Made by a program: the position numbers and the translations under genes
The notes under the pieces: generated by a model
The model's input: only the letters and a program-made list of their open reading frames with translations
What the model was told of the DNA's origin: nothing
The model's database searches: none
Origin: Candidatus Saccharimonadia bacterium
Lineage (GTDB): Bacteria > Patescibacteriota > Saccharimonadia > UBA4664
Direction of reading: 5' to 3'
Length of the DNA stretch: 26,738 bases
Assembly (NCBI GenBank): GCA_036266515.1
Contig: DATAMV010000111.1
Coordinates: 1 to 26,738, forward strand
In this document: positions 1 to 26,738 of the stretch, in pieces
Position numbering within the stretch: the stretch's first letter is position 1
Layout: every line of letters starts with the position of its first letter

Positions 1-78
1 TTCCAAACCGCCACCATACTCCAATACCGTAGTCATATAGAAAGCGACTCTAAGAGGTTGCGAATTTTTAGACTTCAA
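1..78 (-). CDS. Glycosyltransferase family 4 protein, N-terminal fragment (runs off left edge)
   Basis: Not in the ORF track. TTG at 78 overlaps the upstream TGA (TTGA, 4-bp overlap). Reads MKSKNSQPLRVAFYMTTVLEYGGGLE, matching the GT-B/GT4 N-terminal 'K/R-I/V-A-F...GGxE' pattern. Only 26 codons visible. Confidence 0.65.
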   Translation of the reverse strand, partial: MKSKNSQPLRVAFYMTTVLEYGGGLE

Positions 79-920
79 CGCTCCGCGTGTCCCTTGGACT
101 GCGAAGATGTAGTAAGAAGTCCGGCGGCGCCGGCGGCATATTCGGCGGTTTTCATGAATAGCATCCCCAGGCCGGTAAATGGATTGCGCAGGAGCCGGCC
201 CGGCCGGGACAGAAACAGTTTGTAGCGCTGAAGTGGGCCGGCGTTGGCTGTAAGCATGGAACTGGTTTGGGATTTTTGGAGATAGGCCTTGGCGTGCTGG
301 GCGTAGTAGTATTTTTTGCGCAGCGTGCCGATGAGGCTAATGTGGCCTTCATTGTGGCGGATAAATTCCGAGACGCGGGCGATGGGGCCTTGAGCCCTAG
401 CGCGGTTGGACAAGTCCCAGTCCTCGCCGGCTACCAGCGTTTCATCGTAGCCACCTAGGTCCTGGTAAGTTTTGCGGGTGAAGAAGCGGGCGGCTTCGAT
501 GTCGTCGCTGCCCACGTAATACGAGCGTTCGAGGGCTTTGCACTGAGCCCAAAAACCCTCGCCAAACGATTGTTCGGGGATAATGACGCCTTTGGGCTGC
601 GGATCCGTCGCCATTGCCTGGACGCAGGCTTCAACCACTTTGGGCGTGAGTTCCATATCCGAATCGATGATGGCCACATATTCGCCTTTAGCTTTGGACA
701 CGCCAAAGTTGCGCTGGGCCGAGCGCTCGGGACCATGGTTGTAGACATGCGGGGTGTAGTCTTTCGCGATGGTCTTGGTAGCGTCCTGCGAGTCGCGGTC
801 GACCACGATGGTTTCGATGTGGGGGTAGGTTTGGGTCGTTACGGAGGCAAGACAAGCTTTCAGGGTTTTACCTGAATTACGGGTCGGTATGATGATGGAA
901 ATAAGGGGTTGGGCAGGCAT
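75..920 (-). CDS. Glycosyltransferase family 2 (GT-A fold)
   Basis: ISIIIPTRN start, VVDRDSQD, ERSAQRNFG, DxD-type IIDSD, GGYDETLVAGEDWDL motif; 281 aa. Confidence 0.92.
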   Translation of the reverse strand: MPAQPLISIIIPTRNSGKTLKACLASVTTQTYPHIETIVVDRDSQDATKTIAKDYTPHVYNHGPERSAQRNFGVSKAKGEYVAIIDSDMELTPKVVEACVQAMATDPQPKGVIIPEQSFGEGFWAQCKALERSYYVGSDDIEAARFFTRKTYQDLGGYDETLVAGEDWDLSNRARAQGPIARVSEFIRHNEGHISLIGTLRKKYYYAQHAKAYLQKSQTSSMLTANAGPLQRYKLFLSRPGRLLRNPFTGLGMLFMKTAEYAAGAAGLLTTSSQSKGHAER

Positions 921-937
921 TGTTTGTTAGTCTACCA
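921..937 (-). promoter_or_regulatory. Extended -10 promoter (TG-G-TAGACT) 8 nt upstream of the GT2 ATG; likely leaderless
   Basis: Minus strand reads TGG TAGACT AACAAACA ATG; no SD. Confidence 0.5.
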
Positions 938-996
938 AAGCTGAGGGCGCCAGTGCCGTGGCAATATTACAAGGATCGGGGGCGTTATTTTTGGGA

Positions 997-2118
997 TTAT
1001 TGGTGATTTTGGCCTATTCCCAGGGCTCCGGCGAAGTCTTTATATGACTGGTCGAAATTGAGGGACTTACTCCACTCCCAGCCGGCAGAACGCATGCGCT
1101 CATAACGCGCGGGGTCCCCGAGCAATTCCTGGACCGAGGCCGCCAGGGCCGCCGGCGTGTTGGCAGAGGTGACGAGGCCGGTCGTGCCGGCGCGCACGCT
1201 ATCCCTGAGGCCGTCCACATCGTAGACCACCGCGGGCGTACCTTGGCTCGCGGCCTCCGTGACGACCAGTCCCCAACCTTCTTTGACGCTCGTAACCAGC
1301 AGGGCGTGGCACTTTCGCATGAGGGTAATTTTTTCCGCCTCGGTTGTGCGGCCGGCGTACTTGATGCTATCGGCGTGGGGGCTGGCTTTGATGTAACTCA
1401 AAACCTGTTGGCCATAGGCGCCGGTGGCGTCGCCGGAAACAATGAGGCGCAGGTTTGGGATGTAGGCTTTGGCTAGCTCGAAAGCTTTGATTTGGTCGAG
1501 GGTGCGTTTCATGGGCCGGATAGAGCCGTGAGACAACAGGGTAGGCTCGGGGAATTTTGGAACGCTCCCGAGGCTAGCAACGGGAGCGAGCTGGATAGCC
1601 TCGGATATGAGGCTGATGTTGCCCGCGGTGTAGCCGTGGCGCATGAGGTCTTTTTTGGTCGATTCGGAAACCGTTATCACGTGGTTTCCGCGGTTTAGCA
1701 GGCGCAGGTAGAGTGGCTCAAGCAAGTAGCCAATGGTGGAAAATGGCTGCGGTAATTCATAAAACCAGATCCGGCGGCAGAGCATGTGGAAAAACAGCAC
1801 GGTGCGGGTGCGGGCGTAAAAACCGGCGAAAAACGGCATGGTGTTGCACTCGTCGATCACGAGATCGGCGGCGAGCTCGGCACGGTGGCGGCGGAAGTAG
1901 GCGCCGGCCGCGAGGTAGCAGCTGAAGCGGTTGCCGGTGCGGATGACGCGAAAACCCCGGCGCTCGGTCGTGGGGGCGCCGCCGGGAAAGCCGGCCACCA
2001 GAAACGTCACAGTGTGACCGGCGGCGGCTAGACGGGCCGCGAGCTCTTCATTGACCACCTCCGCGCCGCCGGCTTGGGGATGGTCGAGGTCTTTGAAGTT
2101 AAACCAGACAATGTTCAC
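997..2118 (-). CDS. Glycosyltransferase family 4 (GT-B fold)
   Basis: N-terminal HPQAGGAE; C-terminal KEGWGLVVTEAASQGTPAVVYDVDGLRDSV (E-x7-E GT4 motif); GTG start overlaps the upstream stop (GTGA). Confidence 0.93.
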   Translation of the reverse strand: MNIVWFNFKDLDHPQAGGAEVVNEELAARLAAAGHTVTFLVAGFPGGAPTTERRGFRVIRTGNRFSCYLAAGAYFRRHRAELAADLVIDECNTMPFFAGFYARTRTVLFFHMLCRRIWFYELPQPFSTIGYLLEPLYLRLLNRGNHVITVSESTKKDLMRHGYTAGNISLISEAIQLAPVASLGSVPKFPEPTLLSHGSIRPMKRTLDQIKAFELAKAYIPNLRLIVSGDATGAYGQQVLSYIKASPHADSIKYAGRTTEAEKITLMRKCHALLVTSVKEGWGLVVTEAASQGTPAVVYDVDGLRDSVRAGTTGLVTSANTPAALAASVQELLGDPARYERMRSAGWEWSKSLNFDQSYKDFAGALGIGQNHQ

Positions 2119-3107
2119 ACCTCAACCGTTTCGCGCATACGCCGGGGCTCGAAGGCGTTCATGGCCTCGCGACGAGCCACATACAGCGGCCGGTTCATGA
2201 CTTCGGCGTGGATGGTGGCAATGTAGAGCGCCATGAGACCAAGTGATACCAGGATAATGCCGACGAGAAACAGCAGAATGACGGCCAGGATGGCGGGGCC
2301 AGAGAAATTCATGCCCCAAACGTCGTGCATGGCGTATTTTTCGACAAAGATAAACAGGCCGAGCGGGCCGGAAACCAGCATAATGACGCCACCTAGATAC
2401 CCAGCTAATTTCAGCGGGAACAGGCTCATTGAGACCACGGAATTAATGGCCAGGCCGATGAGTTTGAGGTAGCTATAGGCAGCCTCTCCGGCGTGGCGGC
2501 GGGCTGGGGTAAATTCGATGTAGGAGCGGCGGAAGCCGAGCCAGTCGATCAGGCCGCGGGTGATACGGTTGCGCTCGGTGAAGCGGTTGAATTCATTGAT
2601 GACCGCGCGGTCGAGAAGGCGGTAGTCGGTGGCGTTGGCCACGATTTTAACGGTGCTGATGCGATTGATGAGCTTGTAAAACATTTTGCTCGTGACCCGC
2701 TTCATGAGGGGTGCGTGGCGCTGTCCCCCGCCGCGCACACCGATGACTACCTCATACCCGGCCCGCCAGCGGCTGATGAAATCGGGGATGAGGGCCGGCG
2801 GGTGCTGCAAGTCGGCGTCCAAGCAAATAGCGGCCTGGCCACGGGCAGCATGCAGGCCGGCGGTAATGGCGATTTCCTTGCCGAAGTTGCGCACAAGTTC
2901 AATGACGCGCACCCGCGGGTCGGTTTCGGCGAAACCACGAGCCTGGCTCACGGTGTCGTCGGTGCTGCCGTCGTCTACGAAAATAAACTCAAATGACGTG
3001 CTGGCTTCGGCACTGCAAACTTCCCGCAACGACTGAAAGAGCGCGCGGAGGTTTTGGGATTCATTGTGGCAGGGAATGATGACGCTAATGAGTTCTCGAT
3101 TTGGCAT
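2115..3107 (-). CDS. Polyprenyl-phosphate glycosyltransferase, GT2 (GtrB/ArnC/DPM1-like) with two C-terminal TM helices
   Basis: ISVIIPCHNE, FVDDGSTD, RNFGKEIAITAG, DADLQHPP, DYRLLDR, two hydrophobic C-terminal segments. Confidence 0.92.
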   Translation of the reverse strand: MPNRELISVIIPCHNESQNLRALFQSLREVCSAEASTSFEFIFVDDGSTDDTVSQARGFAETDPRVRVIELVRNFGKEIAITAGLHAARGQAAICLDADLQHPPALIPDFISRWRAGYEVVIGVRGGGQRHAPLMKRVTSKMFYKLINRISTVKIVANATDYRLLDRAVINEFNRFTERNRITRGLIDWLGFRRSYIEFTPARRHAGEAAYSYLKLIGLAINSVVSMSLFPLKLAGYLGGVIMLVSGPLGLFIFVEKYAMHDVWGMNFSGPAILAVILLFLVGIILVSLGLMALYIATIHAEVMNRPLYVARREAMNAFEPRRMRETVEV

Positions 3108-4434
3108 AGGGCTTGATAGAATTCCTCATTAGGCGGCGCACGCTGTCTAATGCGCGTACCGCAAGTATGGCGAGCGAGCCACACAGGAGACTATCAACCA
3201 CCGCGCCGGGTGTTGCATGGTGCATTATGACGATAGTGGCCATAATAATTGCGCCAAAAATTGCAATAATGGCGGCGCTGGGACGACGCAGCGCTAAGTC
3301 ATAACTAAATAACAAACTGATAAATGCCATGGCAAAGAGGGCAAAGCTAAGTCTGGGTAAAAGTGAAATGAATTGGGCATATTTACTACCAATGAGTGTT
3401 TCAACTACTAAACGTGGTGCCAAAACAAACACGAGGAGCGCTGCGCCGCCGATGGCGCCTTGGAGCATCGCAGAGCGTAGGAGCAGGCGGCGGTTGGTGG
3501 CCGGGGAGGCGCCCAGTTTGATGCTCGAAAGCAACACCGCCGAAACCGATCCGGTGAGGAAATAGATGATGCGCGCGATGGTGGAAATACCGGCGTATTG
3601 GCCGGCAATGACGGCTGGGAAATAGTGCTTAACGGCGATGATGTCGAAGCTAAACAGGGTAGTAGAAACAAGCGACACGACCAAGACCAGCCCGGCGTAT
3701 GGCAGGTGGGGGCGAATGAGCGCGATGTCTGGCCGGCGCCACAGTTTTTTGGCAGTGGCGGGCCGGTGCAGGCCGTGGCGGTGGGCCTGCCAGGCCGCGT
3801 AGGCCATGGCGAGCAGCTGGGCCGCCACCAAACCACCCATGGCGCCGAGGGTGCGCCAGCCCAGGAGCACGAAACCGGCCGAGAATATGATTTTGGCCAG
3901 CGAGCCTACGGCGCCGGCAATCGAAATCTGGCCAAAGGCCGAGCGGCCACGCAGGTAGGCATTGCGCAGTGCCCCGGGCACACTCACGAGGAGGGCCAGA
4001 CCGAGCACAAGAAACGGGCCGGCGTGCTCAAACTGCAGGAAAGATTTGAGCTGCGGGATGAAAACGAGCATAAGGCCGAGCACGGCCAGGGTGATGAGGG
4101 TGGCGGCATGCTCCAGCTCGTAGATGATACGGTTGCGCAGCTCGGCGTCGCGTTCGTTGGCCACAATATTGACGGCCACATTCGTAACCACGCTCAGGAA
4201 AATGGTGGCCTGCAAAAACAGTGACACCAGGGTTTGGGTTTCACCGAAGTCGCTCGTGTCCATGAGGCGGCCGAGCACGGGATAGTACAAATAGTTGAGC
4301 GCGCTTACCGCTAGCGAACCAACGAAAAAGACGGCGTTATGCCGCAGAAATTCGCTTCCGCGTAGCGTGCGCACTAACTGGCTAAGACGTTTTACCACCT
4401 CCTCAGGGTACACGCACAGGCTAGGGTTGGACAA
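3085..4434 (-). CDS. Oligosaccharide flippase (Wzx/MOP superfamily); true start may be downstream (e.g. GTG 4398)
   Basis: About 12 hydrophobic segments; Wzx-like opening 'NAVFFVGSLAVSALNYLYYPVLGRLMDTSDFG' and 'HYFPAVIAGQYAGISTIAR'; heads a glycosyltransferase cluster. Confidence 0.88.
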   Translation of the reverse strand: MSNPSLCVYPEEVVKRLSQLVRTLRGSEFLRHNAVFFVGSLAVSALNYLYYPVLGRLMDTSDFGETQTLVSLFLQATIFLSVVTNVAVNIVANERDAELRNRIIYELEHAATLITLAVLGLMLVFIPQLKSFLQFEHAGPFLVLGLALLVSVPGALRNAYLRGRSAFGQISIAGAVGSLAKIIFSAGFVLLGWRTLGAMGGLVAAQLLAMAYAAWQAHRHGLHRPATAKKLWRRPDIALIRPHLPYAGLVLVVSLVSTTLFSFDIIAVKHYFPAVIAGQYAGISTIARIIYFLTGSVSAVLLSSIKLGASPATNRRLLLRSAMLQGAIGGAALLVFVLAPRLVVETLIGSKYAQFISLLPRLSFALFAMAFISLLFSYDLALRRPSAAIIAIFGAIIMATIVIMHHATPGAVVDSLLCGSLAILAVRALDSVRRLMRNSIKPYAKSRTH

Positions 4435-4489
4435 ATTAGGTACAAAAATGGTAGTATTTATCAGTTCAAAAGCAGCACCGCCACATCAT

Positions 4490-4564
4490 GGTCCCATCGT
4501 CTAGCGGTTAGGACATCGGGTTTTCATCCCGGCAACCGGGGTTCGACTCCCCGTGGGACTACCA
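4490..4564 (+). tRNA. tRNA-Glu (anticodon TTC), encoded CCA
   Basis: Cloverleaf by eye: acceptor GGTCCCA/TGGGACT, D-arm TCTAGCGGTTAGGA, anticodon arm TCGGG-TT-TTC-AT-CCCGG, T-arm CGGGG-TTCGACT-CCCCG, ends ACCA; 75 nt. Confidence 0.97.
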
Positions 4565-4574
4565 GGAATTATTT

Positions 4575-4602
4575 AAAAAGAGGCCTCCCGGGGCCTCTTT
4601 TT
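4575..4602. terminator. Bidirectional intrinsic terminator after tRNA-Glu
   Basis: AAAAAGAGGCC-tcccgg-GGCCTCTTTTT: perfect 11-bp inverted repeat with A/T tracts on both sides. Confidence 0.88.
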
Positions 4603-4614
4603 GTTGGAATCCAT

Positions 4615-4643
4615 TTTACAATCGGACGGAGCAGAAGCATTAT
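4615..4643 (+). promoter_or_regulatory. Sigma70-like promoter for the 7TM gene (TTTACA-17-CATTAT)
   Basis: -35 at 4615-4620, -10 at 4638-4643, 9 nt before ATG 4653. Confidence 0.4.
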
Positions 4644-4652
4644 AGGGGTACG

Positions 4653-5417
4653 ATGACTATTCCAATCACTGCTATCTCAATGTCCACCGGCGCCTTAGTG
4701 TTTTTCTTGGCCTGGTGGTACGTCGGCTACCGGGGCCACCAGGCGGGCCGGGTGATTTCCCGGCCGATTCAGATGTTCCGGCAGTTTTTCTTATACATGG
4801 GAATCTTTCTCAGCATCAGCGCGTCGGCGCATTTGTGGCTGATGTTTAAGCCCGAAGCGTTTCCGGTGGCTGCGGCTTGGGCGTTTACTATTGGCCATAT
4901 CTTCACGTACTTGGCCCTGATCGCGCTGGCCCGCATGACGTGTGCGCTGGTGCCGAAGCTTGCAACCCGGGAGACCGGCGTCGTCATTACCCTGGGGATT
5001 GCGGCGGCGCTCGTGACCGTGATTACGGCGAAGACCATGATCTGGGGTACGCTCCCCTACTATGACTACGCGCACCACGTCACGATCAATAACGCGGCGA
5101 GAGCGGTAGGCGTGTCCATTGGCGTGCTCACGCTTATCACCATGCTACCGGTGCTGGTGATGTTTATCGTGTTCGCAGCGCAGTCGGACGGGGCGCGGCG
5201 CCTGCGGTCACTGCTACTAGCTAGCGGCATGGTTGTACTGATCGTTTCCGGCACTATCCACAACATCGCCCGCAATGGTGAGGTCTACATCCTCGGCGAT
5301 GTCCTGTCGATCTTGGGGGTGTTTGTGCTCGGTACCGGCGTGCTTTACCGGCTGGAGCAAAGCATTGCCCCGGCGGCTCGGAAGCCGGTACGCGCGGCCT
5401 CATCCAATACCGTTTAG
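4653..5417 (+). CDS. Stand-alone 7TM membrane protein, resembling the N-terminal 7TM sensor region of histidine kinases
   Basis: Seven hydrophobic segments; basic 'RRLRSLLLASG' before TM6 parallels 'KERVRYVATG' in the 7TM region of the kinase at 21358-23535; no cytoplasmic output domain. Confidence 0.7.
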   Translation: MTIPITAISMSTGALVFFLAWWYVGYRGHQAGRVISRPIQMFRQFFLYMGIFLSISASAHLWLMFKPEAFPVAAAWAFTIGHIFTYLALIALARMTCALVPKLATRETGVVITLGIAAALVTVITAKTMIWGTLPYYDYAHHVTINNAARAVGVSIGVLTLITMLPVLVMFIVFAAQSDGARRLRSLLLASGMVVLIVSGTIHNIARNGEVYILGDVLSILGVFVLGTGVLYRLEQSIAPAARKPVRAASSNTV

Positions 5418-5604
5418 CCCCGCCGCGGGATTCTTTTGGCAGAACGACCGGACGGGTTCCTTACTTAATCAAGGCGATAGTTGCTTGTATGGGGCGGCTT
5501 ATTTTTTGCGGTTAAGCTTAGAATTCGTTACTCCAGCCAATGCCGGCCTGGTATCCGGAAGCTATGATGCATCACGTCATACCAATAACGACAAGGAGGT
5601 AGTG

Positions 5605-5631
5605 ATGGCGGATTTGGAAAAGGATCTCTAA
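5605..5631 (+). CDS. Putative 8-aa upstream ORF (MADLEKDL) or remnant of a truncated gene
   Basis: Perfect SD AAGGAGGT at 5593-5600, ATG 5605, TAA 5629-5631. Confidence 0.35.
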   Translation: MADLEKDL

Positions 5632-5656
5632 AAGCTAACTTTGTTTGATACCGAAG

Positions 5657-5688
5657 CTATTACGGGCAGGATGACCTGCTCGTAATAG
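5657..5688 (+). terminator. 14-bp stem-loop upstream of the Fet4-like gene (possible terminator/attenuator)
   Basis: CTATTACGGGCAGG-atga-CCTGCTCGTAATAG (one G.U pair), followed by TACCTTTT; the U-tract is weak. Confidence 0.5.
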
Positions 5689-5728
5689 TACCTTTTGATA
5701 ATTTTAACCGTCCTGCCAAGGAGGAGAC

Positions 5729-6115
5729 GTGGCCAAACCCCGTAAACCTGACCTATTCACCCGTTTTACAACCGCCGTTTCCGTTGCTATTGGCCGCCCG
5801 TGGGTGTTTGTGGTGGCGCTGGGAATTCTGATCCTGTGGGGCGTTAGCGGTCCTCTGCTGGGTTTTTCGGATACGTGGCAGCTCATCATTAACACCGGCA
5901 CCACGATCATTACGTTCCTGATGGTTTTCATTATTCAAAACACGCAAAACCGCGACCAGCTGGCGGCCAACATCAAACTGGTGGCAATTATGCGCAAGCT
6001 CAACATTACGGCCGAGGATTTGCTGCAAGCCGAGGATGAAAGCGACAAAAAACTCGAACAAGACAAACGCAAACTTGAGCACAACCGCAAGGCCCGCGCC
6101 AAGCGCAAACGATAA
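5729..6115 (+). CDS. Low-affinity iron permease (Fet4-like) family small membrane protein
   Basis: Signature 'FSDTWQLIINTGTTIITFLMVFIIQNTQNRD'; SD AAGGAGG before GTG. Confidence 0.88.
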   Translation: MAKPRKPDLFTRFTTAVSVAIGRPWVFVVALGILILWGVSGPLLGFSDTWQLIINTGTTIITFLMVFIIQNTQNRDQLAANIKLVAIMRKLNITAEDLLQAEDESDKKLEQDKRKLEHNRKARAKRKR

Positions 6116-6124
6116 GGAGGATTT

Positions 6125-7021
6125 ATGGCCCATGACCAACACCAAATGCAGGACCCCACCAAGCAGCATCCCAAGCCACCGTTTGATACACCGATGCAGC
6201 CCGAGCCGGGGCTGGCCAGTAAGATGCGGCCAAAACCTGATCACGGGGAAGACAGCTACCGAGGTAGCGAGCGGCTCAAGGGCCGCAAAGCCCTAGTGAC
6301 CGGCGGTGATTCCGGCATTGGGCGGGCGGTGGCGATCGCATTTGCGCGCGAGGGGGCCGATGTGGTCATAACCTACTTGCCCGACGAGCAAAGCGACGCC
6401 GATGAGGCCATGGTGTCGCTTCAGGCCACCGGCCAAAACGTCGCTGTCATACCGGGCGATCTGACGGACGAAAAATTCTGCCGGCGGCTGGTGGAGCAGG
6501 CTGTGGAGAAATTGGGCGGCCTGGATATCCTGGCAAATGTGGCCGGCAAGCAAATCTCCCAGGAAGCGATCGCCGACCTCACCACCGAGCAGTTTAAGCA
6601 AACGTTCACCGTGAACGTGTATGCCATGTTTTGGCTTTGCAAATATGCCTTACCGCACATGGCGGCGGGGGCCACCATCATTAATACATCATCGATCCAG
6701 GCTTACCAACCGTCACCCTCGCTGCTGGATTATGCGCCCACGAAGGCCGCCATCCGGGCATTCACACAGGCTCTGGCAAAGCAGGTGGCGGGCAAGGGAA
6801 TCCGGGTGAATGCCGTAGCGCCCGGGCCGGTCTGGACACCGCTCCAGCCGAGCGGGGGCCAGCCTCCGGAAAAGGTGGCCAAGTTTGGTTCGAACACGCC
6901 TCTCGGCCGGCCCGGGCAACCCGCCGAGGTGGCGCCGGCCTATGTGTTCCTCGCCTCGCAGGAATCAAGCTACATCACCGGCGAAATGCTGGGCGTCACC
7001 GGCGGACAGCATCTAAGCTAA
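6125..7021 (+). CDS. SDR-family NAD(P)-dependent oxidoreductase (YdaD/YghA-like general stress type)
   Basis: TGGDSGIG Rossmann motif, YAPTK (YxxxK), [10 protein letters not shown], Pro-rich N-terminal extension '[22 protein letters not shown]'; SD AAGGAGG. Confidence 0.93.
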
Positions 7022-8520
7022 GGCTGCGGCAGTCCATAAGGTTTGAGCTCGGCAGCCTTGTCTTGAAGCAAGTTCCTAGCCTGGTCGCGGGAGGAGTTCC
7101 ACGACTGCCAATGGGGAGCCGGTGCTTCAACCTCGCTGCGGCGGTAAAGCTCTTCTCCGAGCGTTTGTTTATCGTCGCGGGAGGTGGCCTCGAAAGCCGC
7201 GATGAGTTGCGGGAGGGCGTCGTCGGACAGCCGGGCGAGGTAGGCGCTATCAATCTTGCCGGTAGAGTGGAAGCGGTCGAGGTTGGCGCGGGCAATGAAG
7301 GCGTCGGGGCTTAGCAAATTCATAGCCACCACAAAGGCAATCACCGCAATGAAGGCCGGTAGCGCGAATATGGGCTCTGAGGCGTCTTTGAGGATTTTGT
7401 ACAGGAGGATGAGGAAGATTACGGCCAGCAGCACGGTGAACGCGTGACTGTAAAGGCGCAGGGTCGTGAAACCGTAGGCTTGTTCGTACAAGTACAAGCG
7501 CTTGAAGGCTGAGGCCATGATAAGGATCACTTGCAGCACAAGCGCGCCGGAAAGCAGCCGGAACGCGCGGGTGTGGCCGGCTTTGCCCTTGGCTACAAAT
7601 TGGTCCCCCGCCCATGCCAGCCCAAAGGTTAGGAGCGCTACGGCAATGAGCTCAAAGAAGCCTTTGCGCGCGTATTCGGCGTAGGTAAAGCCTTGGGCCG
7701 AGATATTGTGCTGCCCGCCAAACAGGTAGGCAAACTGGATCACGATGAAGGCAAAGAACAGCACATTGAGGGAGCCGAACAAGATTGAGCTTTCGATGGG
7801 GCCGAGCACGCGGGACTTGGGTGCCGGCGCGGGCGCCTCTTCGGTTTTGCCGGAGCGGATCAGGGTGTAGCTGTAGGCGCCTATGAGACCAAGCGTGGCA
7901 ATGCCGACCAGCACTACGCGCACCAGGGTCTGGGGAGTGATGCTGAAATTAAACAGGGACGTGAGGTAGCGGTGTACCACCAGGTCGGCAGACGAGAACA
8001 GCAGCACGAAGATCACGAGGAACGGTACCGTGAGCGCAATGCCTTTGAGCACCTGGACGGTGGTGGGCTGGTTCTTGGCGGCGCGCGGCAGGGCCACGAG
8101 CTCAGCCAGGGTTTTGCCGAGTGGTGGGCTGAATTTTAGCACCAGCAGCGGCACGCGCAGGTATTGGCCGACGCCGTAGCTCGTTAATTTGGGTCCAAAT
8201 GACACCGCCGCGATCAAGAGCATGAGCGCTACGGTTGCGCCGAGGTTTAGCAGCGTGAGCAGGTCGCTCGTGTGCACGGCCACCATAATGCTAAAGAATG
8301 CCAGAGGTACCAGCAGCCAGAGGACGGCCTTGGCCACCGGCTGGCGCAGGGCAGCGCGGAGTACAAAAAAGCCGCCCATAACGGCGGCCACGTACAACGG
8401 AAAAGACAGCCCAGGCATTTGGTGCCAAAACATCACATCAAACAGGATGCCCAGCATGAGTGACACGCCAGTAATGGCTAGGGCCGCGGTGAATGTTTTT
8501 GGCTGGTCTGAACGTTTCAT
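7018..8520 (-). CDS. DUF4153/DUF4173-family polytopic membrane protein (start likely ATG 8520; ORF extends to 8532)
   Basis: Motifs '[13 protein letters not shown]', '[19 protein letters not shown]', '[10 protein letters not shown]', 'YLARLSDDA'; TG-G-TACAGT lies 10 nt upstream of ATG 8520. Confidence 0.8.
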
Positions 8521-8570
8521 TGTGGCCATCACTGTACCACAATATGAAGAGTTTTTCCAGATGTGGGAGT

Positions 8571-8732
8571 CTACTTTTTCTTCGGCGCCCGGGGCACTTT
8601 CTCCCCTTCTTCGCGGGCCTTGCTCAGGCCCACGGCGATAGCCTGTTTGCGGCTTTCGAATTTACCTTCGTGTTTGTGTTCGTGAAGCATTTTTCCGACT
8701 TCCTCTTGGGCTTTGGGTCCGTATTTAGCCAT
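8571..8732 (-). CDS. Small basic protein, DUF6496-like (53 aa)
   Basis: MAKYGPKAQ...SRKQAIAVGLSKAREEGEKVP signature; SD AAGGAGGT upstream of ATG 8732 (the track's 8756 start is probably too long). Confidence 0.8.
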   Translation of the reverse strand: MAKYGPKAQEEVGKMLHEHKHEGKFESRKQAIAVGLSKAREEGEKVPRAPKKK

Positions 8733-8797
8733 GACGTGCACCTCCTTTATCACCATTTAAGGATGCGGTCGGAGCCCATGTAATTCTTTGGACGAAT

Positions 8798-9313
8798 TTA
8801 TAGAAATACGTCCACGTCGGCCTCGAGCAGAATGAGAGCCCGGCCGGTGGACTGGTAGGCAGTGGCGCCCCGGACCTCGAAGCCAAGGCCGGTGTAATAC
8901 TTTACGAGTCCATCCGGTACCGCTACCGTATCGCCGCGCAAAAGTGACCGCCGGTTTGCGCGGGCTTGCTCTGCCGCAAACCGGAGCATGCGCCGACCTA
9001 CTTGTGGCGGCGCGGAAGCCGGGTCTTTGATGAGTTTGTGGCAATATAGTGCCTTCCCGTCCCGGCCTGCATTCCCCCAGACGCTACTGTGGTCGGACAG
9101 GCAAATGGATGCAACGATCGTGCCACTCGGGCCACGCAGGACGTGACACCTCCCCGCTTCAACGGCCCGCTGGAGGTCTTTGTACGCCATATCGACAGCG
9201 TTCCACGTGCGGGTTCCGGACCGGGCCAGCGAATAGTCATTGGCCGCATCGAACAACCGTTTTAGCTCGGGAAAATCAGCAGCCTGGGCCGGCTGGATTG
9301 CTAGGCCGGCCAT
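8798..9313 (-). CDS. GNAT-family N-acetyltransferase
   Basis: Motif A-like 'QVGRRMLRFA', 'LVKYYTGLGF'; start overlaps the kinase stop region. Confidence 0.8.
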   Translation of the reverse strand: MAGLAIQPAQAADFPELKRLFDAANDYSLARSGTRTWNAVDMAYKDLQRAVEAGRCHVLRGPSGTIVASICLSDHSSVWGNAGRDGKALYCHKLIKDPASAPPQVGRRMLRFAAEQARANRRSLLRGDTVAVPDGLVKYYTGLGFEVRGATAYQSTGRALILLEADVDVFL

Positions 9314-9353
9314 AGTGCTTTGAGGCCGTTGGCGGCGGCGATATCGGCTAGAG
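9301..9353. repeat. Copy 1 of a diverged 53-bp direct repeat (3' end of the kinase gene)
   Basis: 41/53 identical to 10239-10291 by manual alignment; encodes LADIAAANGLKALWPA*. Confidence 0.85.
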
Positions 9354-10239
9354 TTTTGTCAAAGGCGGGTTTGCCCATTTTTAGCAGGTTGTCCGCGAAG
9401 CCGAGGCGCAGGGTGATGCGCTCGGTATTTTTGGGAGGGGCTTTGAGCTCGAAGAAAAGTGACAGCCGCACGCACATATAAATGAGCGCTGGGAATAACT
9501 TGGCTCCTTCTTCAGCCGTAAGGGTTCGGTGTTTGGTGTACCCCTGCAGGAATCGGCAGCACAGTTCAAAAGTGTCATCGCGGCCAAAGTAGCTCATGAT
9601 CATTGCGCCGGCAATGTCAAAAATAAACTCGCCGTAGCCGGCGTGCTCAGGGTCAATAAAACCGAGCAGTTGACCGTCTTTGGCATACAAATTATCCGGG
9701 CACACATCATGGAATACAAAGCCCTCGGGCAGGTCGTGCACTTCCTCGATGTAGGCCCGGTATTTCTCATACTTTGCCCGGGTTGGCTCGTCGAGCTGTT
9801 CCAGGAGCCCGAGACAGCGTTCGCGGCTATCCCAGGCTGGAGCAAGCTCGGCCTCGCTAATTTGCGTGATATGGAGTTTCGCGACTAATTCGCCCATTGC
9901 CTCAGCCATAGCGGGGTTAACGGCCGGCTCCGTGAGGGTCTCAAATGGAAATACAAGAATTTTTTGGCCATCGATTTCCGTAACCACCTGGCCCATATTG
10001 TTTTTGAGCGGCGCGATGGTTTGAAGACCGGCGCGCTCAATATTCGCGTAAAACTTTTCCTGGCGGGGAAGATGCTTGTACTGCAAGGGCGGAATAATTT
10101 TCATAAAGTAGGGTCCGGCCGCTGTTTTGACCGCCAGGTTCGTATTGCCGGAGCCTTTGCCCACTGGCTCGATTGAAATGATGGATGCGAGGCCCGAGTA
10201 AAAATTCCGTAGCTTTTGCGGTAGGCCGGCGAGGTCCAT
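9301..10239 (-). CDS. APH/type II homoserine kinase (ThrB)-like phosphotransferase
   Basis: GSGNTN P-loop, YFMK, catalytic loop FHDVCPDN, GFIDPE, DIA; ATG 10239 overlaps the upstream TAA (TAATG). Alternative GTG start at 10251. Confidence 0.82.
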   Translation of the reverse strand: MDLAGLPQKLRNFYSGLASIISIEPVGKGSGNTNLAVKTAAGPYFMKIIPPLQYKHLPRQEKFYANIERAGLQTIAPLKNNMGQVVTEIDGQKILVFPFETLTEPAVNPAMAEAMGELVAKLHITQISEAELAPAWDSRERCLGLLEQLDEPTRAKYEKYRAYIEEVHDLPEGFVFHDVCPDNLYAKDGQLLGFIDPEHAGYGEFIFDIAGAMIMSYFGRDDTFELCCRFLQGYTKHRTLTAEEGAKLFPALIYMCVRLSLFFELKAPPKNTERITLRLGFADNLLKMGKPAFDKTLADIAAANGLKALWPA

Positions 10240-10291
10240 TAGGCCAGCCACAGGCTCTTGAGGCCGTTGGTGGTGGCGATATCCGCCAGGG
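10239..10291. repeat. Copy 2 of the diverged 53-bp direct repeat (3' end of the amidohydrolase gene)
   Basis: Encodes LADIATTNGLKSLWLA*; 12/16 aa identical to the kinase C-terminus. Confidence 0.85.
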
Positions 10292-11231
10292 CATCAAGGT
10301 CGTAGTAGCGCTGGCCCTCCAGCAGGAAGCGCAGTTCGGTCCACATGTCGCCGTCAACGAACGGTTTGTAGAGGTCCTGGATATTATCGGTCCCGATACA
10401 CACGGTAACCCCGGCTGCCATCATCTCTTTTACTGGGGTCATGGCGTTGTGAATGGGGCCGATAACGTCATGATCCATGAGAGCAACGTGGCTATTGTCG
10501 ATCCAGCCGTCCGGACAAGCCACCACCATGACGCCGGCGTCCACCAGCTTTTTATATAATTCAAAGCGATACTCACGGGCTTGGGCCCCCACTGAAATAC
10601 AATGGACGGCTGCTACCTTGCCCTGGTAGCCGTGTTCGATGGTTTTCTTAATGAGTAGTTCGGTGTCGCGCTGGTCGGGCACATTGTATTGGTCCACGTG
10701 GACATGCAGCGGCTTGCCACCGTTTTTCTTGGCTGCTTCAAACAGAATGTCTAAGTGTTCGGCCTCGTGGCCGGCGTCTTTTTCCGGCAAGCCACCGATG
10801 ATGTCCACAAACTCAGCACCAATTTCGAACCATTTGCGGGCCTCGGGCTCTATGACGCCTTTAACCACCTGGTTTATAAATTTGATCTGAATTTTGTCGC
10901 CATAATTCTCACGTAGGCGCTTGGCGGCTTGGATGGCCTTGTCTTCAATGACAGGGTCTACGTCGATAAACGTACCGATGGCCTGAACACCCTGCTCGAT
11001 TTGCTTCTTGAGGGCGTATTCCATATTGGCGTAAATATCATCCACCGTGGCAGCTTTTTTGTACTTGTCTGGGTAGTCCCACTTCTGCTGGAGCGATCCG
11101 TTGACCAGATGGAAGTTCTCTTCATTCAAAATGAATGCGCGGTCGATGTGCGCATGGGCGTTGACCCAACCGCCTTTGGCCTTCACTTTATCTAGGACCA
11201 GTTGCTTGGGGTTGAAATCGTGGCTGTTCAT
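10239..11231 (-). CDS. Metal-dependent amidohydrolase, cytosine-deaminase (CodA/AtzC)-like
   Basis: HxH (NAHAHID), HVHVDQ, AVHCIS, GTDNIQD metal/catalytic motifs; terminal 'TTNGLKSL' helix; 330 aa. Confidence 0.85.
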   Translation of the reverse strand: MNSHDFNPKQLVLDKVKAKGGWVNAHAHIDRAFILNEENFHLVNGSLQQKWDYPDKYKKAATVDDIYANMEYALKKQIEQGVQAIGTFIDVDPVIEDKAIQAAKRLRENYGDKIQIKFINQVVKGVIEPEARKWFEIGAEFVDIIGGLPEKDAGHEAEHLDILFEAAKKNGGKPLHVHVDQYNVPDQRDTELLIKKTIEHGYQGKVAAVHCISVGAQAREYRFELYKKLVDAGVMVVACPDGWIDNSHVALMDHDVIGPIHNAMTPVKEMMAAGVTVCIGTDNIQDLYKPFVDGDMWTELRFLLEGQRYYDLDALADIATTNGLKSLWLA

Positions 11232-11232
11232 C

Positions 11233-12033
11233 TTAGGTTTTCTCCAAGGTGTTAATAAGGCAGTGGATGCCGCCGCCGGACTTATTAAACTCTCCTACTT
11301 CCACTTCGATAACTTTGCGGCCAAGTTTTTCGAGCTTTTTGCGAAAAGTGGGATTGCCGGCTTGTAATATCACTGTATCACCCGAGACGAGCGAGTTGGC
11401 GGAAAAGCCCTCGGCTTCGGTGCGGCTCATCTCATGCAGGTTGGGAATAAGCTTCTTGAGCAGGCCCTGAGAATTTTCGCTAAAAGCCGGCGGGTAGTAA
11501 AAGGCAGTATCGGCGTCGAGCGGCAGAAAGCAGGTGTCGAGGTGGTAAAACAGCGGGTCAACGAGACGCACCGGCACCACGTCGATGCCGAGGTTGTCGG
11601 CCAGCTCTTCGCATGAAGCGACATTGGCGCGAAAGCCCGTGCCAACGATGAGCATCTTGCCAACAAAAAGGGCGTCGCCGCCCTCAAAGTTGAAGATCTT
11701 GGTGAGTTCGCGCGGTTCAAAACCATGCTCGCGGAACCAGGCCCGGTAGTAGCGCGTTTCGGGTTTGCGTTCTGGGTAGCGGAAGTTGGCCATGAGCACG
11801 GTACCACCTTCGACAATTCCTTGGTCGGTGGCGAACACCATGTCTGGGACGTCGGGCTTTTGCTCGATGATCTCGACCTTAACCCCCTGGCTCTCGAGGG
11901 CCGCCACCAGGCCCTCCCATTGCTGCATGGCAAGGGCCTGATCTACGGCGTGGGGCTTCATGTGGGGGTTAATGATGTACTCGACGTCGAAATACGTTGG
12001 CCGGCACATCAGGACCCGCTTGACGCGCTGCAC
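11233..12033 (-). CDS. Pentein/amidinotransferase-superfamily hydrolase (DDAH / ArgZ N-domain-like)
   Basis: LMCRPTYFDVEYIINPHM, PDMVFATD, FEGGDA, FYHLDTC (catalytic His), GGGIHC (catalytic Cys). Confidence 0.9.
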   Translation of the reverse strand: MQRVKRVLMCRPTYFDVEYIINPHMKPHAVDQALAMQQWEGLVAALESQGVKVEIIEQKPDVPDMVFATDQGIVEGGTVLMANFRYPERKPETRYYRAWFREHGFEPRELTKIFNFEGGDALFVGKMLIVGTGFRANVASCEELADNLGIDVVPVRLVDPLFYHLDTCFLPLDADTAFYYPPAFSENSQGLLKKLIPNLHEMSRTEAEGFSANSLVSGDTVILQAGNPTFRKKLEKLGRKVIEVEVGEFNKSGGGIHCLINTLEKT

Positions 12034-12039
12034 TGGTGG

Positions 12040-13680
12040 TTAGACCTTGGCCTTTACGAGTTTGGCGACCACTTCCTGGGCAACCGCCAGGCTGGTGATA
12101 AGCGGAGTGTCGGTGGCTACGGCCTTTTCGCGGATGACTTGACCGTCGGTCTTTTCTTTCTCAACAGTTTCTTCGCGCTCGGTTTTGGTCGGGATGTTGA
12201 CGATGATGTCGAAGCGCTTGGCGTCGAGCATGTCCGAGAGGTTCGGCTTAAGCTCTGGTGTGGAGATCTTGTTGACCAGGATGGCTTCGATGCCATTGGA
12301 GAGCAGGAACTTGTGGGTCTTGTACGTGGCGTAGAGCTGGTAGCCCATGGCAGCCAGGTGCTTGACCTGGGGCAGGAACTTGAGCTTCATGTCGCGGCCA
12401 CCGATAGCGAGCAGGGCGGTGCGCTGGCGGCGCTGGGCCATGCGCATCTGGGCGGTGTAGTGTTCGATGAAGCCGGCCGAGGCGTTCTGGTTGAAGTTGT
12501 CGTTGCGGGTATCCATGAAGGTAGCCAGCTTCTCGTTGAAGATGGTGTTTGGTGTTTCGACCGCGACGGCTTCGATGTGGCCCTTGTAGAGCTTGAGGGT
12601 GACGGTGCCGGTGATTTTCTCGTTGGCTTTTTCGATGTAGGCGTAGAGGTCAGCCATGAGCGGCTCGAACCAGAGCGCGCCGTAGCAGAGGTAGGCCCAT
12701 TTTTCATCCACGATGGATTTGAACTCGTTTTCGAGCCGAGTCGAGGTGTAGCGCTCGAGAGCTTTGTGGCCGGTGATGATGGTTTCGGCGGCCGGGGCTT
12801 CATAGAGGCCGCGGACCTTGAGGCCGATCACGCGGTCTTCGAGCAGGTGAACGATACCCACGGCGTGCTTGGCGGCGCGCTCGTTGAGCTGCTCGATCAT
12901 GGCGACTAGGCCCATCTCCTTGCCGTCGACGGCCACGGGCAGGCCTTTTTCGAATTCAAGCGTGATGTATTCGGGCTTGTCGAGTGCCTCCTCGGGAGTG
13001 CGGCAGACTTGCAGGATTTTCTCGAGCGGCGGAATGAGGGCGGGATTTTCAATTTCGCCGCCTTCGCCGGTCACGCCCCACATATTGTCGTCGTAGGAGT
13101 AGGGCTTGTCTTTGGTTTGCTTCACTGGGATACCGTGAGCCAGGGCGTATTCAATCTGCTCGTCGCGGCCCATAGACCATTCGCGGACCGGAGCGATGAT
13201 TTTGATGTCGGGGTTGAGGGCGAGGGCTGAGCCTTCCATGCGGATCTGGTCGTTGCCCTTACCCGTGGCACCGTGAGCAATGGCGTCGGCGCCTTCTTGC
13301 GCCGCAATCTTGACGGCCCACTTGGCGAGCAGCGGACGGCCGAGGGGCGTCGAGAGGTAGTAGCGGCCCTGGTACATGCCGTTGGCCTTGATGCTCTTGG
13401 CCAGGTATTCGTTGGCAAATTCTTCTTTGGCGTCAACGACGATGGCCTTGACCGCGCCGAGCTTGAGGGCCTTTTCGCGGATGGCCTCAAGGTCGTCGGT
13501 TTGCTGGCCGATGTCGATGGTGAGGGCGATGACCTCGGCTTTGTAAACTTCCTGAATCCACTTCACCATTGTGGAGGTGTCGAGGCCCCCGGAGTAAAGC
13601 AAGACGACTTTTTTGACTTCGCCTTTCTTACCTTCGTAACTGGCGACTTTGACGTACTCGCTCTTGTGTTCCATGCCCAT
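12040..13680 (-). CDS. argG: Argininosuccinate synthase fused to a C-terminal MGS-like (CarB allosteric-type) domain
   Basis: LYSGGLDTS, HGATGKGNDQIR, YSYDDNMWG, EDRVIGLK.RGLYEAP; residues ~421-546 read ALLAI..D.K...ATYKT...LVNK...IIVNIP...DGQVIRE.A (MGS-like). SD GGAGGT 8 nt upstream. Confidence 0.93.
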   Translation of the reverse strand: MGMEHKSEYVKVASYEGKKGEVKKVVLLYSGGLDTSTMVKWIQEVYKAEVIALTIDIGQQTDDLEAIREKALKLGAVKAIVVDAKEEFANEYLAKSIKANGMYQGRYYLSTPLGRPLLAKWAVKIAAQEGADAIAHGATGKGNDQIRMEGSALALNPDIKIIAPVREWSMGRDEQIEYALAHGIPVKQTKDKPYSYDDNMWGVTGEGGEIENPALIPPLEKILQVCRTPEEALDKPEYITLEFEKGLPVAVDGKEMGLVAMIEQLNERAAKHAVGIVHLLEDRVIGLKVRGLYEAPAAETIITGHKALERYTSTRLENEFKSIVDEKWAYLCYGALWFEPLMADLYAYIEKANEKITGTVTLKLYKGHIEAVAVETPNTIFNEKLATFMDTRNDNFNQNASAGFIEHYTAQMRMAQRRQRTALLAIGGRDMKLKFLPQVKHLAAMGYQLYATYKTHKFLLSNGIEAILVNKISTPELKPNLSDMLDAKRFDIIVNIPTKTEREETVEKEKTDGQVIREKAVATDTPLITSLAVAQEVVAKLVKAKV

Positions 13681-13724
13681 GGGGGTCTACCTCCGTTCAT
13701 TATTCGGACACATTATCGCCAGCT

Positions 13725-13751
13725 ATTATAGCACAAAATTGGAAAAATCAA
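13725..13751 (-). promoter_or_regulatory. Extended -10 promoter of the argG operon (TGTG-C-TATAAT; TTGATT at short spacing)
   Basis: Minus strand: TTGATT-15 nt-TATAAT with TGTG immediately upstream; -10 at 13725-13730. Confidence 0.65.
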
Positions 13752-13802
13752 GTGTTTTTTTCGAAAAATGGCCTAATTTAGAGCATTTTGAGGTGCTTTT
13801 TG

Positions 13803-14951
13803 CTATTTTTTCTTAAACCTGGTGCGGCTACCATGATGGCTGCCCTGAATGTTCTTTGGCCGAGGCATAAGGCTCTTAACGTCAATGGCCAGCTCGGGAT
13901 TCCAAATAACGGCGGTGGCGGCCTGCACCATGTCGGCGCCGGCGTCACGGTAGGCTTGGTAGTCAGCTGGATTCATGACGCCGCCGATGCCAATGATGGC
14001 AAAACGAAGGCCCAGCCGCTCGCGCAACTCGGCGAGGCGGCGGGTCATGTCGAGGCCGGCCCACTTAATGCCGGCGCCGCATAGGCCGGTACGGTCGCGG
14101 CCGGGCAGGGCCGGCTCGCCGTCCGGTGTCACGACCGAGCCCGGGATGGTGTTGACCGCGGCGACGGCGGCAACGAGCGGGGCGACGGCCCGCATGATGG
14201 TTTCGAGTAGCTCCTGCTGATCCGGTGCGTAGTAGCCAAGCTTTATGATCAGCGGGGTTTTGCCGGCGGCTGTCCGGCAGCGGCGCACGATGTCCGTGAC
14301 GGCGCCGGGCGAGTAGCACAGCACGCCCTCGCCGCTCACGTTGGGGCACGAAAGGTTGATCTCGATTGCCGGGGCGCCGGCCTGGACCGCGAGCTTTACG
14401 GCTTCGGCGAAGTCATTGTAATAATCCTCAGTGGAGAAGCCGGGCTGAATGGTGCCTTGTACCGACATGATTACCATTTGGCCGCGCTTCACGGCGGCAA
14501 GGCACCGGGCGTAGTCCGGCATCCAAAACTCGGGCCCGCGCGACGGCACGGCAAATGAGTTGGTAATAGTGAGCCGGCTGAGGTCGGGGTCGTCTCCCAC
14601 GGCGTGCGCCACTAGCGGCTTTTTGGCTTGATCGAGGGTAAGGTCACCGTCCACATCCACGGCCAATACATTAGGAAACGGGTTAACTTCAAAGGCGACG
14701 GTGCGCTGGGTTTTGTAGGTAACGAGGTCAAAGCCTTTATTAAGAGCGGCGATCACGTATTTGGCGTTGAGTAGCGGTCCGGCGGCTATGCCAAACGGCG
14801 AAAACATCGGCCGGCCAAAGAAATTAAACTGCGGCCGCCCTTTGTCGTGGTATGGAATAGGCAGGGCGAATTCGCCGAACGGGCCATGGTCGAAATTCTC
14901 AGCATAGGTTTTGGCGGGATCGTAGATGGGTTGTTGGCCTGAACTGAGCAT
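13803..14951 (-). CDS. pyrD: Dihydroorotate dehydrogenase-like FMN oxidoreductase (class 1-type, divergent)
   Basis: GIAAGP, TYKT, ITNS, EINLSCPN (catalytic Cys), IIKL, VNT, GLCG, IIGIGGV, VQAATA; next to pyrF/pyrE. Could instead be a dihydropyrimidine dehydrogenase-like enzyme. Confidence 0.72.
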   Translation of the reverse strand: MLSSGQQPIYDPAKTYAENFDHGPFGEFALPIPYHDKGRPQFNFFGRPMFSPFGIAAGPLLNAKYVIAALNKGFDLVTYKTQRTVAFEVNPFPNVLAVDVDGDLTLDQAKKPLVAHAVGDDPDLSRLTITNSFAVPSRGPEFWMPDYARCLAAVKRGQMVIMSVQGTIQPGFSTEDYYNDFAEAVKLAVQAGAPAIEINLSCPNVSGEGVLCYSPGAVTDIVRRCRTAAGKTPLIIKLGYYAPDQQELLETIMRAVAPLVAAVAAVNTIPGSVVTPDGEPALPGRDRTGLCGAGIKWAGLDMTRRLAELRERLGLRFAIIGIGGVMNPADYQAYRDAGADMVQAATAVIWNPELAIDVKSLMPRPKNIQGSHHGSRTRFKKK

Positions 14952-14995
14952 GGTAGTTTATAGGATAGCATAAGCTGGGAAAGGCACCTGTAATC

Positions 14996-15817
14996 GTGAA
15001 CTTTGCGGCCAAATTAGCCAAGTCCGTTGAGCGCTCAAACTCACTGCTGTGTGTGGGGCTTGACCCCGGCGTGGCTAAGCTCCCGAAGAGCATGCCCGAC
15101 CAATTTGAATTTAATAAAGCCATTATTGAAGCCACGCATGATCTGGCGAGTTCATACAAACCGAATGCGGCGTTTTATGAGGCGCGGGGTGCTGACGGCA
15201 TCGAGGCACTCAAGCGCACATGCGACTACCTGCGCGAAACCTACCCCGAAATCCCGATCGTATTTGATGCCAAGCGCGGCGACATCGGCAACACGAATGC
15301 CGGCTACGCTGAGTACGTGTTTGAATACCTGGGCGCCGATGCCGTGACCGTGGCGCCCTACATGGGCAGCGAGTCGCTTGAGAAATTCTTGGAATGGGAA
15401 GGTAAAGGCATTATTGTACTCTGCCGCACCTCAAATCTCGGGGCCGGTGAGTTTCAGGACCTCATGGTCGGCGGCGAGCCGTTGTATATGCATGTGGCCA
15501 AACGCGTGAGTTCGGCTTGGAACAGCCGCGGCAACTGCGCGCTGGTGGTGGGTGCAACCTATCCGAAGGAGCTGGCCGAGGTGCGCGCGGTGGTCGGCGA
15601 CGCCATGCCGATTCTGATCCCGGGCATCGGCGCACAAGGCGGCGAGGTGGCAGCCAGCGTGGAAGCCGGCCTAGGCGGCGGCCACGCACCAATTATGATT
15701 GCTACCTCTCGGGCCATTATTTTTGCATCCGACGGCGAGGATTTTGCCGAGGCCGCCCGGACTGAGGCCCAGAAATTGCGCGATGAAATTAACCGCTACC
15801 GGAAGGAGACCGCATGA
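14996..15817 (+). CDS. pyrF: Orotidine-5'-phosphate decarboxylase
   Basis: LCVGLDP, YKPNAAFYE, DAKRGDIGNT (DxKxxDIxxT), LCRTSN, VVGAT, LIPGIGAQGG, SRAII. Confidence 0.95.
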   Translation: MNFAAKLAKSVERSNSLLCVGLDPGVAKLPKSMPDQFEFNKAIIEATHDLASSYKPNAAFYEARGADGIEALKRTCDYLRETYPEIPIVFDAKRGDIGNTNAGYAEYVFEYLGADAVTVAPYMGSESLEKFLEWEGKGIIVLCRTSNLGAGEFQDLMVGGEPLYMHVAKRVSSAWNSRGNCALVVGATYPKELAEVRAVVGDAMPILIPGIGAQGGEVAASVEAGLGGGHAPIMIATSRAIIFASDGEDFAEAARTEAQKLRDEINRYRKETA

Positions 15818-16464
15818 CTACGGGTGATGAAATAAAAGAGCTCCTCGTAAAGAGTGGCGGCTGGCTTGATAATGACCATTTTGTGGGCACCAACGGCAAC
15901 CACATGAGCACCTATATTAATAAGGACGCACTTTACCCGCACACCGAATACGCCTCCAGGCTCGGTGAAGCCATGGCCGCGGCCATGAAGGACTGGGACC
16001 CGGAGGTGGTGGTAAGCCCGGCGCTTGGTGGGATCGTGTTGACGCAATGGTCGGCCTACCACGCCACCCAGATGCTGGGACGTGAGGTGCTGGCGGTGTA
16101 TGCCGAGAAGGTGGAGGGGCCGGAAAAGAAGTTTGCCTTCACGCGCGGGTACGACAAGCTGGTGGCCGGCAAGCGCGCCGTGGTAGTGGAAGACAACCTC
16201 ACCACCGGCGTCTCGGTGCGCAAGGTGGTGGAGCTGGTGCGTGAAACCGGCGGCGAGGTGGTGGGCGTGGTGGCCATGCTCAACCGCGGCGGTGTGAGCC
16301 GTGAAGACGTGGGCAACCCGCCGCACTTTGAGGCCATTGTGCAGGCTGACCTTAAATCGTGGCCGGCCGCCGAATGCGAACTGTGCGCTAAGGGCGTGCC
16401 AGTTAACACCAAAATCGGCAAAGGCAAAAAGTTCCTGGAAGAACAAGCGGCCAAGCAGCAATGA
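15814..16464 (+). CDS. pyrE: Orotate phosphoribosyltransferase
   Basis: PRPP-binding VVVEDNLTTGVSV, SPALGGI, YAEK; ATGA overlap with pyrF. Confidence 0.9.
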   Translation: MTTGDEIKELLVKSGGWLDNDHFVGTNGNHMSTYINKDALYPHTEYASRLGEAMAAAMKDWDPEVVVSPALGGIVLTQWSAYHATQMLGREVLAVYAEKVEGPEKKFAFTRGYDKLVAGKRAVVVEDNLTTGVSVRKVVELVRETGGEVVGVVAMLNRGGVSREDVGNPPHFEAIVQADLKSWPAAECELCAKGVPVNTKIGKGKKFLEEQAAKQQ

Positions 16465-16467
16465 TAA

Positions 16468-16496
16468 TTGACTATTTAGAGTAATTATTTGATAAT
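16468..16496 (+). promoter_or_regulatory. Sigma70-like promoter TTGACT-17-GATAAT upstream of the EamA-like gene
   Basis: -35 at 16468-16473, -10 at 16491-16496, AT-rich spacer. Confidence 0.65.
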
Positions 16497-16567
16497 TTGC
16501 CAACGGCCAAGATAAGTGCCGAAGTGCTGGCTTTTCCAGTAGTGGCGTCAGAATCTTGACGCTGCGC

Positions 16568-16585
16568 CTTCTCCGAATGGAGGAG
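16568..16585 (+). promoter_or_regulatory. SD-sequestering hairpin (CTTCTCC-gaat-GGAGGAG)
   Basis: 7-bp stem (one G.U) whose 3' arm is the entire SD, 2 nt before GTG 16588. Confidence 0.55.
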
Positions 16586-16587
16586 CT

Positions 16588-17031
16588 GTGTCATTGTTGC
16601 GGATCGTTACACCGGCGTTGCTCGCGACCATCGGTGCGGGGGTCTTTTTCTCGGGGTACCAGACCTCGGGCAAGACTCTGTACAAGGGGCAGCCGCCGAC
16701 GCTCGTGACGGCCTATGCGCTACTGGTGGCCACGGGCGTGATGTTTGTGATCGCCTACGCGACTAACCACACCCTGGCCATCCAAGGTAGCGTGGTGAGC
16801 TTCGCGGAGCGCGAATTGCTCACGGGCACGCTGCTGGCGCTGGGAAACTACATGATCTTCCTGGCCCTGGCGACCGGCCCGCTGAGCAAGTTCACGATCG
16901 TGTACGTCCCGTTGCTGCTCGCCCTCAACGTGGTGGCCAGCAAGTTCATCAACCATGAACCGATCCACCCCCAGCAGGTCCTCGCGGCCACGGGCGCGAT
17001 TGCGTGCATCATCTGGTTCATCAAGGCGTGA
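16588..17031 (+). CDS. EamA/DMT-superfamily small membrane transporter (about 5 TM)
   Basis: 'FLALATGPLSKFTIVYVPLLLALNVVASKFINHEPIHPQQVLA' follows the EamA 'GP.S...P......l..E.....q' pattern; 147 aa. Confidence 0.7.
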   Translation: MSLLRIVTPALLATIGAGVFFSGYQTSGKTLYKGQPPTLVTAYALLVATGVMFVIAYATNHTLAIQGSVVSFAERELLTGTLLALGNYMIFLALATGPLSKFTIVYVPLLLALNVVASKFINHEPIHPQQVLAATGAIACIIWFIKA

Positions 17032-17039
17032 CACAAGAA

Positions 17040-17083
17040 GGGCCGGTCTGGATCAAGGGAGAGTCTTCCCTCCGGACCGGCCC
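17040..17083. terminator. GC-rich stem-loop between convergent EamA-like and purD genes
   Basis: GGGCCGGTCTGGA / TCCGGACCGGCCC (13 bp, one G.U) enclosing an inner GGGAG/TTCCC hairpin; TTTTT 7 nt downstream on +. Confidence 0.6.
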
Positions 17084-17096
17084 TGAGCCGTTTTTA

Positions 17097-18392
17097 TTAA
17101 GCGGTTTTGGGTGCTGGGCGGGCACCGATGTCGATGCGGTACTGCATGCCGTCGAATTGAATGCGCTTGACCGCATTGTAGGCATTAGCGCGGGCCTCGG
17201 TGAGAGTTTTGCCCACGGCCGAAACGCCGAGCACGCGCCCACCATTGGTCACCAGCCGGCCATCGTCGCCGCGCTTGGTGCCCGCGTGGAACACCACCAC
17301 GCCCGGAAGTTCTTCGGCGTCTTCTACGCCCGTGATCGGCAGGCCCTTTGCGTACTTGCCGGGGTAGCCGCCGGAGGCCACAATCACGCATACGGCCGAT
17401 TCGTCGCTCCACTTCATGTCGGTCTCGGCGAGCGTGCCGTCTACGCAGGCGTTTAAGATCTCGAGCAGGTCAGATTCCAGGAGCCGGAGATACGACTGGG
17501 GTTCGGGATCGCCGAAGCGCGCGTTGAATTCCACCACTTTAATGTCTTGGCCGTCGACCATCAGGCCGGGATATAGCATGCCCTTAAACGGCGCGTCGGC
17601 TTCGGCCAGGCCGGCCAGCACCGGCTCCACGATCGTGGTGCGGATTTGCTCAATCATGGCTGGCGTTACCCAAGGCACGGGGGCGTAGGTGCCCATGCCG
17701 CCGGTGTTGGGCCCGACGTCGCCGGTGCCGATGGGCTTGTGGTCTTGGGACACCGGCAGAATCACCGCGGTTTTGCCGTCGCACAGTACCTGGACAGAAA
17801 TTTCTTGGCCTTGCATAAATTCTTCGACCACGACCGAGCTGCCGGATTCGCCGAAGATTTTTTCGCCCATGATCTCGTTGAGTGCTCTCATGGCCTCATC
17901 ACGCGTTTGGCACACGTACACGCCCTTGCCGAGCGCCAGTCCGTTGGCCTTAATTACGAGCGGCAGCGCGTGGTCACGTATGTACGCTTCGGCGGCGGCT
18001 AGGTCGGTGAACGTTTGGTATCCGGCGGTGGGGATGTGGTGCTTGGCCATGAGGTCCTTGGCAAAAACCTTGGATGATTCAATGCGGGCAGCGGCCTGAG
18101 TGGGGCCAAAGGCGCGTAGGCCGGCAGCCTGGCACGCGTCCACGAGGCCGGCGGCTAGCACGTCGTCGGAGGCAGCCACCACCAGGCCAATGTCGTTGGC
18201 TTGGGCAAATTCCACGACGGCTGCTTTGTCGAAGGGGTTGAGGTCGGCGGTGGTAGCTACCTGAGCGGTGCCGCCGTTGCTAGGCGCGATGTAAAGTTTG
18301 CCAATGTTTGGTGATTTGGCGAGCATCCAGGCGAGCGTGTGTTCGCGGCCGCCGCCGGCGCCGATAATAAGAACGTTCTGCTTCCCTGCCAC
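17097..18392 (-). CDS. purD: Phosphoribosylamine-glycine ligase
   Basis: IIGAGGGREH, APSNGG, IESSKVFAK, IKANGLALGKGV, DHK...GPNTGGMG, EFNARFGDPE, GGYPG, VFHAGT, TNGGRVL; SD GGAGG before GTG. Confidence 0.96.
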   Translation of the reverse strand: MAGKQNVLIIGAGGGREHTLAWMLAKSPNIGKLYIAPSNGGTAQVATTADLNPFDKAAVVEFAQANDIGLVVAASDDVLAAGLVDACQAAGLRAFGPTQAAARIESSKVFAKDLMAKHHIPTAGYQTFTDLAAAEAYIRDHALPLVIKANGLALGKGVYVCQTRDEAMRALNEIMGEKIFGESGSSVVVEEFMQGQEISVQVLCDGKTAVILPVSQDHKPIGTGDVGPNTGGMGTYAPVPWVTPAMIEQIRTTIVEPVLAGLAEADAPFKGMLYPGLMVDGQDIKVVEFNARFGDPEPQSYLRLLESDLLEILNACVDGTLAETDMKWSDESAVCVIVASGGYPGKYAKGLPITGVEDAEELPGVVVFHAGTKRGDDGRLVTNGGRVLGVSAVGKTLTEARANAYNAVKRIQFDGMQYRIDIGARPAPKTA

Positions 18393-18418
18393 ACCAGCCT
18401 CCGTGATAATCTTGTTGT

Positions 18419-19471
18419 ATGCATCGTATCATCCCCAGCCGCAGTCAGATACGGCGGTGGGTTAAATTTGGCGGCGTGGCTTTTGTGTTTGCCGGTAGTG
18501 TTTTGGCGGTAGTTTTGGCCTGGCCGCATCCCGTGGTGGGTATTGTAGACAACCGCTCCTATCCGGTACAGTTGCGCACGAATTATGCCAAGGCGGTGCA
18601 GTCGGTGCGCGATTTTCAGCGGCGCCAAGCCATGCTCCACGCGCGCGTGGCCAGCGACCATCAACTAAGGCTTTTGCTTTCGAATGTGCAGCTCGATGCG
18701 GCCAGCGGACATTATGCCACCGCCGAAGCCGACATCCGCGAACTGCGGCAGGCCCTTACCAACTGGAATTTTGAACTCAACGGCGGCAGCGGCGGGGCTA
18801 CGGCGCAGGCGCAATTTAGTATCCAGCTGCCAATTTTGCTCTACCACTATCCCCCACCCAATTTTGAAGAGCAGTTGGCGCACCTCGAGCAGGCCGGCTA
18901 TACCACGATTGACTTAGATCAGGCGCTCGACGGCCTGCATGGTGGCGCTCTCCCGGCCAAGCCGGTGGTAATTACATTCGATGACGGATTTGCCGCGCAG
19001 ATGCAGGCATTCGAGCTCCTGAAACGCCATCACATGAAAGCCACGTTCTACATTATTGACGGCGGCGAAGCCAGCAAATGGTGCATCGGCGCGGGCCGGC
19101 GCTACGGCGATCCACTGCAGCCGCCCGGCGGGTGTGGCGATGCCTACCTGAGTTGGGACCAAGTGCGGACATTGGATAAAAGCGGACTCATTACCATCGG
19201 CGGCCACACTGTTAACCACCGCAATTTAGCCACGCTTTCCGCCGCGGACCAGGAGTTTGAGATTGTACAAGGCAAGGAGCTGCTCGAGGCTGAATTGGGG
19301 CACTCCGTGCACGACTTTGCCTACCCATACGGCGCCTACAACGCCGAAAGCATCAAACTTGCACAGGAGGCGGGCTACACCACGGCCGTGACGACCATGG
19401 AGGGTACAGTCCAAACCGACACATCGATTTATACGCTGCGGCGCGTGCGTGACGCGCTACTGTTGCCTTAG
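18419..19471 (+). CDS. Membrane-anchored polysaccharide deacetylase (NodB/IcaB-PgaB-like, CE4)
   Basis: N-terminal TM, helical stalk, then VITFDDG, ATFYII, GHTVNH, FAYPYG, AVTT, LRRV. Confidence 0.9.
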   Translation: MHRIIPSRSQIRRWVKFGGVAFVFAGSVLAVVLAWPHPVVGIVDNRSYPVQLRTNYAKAVQSVRDFQRRQAMLHARVASDHQLRLLLSNVQLDAASGHYATAEADIRELRQALTNWNFELNGGSGGATAQAQFSIQLPILLYHYPPPNFEEQLAHLEQAGYTTIDLDQALDGLHGGALPAKPVVITFDDGFAAQMQAFELLKRHHMKATFYIIDGGEASKWCIGAGRRYGDPLQPPGGCGDAYLSWDQVRTLDKSGLITIGGHTVNHRNLATLSAADQEFEIVQGKELLEAELGHSVHDFAYPYGAYNAESIKLAQEAGYTTAVTTMEGTVQTDTSIYTLRRVRDALLLP

Positions 19472-19570
19472 CTATTTGCTCTTGCGGCGGCGCAAGAAGC
19501 GATCGGCTGTAAATCCGCCGGCCAGGACGATGAGGCCCAGAACCATATACGGCCATCTTTCTTGATACAT
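19472..19570 (-). CDS. Putative 32-aa single-pass membrane micro-protein
   Basis: Below the ORF-track cutoff. ATG 19570 to TAG 19472 reads MYQERWPYMVLGLIVLAGGFTADRFLRRRKSK and fills most of the gap between two + strand genes. Confidence 0.55.
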   Translation of the reverse strand: MYQERWPYMVLGLIVLAGGFTADRFLRRRKSK

Positions 19571-19623
19571 TACAAGTAATGCGTCTTGTAGCTTAAGGTG
19601 TGTATTTTTACTATGCTTAGCAC

Positions 19624-20304
19624 ATGGATCACGTTTCTGTCCCGCTGCAAATGATCTTCCACCCGGTTAAGTACTTCCGGCGCTGGCTCAATATTTACCG
19701 CCAGTGGGAATTCTGGGCGTTGTGCCTGGTGGTGTTAGGCTGCTACTACTCGCTCGATGCGGCTGGGCTACTCCCCCGCTATCTTCACGATCATCCCAAT
19801 GTCGCAAAGACGATTACGACGGCGATCATATTGCTTCCTATGCCCTATCTGATTGCGCGCAAAGAGCGCCGACTTCACGGACGCGACGATTGGTTTATGC
19901 GGATTCTGGGGCGCGTGCAGCGCGGAAAACTGCTGCCCACTACGATTGCGGGGCTGCTCGGCGTGGCTGCAATTTCGTTCTTCTTCCCGATCTTTGCCGA
20001 TATCCACACCAAAGCTCCCCTCACCGGCTTGGGTTTAATTCTGCAGCACCCGATAGCGGCGGGAATTCCGGTGGTGGCTCTGGGAGCGGCCGCGGCGGTC
20101 CTGTGGGATTACCAGGAGTGGCGGTGGTTTGCGTTTTTCTGGGCGATTGGCGCCAGCGCGGGCGTGTTTGCCGTGGCGGGCCTCTACACTGACGCCGATG
20201 CTGATATTTCCGGCATCGGGGGCTGGGCCGGCATGGTCGCGCTCCTTGCCCCCGCAGTTGCGGCGGTACTGTGCCTGATTCCGCAAAAGGTGCGAGCGAA
20301 ATGA
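19624..20304 (+). CDS. Hypothetical polytopic membrane protein (about 6 TM)
   Basis: 226 aa, multiple hydrophobic segments; TATGCT 6 nt before the ATG; no family recognised. Confidence 0.7.
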   Translation: MDHVSVPLQMIFHPVKYFRRWLNIYRQWEFWALCLVVLGCYYSLDAAGLLPRYLHDHPNVAKTITTAIILLPMPYLIARKERRLHGRDDWFMRILGRVQRGKLLPTTIAGLLGVAAISFFFPIFADIHTKAPLTGLGLILQHPIAAGIPVVALGAAAAVLWDYQEWRWFAFFWAIGASAGVFAVAGLYTDADADISGIGGWAGMVALLAPAVAAVLCLIPQKVRAK

Positions 20305-20900
20305 AGGCAAAACTCCAGGTCTCTGACCTGAATAATAGAATTTATAGCCATATTTCTATCGCCTTTTCTGCATTCGATGATGCAGACGAAGAACGGGTAC
20401 TAAAAGAGACCGTTAAGCCGTCCACACAACTTCCCCTTATGACCACACACGATATAAGGCAGAAATACGGCGTATCCGACGAAGTAGCGACACATCTTGT
20501 CGGCTTTCAGAATGAGATTATGGCCGACTTCGATGCCGCCGTTGAGTCGCTAATGTCGCGCTCGGAGCGATACCTTGAGGTCAAGCCGTTTCTTGGCGAC
20601 AAGAAATTTAATAAAGGTCTCTTGGAAGAATACGTCGACCAAAATATCAGTTTGAAAGACTTGAACCCGACGAATAACCTCTACAGGGCTTTGGGTGCGG
20701 CGGCTATCTCGTTTGTCCTGCTGGCCCTTGTGATTTGGATCACCAGGATTCCGCATCTTGATCTTGGAATAGACCCAATCGGTGGTAGCATTCTTGGAAT
20801 CATCTGGGTGGGACTAACTTTATTGGGCGCAGCTAGTATTCCAAAGCGCTATCGCACCAGAAAGCTGCTGGTGCACCTGGCTAAATCGAAGCGGCCGTAA
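20301..20900 (+). CDS. Hypothetical protein with two C-terminal TM helices (start probably ATG 20301)
   Basis: ATGA overlap with the previous stop; soluble acidic N-terminal region, two hydrophobic segments, basic tail; visibly AT-richer than its neighbours. Confidence 0.7.
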   Translation: MKAKLQVSDLNNRIYSHISIAFSAFDDADEERVLKETVKPSTQLPLMTTHDIRQKYGVSDEVATHLVGFQNEIMADFDAAVESLMSRSERYLEVKPFLGDKKFNKGLLEEYVDQNISLKDLNPTNNLYRALGAAAISFVLLALVIWITRIPHLDLGIDPIGGSILGIIWVGLTLLGAASIPKRYRTRKLLVHLAKSKRP

Positions 20901-21386
20901 CTACTCGCCCTTGTCGCCCTTGGGCTTGTCGAGGCCGAGTTTTTCGCCGATCATGTCGAGCACCTGGCGCGGGGTGAGTTCGGCCTTCACAAGGTACTCA
21001 GCGCCGTAGGAGTGGGCAGCATTGCGGTCGGACAGTTCGGACGAGTTGGTGAGGACGATCACGGGCATGGAGGTGAAATCGAAGTTGTCGTTTTGGAGGG
21101 CGCCCAGCACTTCCAGGCCGGAGAGTTCGGGCATGTTGATATCGAGTACGGCCAGATTGGGGTGCTCGGATTTGATGGCCTCAAACGCGTCGCGTCCGTT
21201 GTTTTTGACGATAACTTTGTAGCCTGCGCTTTCGAGCTTGATCTGATACATGCGCGAGATGAAGGGGTCATCCTCGGCGATCAGGATCTGCTTTTGACCA
21301 TCGGACGCGGCTGGTTTGGCCGGTGCCGCTTCGGGATCGGTCATGGTAAACGTGGGTTCAGGCTTTGTGGGGGTTGTGTCGGCCAT
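20901..21386 (-). CDS. Single-domain response regulator (receiver only)
   Basis: ILIAEDD, VLDINMP (phospho-Asp), VIVLTN, YLVK; GAGGT 8 nt before ATG 21386, so the track's 21485 start is probably spurious; no output domain. Confidence 0.9.
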   Translation of the reverse strand: MADTTPTKPEPTFTMTDPEAAPAKPAASDGQKQILIAEDDPFISRMYQIKLESAGYKVIVKNNGRDAFEAIKSEHPNLAVLDINMPELSGLEVLGALQNDNFDFTSMPVIVLTNSSELSDRNAAHSYGAEYLVKAELTPRQVLDMIGEKLGLDKPKGDKGE

Positions 21387-23535
21387 GGTGCGGGACCTCG
21401 TGAATTGGTTTGACGGGTTTAAAGGGCAGTTCGAATCCGAATGTTGAGCCTTTACCTTCGACGCTGCTAAATATAATTGTACCACCCTGGTCCTGAATTA
21501 CGCGCTTGGCCAAGTACAGGCCGAGGCCGGTGCCGTCGGGGCGGACGGTCTGGGCGTTGTCGGCCCGGAAGAATTTACTAAAGAGCTTTTTGCGGGCTTT
21601 TTCTGGCACACCGATGCCGGTGTCGCGGACTTCGAGACGGATATTTTCTCCGGCTTTTTCGAGAGTCACGCGCACCTCGCCTTGCTGGGTGTAGTAGATG
21701 GCGTTGTCGATGAAGTTCATGACCACTTGTCTCGTCTTGTTGTCGTCGACTTCGGCAGGGGGCAGGCCGCCGGGCGGGGCGTCGAAGATGAGCTTGATAC
21801 CCTTGGCTGAGGCGTGCGACTGTAGCTGCCGGACCTCGTCGTTGACCATAGCGATCATGTCGGTGGGCTTGGTCTGGATGAGGAAGCGGCCCGCCGAGAG
21901 GCGGCTGACGTTTAAGAGATCGGAGATGAGGTTGACCATGCGCTCGGACGAGTCAAAGGCGTACTGGGTAAACTCGGATTGGCCTTTGCTGAGTTTGCCG
22001 GCATCGCCTTCGAGCATCATCGAGAGATAGCCCTTGATGGTGGTGAGCGGCGTGCGCAGCTGGTGCGAGGCCATGCTGATGAATTCGTCTTTAGCGTGGT
22101 CAAGCTCTTTGAGGTGGCGGTTGGCTACACGCAGCCGGTTGGTGGCGTGGTCCACGCGTGCCTGGAGTGTGAGGTTAAATTCCTGGATCTGCGCGTAGGC
22201 CTTGGCATTGGAAATTGCCACAGCCAGCTCACCGGCGATGATTTCGAGCAGTTCGGCATCCTGCGTTGAGTAAATTTCGCCCGATAACTTGTCGCCCAGG
22301 AGCAGGTAGCCAATGAATTCGTCGCGCGTGCGCAGGGTCATGGAGAGGCGCACGCCATGTTTGTCCATAAGGGTTTTGCGCTCACCGCCCGGTAGCTCAT
22401 CGGCTACGAGCATGGGCTTGTCGAGCTTGGCCAGCTCCGGTGCCACCATGAGGCGCCGAGGTAGCTCACCGTAGTGCTCCACTCGGTACACCCGGTCATT
22501 ATTAAAGACAATGATTTGGGCGAATTGGATATGAAGGCTTTCGCTAAGCTCAGTAAGCGAACGCTTGAGAATACGGTTGAGATCGAGTTCTGAGACGAGC
22601 AGCTTGGTGAAATTATTGAGTACAACTTCGGTATCGTAACCGTTGCGGAAGAAGACCGTGTTTGTTATCCGTTCAAAAAAGAGACGTAATGGCTGGAAAA
22701 TAAGAGCCACAGAAAGGGCCAGTGCGGTCGTGATTATGCCCTGCTGTACGGTTTCGCTGGTCGATGGCAAAAATATCCGGGAGATCACGAGCAGAATGGC
22801 GCCGCACGCAACGGCTAGCGTTGTCAGAAGCAGGACGTACGCCACCGAACGGGCCACGAGAATTCGAATGTTGAAGAGACGGTGGCGGATAATGGCGTAC
22901 GTACAGATGCCGATGAATACCAGAATGAAATACGAACCGAGCGCTGCCAGGTCATTGTTGCCCTGGATAAGCGGGAGAAAGAGATTGGTGATGGAAGTCA
23001 GGACCGCCGTAAGAATTAATCCGGTGGCCACGTAGCGAACCCGCTCTTTTTCGACGCTCGTACTATGAATAAGCTGGTGTCTGATGAGCCAGAAGGTCAA
23101 AACTATCCCTATAACTACGTAGGCAATAAAGATGGGATAGAGTGACCCCTCTACGACATTGGCCCGGTCGGGGCTTAGCTCAACTCGTGGCACAAAATTC
23201 GGTAAGAGCGTGATGATGGCAACGATGGTCGTAAGGGCACCGAAAATAAGGGTTGGTGTCAGGGAGAAGACCTTGCGTGACAAATTGTTAATAAACAGAA
23301 ACATCAAGAGAATCAAAAAAGCGCTCAGCGCGAAGGTGAGCCGGACCCACACCAAGCTTCTCGCCTGGTCGTGGTCGGCCAAATAATTTATGACCGAATA
23401 TACCCCCGCCAAACCACAAAGGGTCGCAAAGAATTGGTTTGTGCGGCTTTTCCCATTGTTTAGCAGGGTAATGAGGCCGAGGCCGATTGACGCACAAGCA
23501 ACACCCAACACACCATAAAAGCTTACGCTTAACAT
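21358..23535 (-). CDS. Sensor histidine kinase: 7TM sensor, GAF-like, HisKA, HATPase
   Basis: N-terminal TM bundle; GAF-type 'LLGDKLSGEIYSTQDAELLEIIAGELAVAISNA'; H-box SMASHQLRTPLT; N-box NFIDNA; DTGIG; GTGLGL. Confidence 0.95.
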   Translation of the reverse strand: MLSVSFYGVLGVACASIGLGLITLLNNGKSRTNQFFATLCGLAGVYSVINYLADHDQARSLVWVRLTFALSAFLILLMFLFINNLSRKVFSLTPTLIFGALTTIVAIITLLPNFVPRVELSPDRANVVEGSLYPIFIAYVVIGIVLTFWLIRHQLIHSTSVEKERVRYVATGLILTAVLTSITNLFLPLIQGNNDLAALGSYFILVFIGICTYAIIRHRLFNIRILVARSVAYVLLLTTLAVACGAILLVISRIFLPSTSETVQQGIITTALALSVALIFQPLRLFFERITNTVFFRNGYDTEVVLNNFTKLLVSELDLNRILKRSLTELSESLHIQFAQIIVFNNDRVYRVEHYGELPRRLMVAPELAKLDKPMLVADELPGGERKTLMDKHGVRLSMTLRTRDEFIGYLLLGDKLSGEIYSTQDAELLEIIAGELAVAISNAKAYAQIQEFNLTLQARVDHATNRLRVANRHLKELDHAKDEFISMASHQLRTPLTTIKGYLSMMLEGDAGKLSKGQSEFTQYAFDSSERMVNLISDLLNVSRLSAGRFLIQTKPTDMIAMVNDEVRQLQSHASAKGIKLIFDAPPGGLPPAEVDDNKTRQVVMNFIDNAIYYTQQGEVRVTLEKAGENIRLEVRDTGIGVPEKARKKLFSKFFRADNAQTVRPDGTGLGLYLAKRVIQDQGGTIIFSSVEGKGSTFGFELPFKPVKPIHEVPHHGRHNPHKA

Positions 23536-23550
23536 GTCTTAATCGTAGCA
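23536..23550 (-). promoter_or_regulatory. Extended -10 leaderless promoter for the histidine kinase (TG-C-TACGAT-N6-ATG)
   Basis: Minus strand TGC TACGAT TAAGAC ATG in the 40-bp gap after the methyltransferase. Confidence 0.55.
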
Positions 23551-23575
23551 CGTCCAACCCTATTGGATGGAAGGA

Positions 23576-24313
23576 TTACGCGCCGGGCTGGTGGGTGACC
23601 TCAAATAAAATATTTACGCCGTTCTGGGGGCCGCCATAACAAACATCAGTGCTCACCCATGAGGCGCCGCTAGCCGCGACAGCCTTGCGCAGTTTAGCTT
23701 CGTCCGGGAATGCGAAGTGGCCCGTGTGCCCAAAGATATTGATGAGGGCATCGATCAGGAAAACCCCAATGAGGCGCGGGCGCAGCAGTACCCAGACCGA
23801 GGAGTGTTCGAAATGCTCTTTGATGATGGGACCGCTTCCGGGACGAACTGAGGTCGTCGCGATAATCGCTCCATTCGGAGAGAGGACACGCATCAGCTCT
23901 TTCCACAACGCAGTCTGGTCGGCAATTGCATACAAAACATTCACCGAAATAATCCGGTCGTACGAATTGTCGGGCTGAGCTTCAAGATAGGCCTGCACGT
24001 CTGCCTGCACGAGCTCGAGGTGGCCGGCGTCACGGAATGAACGCAATTTGCGCCCGGCCACTTTAAGCATCGAGGACGAGGCGTCTACCCCAGTGGCGGT
24101 CACGCCTGCATGGCCCAGACTACGAACGAGCATGTTGCCAGTGCCGCAGCCTAGGTCAAGTACCCTTAAGCCGGCACGGAGCCTAAGCTTCGCCTCGACT
24201 AGGTCCAGGAGGTGGCGGTATGGCCAAAAAGCCAAGAGGCCGTCATAGGTATAGCCATACAAGACCCACAGTTTCTTGATCGTGGCCGATGGATGTTTGG
24301 CGTGACTACTCAT
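23576..24313 (-). CDS. Class I SAM-dependent methyltransferase
   Basis: Motif I VLDLGCGTG, VDASSSML, QADV, YDRIISVNVLY, LSPNG; start overlaps the upstream stop by 8 nt. Confidence 0.9.
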   Translation of the reverse strand: MSSHAKHPSATIKKLWVLYGYTYDGLLAFWPYRHLLDLVEAKLRLRAGLRVLDLGCGTGNMLVRSLGHAGVTATGVDASSSMLKVAGRKLRSFRDAGHLELVQADVQAYLEAQPDNSYDRIISVNVLYAIADQTALWKELMRVLSPNGAIIATTSVRPGSGPIIKEHFEHSSVWVLLRPRLIGVFLIDALINIFGHTGHFAFPDEAKLRKAVAASGASWVSTDVCYGGPQNGVNILFEVTHQPGA

Positions 24314-25073
24314 GGCTAATGGCAGCCTGGTGCAGCTTATTTAGCTCGTTGCGGTCGACTCCATCGAGCAGGAAGCGCGTCAGGGCCTCGTGCACCTTGC
24401 GCTTGAAGGGATTGAGCGGCTTCACGGCCAATAGGTAATCAAAGAGCCGTTCGGTATCAAGCATTAGTGGCACCACATCGTGGCCTTTGAAATGGCGCTT
24501 CTCGCCGATACGTTGAAGCATCCGCCCAAATAATAGCTTCAACCGCAAATATAAACGTACGTCGCACGACATGAGCCAAGTCTGGTAACCATTTTGGACT
24601 GAATATAGCCACATGGCTTTATACAGCATAAAAACAGCGGCGGTACTGGTGCCGCGCTCTTTAACAAGCCCCGAGACCTCGGCGCACGACGCAGGATCTA
24701 GGAGTTCAATCTTGGCTTTATATTTTTTGTATAGAGGCTGGTGAATATAGGTCTGGAACGAGTCGTGTCCCTTGTGTGGGTCCTTGTAAATCAAGCGCGC
24801 CGCGGACACGACCTGCGGTTCGGGCAGGTCAGTTCGCTCCACCACAAAATACTGGGAGTGAAATTGGTACGGGTCTTCCTTTGGTCCGATATATAGAGCG
24901 TCATCGGTGAGGTCAGTGGGTTTTACAAAACCCCGCGCAAGGTAAACCTTGGCATGCAGCTGTTTAGCTTTATTCAGGTAATGGGGTTCATCGACTACGA
25001 TTACCCGGAACATGCCGGTGTCTTCTTTGAAAACCTTGTTAAACGTTAGTAACTGGGAGATTTTCTTGAACAT
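24306..25073 (-). CDS. GNAT-fold acyltransferase of the N-acyl amino acid synthase (FeeM) / LuxI-like type
   Basis: 'AKQLHAKVYLARGF...EDPYQFHSQYF...VVSAARLI...AEVSGLVK...MLYKAM...WLMSCD' follows the FeeM/LuxI layout (helix..VY..G, acidic D-x-Y/F, RL strand, E-x-S). Divergent; not a confident LuxI. Confidence 0.68.
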   Translation of the reverse strand: MFKKISQLLTFNKVFKEDTGMFRVIVVDEPHYLNKAKQLHAKVYLARGFVKPTDLTDDALYIGPKEDPYQFHSQYFVVERTDLPEPQVVSAARLIYKDPHKGHDSFQTYIHQPLYKKYKAKIELLDPASCAEVSGLVKERGTSTAAVFMLYKAMWLYSVQNGYQTWLMSCDVRLYLRLKLLFGRMLQRIGEKRHFKGHDVVPLMLDTERLFDYLLAVKPLNPFKRKVHEALTRFLLDGVDRNELNKLHQAAISHE

Positions 25074-25130
25074 AGTGAGAAGTCACACTTTCTTGTCATC
25101 TACTGAATTTTCCATGATTGTGGATTGACT

Positions 25131-25160
25131 ATCATATCATTATGTGTTCTAAATAATCAA
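25131..25160 (-). promoter_or_regulatory. Promoter for the acyltransferase-methyltransferase-kinase cassette (TTGATT-18-TATGAT, extended TG)
   Basis: -35 at 25155-25160, -10 at 25131-25136 on the minus strand. Confidence 0.6.
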
Positions 25161-25215
25161 GTAATATTCTCTTCCCTGATATAGCTTTGCCTTGTAGCCA
25201 TTAGAAGAATTGTTC

Positions 25216-25244
25216 TTGAAAATTCTTGATTTCTGTGTTATAAA
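25216..25244 (+). promoter_or_regulatory. Distal promoter for the plsC-like gene (TTGAAA-17-TATAAA, extended TG)
   Basis: -35 25216-25221, -10 25239-25244; the -35 lies within a TTCTTGA direct repeat. Confidence 0.55.
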
Positions 25245-25262
25245 AATAGTTGTTAACCTATT

Positions 25263-25291
25263 CTGACATTGTCTGACATTTTCACTATAAT
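25263..25291 (+). promoter_or_regulatory. Proximal promoter for the plsC-like gene (CTGACA-17-TATAAT)
   Basis: -35 25263-25268, -10 25286-25291, 10 nt before ATG 25302; overlaps a TCTGACATT direct repeat. Confidence 0.6.
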
Positions 25292-25301
25292 TGGGAATTA
25301 A

Positions 25302-25946
25302 ATGGACATTGATACCACTGCTTATTCAATGAGCGAACCGGGCATCTACGGGATGCATCGATACATTGCCATTGCGCAACTAAGCGTCATGGCAGTTGGT
25401 GGGTTTATTAATTTCATATTGCTGCGGCACTTCAAGCGTCAGCTTAAGATTGCGGACATTGAGCCGGGCATGCGCTACGTGGTGGCTTCAAACCACCAGA
25501 CGTTTTTGGACCCGTTCGTAGTTCCGGCATTTTTCTCGTTTCGACTATGGGGAAAACTTGGCCGTCCGCATACGATGGTGGCAAATCGCTTTTTCCGTAA
25601 TCCCATTTTTGGATTTTATCTGCGCAGCGTCGGCTGCTTCCCCGCCCGGGTGCATGCTACCGATCCGTATGGACTTGACTATGCAAGGGTCCACCTGGAT
25701 AGGGGCGAATCGGTCATTATTTATCCCGAAGGCAAGCTCAGCCGCCGGCGCCAAAACCGTGCTCACAACGGCATAATGGTCCTGGCCCACCAGCCAAACG
25801 TCCGTGTCATTCCTGTTCACATCGAATGGCGGCGCAATCGGTGGGGTTTCTATATTTTGGACGCGTGTGTTGGCAAGCCGTTTGACGCTCGCCAGATGCT
25901 AGCCGAAGAGATTCTCGAGTATATCTACTCTGTTCCGGTCGATTAG
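25302..25946 (+). CDS. Lysophospholipid/1-acyl-sn-glycerol-3-phosphate acyltransferase family (PlsC-like)
   Basis: NHQTFLDP (HxxxxD), GCFP, IYPEG, IPVHI; N-terminal hydrophobic segment. Confidence 0.88.
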   Translation: MDIDTTAYSMSEPGIYGMHRYIAIAQLSVMAVGGFINFILLRHFKRQLKIADIEPGMRYVVASNHQTFLDPFVVPAFFSFRLWGKLGRPHTMVANRFFRNPIFGFYLRSVGCFPARVHATDPYGLDYARVHLDRGESVIIYPEGKLSRRRQNRAHNGIMVLAHQPNVRVIPVHIEWRRNRWGFYILDACVGKPFDARQMLAEEILEYIYSVPVD

Positions 25947-26011
25947 GGTCTTCGGCTACTCGCGGCTTGGGACCGCTGGAATTTGATCTGGGTTGTGCTA
26001 GGATGCAAGGT

Positions 26012-26738
26012 ATGAATACTGCTTATTCTCCATGGCTCGTATCACCTAATGCAGCCCCGGAATCGGCGGCTGAGATTCTCTCCTACCTCATTGATTTTGC
26101 GGTGCTGGCACCCTCGAGCCACAACACCCAACCGTGGCAGTTCCGCGTGAACGGCGACGCCCTTGAGGTATACGCGGACCAGGCGCGGCGGTTGCCGGTA
26201 GCTGACCCCACTGATCGCCAACTCTACATTAGCCTGGGAGCGGCGCTTGAGAATATTGAGCGGGCGGCGGCGGCGATTGGTAAGTCTGCCGTTGTTAGGT
26301 ATGTATTGGACGGAGACTTGGCTGCCCGCGTGACGGTCCAAACTGGTGCATATGGCGTCGCGGATGCTCGTACAGCCATGATTGCGCGGCGTAGCACGCG
26401 TCTGCCGTTTGCGCTCGATCCGCTGGCTGGTCCGCTGGTGGACGGAATCACTGCCGCTGGGCGCGGAGGCACGGCCGTGCATTTGCTGCAGGAGCGGCCG
26501 GAAGTGGAGGCAGTGGCGCGCATTAACGCCGACGCCAGCGGCCGGGCGCTGTCCGATCCGGTATTCCGCATGGAGCTGGTGAAATGGGTGCGCAACAACT
26601 GGACCAAACAACCCGACGGCATGCCGGGTTTTGTGCAGAATATTCCCGGACCAGTCTCCCTGCTCGCACCCGTTATTATGCGCAAAGTGAATATCGGCCC
26701 AGACCAGGCCAAGAAGGATTACGCGCTGTTTGCGGCCA
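26012..26738 (+). CDS. Acg-family FMN-binding nitroreductase-like protein (partial, runs off right edge)
   Basis: Not in the track (no stop in window). Open frame from ATG 26012: ...FAVLAPSSHNTQPWQF...RRLPVADPTDRQLYISLGAALEN...FRMELVKWVR...DGMPG. TG-C-TAGGAT lies 7 nt upstream of the ATG. Confidence 0.88.
   Translation, partial: MNTAYSPWLVSPNAAPESAAEILSYLIDFAVLAPSSHNTQPWQFRVNGDALEVYADQARRLPVADPTDRQLYISLGAALENIERAAAAIGKSAVVRYVLDGDLAARVTVQTGAYGVADARTAMIARRSTRLPFALDPLAGPLVDGITAAGRGGTAVHLLQERPEVEAVARINADASGRALSDPVFRMELVKWVRNNWTKQPDGMPGFVQNIPGPVSLLAPVIMRKVNIGPDQAKKDYALFAA

What the first reader, a model, noticed from the sequence alone, without database searches (positions are those of the whole stretch)
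8798..16464. Candidate carbamoyl-phosphate-independent entry into pyrimidine synthesis via arginine/argininosuccinate
Seen: a translationally coupled operon (gaps of 6 and 1 nt, then overlaps) of argG-MGS, pentein hydrolase, CodA-like amidohydrolase, kinase and GNAT, next to pyrD-like/pyrF/pyrE. The window has no argH, carAB, pyrB, pyrC or OTC. Established: ArgG joins citrulline and Asp; penteins cleave guanidino C-N bonds; argininosuccinate can cyclise to 5- and 6-membered anhydrides; CodA/AtzC-like enzymes hydrolyse exocyclic C-N bonds on amidine heterocycles; PyrD/E/F need dihydroorotate. Inference: Arg -> citrulline (pentein) -> argininosuccinate (ArgG) -> ornithine plus carbamoyl-aspartate or dihydroorotate. 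The last step could be amidohydrolase action on the six-membered anhydride (an N2-substituted dihydro-isocytosine carboxylate) or pentein cleavage. This would replace CPS, ATCase and possibly DHOase. I do not know of this route being described.
Basis: partly seen in the sequence, partly recalled or inferred. Interest (0 to 1): 0.9.

Follow-up and report, generated by a model that had tools for sequence, protein, structure and literature searches.

The report
Arginine-fed bypass into pyrimidine synthesis
In this tiny-genome bacterium, three arginine-type enzymes sit where relatives keep their dihydroorotase gene (pyrC), so they probably build the pyrimidine ring from arginine or citrulline plus aspartate by a route I found described nowhere; no enzyme has been assayed.

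Summary
In detail: the genes, the 6-nt and 1-nt gaps, the overlaps and the GNAT are all real.

The conserved core is three genes: ArgG fused to a CPS-type MGS domain, an ArgZ-like pentein, and a CodA/AtzC-fold amidohydrolase (AH, PRK06886). The kinase is a lineage-specific insertion. The GNAT is a recurrent accessory.

- **Saccharimonadia with AH:** eight near-complete genomes have PyrD but no carB, pyrB, pyrC or canonical arginine deiminase (ADI). One has OTC and ArgH.
- **Controls:** seven PyrD-positive relatives without AH all have pyrB and pyrC.
- **This genome:** the module sits beside pyrD where sister species keep pyrC. The genes that flank pyrB in one sister abut here, so pyrB is deleted at that locus.
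- **Other phyla:** 23 of 24 further AH-carrying genomes lack pyrB, including cultured Weeksellaceae. Haemophilus influenzae HI_0842 is an AH homologue, and citrulline is a known pyrimidine precursor there.

Best reading: arginine → citrulline → argininosuccinate → dihydroorotate plus ornithine. The last step is inferred.

"Carbamoyl-phosphate-independent" is not right for this genome, which keeps carAB-argF and an ArgH-like gene.

This scan has flagged the same module on other DNA several times. I found no paper describing the route.

The parts
12040..13680 (-). ArgG-MGS fusion (546 aa). Type-1 argininosuccinate synthase domain at about 12424-13620; CPS-allosteric-type MGS-like domain at about 12094-12375.
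   Evidence: PF00764 and PF20979, PRK00509 498.6 bits, PF02142 50.3 bits, and the C-terminus matches CarB positions 927-1049; about 50% identical to T. thermophilus ArgG 1J1Z, with the SGGLDTS and HGATGKGNDQxR motifs intact; the nearest solved sequence to the MGS part is the CPS1 allosteric domain 2yvq. It is the only ArgG in the genome.
11233..12033 (-). ArgZ-like pentein (266 aa). Cys258/His164/Asp166 catalytic residues; Asp70 (codon 11824-11826) where ArgZ has Asn71.
   Evidence: best solved relatives are the ArgZ (6juy/6jv0, 177 bits) and AgrE N-domains, with FATD aligned to ArgZ FTAN. D70 in 24/24, C258 in 23/24 and H164 in 22/24 module penteins. It is the only pentein in the genome.
10239..11231 (-). 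Minimal CodA/AtzC-fold amidohydrolase (AH, 330 aa), PRK06886 family. Metal ligands H26, H28, H178, D282; H210; Gln181 (10689-10691) at the position of the catalytic Glu of cytosine deaminase.
   Evidence: NF005365 436 bits; nearest structures are 5-methylcytosine deaminase, AtzC and CodA (TM by query 0.82-0.84, 22-25% identity), and no dihydroorotase appears in the top 50. AF2 pLDDT 93.5. H26, H28, H178, D180, Q181, H210 and D282 are invariant. H. influenzae HI_0842 is 48% identical.
9301..10251 (-). APH / homoserine-kinase-like phosphotransferase (316 aa), a lineage-specific insertion between AH and the GNAT.
   Evidence: PF01636 72.8 bits, and homoserine kinase models far below cut-off; no homologue in any of the 80 related loci; its 3' end (9302-9351) repeats the AH 3' end (10240-10289) at 80% identity.
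8798..9313 (-). GNAT-fold acetyltransferase (171 aa), a recurrent accessory gene directly downstream of AH.
   Evidence: profile against PDB hits GNATs (2oh1, 3.4e-11). AF2 pLDDT 91 with a GNAT fold; homologues lie immediately after AH in 8 of 9 other loci with one, and about 480 nt downstream in the ninth (L120).
13803..14951 (-). Divergent PyrD-like dihydroorotate dehydrogenase, native to the lineage. It lies immediately upstream of the module on the same strand.
   Evidence: PF01180 70 bits, the only DHODH in the genome; 62-65% identical in same-genus genomes. It lies next to pyrC, and in G014 and G025 near pyrB too.
14996..15817 (+). pyrF (OMP decarboxylase, subfamily 2).
   Evidence: TIGR02127 239 bits (cut-off 110.6).
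15814..16464 (+). pyrE-like orotate phosphoribosyltransferase.
   Evidence: TIGR01367 109.5 bits (below the 150 cut-off); 78-83% identical to the gene after pyrF in three sister genomes (G004, G001, G005), but only 33% in G002.
9302..9351 (.). Direct repeat copy 1. Copy 2 is at 10240-10289 (80% identical over 50 nt). This is the duplicated AH 3' end and coupling junction.

Best explanation
The three-gene core (ArgG-MGS, pentein, AH) is a non-orthologous replacement of the upper pyrimidine pathway.

Proposed flow:
1. The pentein hydrolyses arginine to citrulline plus ammonia (inferred).
2. ArgG-MGS joins citrulline and aspartate, using ATP, to give argininosuccinate. This rests on family membership. 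Its CPS-type allosteric domain probably puts the step under nucleotide control (inferred).
3. AH, a mononuclear CodA/AtzC/creatinine-deaminase-type hydrolase, expels ornithine from the guanidino carbon of argininosuccinate. It most likely acts on or through the six-membered cyclic anhydride, giving dihydroorotate, or possibly carbamoyl-aspartate (inferred; the weakest step).
4. The native PyrD, PyrE and PyrF finish UMP.

In this genome the module was acquired horizontally. It replaced pyrC beside pyrD, and pyrB was deleted at the locus where a sister species carries it. Because carAB-argF are retained, ornithine can also be recycled to citrulline with carbamoyl phosphate. The route here is therefore independent of ATCase and DHOase, and can be fed by either arginine or carbamoyl phosphate. 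In most other carriers it is truly carbamoyl-phosphate-independent.

The GNAT may deal with the ornithine by-product (speculative). The kinase is a later insertion of unknown role.
For: **Saccharimonadia profile.** AH occurs in 9 of 401 Saccharimonadia genomes. The 8 others are 98-100% complete.

| Gene | 8 AH-positive genomes | 7 PyrD-positive controls without AH |
|---|---|---|
| PyrD | 8/8 | 7/7 |
| pyrB | 0/8 | 7/7 |
| pyrC | 0/8 | 7/7 |
| carB | 0/8 | 4/7 |
| canonical ADI | 0/8 | not found |
| OTC-like | 1/8 | not found in any of the 7 |
| ArgH | 1/8 | not found |

**Own genome.**
- No pyrB or pyrC was found by HMM or by tblastn with sister proteins.
- The window is syntenic with same-genus genomes, and the module occupies the pyrC side of pyrD.
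- The genes that flank pyrB in G004 abut on contig C100.

**Horizontal origin.** The module proteins are 78-81% (ArgG-MGS) and up to 79% (AH) identical to those of other families. Neighbouring PyrD, PyrF and PurD are only 52-58% identical. No relative in 40 genomes of the order has AH or ArgG.

**Other phyla.**
- 23 of 24 further AH-positive genomes (Weeksellaceae, Saprospiraceae, Melainabacteria, other Patescibacteria) lack pyrB.
- 5 of 5 tested lack pyrC.
- The two cultured Weeksellaceae tested (Moheibacter lacus and strain MIP2422) have PyrD, PyrF and ArgG.

**ArgG product.** ArgG-MGS is the sole ArgG in G000 and G332, which also have ArgH and OTC. Its product should therefore be true argininosuccinate.

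**AH and its partners.**
- The AH fold is that of enzymes that hydrolyse exocyclic C-N bonds on amidine or guanidine rings.
- AH is also linked to penteins in Moheibacter.
- H. influenzae carries the AH homologue HI_0842. It is reported to lack de novo pyrimidine synthesis and to use citrulline as a pyrimidine precursor (PMC3739930).
Against: - No enzyme of the module has been assayed.
- AH is not a dihydroorotase-type binuclear enzyme, so ring closure has no obvious catalyst.
- The catalytic Glu of deaminases is Gln in AH.
- G363 has AH and PyrD but no ArgG or PyrF was found.
- G421 has AH, ArgG-MGS and the pentein and also a real pyrB.
- G000 is only 83% complete, and it keeps carAB, argF and an ArgH-like gene. 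ArgG-MGS there could serve arginine synthesis alone.
- The carriers are related to one another, so the counts are not independent.
- Epibionts might import dihydroorotate or orotate.
Confidence: 0.6

Rival explanations
1. Arginine/ornithine-ammonia-cycle reading. The pentein is an ArgZ-like arginine hydrolase that works with OTC, ArgG and ArgH to cycle or store nitrogen or to make arginine. AH is an unrelated deaminase, and the pyr neighbourhood is incidental.
For: G000 has carAB-argF, ArgG-MGS and an ArgH-like gene. The pentein's best solved relative is ArgZ. G332 has the same set.
Against: Seven of 8 other carriers have neither OTC nor ArgH, so argininosuccinate would be a dead end without AH. 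The ArgZ-defining Asn is Asp in 24/24 sequences. This reading does not explain the loss of pyrB and pyrC, the ArgG-AH coupling or the MGS fusion.
Confidence: 0.08
2. Same pathway, different division of labour. The pentein cleaves argininosuccinate to ornithine plus carbamoyl-aspartate (amidinotransferase-like leaving group) and AH closes the ring as a dihydroorotase substitute. Citrulline is imported or made elsewhere.
For: Penteins can release ornithine, as amidinotransferases and the second ArgZ step do (established knowledge). AH belongs to the same superfamily as dihydroorotase. AH sits next to penteins in two phyla.
Against: Eight of 31 ArgG-linked loci have ArgG-MGS and AH with no adjacent pentein, and the 24 further genomes tested from these loci almost all lack pyrB. 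AH has the mononuclear CodA/AtzC fold, and no dihydroorotase appears in the top 50 structural matches. No citrulline source other than the pentein was found in 7 of 8 three-gene genomes.
Confidence: 0.12
3. Oxidation-first variant. The cyclic argininosuccinate anhydride is oxidised by the PyrD-like enzyme. AH then hydrolyses the aromatic N2-ornithyl-isocytosine-6-carboxylate to orotate plus ornithine, an AtzC-like reaction.
For: Characterised members of the CodA/AtzC group act on aromatic heterocycles. PyrD lies next to the module in most loci.
Against: The same PyrD orthologue (62-65% identical) serves the canonical pathway in sister genomes with pyrB and pyrC. Weeksellaceae carriers have ordinary PyrD.
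Confidence: 0.07
4. Salvage reading. The module has another role, such as detoxification or making another guanidino compound. PyrD, PyrE and PyrF work on dihydroorotate or orotate taken from the host, and the anticorrelation with pyrB and pyrC is a by-product of genome reduction.
For: Saccharimonadia are epibionts with many auxotrophies. G363 shows AH without ArgG.
Against: Free-living cultured Bacteroidota of 2.6-3.3 Mb show the same gap together with AH. The module replaced pyrC in place. ArgG carries a CPS-type regulatory domain.
Confidence: 0.1

Closest known systems
Canonical upper de novo pyrimidine pathway (CarAB, PyrB aspartate transcarbamoylase, PyrC dihydroorotase)
   Same: Same presumed end product (dihydroorotate) feeding PyrD, PyrE and PyrF. 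Same genomic position beside pyrD. The first enzyme carries the same kind of allosteric MGS-like domain as CarB.
   Different: There is no transcarbamoylase and no dihydroorotase. The carbamoyl unit would be carried on citrulline and argininosuccinate rather than on carbamoyl phosphate. The route costs ATP to AMP plus PPi and releases ornithine.
Type-1 argininosuccinate synthase (T. thermophilus 1J1Z; TIGR00032/PRK00509)
   Same: About 50% identity, scores far above the curated cut-offs, and the ATP and substrate motifs are intact.
   Different: It has a C-terminal CPS-type MGS-like domain. In most carriers it occurs without ArgH or OTC.
ArgZ/AgrE arginine dihydrolase N-domain (Synechocystis Sll1336, PDB 6juy; Anabaena Alr4995, 6lrf)
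   Same: Best solved relative (177 bits), with shared substrate-binding motifs and the Cys/His/Asp catalytic residues.
   Different: Asp replaces Asn71, as I recall for ADI and DDAH. There is no ornithine cyclodeaminase domain, and the score is below the NCBIfam cut-offs. It is likely to stop at citrulline.
Cytosine deaminase CodA, 5-methylcytosine deaminase and AtzC N-isopropylammelide isopropylaminohydrolase (PDB 1k6w, 4r7w, 2qt3)
   Same: TIM-barrel fold with TM 0.78-0.84, plus the HxH, His and Asp metal ligands and the second His. AtzC expels an alkylamine from an amidine carbon, which is the kind of step proposed here.
   Different: Only 22-25% identical. It lacks the beta-sandwich domain (330 aa against 400-430). 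Gln replaces the catalytic Glu. It forms a distinct family (PRK06886) of unknown function.
Haemophilus influenzae HI_0842 (P44058) and the citrulline requirement of its defined media
   Same: 48% identical AH homologue. The organism is reported to lack de novo pyrimidine synthesis and to use citrulline as a pyrimidine precursor (PMC3739930).
   Different: No paper I found links HI_0842 to this. It is annotated only by bioinformatics as AtzC-like (PMC3877243). I did not examine its genomic context.

Membership tests
Argininosuccinate synthase type 1 (TIGR00032 / PRK00509) | Whole-protein score above the curated cut-off | tested here: met
   448 bits (cut-off 268.2) and 498.6 bits (cut-off 334).
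Argininosuccinate synthase type 1 (TIGR00032 / PRK00509) | ATP pyrophosphatase motif SGGLDTS and substrate motif HGATGKGNDQxR | tested here: met
   Both are visible in the alignment to 1J1Z. The assignment of individual binding residues is from memory.
Argininosuccinate synthase type 1 (TIGR00032 / PRK00509) | Catalyses citrulline + aspartate + ATP to argininosuccinate | not testable with these tools
   Indirect only: it is the sole ArgG in G000 and G332, which also carry ArgH and OTC.
CPS large-subunit allosteric (MGS-like) domain | MGS-like domain whose nearest relatives are the CPS C-terminal domains | tested here: met
   PF02142 50.3 bits; TIGR01369 positions 927-1049; nearest solved sequence is human CPS1 2yvq, E=3e-4.
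CPS large-subunit allosteric (MGS-like) domain | Binds a nucleotide or other effector and regulates the fused enzyme | not testable with these tools
   An A-T-x-x-T motif is present. Ligand unknown.
ArgZ-type arginine dihydrolase | Curated score; Asn71 determinant; Cys/His/Asp catalytic residues | tested here: not met
   207.5 bits against a cut-off of 450. Asp in place of Asn in 24/24. The catalytic residues themselves are conserved.
Arginine deiminase ArcA (TIGR01078) | Curated score and about 400-aa architecture | tested here: not met
   45 bits against a cut-off of 489, and 266 aa. It may still work like a deiminase.
DDAH (Mtb type, NF045659) | Curated score | tested here: not met
   261.4 bits against a cut-off of 300.
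PRK06886 / NF005365 amidohydrolase family (function unknown) | Curated score over full length | tested here: met
   436.4 bits against a cut-off of 340, profile positions 7-324 of 327.
Cytosine deaminase / AtzC subgroup of the amidohydrolase superfamily | Fold and mononuclear metal ligands (HxH, His, Asp) | tested here: met
   TM 0.78-0.84. H26, H28, H178 and D282 are invariant.
Cytosine deaminase / AtzC subgroup of the amidohydrolase superfamily | Catalytic Glu after the third His; beta-sandwich domain; curated scores | tested here: not met
   Gln181 is invariant. The protein is 330 aa and aligns only to the barrel. It scores 95 bits against a cut-off of 403.
Dihydroorotase (PyrC) | Match to the PyrC model and dihydroorotase-type fold | tested here: not met
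   TIGR00857 finds nothing in the genome, AH included. No dihydroorotase appears among the top 50 structural matches.
GNAT acetyltransferase (171-aa protein) | GNAT sequence profile and fold | tested here: met
   Profile hits to 2oh1 and 3h4q. AF2 model matches GNAT structures at TM 0.73-0.80. Pfam alone was sub-threshold.
Cyanobacterial ornithine-ammonia cycle | ArgZ + OTC + ArgG + ArgH together | tested here: inconclusive
   All four types are present in G000 and G332. Seven of 8 other module carriers lack OTC and ArgH.

The most novel reading that the evidence does not exclude
A second, chemically distinct way to start de novo pyrimidine synthesis. The carbamoyl unit is taken from arginine or citrulline, joined to aspartate as argininosuccinate by a nucleotide-regulated ArgG, and released as dihydroorotate plus ornithine by a new amidohydrolase family. 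No carbamoyl phosphate, ATCase or DHOase is needed. The route would be spread across Patescibacteria, Bacteroidota, Melainabacteria and Pasteurellaceae, with the pentein making it arginine-fed.
Probability: 0.5. Interest if true: 0.92.

Novelty: categorically new. Interest (0 to 1): 0.85.

Why it matters
The CPS, ATCase and DHOase entry into pyrimidine synthesis is treated as universal, and genomes without it are scored as pyrimidine auxotrophs. If this module supplies dihydroorotate, several things follow:
- Many CPR bacteria, Weeksellaceae, Melainabacteria and probably Haemophilus are prototrophs fed by arginine or citrulline.
- Metabolic reconstructions of symbionts would need revising.
- An old physiological puzzle, citrulline acting as a pyrimidine precursor in H. 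influenzae, would get an enzyme.
- A function would be assigned to the PRK06886 family.

The case in this window is unusually clean. Sister species still carry pyrB and pyrC, and here both are gone from their places while the module sits in the place of pyrC.

Tried and rejected
- **Misbinned or chimeric contig:** rejected. Both flanks are syntenic with four same-genus genomes.
- **pyrB missing only through an assembly gap:** rejected for the G004-type locus, because the flanking genes abut on C100. The G001/G005-type locus ends at a contig edge and is uninformative.
- **AH as a dihydroorotase:** rejected by fold and by the PyrC model.
- **Kinase as a pathway member:** rejected. It is absent from 80 loci and flanked by a duplicated junction.
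- **Ornithine-ammonia cycle as the general explanation:** rejected, since 7 of 8 carriers lack OTC and ArgH.
- **Technical failures:** The search for related loci with the diverse alignment A1 failed because it had no conserved stretch, so the closer set A2 was used. The ArgZ and AgrE structure papers (PMC7029115, PMC7186175) are not held, so the role of Asn71 is from memory.
- **Literature:** searches for the route, for PRK06886 and for argininosuccinate anhydride found nothing relevant.

Full report
**What is in the window**

ORF listing and family scans confirm a minus-strand run of tightly packed genes:
- PyrD-like, 13803-14951, then a 122-nt gap.
- ArgG fused to an MGS-like domain, 12040-13680, then a 6-nt gap.
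- A pentein, 11233-12033, then a 1-nt gap.
- An amidohydrolase of the PRK06886 family (AH), 10239-11231, with a 13-nt overlap onto the next gene.
- An APH / homoserine-kinase-like kinase, 9301-10251, with a 13-nt overlap onto the next gene.
- A 171-aa protein, 8798-9313.

pyrF and a pyrE-like gene diverge from pyrD on the plus strand. The 171-aa protein has no Pfam hit above threshold. A profile of it and nine homologues hits GNAT structures, and its AF2 model has a GNAT fold.

**The organism and the rest of its genome**

The window is the largest contig of a 1.15-Mb, 83%-complete Saccharimonadia MAG. Elsewhere the genome carries carA-carB-argF on contig C74 and a short ArgH-like gene (276.6 bits against a cut-off of 279.5).

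The window's ArgG-MGS is the only ArgG, the window's PyrD-like gene is the only DHODH, and the module's pentein is the only pentein. No pyrB or pyrC was found, either by HMM or by tblastn with the sister species' own PyrB and PyrC.

**Is the absence real?**

The contig is not misbinned. GT4-GT2-Wzx on one side, and PyrD-PyrF-PyrE, PurD, a polysaccharide deacetylase and the receiver-kinase pair on the other, are syntenic with four same-genus genomes.

In those genomes the gene beside pyrD is pyrC. Here that place holds the module.

In G004, pyrB lies between a 431-aa and a 281-aa gene. In this genome their homologues (88% and 72% identical) abut, with overlapping ends, on contig C100. pyrB has therefore been deleted at that locus, not merely left unassembled.

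All six same-genus genomes have pyrB, and none has AH or ArgG. The module proteins are 78-81% (ArgG-MGS) and up to 79% (AH) identical to those of other Saccharimonadia families, whereas the neighbouring PyrD, PyrF and PurD are only 52-58% identical. This points to horizontal acquisition.

**Phyletic pattern**

AH occurs in 9 of 401 Saccharimonadia genomes. The table compares the eight other carriers (98-100% complete, four families, seven genera) with seven PyrD-positive relatives that lack AH.

| Gene | 8 AH carriers | 7 controls without AH |
|---|---|---|
| PyrD | 8/8 | 7/7 |
| pyrB | 0/8 | 7/7 |
| pyrC | 0/8 | 7/7 |
| carB | 0/8 | 4/7 |
| canonical ADI | 0/8 | not found |
| OTC-like | 1/8 | not found in any of the 7 |
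| true ArgH | 1/8 | not found |

In six of the eight carriers the module lies within 3 kb of pyrD.

Among 80 species-level AH loci:
- 31 have ArgG-MGS adjacent.
- 23 of those have the pentein, always between ArgG-MGS and AH when the three are adjacent. In L101 the ArgG-MGS/pentein pair lies 4-6 kb from AH on the opposite strand.
- 20 of the 31 have pyrD or pyrF within 8 kb.

Outside the Patescibacteria, AH stands alone in Weeksellaceae, Saprospiraceae and other Bacteroidota, and in Melainabacteria.
- Of 24 such further genomes, only one has a real pyrB.
- Five of five tested lack pyrC.
- Moheibacter lacus and a complete Weeksellaceae chromosome have ordinary PyrD, PyrF and ArgG.

These carriers are related to one another, so the counts are not independent events. 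They do span at least three phyla and include free-living, cultured organisms.

**The proteins**

- **ArgG-MGS.** The ArgG part is canonical: about 50% identical to 1J1Z, with its motifs intact. In G000 and G332 it is the only ArgG next to an ArgH, so its product should be argininosuccinate. The C-terminal domain is most like the allosteric domain of CPS, which in CarB binds UMP, IMP and ornithine (established knowledge). That suggests nucleotide control of a committed step.
- **Pentein.** It is closest to the ArgZ/AgrE arginine dihydrolase domain. It has Asp where ArgZ has Asn71, in 24 of 24 module penteins, and the catalytic Cys, His and Asp are conserved. From memory, ADI and DDAH carry Asp there, which would fit a citrulline-forming hydrolase.
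- **Pentein and citrulline supply.** Genomes with the three-gene form have no other visible citrulline source. Of five two-gene genomes examined, two have a canonical ADI. G414, and also the two-gene genome G420, have an OTC-like gene.
- **AH.** This is a high-confidence TIM barrel (pLDDT 93.5). Its nearest structures are 5-methylcytosine deaminase, AtzC and CodA. No dihydroorotase appears in the top 50. The metal ligands are intact but Gln replaces the catalytic Glu, and the beta-sandwich domain is missing.
- **AH in Haemophilus.** The best Swiss-Prot match is H. influenzae HI_0842, 48% identical.

**Mechanism**

The most economical reading has four steps.
1. Arginine to citrulline, by the pentein (inferred).
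2. Citrulline plus aspartate to argininosuccinate, by ArgG-MGS (from family membership).
3. Argininosuccinate to dihydroorotate plus ornithine, by AH (inferred).
4. Dihydroorotate to UMP, by PyrD, PyrE and PyrF.

Argininosuccinate is known to cyclise to a six-membered acylguanidine anhydride (established chemistry). Hydrolytic removal of its exocyclic ornithine nitrogen parallels creatinine deaminase and AtzC chemistry, and would give dihydroorotate directly. Who catalyses ring closure is unknown. An acyclic route through carbamoyl-aspartate would need a dihydroorotase that these genomes lack.

In G000, OTC and CPS allow ornithine to be recycled. There the pathway can act as a catalytic ornithine cycle that moves a carbamoyl group from carbamoyl phosphate to aspartate. 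"Carbamoyl-phosphate-independent" therefore holds for most carriers but not necessarily for this genome.

**Accessory genes**

GNAT homologues follow AH directly in eight other loci and lie about 480 nt downstream in a ninth. In G000 the kinase sits between AH and the GNAT, and its 3' end repeats the AH 3' end (50 nt, 80% identical). The kinase is therefore a later insertion that copied the coupling junction. No kinase homologue occurs in the 80 loci.

**Exceptions**

- G363 has AH (366 bits) between tsf and frr, and a canonical PyrD, but no ArgG or PyrF was found.
- G421 has AH, ArgG-MGS, the pentein and also pyrB.

**Literature and earlier notes**

I found no paper describing this route.
- Sinha et al. 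2013 (PMC3739930) state that H. influenzae cannot make pyrimidines de novo and that its MIV medium contains the pyrimidine precursor citrulline.
- HI0842 has only a bioinformatic AtzC-like label (PMC3877243).

This scan has noted the two-gene and three-gene forms on other DNA before. One such claim was later priced at modest odds for the bold reading. I used those notes as leads only.

**Verdict**

The replacement of ATCase and DHOase is strongly supported by genomics. The chemistry of the AH step and the role of the pentein are inferred. The claim of carbamoyl-phosphate independence needs qualifying for this genome.

Noticed in passing
window 9302-9351 and 10240-10289: A 50-nt direct repeat (80% identical) places the AH 3' end and its coupling junction at the end of the kinase gene as well. 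The kinase was inserted between AH and the GNAT.
   Followed up: yes
G000 contig C74 (L002:477-5795) and C131 (L004:1465-2670): carA-carB-argF form one cluster, and a short (401 aa) ArgH-like gene scores just under its cut-off. The same-genus genomes tested (G001, G002, G004, G005) show no OTC or ArgH, so these look acquired along with the module. G332 has a similar short ArgH and an OTC-like gene.
   Followed up: partly
L038 (G363:C1:628000-642000), AH at 7950-9005: An AH homologue (48% identical) sits between tsf and frr, where pyrH usually lies. No ArgG or PyrF was found in this 99%-complete genome. The adjacent 234-aa ORF has no Pfam hit.
   Followed up: partly
L093 (Moheibacter lacus) 7992-10990: In this cultured Weeksellaceae species, AH is followed by a divergent pentein and a CtlX-type citrulline utilization hydrolase (457 bits). 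This is a second, independent link between AH and penteins.
   Followed up: partly
L030 (G002:C3) 5362-6459 and 7256-8353: Two PyrD-like paralogues (63% and 45% identical to the window's) sit about 800 nt apart, separated by a 225-aa ORF, in a sister genome that also has pyrB and pyrC.
   Followed up: no
G005, G014, G025: These relatives have pyrB and pyrC but no carB was found, so their carbamoyl phosphate source is unclear.
   Followed up: no
window 14952-14995: Only 44 nt separate the divergent pyrD and pyrF starts. The consensus promoter scan found none in that gap; its only minus-strand hit (15149-15122) lies inside pyrF.
   Followed up: no
L035 7210-8503; L040 5204-5791; L041 4647-5237: In other carriers the gene after AH is either the GNAT followed by a TauE/SafE-type exporter, or a small membrane protein. 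These may handle a by-product of the pathway.
   Followed up: no

What the first reader, a model, noticed from the sequence alone, without database searches (positions are those of the whole stretch)
9301..10291. Kinase gene carries a copy of the amidohydrolase 3' end: 53-bp diverged direct repeat including the coupling junction
Seen: 9301-9353 and 10239-10291 are 41/53 identical, giving two unrelated enzymes the C-termini LADIAAANGLKALWPA* and LADIATTNGLKSLWLA* (12/16 aa). Four codons plus the stop differ only synonymously. The overlapping frame of each copy gives the next ORF the start MAGL. Established: 'T.NG.K.L' is the native last helix of amidohydrolase barrels. Inference: the kinase was inserted between amidohydrolase and GNAT with duplication of the 3' end, preserving translational coupling. 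The synonymous bias hints that the shared amphipathic tail is now selected, e.g. as a docking or assembly tag.
Basis: partly seen in the sequence, partly recalled or inferred. Interest (0 to 1): 0.68.

Follow-up and report, generated by a model that had tools for sequence, protein, structure and literature searches.

The report
Kinase tail borrowed from neighbouring gene
In one tiny-genome (Patescibacteria) bacterium a kinase gene was inserted behind an amidohydrolase gene and now ends in a leftover copy of that gene's last 16 codons; this is a real but one-off insertion scar, with no good sign that the shared tail works as a docking tag.

Summary
The repeat is real: 41/53 nt, the best diagonal in the window (next best 34), with sharp edges that end at the stop codon. 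The insertion reading holds. Five related kinases lack the tail. Seven related loci join this PRK06886-family amidohydrolase directly to the GNAT, with no kinase. None of 73 other amidohydrolase loci repeats the gene end. One kinase homologue lies in a separate amidohydrolase-EamA-kinase operon with its own native end, which suggests the kinase arrived already linked to an amidohydrolase, by homology-assisted recombination (inferred). The 'selected tag' reading is not supported. dN/dS is about 0.36 but not significant (p 0.08-0.12). The kinase copy carries three changes away from the family consensus (T6A, T7A, L15P; Pro occurs in 0/115 orthologues). L15P is silent in the overlapping GNAT frame, and one 'synonymous' change makes the GNAT's ATG. 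In the model, half the tail simply replaces the kinase's last helix. 'Preserved coupling' is uncertain: the kinase may start at TAATG, and no relative has the 13-nt overlap. The scan has noted similar insertion-duplication relics in other genomes. Ordinary mechanism, small twist, low interest.

The parts
10239..10291 (-). Repeat copy 1: last 16 codons and TAA of the amidohydrolase (final two short barrel helices). Holds a possible GTG start (10251) and the TAATG stop/start junction (ATG at 10239) of the kinase
9301..9353 (-). Repeat copy 2: displaced amidohydrolase 3' end, read in frame as the kinase's last 16 codons and TAG. Holds the GNAT start ATG at 9313 (13-nt overlap)
10239..11231 (-). 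Amidohydrolase, NCBIfam PRK06886 (NF005365, 436 bits, cut-off 340); cytosine-deaminase/AtzC-like barrel; nearest relatives 77-81% identical, the named ones mostly Saccharimonadia
9301..10251 (-). APH/ThrB-II-like kinase (PF01636), 312 aa from ATG 10239 or 316 aa from GTG 10251; catalytic Lys, HDxxxDN and DxE motifs present; rare family; homology to relatives ends at about GKPAF (9375-9361)
8798..9313 (-). GNAT-like gene; weak Pfam hit alone (E 0.084), 8 of 9 aligned family members hit PF00583; its homologues directly follow the amidohydrolase in seven other loci
11233..12033 (-). Upstream operon gene: dimethylargininase/arginine-dihydrolase-like amidinotransferase-fold protein
12040..13680 (-). 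First operon gene: argininosuccinate synthase fused to an MGS-like domain

Best explanation
The repeat is an insertion scar. The ancestral operon was argG-MGS, amidinotransferase, amidohydrolase, GNAT (shown by comparison). A kinase gene entered behind the amidohydrolase, and the junction at the kinase's 3' end fell about 50 bp before the resident amidohydrolase stop. The resident gene end, which carried the GNAT start, was pushed downstream. It replaced the last 2-8 codons of the kinase in frame, and now supplies the kinase's stop and the GNAT's ATG (structure shown; order of events inferred). The most likely route is recombination with DNA from a closely related lineage in which the kinase already followed this amidohydrolase: homologous pairing in the amidohydrolase plus an illegitimate join, or a single crossover of a small circle (inferred, about 55-60% among routes). 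The fusion survived because one amphipathic helix replaced another (model-based inference). The tail is tolerated and lightly constrained by the kinase's last helix and by the overlapping GNAT start. It has no tag function.
For: Kinase homologues P0002-4, P0126 and P0127 end 2-8 residues after the junction with unrelated tails; none of the other 152 kinase sequences checked has the tail motif. Direct amidohydrolase-GNAT junctions occur in L003, L005, L011, L014, L015, L020 and L088. The window's enzyme lies inside a 98/92-supported clade with four of them. No repeat of the gene end occurs in 73 other loci (best self-match 66% or less). Kinase homologue P0126 (43%) lies in an amidohydrolase (same PRK06886 family, 49%)-EamA-kinase operon with a native end. 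The repeat stops at the stop codon, as expected for two amidohydrolase gene ends. The two copies share rare traits (Trp14 in 11/115, Ala16 in 5/115) and are closer to each other (35/45 nt) than orthologous tails usually are (mean 28). AlphaFold2 continues the kinase's last helix through residue 303; the last residues have low confidence. Experimental precedent: PMC3240628.
Against: The donor configuration (this amidohydrolase lineage directly followed by a kinase with its native end) was not found. The kinase was not found in 50 amidohydrolase-bearing genomes, apart from distant APH hits. No mosaic break is visible in the amidohydrolase by identity or GC3. No close relative of the locus is available, so the route cannot be fixed. 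dN/dS below 1 (0.36) leaves room for some selection on the kinase tail.
Confidence: 0.8

Rival explanations
1. Scar first, then selection: the captured helix now works as a docking or assembly tag, for example by binding in place of the amidohydrolase's own last helix, so that kinase and amidohydrolase form a complex.
For: dN/dS about 0.36 between the copies. The NGLK core and Leu13-Trp14 are kept. A second amidohydrolase-kinase operon suggests that the two enzymes are functionally linked.
Against: The excess is not significant (Fisher p 0.08-0.12). Even with all four silent changes placed on the kinase branch, P = 0.095 under neutrality. The kinase tail scores on the amidohydrolase-tail profile at the level of the lowest 7 of 119 orthologues, while the amidohydrolase's own tail is average. 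Leu/Ile15 (113/115 orthologues) became Pro, a change that is silent in the GNAT frame. The kinase in the other amidohydrolase operon has no such tail. The arrangement was seen once only.
Confidence: 0.07
2. Local tandem duplication and later deletion, with no outside donor: a segment with the kinase and the amidohydrolase was duplicated, and a deletion fused the kinase to the end of the second amidohydrolase copy. The end product is the same scar.
For: The copies share lineage-specific traits and are closer than most orthologue pairs. Kinase and amidohydrolase have similar GC (0.54, 0.53) and GC3 (0.63, 0.67).
Against: No further remnant of the amidohydrolase end and no second close kinase copy in the 83%-complete genome. 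It needs a duplication breakpoint right at the amidohydrolase stop. It does not explain the separate amidohydrolase-kinase operon.
Confidence: 0.2
3. Decayed integrative element: an integrase targeted the amidohydrolase 3' end and brought a replacement sequence, as e14 does at icd; only the kinase cargo is left between attL and attR.
For: The geometry is the same as for att sites inside protein genes: intact gene on one side, displaced 3' fragment on the other (PMC10111431, PMC6379469).
Against: No integrase gene in the 938 bp between the copies or among the nearby ORFs examined. The only PF00589 match in the genome is on another contig. No other amidohydrolase locus shows an end duplication within about 5 kb. 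Neither gene was found in viral contigs.
Confidence: 0.07
4. Chance or convergent similarity of two helical C-termini, or an assembly artefact.
For: Both are short amphipathic helices in GC-rich DNA.
Against: 41/53 against a window maximum of 34 and a stop-anchored genome background of at most 25/48. Third positions are shared too. Kinase homologues have no such motif. Copies that differ at 12 positions are not a collapsed repeat.
Confidence: 0.01

Closest known systems
Homology-facilitated illegitimate recombination and single-crossover insertion-duplication (PMC3240628; model for Vibrio cholerae T6SS effector displacement, PMC5361080)
   Same: A homologous anchor brings in a foreign gene, the resident downstream gene is kept and shifted, and a piece of the anchor gene's end can be duplicated (109-950 bp in the E. 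coli experiment, PMC3240628).
   Different: Here the duplicated piece is about 50 bp and is read in frame as the end of the incoming gene. The event is single, not a repeated array. The donor was not observed.
Integration into protein-gene 3' ends with a replacement sequence (e14 at icd, leaving icd'; PMC6379469, PMC10111431)
   Same: Target gene intact, displaced copy of its 3' end on the far side of the inserted DNA, copies slightly diverged.
   Different: No integrase, no island, no second occupied site found. The displaced fragment is translated as part of the cargo gene instead of being a pseudogene.
Shared C-terminal sorting or docking tags on unrelated proteins (e.g. bacterial microcompartment encapsulation peptides, CTERM sorting signals; from own knowledge)
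   Same: Short amphipathic helix at the end of two unrelated enzymes of one operon.
   Different: Such tags recur on many proteins and lineages and are appended to complete folds. This one is the native barrel end of one enzyme, occurs on a kinase once, and is drifting.
ThrB-II homoserine kinase / APH phosphotransferase family (PDB 2ppq; NF003558)
   Same: Fold (TM 0.74) and catalytic motifs.
   Different: 78.9 bits against a cut-off of 271, so not a homoserine kinase by membership; substrate untested.

Membership tests
Insertion-duplication scar (homology-assisted insertion) | Direct repeat of a resident sequence on both sides of a foreign gene | tested here: met
Insertion-duplication scar (homology-assisted insertion) | Empty-site allele exists in relatives (amidohydrolase joined to GNAT) | tested here: met
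   seven loci
Insertion-duplication scar (homology-assisted insertion) | Inserted gene's relatives lack the repeated sequence | tested here: met
Homology-facilitated illegitimate recombination | Donor with the anchor gene linked to the cargo gene | tested here: inconclusive
   A distant amidohydrolase-EamA-kinase operon exists; no close donor found
Homology-facilitated illegitimate recombination | Mosaic anchor gene or microhomology at the illegitimate junction | tested here: inconclusive
   No break in identity or GC3; the kinase's original end is unknown
Integrase-mediated island at a protein-gene 3' end | Integrase gene inside or beside the element | tested here: not met
Integrase-mediated island at a protein-gene 3' end | Same site occupied by other elements in other genomes | tested here: not met
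   73 loci, up to 5 kb flank, some shorter
C-terminal docking/assembly tag | Recurs on unrelated proteins in several lineages | tested here: not met
C-terminal docking/assembly tag | Purifying selection on the tag in its new host protein | tested here: inconclusive
   dN/dS 0.36, p 0.08-0.12; drift from the family profile
C-terminal docking/assembly tag | Tag-dependent binding shown by experiment | not testable with these tools
   needs a pull-down with tail deletion
PRK06886 amidohydrolase (NF005365) | Score above curated cut-off | tested here: met
   436.4 vs 340 bits
Homoserine kinase type II (NF003558, TIGR00938) | Score above curated cut-off | tested here: not met
   78.9 vs 271; 60.9 vs 255.9

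The most novel reading that the evidence does not exclude
A scar caught in the act of becoming a function: the kinase has captured its operon partner's terminal barrel helix and uses it to dock on the amidohydrolase by helix exchange, so that one recombination event created both the operon link and a protein interface.
Probability: 0.07. Interest if true: 0.65.

Novelty: new member of a known kind. Interest (0 to 1): 0.2.

Why it matters
As it stands it is a clear example of how a small-genome bacterium adds a gene to a tight operon without breaking either neighbour: the displaced gene end supplies the newcomer's stop codon and keeps the next gene's start. It also gives a lead on function, because this rare kinase family sits behind the uncharacterised PRK06886 amidohydrolase in two distant lineages. 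It would matter more only if the tail were shown to mediate binding, which would document the birth of an interface in one step.

Tried and rejected
Complex prediction of the full amidohydrolase with the kinase gave no answer (score 0.00, mark 0.32); it is not counted for or against binding. Searches for a second genome with the fused arrangement found none: kinase profile in 400 class genomes, 400 phylum genomes (two distant hits), 50 amidohydrolase-bearing genomes (three distant hits), metagenome contigs (one locus, already known), viral contigs (none). The amidohydrolase, argG and GNAT were not found with these queries in the same-genus and same-family genomes searched, so no close comparison was possible. 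A general cassette or hot-spot mechanism that copies the gene end was rejected: the slot after the amidohydrolase varies between genomes but shows no end repeats. A second 'shared tail' pair on contig C212 proved to be antisense shadow ORFs of a repetitive gene. Mosaic tests on the amidohydrolase were uninformative. The promoter/terminator scan found no sigma-70 site and nothing notable at the junctions. Four paper searches found mechanism precedents but no report on this locus. Searches were input errors.

Full report
Observation. The window is one whole contig of a 1.15-Mb, 83%-complete genome. Its amidohydrolase is closest to proteins of Saccharimonadia and other Patescibacteria, so the host is taken to be a patescibacterium (inference). 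On the minus strand lie argG-MGS (12040-13680), an amidinotransferase-fold gene (11233-12033), an amidohydrolase (10239-11231), an APH-family kinase (9301-10251) and a GNAT-like gene (8798-9313). The two 53-nt segments match at 41 positions; the next best diagonal in the window has 34. The edges are sharp, and the right edge is the stop codon. In a stop-anchored test of 4856 ORF pairs in the genome the background reaches 25/48; this pair has 38 and is the only outlier that is not a paralogue pair or a shadow ORF.

Which gene owns the tail. The motif L-x-x-I-A-T-x-N-G-x-K-x-L closes nearly all of 119 close amidohydrolase homologues and forms the last two short helices of the barrel in the model (residues 312-326, pLDDT 97). 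The same region aligns to the end of the barrel in cytosine deaminase 4r7w. The five nearest kinases (29-49% identical) align up to G-K-x-x-[FI] and then end within 2-8 residues with unrelated sequence. None of the other 152 kinase sequences checked has the motif. The tail therefore moved from amidohydrolase to kinase.

Ancestral gene order. Seven loci join the amidohydrolase directly to a homologue of the window's GNAT (31-46% identical): L003, L005, L011, L014, L015, L020 and L088; L019 has one gene between. In a maximum-likelihood tree of 67 amidohydrolases (short or broken rows left out) the window's enzyme lies in a supported 11-row clade with four of these and a 24-row clade with all eight. 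The kinase is rare: four close homologues in the protein databases, none in 400 class genomes, none close in 50 amidohydrolase-bearing genomes. No other of 73 amidohydrolase loci repeats its own gene end (some flanks are short), so this is one event, not a cassette system.

Route. One close kinase homologue, P0126, lies in an AT-rich operon amidohydrolase-EamA-kinase. Its amidohydrolase belongs to the same PRK06886 family (49% identical) and its kinase has a native end. The other three close homologues are in unrelated or uninformative contexts. Two occurrences of a rare kinase behind a rare amidohydrolase suggest a real linkage. This makes it plausible that incoming DNA already had the order amidohydrolase-kinase. 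Pairing in the amidohydrolase and an illegitimate join about 50 bp before the resident stop gives exactly the observed structure, and explains why the repeat ends at the stop. Homologous recombination at one end with an illegitimate join at the other is established, and single crossovers in the same experiments duplicated 109-950 bp of the target gene's end (PMC3240628). A similar displacement model is proposed for V. cholerae T6SS arrays (PMC5361080). The two copies share rare traits and are closer than most orthologous tails (35/45 nt against a mean of 28 and a maximum of 37), so any donor was a near relative, or the copy arose locally. No mosaic signal was found. The route is inference; the scar itself is well supported. 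An integrase route has the same geometry (PMC10111431, PMC6379469), but no integrase is near the locus and neither gene was found in viral contigs.

Is the tail selected as a tag? Over 16 codons dN is 0.17 and dS 0.48 (ratio 0.36), Fisher p 0.08-0.12. One copy has been under amidohydrolase selection throughout, so a ratio below 1 is expected anyway. Polarised by orthologues, three amino-acid changes fall on the kinase copy: T6A (3/115 orthologues), T7A (5/115) and L15P (0/115). One falls on the amidohydrolase copy (A12S). On a profile of amidohydrolase tails the kinase copy scores at the level of the lowest 7 of 119; the native copy is average. If all four silent changes are given to the kinase branch, neutrality is still not rejected (P 0.095). 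The silent changes also have other readings. CTG/CTA is GTG/ATG in the overlapping frame and makes the GNAT start. L15P is silent in the GNAT frame. Two silent changes sit in the first two codons at the junction edge. The AAG-AGC/AAA-GCA block could be one compensating slip (sequence shown, reading inferred). In the kinase model the helix runs from 290 to 303, so the first half of the tail replaces the kinase's own last helix turns, and confidence falls to 65 and 43 in the last two blocks. Homologues have hydrophobic residues at matching positions. Light structural constraint plus the GNAT start is enough to explain the pattern.

Coupling. The GNAT's ATG at 9313 is credible: its N-terminus has the same length as that of L014. 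But in the seven kinase-less loci the GNAT starts 0-13 nt after the stop, so the 13-nt overlap is lineage-specific. For the kinase, GTG 10251 gives 18 residues to the conserved Tyr (homologues 17-18) and the TAATG ATG gives 14. Either is possible. MAGL follows automatically from the codons for L-W-x-A-stop, so its presence in both copies is not independent evidence.

Function of the genes. The kinase has the ThrB-II/APH fold (2ppq, TM 0.74) but is far below homoserine-kinase cut-offs. My best guess is a small-molecule kinase acting on a substrate or product of the amidohydrolase pathway (inferred from the two operons; low confidence). The operon lies near pyrD-like, pyrF and pyrE genes here and in relatives; earlier scan notes propose a link to pyrimidine synthesis, which I did not test.

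Verdict. Observation confirmed; insertion with duplication of the gene end supported; preserved coupling uncertain; docking tag not supported (about 7%). It is a new member of a known kind, with the small twist that the displaced fragment is translated as the cargo gene's C-terminus. Interest 0.2.

Noticed in passing
L083:130-2992 and L101:2-1916: A separate AT-rich (36% GC) operon PRK06886 amidohydrolase - EamA transporter - same kinase family; a second, distant amidohydrolase-kinase linkage that may help to find the substrate of both enzymes.
   Followed up: partly
window 7018-15817; L002-L021, L085-L089: In most relatives the argG-MGS / amidinotransferase / amidohydrolase operon ends facing a convergent DHODH-like gene, and the slot between them holds variable genes (GNAT, LOG-like, membrane proteins, a second DHODH-like gene). 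In the window the DHODH-like gene and pyrF-pyrE lie upstream of argG instead, so the region is rearranged.
   Followed up: partly
window 8798-13680: argG, amidohydrolase, kinase and GNAT were not found with these queries in six same-genus genomes or the same-family genomes searched (80-100% complete for the genus), so the operon may be a horizontal acquisition of this genome or lost in its kin.
   Followed up: partly
window 9691-9711: The window's kinase has H-D in the catalytic loop (HDVCPDN), whereas its four closest homologues have D-D at this place.
   Followed up: no
window 10689-10700: The amidohydrolase has H-V-D-Q where cytosine deaminase has H-C-D-E; Gln181 is invariant in 35 aligned homologues. 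Noted before by the scan.
   Followed up: partly
window 8798-9313; L003, L005, L011, L014, L015, L019, L020, L088: The GNAT family behind the amidohydrolase is divergent (invariant AN..W and RxD...L..YY...GF) and largely missed by Pfam; it recurs with the operon across the clade.
   Followed up: partly
window 10222-10239: Just inside the kinase, the 9-mer GCCGGCCTA recurs 9 nt after the ATG, identical to the GNAT start region; possibly chance.
   Followed up: no

What the first reader, a model, noticed from the sequence alone, without database searches (positions are those of the whole stretch)
12040..13680. Argininosuccinate synthase fused to the allosteric MGS-like domain of carbamoyl-phosphate synthetase
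Seen: an apparently intact ASS active site (TGKGNDQIR, YSYDDN, EDR, GLYE) followed in frame by about 126 aa (12040-12420) matching the CarB C-terminal domain. It keeps the positions that bind effector phosphates in E. coli CarB as I recall them (D.K, AT.xT, VNK, I.N), with Gly replaced by Lys in ATYKT. Established: this domain binds UMP/IMP to regulate CarB, and canonical ArgG lacks it. Inference: this ArgG is under nucleotide (UMP-type) feedback, which suits a pyrimidine role more than arginine synthesis.
Basis: partly seen in the sequence, partly recalled or inferred. Interest (0 to 1): 0.8.

Follow-up and report, generated by a model that had tools for sequence, protein, structure and literature searches.

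The report
ArgG–sensor fusion feeding pyrimidine synthesis
This gene is a normal-looking argininosuccinate synthase carrying the effector-binding domain of carbamoyl-phosphate synthetase, and comparisons across genomes suggest it starts an undescribed route that builds the pyrimidine ring from citrulline or arginine instead of carbamoyl phosphate.

Summary
The ORF at 12040-13680 (minus strand, 546 aa) is a complete ArgG, well above the NCBIfam equivalog cut-offs. It carries a C-terminal MGS-like domain of the carbamoyl-phosphate-synthetase (CPS) type. The fusion is not peculiar to this genome: at least 117 species genomes of Patescibacteria (Saccharibacteria, Microgenomates) encode it, and this scan has noted it before on other DNA.

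Its context is pyrimidine synthesis, not arginine synthesis. Of 61 loci with enough flank, 56 have a PRK06886-type, cytosine-deaminase/AtzC-like amidohydrolase beside it. 40 have pyrD-like and 40 have pyrF. 31 have an ArgZ/DDAH-like pentein. Only 4 have argH.

I searched 32 fusion genomes in full:
- all 32 have pyrF;
- 31 have the amidohydrolase;
- 27 lack both pyrB and pyrC;
- 19 lack argH.

In this genome the module sits where same-genus relatives carry pyrC. Those relatives have pyrB and pyrC and no argG.

Best reading, inferred and not assayed: ArgG-MGS makes argininosuccinate, and the amidohydrolase converts it to dihydroorotate plus ornithine. The pentein supplies citrulline from arginine. 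The MGS domain senses a pathway end product such as UMP.

No literature describing this route was found.

The parts
12040..13680 (-). ArgG-MGS gene, 546 aa (P0001): argininosuccinate synthase core plus CPS-type MGS-like domain
   Evidence: ORF. Pfam. NCBIfam. About 52% identical to T. thermophilus ArgG 1j1z, E 2e-107. AlphaFold mean pLDDT 81.9.
13126..13611 (-). ArgG N-terminal HUP/PP-loop domain (residues 24-185; SGGLDTS, TGKGNDQIR)
   Evidence: PF00764, E 6e-66. These motifs are invariant in the 54-sequence alignment A2.
12439..13101 (-). ArgG C-terminal domain (residues 194-414; YSYDDN, EDRxxGxKxRGxYE)
   Evidence: PF20979, E 4e-63. Invariant columns.
12094..12375 (-). MGS-like domain (residues 436-529; ATYKT, VNK, NIP, KTDGQ)
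   Evidence: PF02142, 50.3 bits against a gathering score of 24.1. CarB tail, E 2e-11. CPS1 domain 2yvq, E 3e-4. Effector-pocket residues conserved. pLDDT 77-91.
13690..13751 (-). Likely own promoter and ribosome-binding site: TTGATT (13751-13746), 15-nt spacer, TGcTATAAT (13733-13725), GGAGG (13694-13690), 9 nt before the ATG at 13680
   Evidence: Read directly from the sequence. The strict consensus scan listed no site, because the spacer is 15 nt.
11233..12033 (-). Pentein (guanidino-modifying superfamily), ArgZ/DDAH-like, 266 aa, starting 6 nt after the ArgG-MGS stop
   Evidence: Pfam DDAH_eukar and ADI. NCBIfam DDAH (Mtb type) 261 bits, below the cut-off of 300. ArgZ Sll1336 domain, E 4.5e-51. 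In 37 cluster copies, Asp replaces ArgZ Asn71 and the Cys of GGGIHC is invariant.
10239..11231 (-). PRK06886-family amidohydrolase, 330 aa, related to cytosine deaminase and AtzC; the only Amidohydro_1 protein found in the genome
   Evidence: NF005365 scores 436 bits (cut-off 340). Sole PF01979 hit in G000. Nearest solved structures are 4r7w cytosine deaminase (E 1.4e-17) and 2qt3 AtzC (E 5e-17). H26, H28, H178, D180, H210 and D282 are conserved.
9301..10251 (-). APH/ThrB-like kinase, overlapping the amidohydrolase stop by 13 nt; not seen in the other 80 loci
   Evidence: Pfam APH, E 5e-20. No match in the neighbourhood survey.
8798..9313 (-). 171-aa protein with no family hit; recurs after the amidohydrolase in 8 other loci
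   Evidence: No Pfam or NCBIfam hit. Recurrence.
13803..14951 (-). Divergent dihydroorotate-dehydrogenase-like gene (382 aa); the only DHO_dh in the genome
   Evidence: PF01180, 70 bits. Sole hit in G000. Syntenic with same-genus genomes.
14996..15817 (+). pyrF (OMP decarboxylase, subfamily 2)
   Evidence: TIGR02127 scores 239 bits (cut-off 111).
15814..16464 (+). pyrE-like orotate phosphoribosyltransferase
   Evidence: TIGR01367 scores 109.5 bits, below the cut-off of 150. Pfam Pribosyltran.

Best explanation
ArgG-MGS is a true argininosuccinate synthase: citrulline + aspartate + ATP gives argininosuccinate. In these Patescibacteria it serves as the ATP-consuming, committed entry step of a non-canonical pyrimidine ring synthesis.

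Proposed steps:
1. The neighbouring PRK06886-type amidohydrolase consumes argininosuccinate and releases ornithine. It is related to cytosine deaminase and to AtzC, which hydrolyses an alkylamine off a ring guanidine-type carbon. The product is dihydroorotate, either directly through the six-membered cyclic anhydride of argininosuccinate or through carbamoyl-aspartate.
2. The pyrD-like, pyrE and pyrF gene products carry this on to UMP.
3. The ArgZ/DDAH-like pentein, which has Asp where ArgZ has Asn71, makes citrulline from imported arginine in genomes that cannot make arginine.
4. In this genome, carAB plus argF can also re-carbamoylate the released ornithine, so that ornithine acts as a catalytic carrier.
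5. The C-terminal MGS domain is the same module that binds UMP, IMP and ornithine in CarB. It most likely gives end-product (UMP-type) feedback on this committed step.

Shown: the architecture, the conserved pocket residues, the gene clustering, the co-occurrence patterns and the absence patterns.

Inferred: the amidohydrolase reaction, the pentein reaction and the identity of the effector.
For: - The ArgG core is canonical.
- The MGS domain is of the CPS type with a conserved T/T/K/N/D pocket.
- The fusion occurs in at least 117 species genomes.
- Of 61 loci with at least 4 kb downstream: amidohydrolase in 56 (53 within 3 kb), pyrD-like in 40, pyrF in 40, pentein in 31, argH-like in 4.
- In 32 fusion genomes searched whole: pyrF in 32 of 32, against 77 of 251 in the class sample.
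- In the same 32: the PRK06886-like amidohydrolase in 31, and pyrB in only 5, the same 5 that have pyrC.
- No carbamoyltransferase of any kind in 18 of them. ArgH in 13.
- In a 251-genome class sample, PRK06886 passes its cut-off only in G000, G126 and G176. These are exactly the fusion genomes without pyrB and pyrC.
- G126 (100% complete) and G176 (single contig, 99% complete) have ArgG-MGS, the pentein, the amidohydrolase, pyrD-like and pyrF. They have no pyrB, argF, pyrC or carB, and their sole Lyase_1 protein is PurB.
- So argininosuccinate has no known consumer there, and dihydroorotate has no known source.
- In this window the module occupies the place beside pyrD-like where same-genus genomes have a pyrC-like dihydroorotase. 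Those relatives have pyrB and no argG.
- Seven of the nine genomes with no pentein match have ArgH, and pentein-bearing genomes mostly lack it. This fits a pentein that supplies citrulline from arginine.
- A related MGS domain (39-42% identical) is also fused to an AsnA/AsnRS-like core inside pyr clusters of Microgenomates.
Against: - No enzyme activity has been measured, and no solved relative of the amidohydrolase acts on argininosuccinate.
- G000 is only 83% complete, so pyrB could lie in unassembled DNA.
- G000 also has an argH-like gene (277.6 bits against a cut-off of 279.5). Here ArgG could therefore serve arginine synthesis as well.
- G172 has ArgG-MGS and the pentein with canonical pyrB and pyrC, but no PRK06886 amidohydrolase and no ArgH. 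The model does not explain this genome.
- Five genomes carry both routes.
- 'pyrF without pyrB' is common in this class even without the fusion (37 of 40 such genomes). The gap-filling argument is therefore weak on its own.
- The K954-equivalent column is not conserved.
- The tail resembles the N-acetylglutamate-binding CPS1 domain at least as much as E. coli CarB, so the effector may not be UMP.
- The related genomes are not independent samples.
Confidence: 0.55

Rival explanations
1. It is an ordinary arginine-biosynthetic ArgG that has gained a CarB-type allosteric domain. The domain would coordinate aspartate, citrulline or carbamoyl-phosphate use between arginine and pyrimidine synthesis. 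Argininosuccinate would go only to ArgH, and the neighbouring amidohydrolase and pentein would do unrelated jobs.
For: The ArgG core scores as an equivalog. G000 has carAB-argF and an argH-like gene. Thirteen of 32 fusion genomes have ArgH. An earlier follow-up in this scan read the fusion this way.
Against: Nineteen of 32 fusion genomes have no ArgH, and 18 have no carbamoyltransferase. In G126 and G176 the only fumarate-lyase-family protein is PurB. This reading does not explain why the amidohydrolase lies within 3 kb in 53 of 61 loci, nor why it occurs only with the fusion in the class sample. Canonical ArgG in the same class lacks the tail and sits beside argH.
Confidence: 0.2
2. The pathway idea is the same but the roles are swapped. 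The pentein would hydrolyse argininosuccinate to ornithine plus N-carbamoyl-aspartate. The PRK06886 amidohydrolase would simply be a non-orthologous dihydroorotase.
For: G172 pairs ArgG-MGS and the pentein with a canonical pyrC and has no PRK06886 gene. In G000, G126 and G176 the PRK06886 protein is the only amidohydrolase and pyrC is missing. Penteins do cleave C-N bonds at guanidino carbons; this rests on established knowledge of ADI, DDAH, amidinotransferases and ArgZ.
Against: Nine of 32 fusion genomes have no orthologous pentein. Five of those also lack pyrB, so they would have no source of carbamoyl-aspartate. Five genomes keep PRK06886 alongside pyrC. PRK06886 never occurs without the fusion in the class sample, although 37 genomes there have pyrF without pyrB. 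The pentein's nearest relatives act on free arginine or methylarginine.
Confidence: 0.15
3. The module is a nitrogen-handling cycle like the cyanobacterial ornithine-ammonia cycle (OTC, ArgG, ArgH, ArgZ-type arginine dihydrolase), or an arginine catabolic unit. Its linkage to pyr genes would be incidental.
For: The pentein's best solved match is the ArgZ arginine dihydrolase domain (E 4.5e-51). G000 has carAB, argF, argG and an argH-like gene.
Against: Most carriers lack OTC, ArgH or both. Asn71 of ArgZ is replaced by an invariant Asp. This reading gives no role to the nearly universal amidohydrolase. All 32 carriers have pyrF.
Confidence: 0.05

Closest known systems
Argininosuccinate synthase, short bacterial/eukaryotic type (ArgG/ASS1, EC 6.3.4.5; e.g. 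Thermus thermophilus 1J1Z, human 2NZ2)
   Same: Residues 24-415 align end to end. The protein is about 52% identical to the T. thermophilus enzyme, with the PP-loop and the citrulline and aspartate motifs conserved and the same fold (TM-score by target 0.85-0.90).
   Different: It has an extra 130-aa MGS-like domain after the C-terminal arm. It is encoded in pyr clusters rather than arg operons. Most carriers have no ArgH to use the product.
Allosteric (MGS-like) domain of the carbamoyl-phosphate synthetase large subunit (E. coli CarB residues 937-1073, binding UMP, IMP and ornithine; human CPS1 domain 2YVQ, binding N-acetylglutamate)
   Same: Pfam MGS hit. The best family, sequence and fold matches are all to CPS. 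The equivalents of T974, T977, K993, N1015 and D1025 are conserved.
   Different: It is attached to ArgG rather than to an ATP-grasp synthetase. G976 is replaced by Lys and G952 by Arg in every copy. The K954 column varies. There is an 8-9-residue acidic insert (residues 501-509, low pLDDT). The ligand is unknown.
Canonical de novo pyrimidine entry: CarAB, PyrB (aspartate carbamoyltransferase), PyrC (dihydroorotase)
   Same: The proposed end product (dihydroorotate) is the same, the aspartate backbone is the same, and the downstream PyrD, PyrE and PyrF steps are the same. The first step carries an MGS sensor domain in both.
   Different: The ureido group would come from citrulline through an adenylated intermediate and argininosuccinate, not from carbamoyl phosphate. 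pyrB and pyrC are missing in 27 of 32 carriers.
AtzC (N-isopropylammelide isopropylaminohydrolase) and cytosine deaminase CodA, amidohydrolase superfamily
   Same: These are the nearest solved relatives of the partner amidohydrolase (E about 1e-17). The HxH, His, His and Asp metal ligands are conserved. AtzC releases an alkylamine from a ring guanidine-type carbon, which is the chemistry needed to release ornithine.
   Different: The partner is about 100 aa shorter. It has Gln at the CodA Glu217 position in 51 of 61 copies. Its substrate is unknown.
ArgZ/AgrE arginine dihydrolase domain and DDAH (guanidino-modifying 'pentein' superfamily)
   Same: The partner pentein aligns over its full length with ArgZ (E 4.5e-51). 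The catalytic Cys is conserved.
   Different: It is a single domain. It has Asp in place of ArgZ Asn71. It scores below the NCBIfam cut-offs for both DDAH and arginine dihydrolase.

Membership tests
Argininosuccinate synthase (TIGR00032 / PRK00509 equivalogs) | Whole-protein score above the curated equivalog cut-off | tested here: met
   TIGR00032 scores 448 bits against 268. NF001770 scores 498.6 bits against 334.
Argininosuccinate synthase (TIGR00032 / PRK00509 equivalogs) | PP-loop (SGGLDTS) and the substrate motifs TGKGNDQxR, YSxDxN and ExRxxGxKxRGxYE | tested here: met
   All are present in P0001 and invariant in 54 fusion proteins. They align with T. thermophilus ArgG.
Argininosuccinate synthase (TIGR00032 / PRK00509 equivalogs) | Works with argininosuccinate lyase in arginine synthesis | tested here: inconclusive
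   G000 has an argH-like gene on another contig (277.6 bits against a cut-off of 279.5). Nineteen of 32 fusion genomes have none.
Argininosuccinate synthase (TIGR00032 / PRK00509 equivalogs) | Catalyses citrulline + aspartate + ATP to argininosuccinate | not testable with these tools
   This needs an enzyme assay.
MGS-like domain, CPS allosteric type (PF02142) | Pfam score above the gathering threshold, with best matches to the CPS large-subunit C-terminus | tested here: met
   50.3 bits against 24.1. CarB models, E 2e-11. 2yvq, E 3e-4. Foldseek CPS1 and CarB, E about 5e-9.
MGS-like domain, CPS allosteric type (PF02142) | Residues that contact the UMP/IMP phosphate and ribose in E. coli CarB (K954, T974, T977, K993, N1015; positions recalled from the 1CE8 literature) | tested here: inconclusive
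   The T974, T977 and K993 equivalents are invariant and N1015 is kept in 111 of 113. The K954 column is K, Q or M (Met here), with an invariant Lys one residue later. G976 is Lys.
MGS-like domain, CPS allosteric type (PF02142) | Binds a nucleotide effector and changes the activity of the attached enzyme | not testable with these tools
   This needs binding and kinetic measurements.
Canonical de novo pyrimidine pathway | Aspartate carbamoyltransferase (PyrB) and dihydroorotase (PyrC) present | tested here: not met
   In G000 the only carbamoyltransferase is an OTC (TIGR00658 scores 392 bits; pyrB model 147 against 237) and the only amidohydrolase is PRK06886. The genome is 83% complete. The same holds in the near-complete G126 and G176.
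Ornithine-ammonia cycle (ArgZ-type arginine dihydrolase) | ArgZ-type active site including Asn71, with score above the NCBIfam cut-off | tested here: not met
   Arg_dihydro scores 207.5 bits against 450. Asp replaces Asn71 in all 37 copies.
PRK06886 amidohydrolase family (NF005365; function unassigned) | Score above the curated cut-off | tested here: met
   436 bits against 340 for the gene at 10239-11231.

The most novel reading that the evidence does not exclude
Many Patescibacteria build the pyrimidine ring without carbamoyl-phosphate synthetase, aspartate carbamoyltransferase or dihydroorotase. They would take the ureido group from citrulline, itself made from host arginine by a pentein. 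They would join it to aspartate with an MGS-regulated ArgG. A cytosine-deaminase/AtzC-like amidohydrolase would then convert argininosuccinate to dihydroorotate plus ornithine. This would be a second, previously unrecognised entry into de novo pyrimidine synthesis, and in this genome ornithine would act as a recycled carrier.
Probability: 0.45. Interest if true: 0.9.

Novelty: new variant of a known kind. Interest (0 to 1): 0.8.

Why it matters
The six-step route from carbamoyl phosphate to UMP is treated as essentially universal. Metabolic reconstructions score Patescibacteria as pyrimidine auxotrophs or 'incomplete' when pyrB and pyrC are missing. If argininosuccinate is a pyrimidine precursor here, three things follow:
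- Hundreds of candidate-phyla genomes would become prototrophic for pyrimidines, given arginine or citrulline from a host.
- Three poorly annotated families would gain functions: ArgG-MGS, PRK06886 and an ArgZ-like pentein.
- The dependence of these episymbionts on host arginine would take on a new meaning.

The fusion also shows the CPS allosteric module being reused as a portable sensor. It is found on ArgG and on an AsnA-like protein in pyr clusters. All of this is directly testable with three recombinant proteins and labelled citrulline.

Tried and rejected
- Mis-binned contig: rejected. Stretches 1168-2993, 13871-16441 and 17121-19472 are syntenic at 66-71% DNA identity with same-genus genomes. 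Only 8798-13680 is unmatched.
- Fusion as an assembly or frameshift artefact: rejected. The same 542-546-aa architecture recurs in 326 protein clusters and at least 117 species genomes.
- Gap-filling logic alone (pyrF present, pyrB absent, so the module must fill the gap): found weak. Thirty-seven genomes in the class sample have an OMPdecase-family hit with neither pyrB nor argG. The case rests on clustering and co-occurrence instead.
- First working model (the pentein hydrolyses argininosuccinate and PRK06886 is a dihydroorotase analogue): downgraded once nine fusion genomes proved to lack the orthologous pentein while keeping the amidohydrolase.
- Direct sequence match of the tail to E. coli CarB: weak (E 0.45). 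The residue mapping rests on a MAFFT alignment.
- Strict sigma-70 scan: found nothing in 8500-15100. The promoter-like element I list has a 15-nt spacer.
- Literature: seven full-text searches found nothing on an ArgG-MGS fusion, the function of PRK06886 or a route from argininosuccinate to dihydroorotate. One recent Saccharimonadia preprint reads argG and argH simply as arginine synthesis.
- The ArgZ Asn71 paper was not in the library, so the meaning of the Asn-to-Asp change rests on my recollection of ADI and DDAH active sites.
Full report
**1. The observation**

The minus-strand ORF at 12040-13680 is open for 546 aa. Pfam finds both ArgG domains (residues 24-185, E 6e-66; residues 194-414, E 4e-63). 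It also finds an MGS-like domain at 436-529 (E 2.6e-13, 50.3 bits against a gathering score of 24.1).

NCBIfam places the protein above the argG equivalog cut-offs (TIGR00032 448 against 268; PRK00509 498.6 against 334). It matches the tail to positions 927-1049 of the CarB model (E 2e-11). The core is about 52% identical to Thermus thermophilus ArgG over its whole length (E 2e-107).

An AlphaFold model built on 54 fusion sequences has a mean pLDDT of 81.9. The core and the 420-546 domain are confident, joined by a poorly defined linker (381-418). Foldseek ranks ArgG structures first, then CPS1 and E. coli CarB at E about 5e-9.

The gene has its own promoter-like element and a GGAGG 9 nt before the ATG. 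It is followed at 6-nt, 1-nt and overlapping spacing by a pentein, an amidohydrolase, a kinase and a 171-aa ORF.

**2. The effector pocket**

I aligned 113 fusion tails with E. coli CarB, taken from NC_000913.
- The equivalents of T974, T977, K993 and D1025 are invariant. N1015 is kept in 111 of 113 and I1029 in 108 of 113.
- The K954 column varies (Met here), with an invariant Lys one position later.

By sequence the tail is nearer the N-acetylglutamate-binding domain of human CPS1 (E 3e-4) than E. coli CarB (E 0.45). An anionic, probably phosphate-bearing, ligand is therefore likely. UMP is a reasonable guess but is not shown.

**3. Distribution**

The tail alone recovers 326 protein clusters. 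Nearly all are 542-546 aa with the same three domains, and where named they are labelled Candidatus Saccharimonadales. A pattern scan of one genome per species finds it in at least 117 genomes: Saccharibacteria, Levy-, Roizman- and Gottesmanbacteria, and one Parcubacterium. Many of these MAGs carry doubtful 'Gammaproteobacteria' labels. This scan has flagged the same fusion on other DNA several times, once with a follow-up.

**4. This genome against its relatives**

G000 is a 1.15-Mb, 83%-complete MAG. It contains:
- one carbamoyltransferase, an OTC in a carA-carB-argF operon;
- one argG, the fusion;
- one DHO_dh, in the cluster;
- one Amidohydro_1 protein, the PRK06886 gene in the cluster;
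- an argH-like gene just under its cut-off.

No other genome of its order (52 searched, 6 of them in the same genus) has any argG.

The window is syntenic with same-genus genomes on both sides, but 8798-13680 has no counterpart. In those relatives the neighbour of pyrD-like is a canonical pyrC-like dihydroorotase, and each of them has a true pyrB (278-287 bits against a cut-off of 237). The ArgG-MGS module therefore sits where pyrC would be, in a genome in which neither pyrB nor pyrC was found.

**5. Neighbourhoods elsewhere**

Among 61 fusion loci with at least 4 kb downstream:

| Gene | Loci (of 61) |
|---|---|
| PRK06886-like amidohydrolase | 56 (53 within 3 kb) |
| pyrD-like | 40 |
| pyrF | 40 |
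| pentein | 31 |
| pyrE | 13 |
| pyrB | 7 |
| pyrC | 6 |
| argH-like | 4 |

**6. Whole-genome patterns**

In 32 fusion genomes:
- pyrF is present in 32.
- The PRK06886-like amidohydrolase is present in 31.
- pyrB is present in 5, and pyrC in the same 5.
- An OTC-like gene is present in 9, and 18 have no carbamoyltransferase at all.
- ArgH is present in 13.
- The orthologous pentein is present in 19, a distant paralogue in 4, and no orthologous pentein in 9 (two of these show only very weak matches).

G126 (100% complete) and G176 (a single 898-kb contig) have the module plus pyrD-like and pyrF. They have no pyrB, argF, pyrC or carB, and their only fumarate-lyase-family protein is PurB.

In an even sample of 251 genomes of the class, PRK06886 passes its cut-off in exactly three: G000, G126 and G176. 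Six genomes with a canonical, tail-less ArgG lack it, and where I examined them (G058, G180) argG sits beside an argH-like lyase gene.

One caution: 37 genomes in that sample have an OMPdecase-family hit with neither pyrB nor argG. Partial pyr pathways are common in this class, so the argument must rest on linkage and co-occurrence.

**7. Mechanism**

Argininosuccinate is an aspartate whose amino group already carries the carbon and nitrogen that become C2 and N3 of the pyrimidine ring. From general chemical knowledge, it cyclises to a six-membered anhydride. That anhydride is dihydroorotate with ornithine attached at C2.

The partner amidohydrolase's nearest solved relatives are cytosine deaminase and AtzC. 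AtzC hydrolyses an alkylamine off a ring guanidine-type carbon. Its metal ligands are conserved in the partner, and the CodA Glu217 position is Gln in 51 of 61 copies. I therefore propose that the amidohydrolase converts argininosuccinate to dihydroorotate plus ornithine.

The pentein is closest to the ArgZ arginine dihydrolase domain and to DDAH. It has an invariant Asp where ArgZ has Asn71, as I recall for ADI and DDAH. Its distribution also points to a role: 7 of the 9 genomes with no pentein match have ArgH, and most pentein-bearing genomes lack ArgH. This fits a pentein that supplies citrulline from imported arginine where arginine cannot be made.

In G000, carAB plus argF could recycle the released ornithine. 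The MGS tail on the ATP-consuming committed enzyme would then play the part it plays on CarB.

A swapped-role variant, with the pentein cleaving argininosuccinate and PRK06886 acting as a dihydroorotase, fits G172 better. It fails for the five genomes that have neither pentein nor pyrB.

**8. Verdict**

- The pyrimidine role is well supported by comparative genomics.
- The UMP effector and the new chemistry are inferences.
- The fusion itself is a new variant of known parts.
- The pathway, if real, would be a new kind of entry into pyrimidine synthesis.
- No paper in the searchable library describes either.

Noticed in passing
L093:11316-12734 (+) and L072:5561-7054 (+): In Gottesmanbacteria and Microgenomates pyr clusters, a class-II aminoacyl-tRNA-synthetase catalytic core (AsnRS/AsnA-like, with no anticodon domain) is fused to an MGS domain 39-42% identical to the ArgG tail. 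It lies between the PRK06886-like amidohydrolase and pyrD-like. It might be an ATP-dependent aspartyl beta-carboxyl-activating enzyme under the same sensor.
   Followed up: partly
window 8798-9313 (-): A 171-aa ORF with no Pfam or NCBIfam hit overlaps the kinase stop by 13 nt. Homologues (30-42% identity) follow the amidohydrolase in 8 other fusion loci. By eye it looks GNAT-like, and an earlier scan note on another genome also mentions a GNAT after the amidohydrolase.
   Followed up: partly
window 9301-10251 (-): An APH/ThrB-like kinase is inserted between the amidohydrolase and the 171-aa ORF. It was not found in any of the other 80 loci, so it seems specific to this genome's copy of the module.
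   Followed up: partly
window 8798-13680 versus G047-G052: The whole five-gene module has no counterpart in six same-genus genomes or in 52 genomes of the order. Its closest ArgG-MGS relatives (about 83% identity in the tail) come from other Saccharimonadia. This looks like lateral acquisition that displaced pyrC (and perhaps pyrB).
   Followed up: partly
L028 (G172:C31:6000-25000): One near-complete genome has ArgG-MGS and the pentein directly beside pyrB, carB, pyrC, pyrD-like and pyrF. It has no PRK06886 amidohydrolase and no ArgH. Neither of my pathway models explains what happens to argininosuccinate there.
   Followed up: partly
window 13803-14951 (-) and relatives (L014, L015, L029-L032): The only DHO_dh homologue of these Saccharimonadia is divergent (65-88 bits to PF01180) and carries an N-terminal extension of about 125 aa. 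It is conserved both in genomes with the canonical route and in those with the ArgG-MGS module.
   Followed up: no
L007:1465-2670 (G000 contig C131) and L033:4020-5216: The ArgH-like proteins of these bacteria are about 400 aa long. They lack roughly the last 60 residues of the argH model and score at or just below its cut-off.
   Followed up: no

What the first reader, a model, noticed from the sequence alone, without database searches (positions are those of the whole stretch)
20901..25073. Signal-synthase/receptor cassette: FeeM/LuxI-fold acyltransferase, methyltransferase, 7TM-GAF kinase, receiver
Seen: four co-oriented genes. Acyltransferase and methyltransferase overlap by 8 nt, kinase and receiver by 29 nt. 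One promoter heads the cassette and a second leaderless promoter sits just before the kinase. Established: quorum-sensing loci typically place a synthase beside its sensor (luxI/luxR; Ralstonia phcB methyltransferase with phcS/phcR). Inference: an N-acyl amino acid (or AHL-like) product is methylated and detected by the 7TM kinase. If the organism is a CPR lacking fatty-acid synthesis, the acyl donor would be host-derived, making this a host-sensing or cross-talk signal.
Basis: partly seen in the sequence, partly recalled or inferred. Interest (0 to 1): 0.82.

Follow-up and report, generated by a model that had tools for sequence, protein, structure and literature searches.

The report
Lipid-signal enzymes paired with membrane kinase
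A tiny-genome bacterium that cannot make its own fatty acids carries genes for a modified fatty-acyl amino acid next to a membrane sensor kinase whose sensing part changes whenever the enzyme set changes, which suggests, but does not prove, a private chemical signalling system.

Summary
The four genes are real, at the stated coordinates, with the stated 8-nt and 29-nt overlaps. The first is a high-confidence LuxI/FeeM-fold acyltransferase. The others are a class I SAM methyltransferase, a HisKA_7TM–GAF-like histidine kinase and a receiver-only regulator. The order acyltransferase → tailoring enzyme → kinase → receiver recurs in 13 related loci and in all 10 family hits elsewhere in the phylum.

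New here:
- Acyltransferase–methyltransferase fusions exist.
- The methyltransferase slot is taken by a ThiF-like gene in sister loci. Other relatives carry a PaaK-like ligase plus a split TrzS-like oxazolone synthetase.
- A divergent PlsC-like acyltransferase and an Acg-type flavin oxidase belong to the neighbourhood.
- The kinase's 7TM region co-varies with the cassette type, while its GAF and catalytic parts and the receiver track phylogeny. This resembles agr specificity groups.

The lineage lacks FASII, so acyl chains must be scavenged. That the kinase senses the product remains inferred (about 0.5). The second "leaderless" promoter was not found. LuxI-homologue/kinase synteny in CPR was already noted in 2020 (PMC7567580). 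I rate this a new variant of a known kind, interest about 0.7.

The parts
24306..25073 (-). N-acyltransferase of the LuxI/FeeM/OlsB GNAT clan (P0001, 255 aa); predicted N-acyl amino acid synthase
   Evidence: AlphaFold pLDDT 94.3. Foldseek top hits are LasI, FeeM, MesI and TofI. AHL synthases, TrzA (Rv1356c, TM 0.60) and OlsB are also hit. 29/82 family members hit PF21926 and 12/82 hit PF13444. TIGR03694 at 1e-5. Invariant D67, R93 and E132.
23576..24313 (-). Class I SAM-dependent methyltransferase (P0002, 245 aa), overlapping the acyltransferase by 8 nt
   Evidence: Pfam Methyltransf_25/11/31 at E 1e-16 to 1e-17. Fused to the acyltransferase domain in P0019, P0046, P0075 and P0089 and in the G045 locus L052. 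Nearest solved relatives are lipid and small-molecule methyltransferases.
22876..23535 (-). Kinase residues 1-220: HisKA_7TM-type membrane sensor region, the hypervariable part that co-varies with the cassette type
   Evidence: Seven hydrophobic segments, plus two more at residues 230-287. Relatives' kinases match PF16927 at E 1e-10 to 1e-16. Identity profile and permutation test.
21358..23535 (-). Sensor histidine kinase (P0003, 725 aa): 7TM + 2TM, GAF-like region (317-443), HisKA (481-549), HATPase_c (597-706)
   Evidence: A homologue of the N-terminal sensor region (residues 1-470) is present in 42 of 53 genomes of the order.
20901..21386 (-). Single-domain response regulator (receiver only, 161 aa from ATG 21386), overlapping the kinase by 29 nt
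   Evidence: Response_reg at E 3e-20 with no output domain. 60-89% identical in relatives.
25131..25160 (-). Sigma-70-like promoter candidate heading the cassette (TTGATT-18-TATGAT, TG before -10)
   Evidence: This is a consensus match only, and the region holds no more such sites than shuffles.
25302..25946 (+). Divergent PlsC-like (LPLAT family) O-acyltransferase, 214 aa, with HX4D (NHQTFLD) and PEG motifs; the only PF01553 gene in the genome
   Evidence: PF01553 at E 5e-17. Single copy in the genome. Motifs read. By my tally it is adjacent to 20 of 24 GNAT-type cassettes, adjacent to none of 6 PaaK-type cassettes, and absent from 5 of those 6 genomes.
25263..25291 (+). Near-consensus promoter candidate (CTGACA-17-TATAAT, 11/12), 10 nt before the PlsC-like ATG
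25967..26737 (+). Acg-family FMN oxidoreductase (flavin-dependent oxidase of the nitroreductase superfamily), cut by the contig end
   Evidence: NF047509 at E 7e-49. It also matches the C-terminal oxidase half of the Rv1355c (TrzS) family at 1.6e-18. Its missing C-terminus probably lies at the end of contig C217.

Best explanation
This is a lipoamino-acid biosynthetic cassette coupled to its own membrane sensor, in a small-genome, FASII-less (Patescibacteria-like) bacterium.

Inferred chemistry:
- The FeeM/TrzA-like acyltransferase joins a scavenged fatty acyl chain to an amino acid. The donor is probably acyl-CoA, because no ACP was found.
- The translationally coupled methyltransferase modifies that product at an unknown atom. 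Carboxyl O-methylation would give a neutral, AHL-like N-acyl amino acid methyl ester.
- The neighbouring Acg-type flavin oxidase may desaturate the product, as TyzC does.
- The PlsC-like enzyme may add or exchange a second acyl chain.

Inferred signalling:
- The lipophilic product partitions into the membrane and is recognised by the kinase's HisKA_7TM region.
- The kinase then phosphorylates the receiver-only regulator. With no DNA-binding domain, that regulator presumably acts through protein contacts.

Shown here: folds and domains, gene fusions, conserved order, alternative tailoring enzymes in the same slot, absence of FASII, and co-variation of the sensor region with the cassette type.

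Not shown: the product, the methylation site and ligand sensing.
For: Enzyme identity:
- The fold is LuxI/FeeM/TrzA-like, and family members hit PF21926.
- Characterised relatives TyzA and TrzA N-acylate amino acids from acyl-CoA (PMC10404671, PMC12856293).

Acyltransferase and methyltransferase work together:
- They are fused in four representative proteins and in two fetched loci.

Gene order:
- Acyltransferase, then methyltransferase or ThiF or nothing, then 7TM kinase, then receiver, in 13 loci of the order.
- The same arrangement holds in 10 of 10 family hits from other families and classes of the phylum.
- Other kinase homologues are preceded by a second FeeM/Acetyltransf_5-like GNAT, or by a PaaK-like ligase with a ThiF-like gene matching the TrzS N-half (E 9e-84) and an Acg-type oxidase.

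Sensor co-variation:
- Same-genus kinases with other cassettes are 22-32% identical in residues 1-290. They are 68-80% identical in the GAF region, 83-84% in the core and 87-89% in the receiver.
- Kinases from other families that have the same cassette keep 34-57% in residues 1-290.
- Over 253 pairs, TM identity is 39% for same-class pairs and 28% for different-class pairs, at equal GAF identity (62% and 64%). None of 10,000 label shuffles reached this difference.

Acyl supply:
- No KAS and no ACP in the genome. KAS is present in 2 of 53 genomes of the order. AMP-binding ligases are present.
Against: - No experiment or expression data exist.
- The cassette abuts the 5' end of the kinase gene. 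One recombination tract could therefore replace both, and co-variation could reflect linkage alone.
- The receiver has no output domain, so no autoinduction loop can be drawn.
- The PlsC-like gene co-occurs with GNAT-type cassettes. That fits a two-tailed membrane aminolipid better than a diffusible signal.
- FeeM-like domains fused to receiver, kinase, PilZ or cNMP domains exist elsewhere. This suggests the enzyme could be an output rather than the source of the input.
- P0001 itself fails every curated family threshold.
- The methylated atom is unknown. In Stieleria, a methyltransferase sits together with ThiF and a nitroreductase rather than replacing them (PMC12479983).
Confidence: 0.5

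Rival explanations
1. Structural aminolipid pathway (OlsB/OlsA- or GlsB/GlsA-like). The N-acyltransferase and the PlsC-like O-acyltransferase build a two-tailed amino-acid lipid, which is then methylated (compare OlsG). This would let a lipid-scavenging cell tune its own membrane. The 7TM kinase monitors membrane or envelope state rather than a signal molecule.
For: - The divergent PF01553 gene is adjacent to 20 of 24 GNAT-type cassettes. It is missing from whole genomes that carry the PaaK-type cassette instead.
- OlsB is among the fold matches, and 12 of 82 members hit PF13444.
- The neighbourhood is envelope-related: polysaccharide deacetylase, LytR_cpsA_psr, DAGK and LPG synthase.
- The methyltransferase weakly resembles phospholipid N-methyltransferases.
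Against: - ThiF-like adenylating enzymes, and an oxidase of the oxazolone pathway, replace or accompany the methyltransferase in sister loci. These have no role in ornithine or glycine lipid synthesis.
- As I recall, those pathways draw their 3-hydroxyacyl chains from FASII, and no ketoacyl synthase or ACP was found.
- A bulk lipid does not obviously explain why the sensor's 7TM region changes with the cassette type.
Confidence: 0.22
2. The enzymes are the output, not the input. The kinase senses an external or host cue, and the phosphorylated receiver-only regulator switches the acyltransferase (or the whole cassette) on. The product is then an effector or signal aimed at the host or at neighbours.
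For: - The receiver has no DNA-binding domain, so it must act on proteins.
- FeeM-like domains occur fused to receiver, histidine-kinase, PilZ and cNMP-binding domains in other bacteria.
- A second receiver-only gene lies beside the PlsC-like gene in most related loci.
Against: It gives no reason for the 7TM region to co-vary with the cassette type, other than linkage. No fusion of this acyltransferase family with a receiver was seen among the ten long (403-543 aa) representatives scanned against Pfam.
Confidence: 0.15
3. Neighbourhood without functional coupling. A conserved housekeeping two-component pair happens to sit beside a recombination hot spot that collects accessory lipid enzymes. 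The 5' end of the kinase gene is swept along with it.
For: - The kinase is far more widespread than any one cassette: homologues of its sensor region are found in 42 of 53 genomes, against 12-16 of 53 for the acyltransferase family.
- Cassette genes are more diverged than housekeeping neighbours. Against same-genus L027 they are 35-46% identical, against 61% for purD and the deacetylase.
Against: - By my classification, 28 of the 31 fetched loci whose upstream region is readable have a small-molecule enzyme directly upstream and co-oriented.
- So do 10 of 10 distant family hits.
- Within-class TM conservation persists across families.
Confidence: 0.1

Closest known systems
Oxazolone / N-acyl amino acid pathways: OxzAB (Pseudoalteromonas rubra), TyzACB and TrzAS (M. 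tuberculosis), NasY clusters of Stieleria
   Same: - A FeeM-like N-acyltransferase. TrzA (Rv1356c) is the best whole-length reviewed fold match, TM 0.60.
- An Acg/FDO-type flavin oxidase next door.
- ThiF-like partners in sister loci and on contig C217.
- A methyltransferase also sits in the Stieleria clusters (PMC12479983).
- Acyl-CoA is the donor in the characterised enzymes (PMC10404671, PMC12856293).
   Different: - In this window a methyltransferase, not ThiF, follows the acyltransferase.
- A PlsC-like acyltransferase is attached.
- The enzymes are in one operon with a 7TM histidine kinase and a receiver. The two papers I searched for these terms (bioRxiv 10.1101/2020.06.11.147165, PMC12479983) do not mention this.
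- The host is a FASII-less, tiny-genome lineage.
Lipophilic-autoinducer circuits with polytopic sensor kinases: PhcB/PhcS(RQ) of Ralstonia, CqsA/CqsS and LqsA/LqsS
   Same: - A synthase gene sits beside a multi-TM histidine kinase that has no large external domain.
- PhcB is a methyltransferase that makes a fatty-acid methyl ester sensed by PhcS (PMC8578825, PMC11960443). Its gene order, methyltransferase then kinase then regulator, is as I recall it.
- In CPR genomes, kinases next to LuxI homologues were reported to match a CqsS sensory N-terminal model (PMC7567580 supplement).
   Different: - The synthase here is a GNAT N-acyltransferase plus a methyltransferase. It is not a lone methyltransferase or a PLP-dependent enzyme.
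- The sensor is a HisKA_7TM domain followed by a GAF-like region.
- The regulator is receiver-only.
- No signal has been shown.
agr specificity groups of staphylococci (recalled from my own knowledge, not tested here)
   Same: The hypervariable segment covers the signal-making genes and the N-terminal membrane sensor of the kinase. The kinase core and the response regulator stay conserved. The same split is seen here at about residue 200-300 of the kinase.
   Different: agr uses a ribosomal peptide thiolactone and a DNA-binding AgrA. Here the presumed signal is a lipoamino acid and the regulator has no output domain.
[quoted passage not shown]
   Same: [quoted passage not shown] They are the product expected if the methyltransferase caps the carboxylate.
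   Different: NAME biosynthetic genes are unknown (PMC11580390), so no sequence comparison is possible. NAMEs are reported not to take part in AHL signalling.
LuxI-homologue / sensory-kinase synteny in CPR (Bernard et al. 2020, PMC7567580)
   Same: That paper reports 18 LuxI homologues adjacent to a sensory kinase in CPR genomes and proposes them as candidate complete quorum-sensing systems. It is the same basic observation.
   Different: They are read there as AHL systems. The main text does not mention acyltransferase, N-acyl, FeeM or histidine kinase. I did not search it for the tailoring enzymes, cassette swapping or sensor co-variation. I could not check whether the same loci are included.
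OlsB/OlsA (ornithine lipid) and GlsB/GlsA (glycine lipid) pairs
   Same: A clan-related N-acyltransferase paired with a PF01553 O-acyltransferase.
   Different: - No FASII or ACP to supply the 3-hydroxyacyl donors that, as I recall, these pathways use.
- ThiF, oxidase and methyltransferase tailoring.
- Operon with a kinase.

Membership tests
FeeM-type N-acyl amino acid synthase (PF21926, GNAT clan) | Sequence match to the family profile above its curated threshold | tested here: not met
   P0001 has no Pfam hit at E<=1. 29 of 82 family members hit PF21926 (best E 1e-8) and 12 hit PF13444. The relationship is therefore at the level of a divergent sister family.
FeeM-type N-acyl amino acid synthase (PF21926, GNAT clan) | LuxI/FeeM-type GNAT fold | tested here: met
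   The model has pLDDT 94. FeeM 2g0b: TM 0.70-0.77 by target, rmsd 3.1-3.8. LasI: E 3e-8. AFDB clusters named FeeM or PEP-CTERM acyltransferase: TM up to 0.69.
FeeM-type N-acyl amino acid synthase (PF21926, GNAT clan) | Makes an N-acyl amino acid from an acyl thioester | not testable with these tools
   Needs expression and LC-MS.
LuxI-type AHL synthase (PF00765) | Match to the Autoind_synth profile or to AHL-synthase equivalogs | tested here: not met
   0 of 82 members hit PF00765 at E<=0.1. TraI models score 13-15 bits against cut-offs of 250-292.
LuxI-type AHL synthase (PF00765) | Acyl-ACP donor available | tested here: not met
   No PP-binding or ACP gene and no ketoacyl synthase were found in the genome, which is 83% complete. 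Ketoacyl synthase is present in 2 of 53 genomes of the order.
Oxazolone pathway (OxzAB / TyzACB / TrzAS) | N-acyltransferase of the OxzA/TyzA/TrzA type | tested here: inconclusive
   The fold match to TrzA (Rv1356c) has TM 0.60 over residues 21-255 at 16% identity. There is no sequence-level match.
Oxazolone pathway (OxzAB / TyzACB / TrzAS) | Flavin-dependent oxidase of the nitroreductase superfamily adjacent | tested here: met
   25967-26737 matches the Acg family at E 7e-49 and the C-terminal half of the Rv1355c family at 1.6e-18.
Oxazolone pathway (OxzAB / TyzACB / TrzAS) | ThiF-like cyclase adjacent or fused | tested here: inconclusive
   There is none inside the window. A ThiF-like gene lies on contig C217, which probably continues the window. 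ThiF takes the place of the methyltransferase in L024, L025 and L055.
Synthase/receptor two-component quorum-sensing circuit (Phc, Cqs/Lqs, agr type) | Signal-synthesis gene(s) in one locus with a polytopic sensor kinase and a response regulator | tested here: met
Synthase/receptor two-component quorum-sensing circuit (Phc, Cqs/Lqs, agr type) | Sensor specificity tracks synthase type | tested here: met
   Identity in the TM region is 39% for same-class pairs and 28% for different-class pairs, at equal GAF identity. None of 10,000 shuffles reached this. Linkage is an alternative cause.
Synthase/receptor two-component quorum-sensing circuit (Phc, Cqs/Lqs, agr type) | Kinase activity responds to the product; density-dependent output | not testable with these tools
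   Needs biochemistry. The regulator is receiver-only, so the output is unknown.
OlsB/OlsA-type aminolipid synthesis | N-acyltransferase paired with a PF01553 O-acyltransferase | tested here: met
   The divergent PlsC-like gene at 25302-25946 is adjacent in 20 of 24 GNAT-type cassettes.
OlsB/OlsA-type aminolipid synthesis | Supply of 3-hydroxyacyl-ACP from FASII (donor as I recall it) | tested here: not met
   No KAS or ACP was found. Absence in an 83% complete genome is supported by the near-complete relatives.

The most novel reading that the evidence does not exclude
Patescibacteria (CPR) carry an agr-like, polymorphic signalling system. Interchangeable cassettes make different lipoamino-acid derivatives (methylated, oxazolone or ligase-made) from host-derived fatty acids. 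Each cassette is matched to its own variant of a HisKA_7TM sensor grafted onto a conserved kinase core and receiver. Closely related strains would then speak different 'dialects', and the signal would also report the host's lipid supply.
Probability: 0.35. Interest if true: 0.88.

Novelty: new variant of a known kind. Interest (0 to 1): 0.72.

Why it matters
CPR/Patescibacteria are mostly uncultured episymbionts, and how they sense partners and each other is largely unknown. If the reading holds, it gives three things.

- A concrete, testable ligand–receptor pair for a widespread CPR kinase. Homologues of its sensor region occur in 42 of 53 genomes of this order.
- A physiological role, as signals, for N-acyl amino acid and oxazolone lipids. 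Their function in mycobacteria, Pseudoalteromonas and planctomycetes is still open.

Because the organisms cannot make fatty acids, the signal's acyl chain would have to come from the host or the surroundings. That would tie signalling to the symbiosis.

Tried and rejected
- My first favourite was an OlsB/OlsA-like structural aminolipid (stated). I downgraded it after finding ThiF and oxidase tailoring, no FASII and the sensor co-variation. I did not discard it, because the PlsC-like gene proved to belong to the cassette.
- AHL synthase: rejected, no PF00765 signal.
- Lipopeptide or RiPP idea, with the 59-63 aa ORF after the receiver in relatives as precursor. The ORF is a conserved 2-TM protein ending in LGR, and it is absent from the window.
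- PlsC-like gene as the housekeeping PlsC: rejected. It is missing from 4 of the 5 relatives checked, three of them 94-100% complete, and it tracks GNAT-type cassettes.
- Second promoter before the kinase: not found.
- The search for related loci with alignment A2 failed for lack of a conserved stretch. With A1 it found one locus only.
- A PDB sequence search with the family profile found nothing.
- Three upstream ORFs (in L042, L043, L047) could not be assigned by Pfam or hhalign.
- The organism's name could not be obtained. 'Patescibacteria-like' rests on genome sizes of 0.6-1.7 Mb at high completeness across the order and phylum sample, and on missing FASII.
- The methylation site could not be narrowed from sequence.

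Full report
**Observation.** The region holds four co-oriented minus-strand ORFs.
- 24306-25073: P0001, 255 aa.
- 23576-24313: P0002, 245 aa.
- 21358-23535: P0003, 725 aa.
- 20901-21485: P0004. Its ATG at 21386 gives 161 aa.

The overlaps are exactly those reported: 8 nt between acyltransferase and methyltransferase, and 29 nt between kinase and receiver.

Pfam and NCBIfam show the following.
- P0002 is a class I SAM methyltransferase.
- P0003 has HisKA and HATPase_c, plus a GAF match just under threshold.
- P0004 is a receiver with no output domain.
- P0001 has no Pfam hit. It has only weak NCBIfam hits: PEP-CTERM-associated acyltransferase at 1e-5 and TraI at 0.01.

The kinase has nine hydrophobic segments before the GAF-like region. 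Five relatives' kinases from four cassette types match PF16927 HisKA_7TM over its full length.

A promoter-like site heads the cassette at 25160-25131. None was found in the 40-nt gap before the kinase. Promoter-like sites in the region are no more frequent than in shuffles.

**The acyltransferase.** An exhaustive search found 252 cluster representatives at E<=0.001. An AlphaFold model built on 82 of them is confident, with pLDDT 94.3.
- Its best solved matches are LasI, FeeM, MesI and TofI.
- Among reviewed proteins it hits AHL synthases, OlsB and Rv1356c. Rv1356c gives the best whole-length coverage, TM 0.60.
- Rv1356c is TrzA, shown to N-acylate tryptophan from acyl-CoA (PMC12856293). TyzA does the same for Tyr and Phe (PMC10404671).
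- 29 of 82 members hit PF21926 FeeM, 12 hit PF13444 and none hit PF00765.

**Coupling to the methyltransferase.** Four longer family representatives are fusions of this domain with the same kind of methyltransferase. One of them sits in the same gene order. Another fusion precedes a paralogous kinase in G045.

**Synteny.** In three metagenome contigs and ten genomes of the same order, the order is:
- PlsC-like gene (divergent);
- acyltransferase;
- methyltransferase, ThiF or nothing;
- 7TM kinase;
- receiver;
- polysaccharide deacetylase (convergent), found in 10 of the 13 loci.

Where the methyltransferase is missing and a 1-kb gap remains, the gene in the gap is ThiF-like. A sample of 401 genomes of the phylum gave 10 further hits. 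The genomes listed are 0.6-1.7 Mb, almost all under 1.2 Mb. In all 10 the acyltransferase lies directly upstream of, and co-oriented with, a homologous multi-TM kinase. Six of the 10 also have ThiF beside it.

**The slot is modular.** Homologues of the kinase's sensor region are present in 42 of 53 genomes of the order. The acyltransferase family is present in 12-16. Upstream of the other kinases I found:
- a second, divergent FeeM/Acetyltransf_5/Autoind_synth-like GNAT (L037, L040, L044);
- a PaaK-like ligase plus a ThiF-like gene that matches the N-half of the Rv1355c (TrzS) family at 9e-84, four of the six such loci also carrying an Acg-type oxidase;
- a few unassigned ORFs.

Four cassette types occur within one genus.

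The window's own genome probably carries the PaaK-like, ThiF-like and oxidase set as well. The oxidase at 25967-26737 is cut at profile position 215 by the contig end. The 3-kb contig C217 ends with the complementary tail (positions 260-314), next to a ThiF-like and a PaaK-like gene. This is the arrangement in same-genus L034.

**The PlsC-like gene belongs to the cassette.** It is the only PF01553 gene in the genome, and it has intact HX4D and PEG motifs. By my tally:
- it is adjacent to 20 of 24 GNAT-type cassettes;
- it is adjacent to none of 6 PaaK-type cassettes;
- five of those six genomes have no PF01553 gene at all, three of them at 94-100% completeness.

The finding is therefore at least a five-gene unit. 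The product may carry a second acyl chain.

**Sensor co-variation.** I aligned 32 kinases.
- Same-genus kinases with other cassettes are 22-32% identical to the window's kinase in residues 1-290. They are 68-80% identical in the GAF region, 83-84% in the catalytic core and 87-89% in the receiver.
- Kinases from other families that share the acyltransferase-plus-methyltransferase cassette keep 34-57% in residues 1-290. One example is L028: TM 45%, GAF 44%, core 64%.
- The break lies at about residue 200-300.
- Over 253 pairs from 23 loci, TM identity is 39% for same-class pairs and 28% for different-class pairs. GAF identity is equal (62% and 64%). None of 10,000 label shuffles reached the observed difference.

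From my own knowledge, this is the pattern of agr specificity groups. The caveat is that the cassette abuts the kinase's 5' end, so linkage alone could produce it.

**Host biology.** The genome is 1.15 Mb and 83% complete. It has no ketoacyl synthase and no ACP, and it has AMP-binding ligases. Ketoacyl synthase is present in only 2 of 53 genomes of the order. Acyl chains must therefore be scavenged, and acyl-CoA is the plausible donor.

**Interpretation.** The best reading (about 0.5) is a lipoamino-acid cassette whose product is recognised by the co-varying 7TM region of the kinase. Functionally it resembles Phc (PMC8578825, PMC11960443), Cqs/Lqs and agr. Chemically it resembles the Oxz/Tyz/Trz and NasY pathways (PMC12479983), or NAMEs, whose genes are unknown (PMC11580390).

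The rivals are:
- a structural OlsBA/GlsBA-like aminolipid (0.22);
- the enzymes as output of the kinase/receiver pair, suggested by FeeM-like domains fused to REC, HK, PilZ or cNMP domains elsewhere (0.15);
- mere linkage (0.10).

**Prior art and novelty.** Bernard et al. 2020 (PMC7567580) already reported 18 LuxI homologues next to sensory kinases in CPR as candidate complete quorum-sensing systems. The oxazolone paper and the stieleriacine paper that I searched mention no kinase.

As far as I can tell, the new points are:
- the N-acyl amino acid and oxazolone-type tailoring;
- the cassette swapping;
- the membership of the PlsC-like gene;
- the sensor co-variation.

I rate it a new variant of a known kind, with interest 0.72.

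Noticed in passing
window 25967-26737 and own-genome contig C217 (L073:1-3046): The truncated Acg-type oxidase at the window's end and the oxidase tail at the end of C217 are complementary (profile positions 2-215 and 260-314). C217 also carries a ThiF-like gene of the TrzS N-half type and a PaaK-like ligase (53% identical to the L036 516-aa protein). The window therefore probably continues into a split oxazolone-synthetase-like set.
   Followed up: partly
window 19624-20304 and 20271-20900 (+): Two ORFs (226 and 209 aa) with hydrophobic stretches and no Pfam match fill the 1.4 kb between the deacetylase and the receiver. In four relatives where genes were called (L002, L003, L005, L055), a conserved 59-63 aa two-TM ORF ending in LGR follows the receiver there. 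It is absent from the window.
   Followed up: partly
G000:C108:3113-4489 (L048): The genome has a second 7TM kinase paralogue, 39% identical in the sensor region. It is preceded by an alpha/beta hydrolase and a receiver-containing gene, not by an acyltransferase.
   Followed up: partly
L056, L059, L060, L068; proteins P0088, P0092, P0103, P0114, P0123: Long forms of the acyltransferase family (400-540 aa) carry a C-terminal extension of about 150-290 aa with no Pfam match. At least four sit directly upstream of the homologous kinase.
   Followed up: no
G034:C1:27926-28803: One relative's copy of the kinase is interrupted by several stop codons (1 TGA and 4 TAG in one stretch), next to a PlsC-like gene. 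It is a possible decayed copy of the module.
   Followed up: no
window 25263-25291 (+): The PlsC-like gene has a near-consensus promoter-like site (11 of 12) ending 10 nt before its ATG. That would make its mRNA leaderless or nearly so.
   Followed up: no
L002, L003, L005, L024-L031 and others: A second receiver-only gene, 31-38% identical to the operon's receiver, lies beyond the PlsC-like gene in most related loci. It cannot be seen in the window because the contig ends.
   Followed up: no
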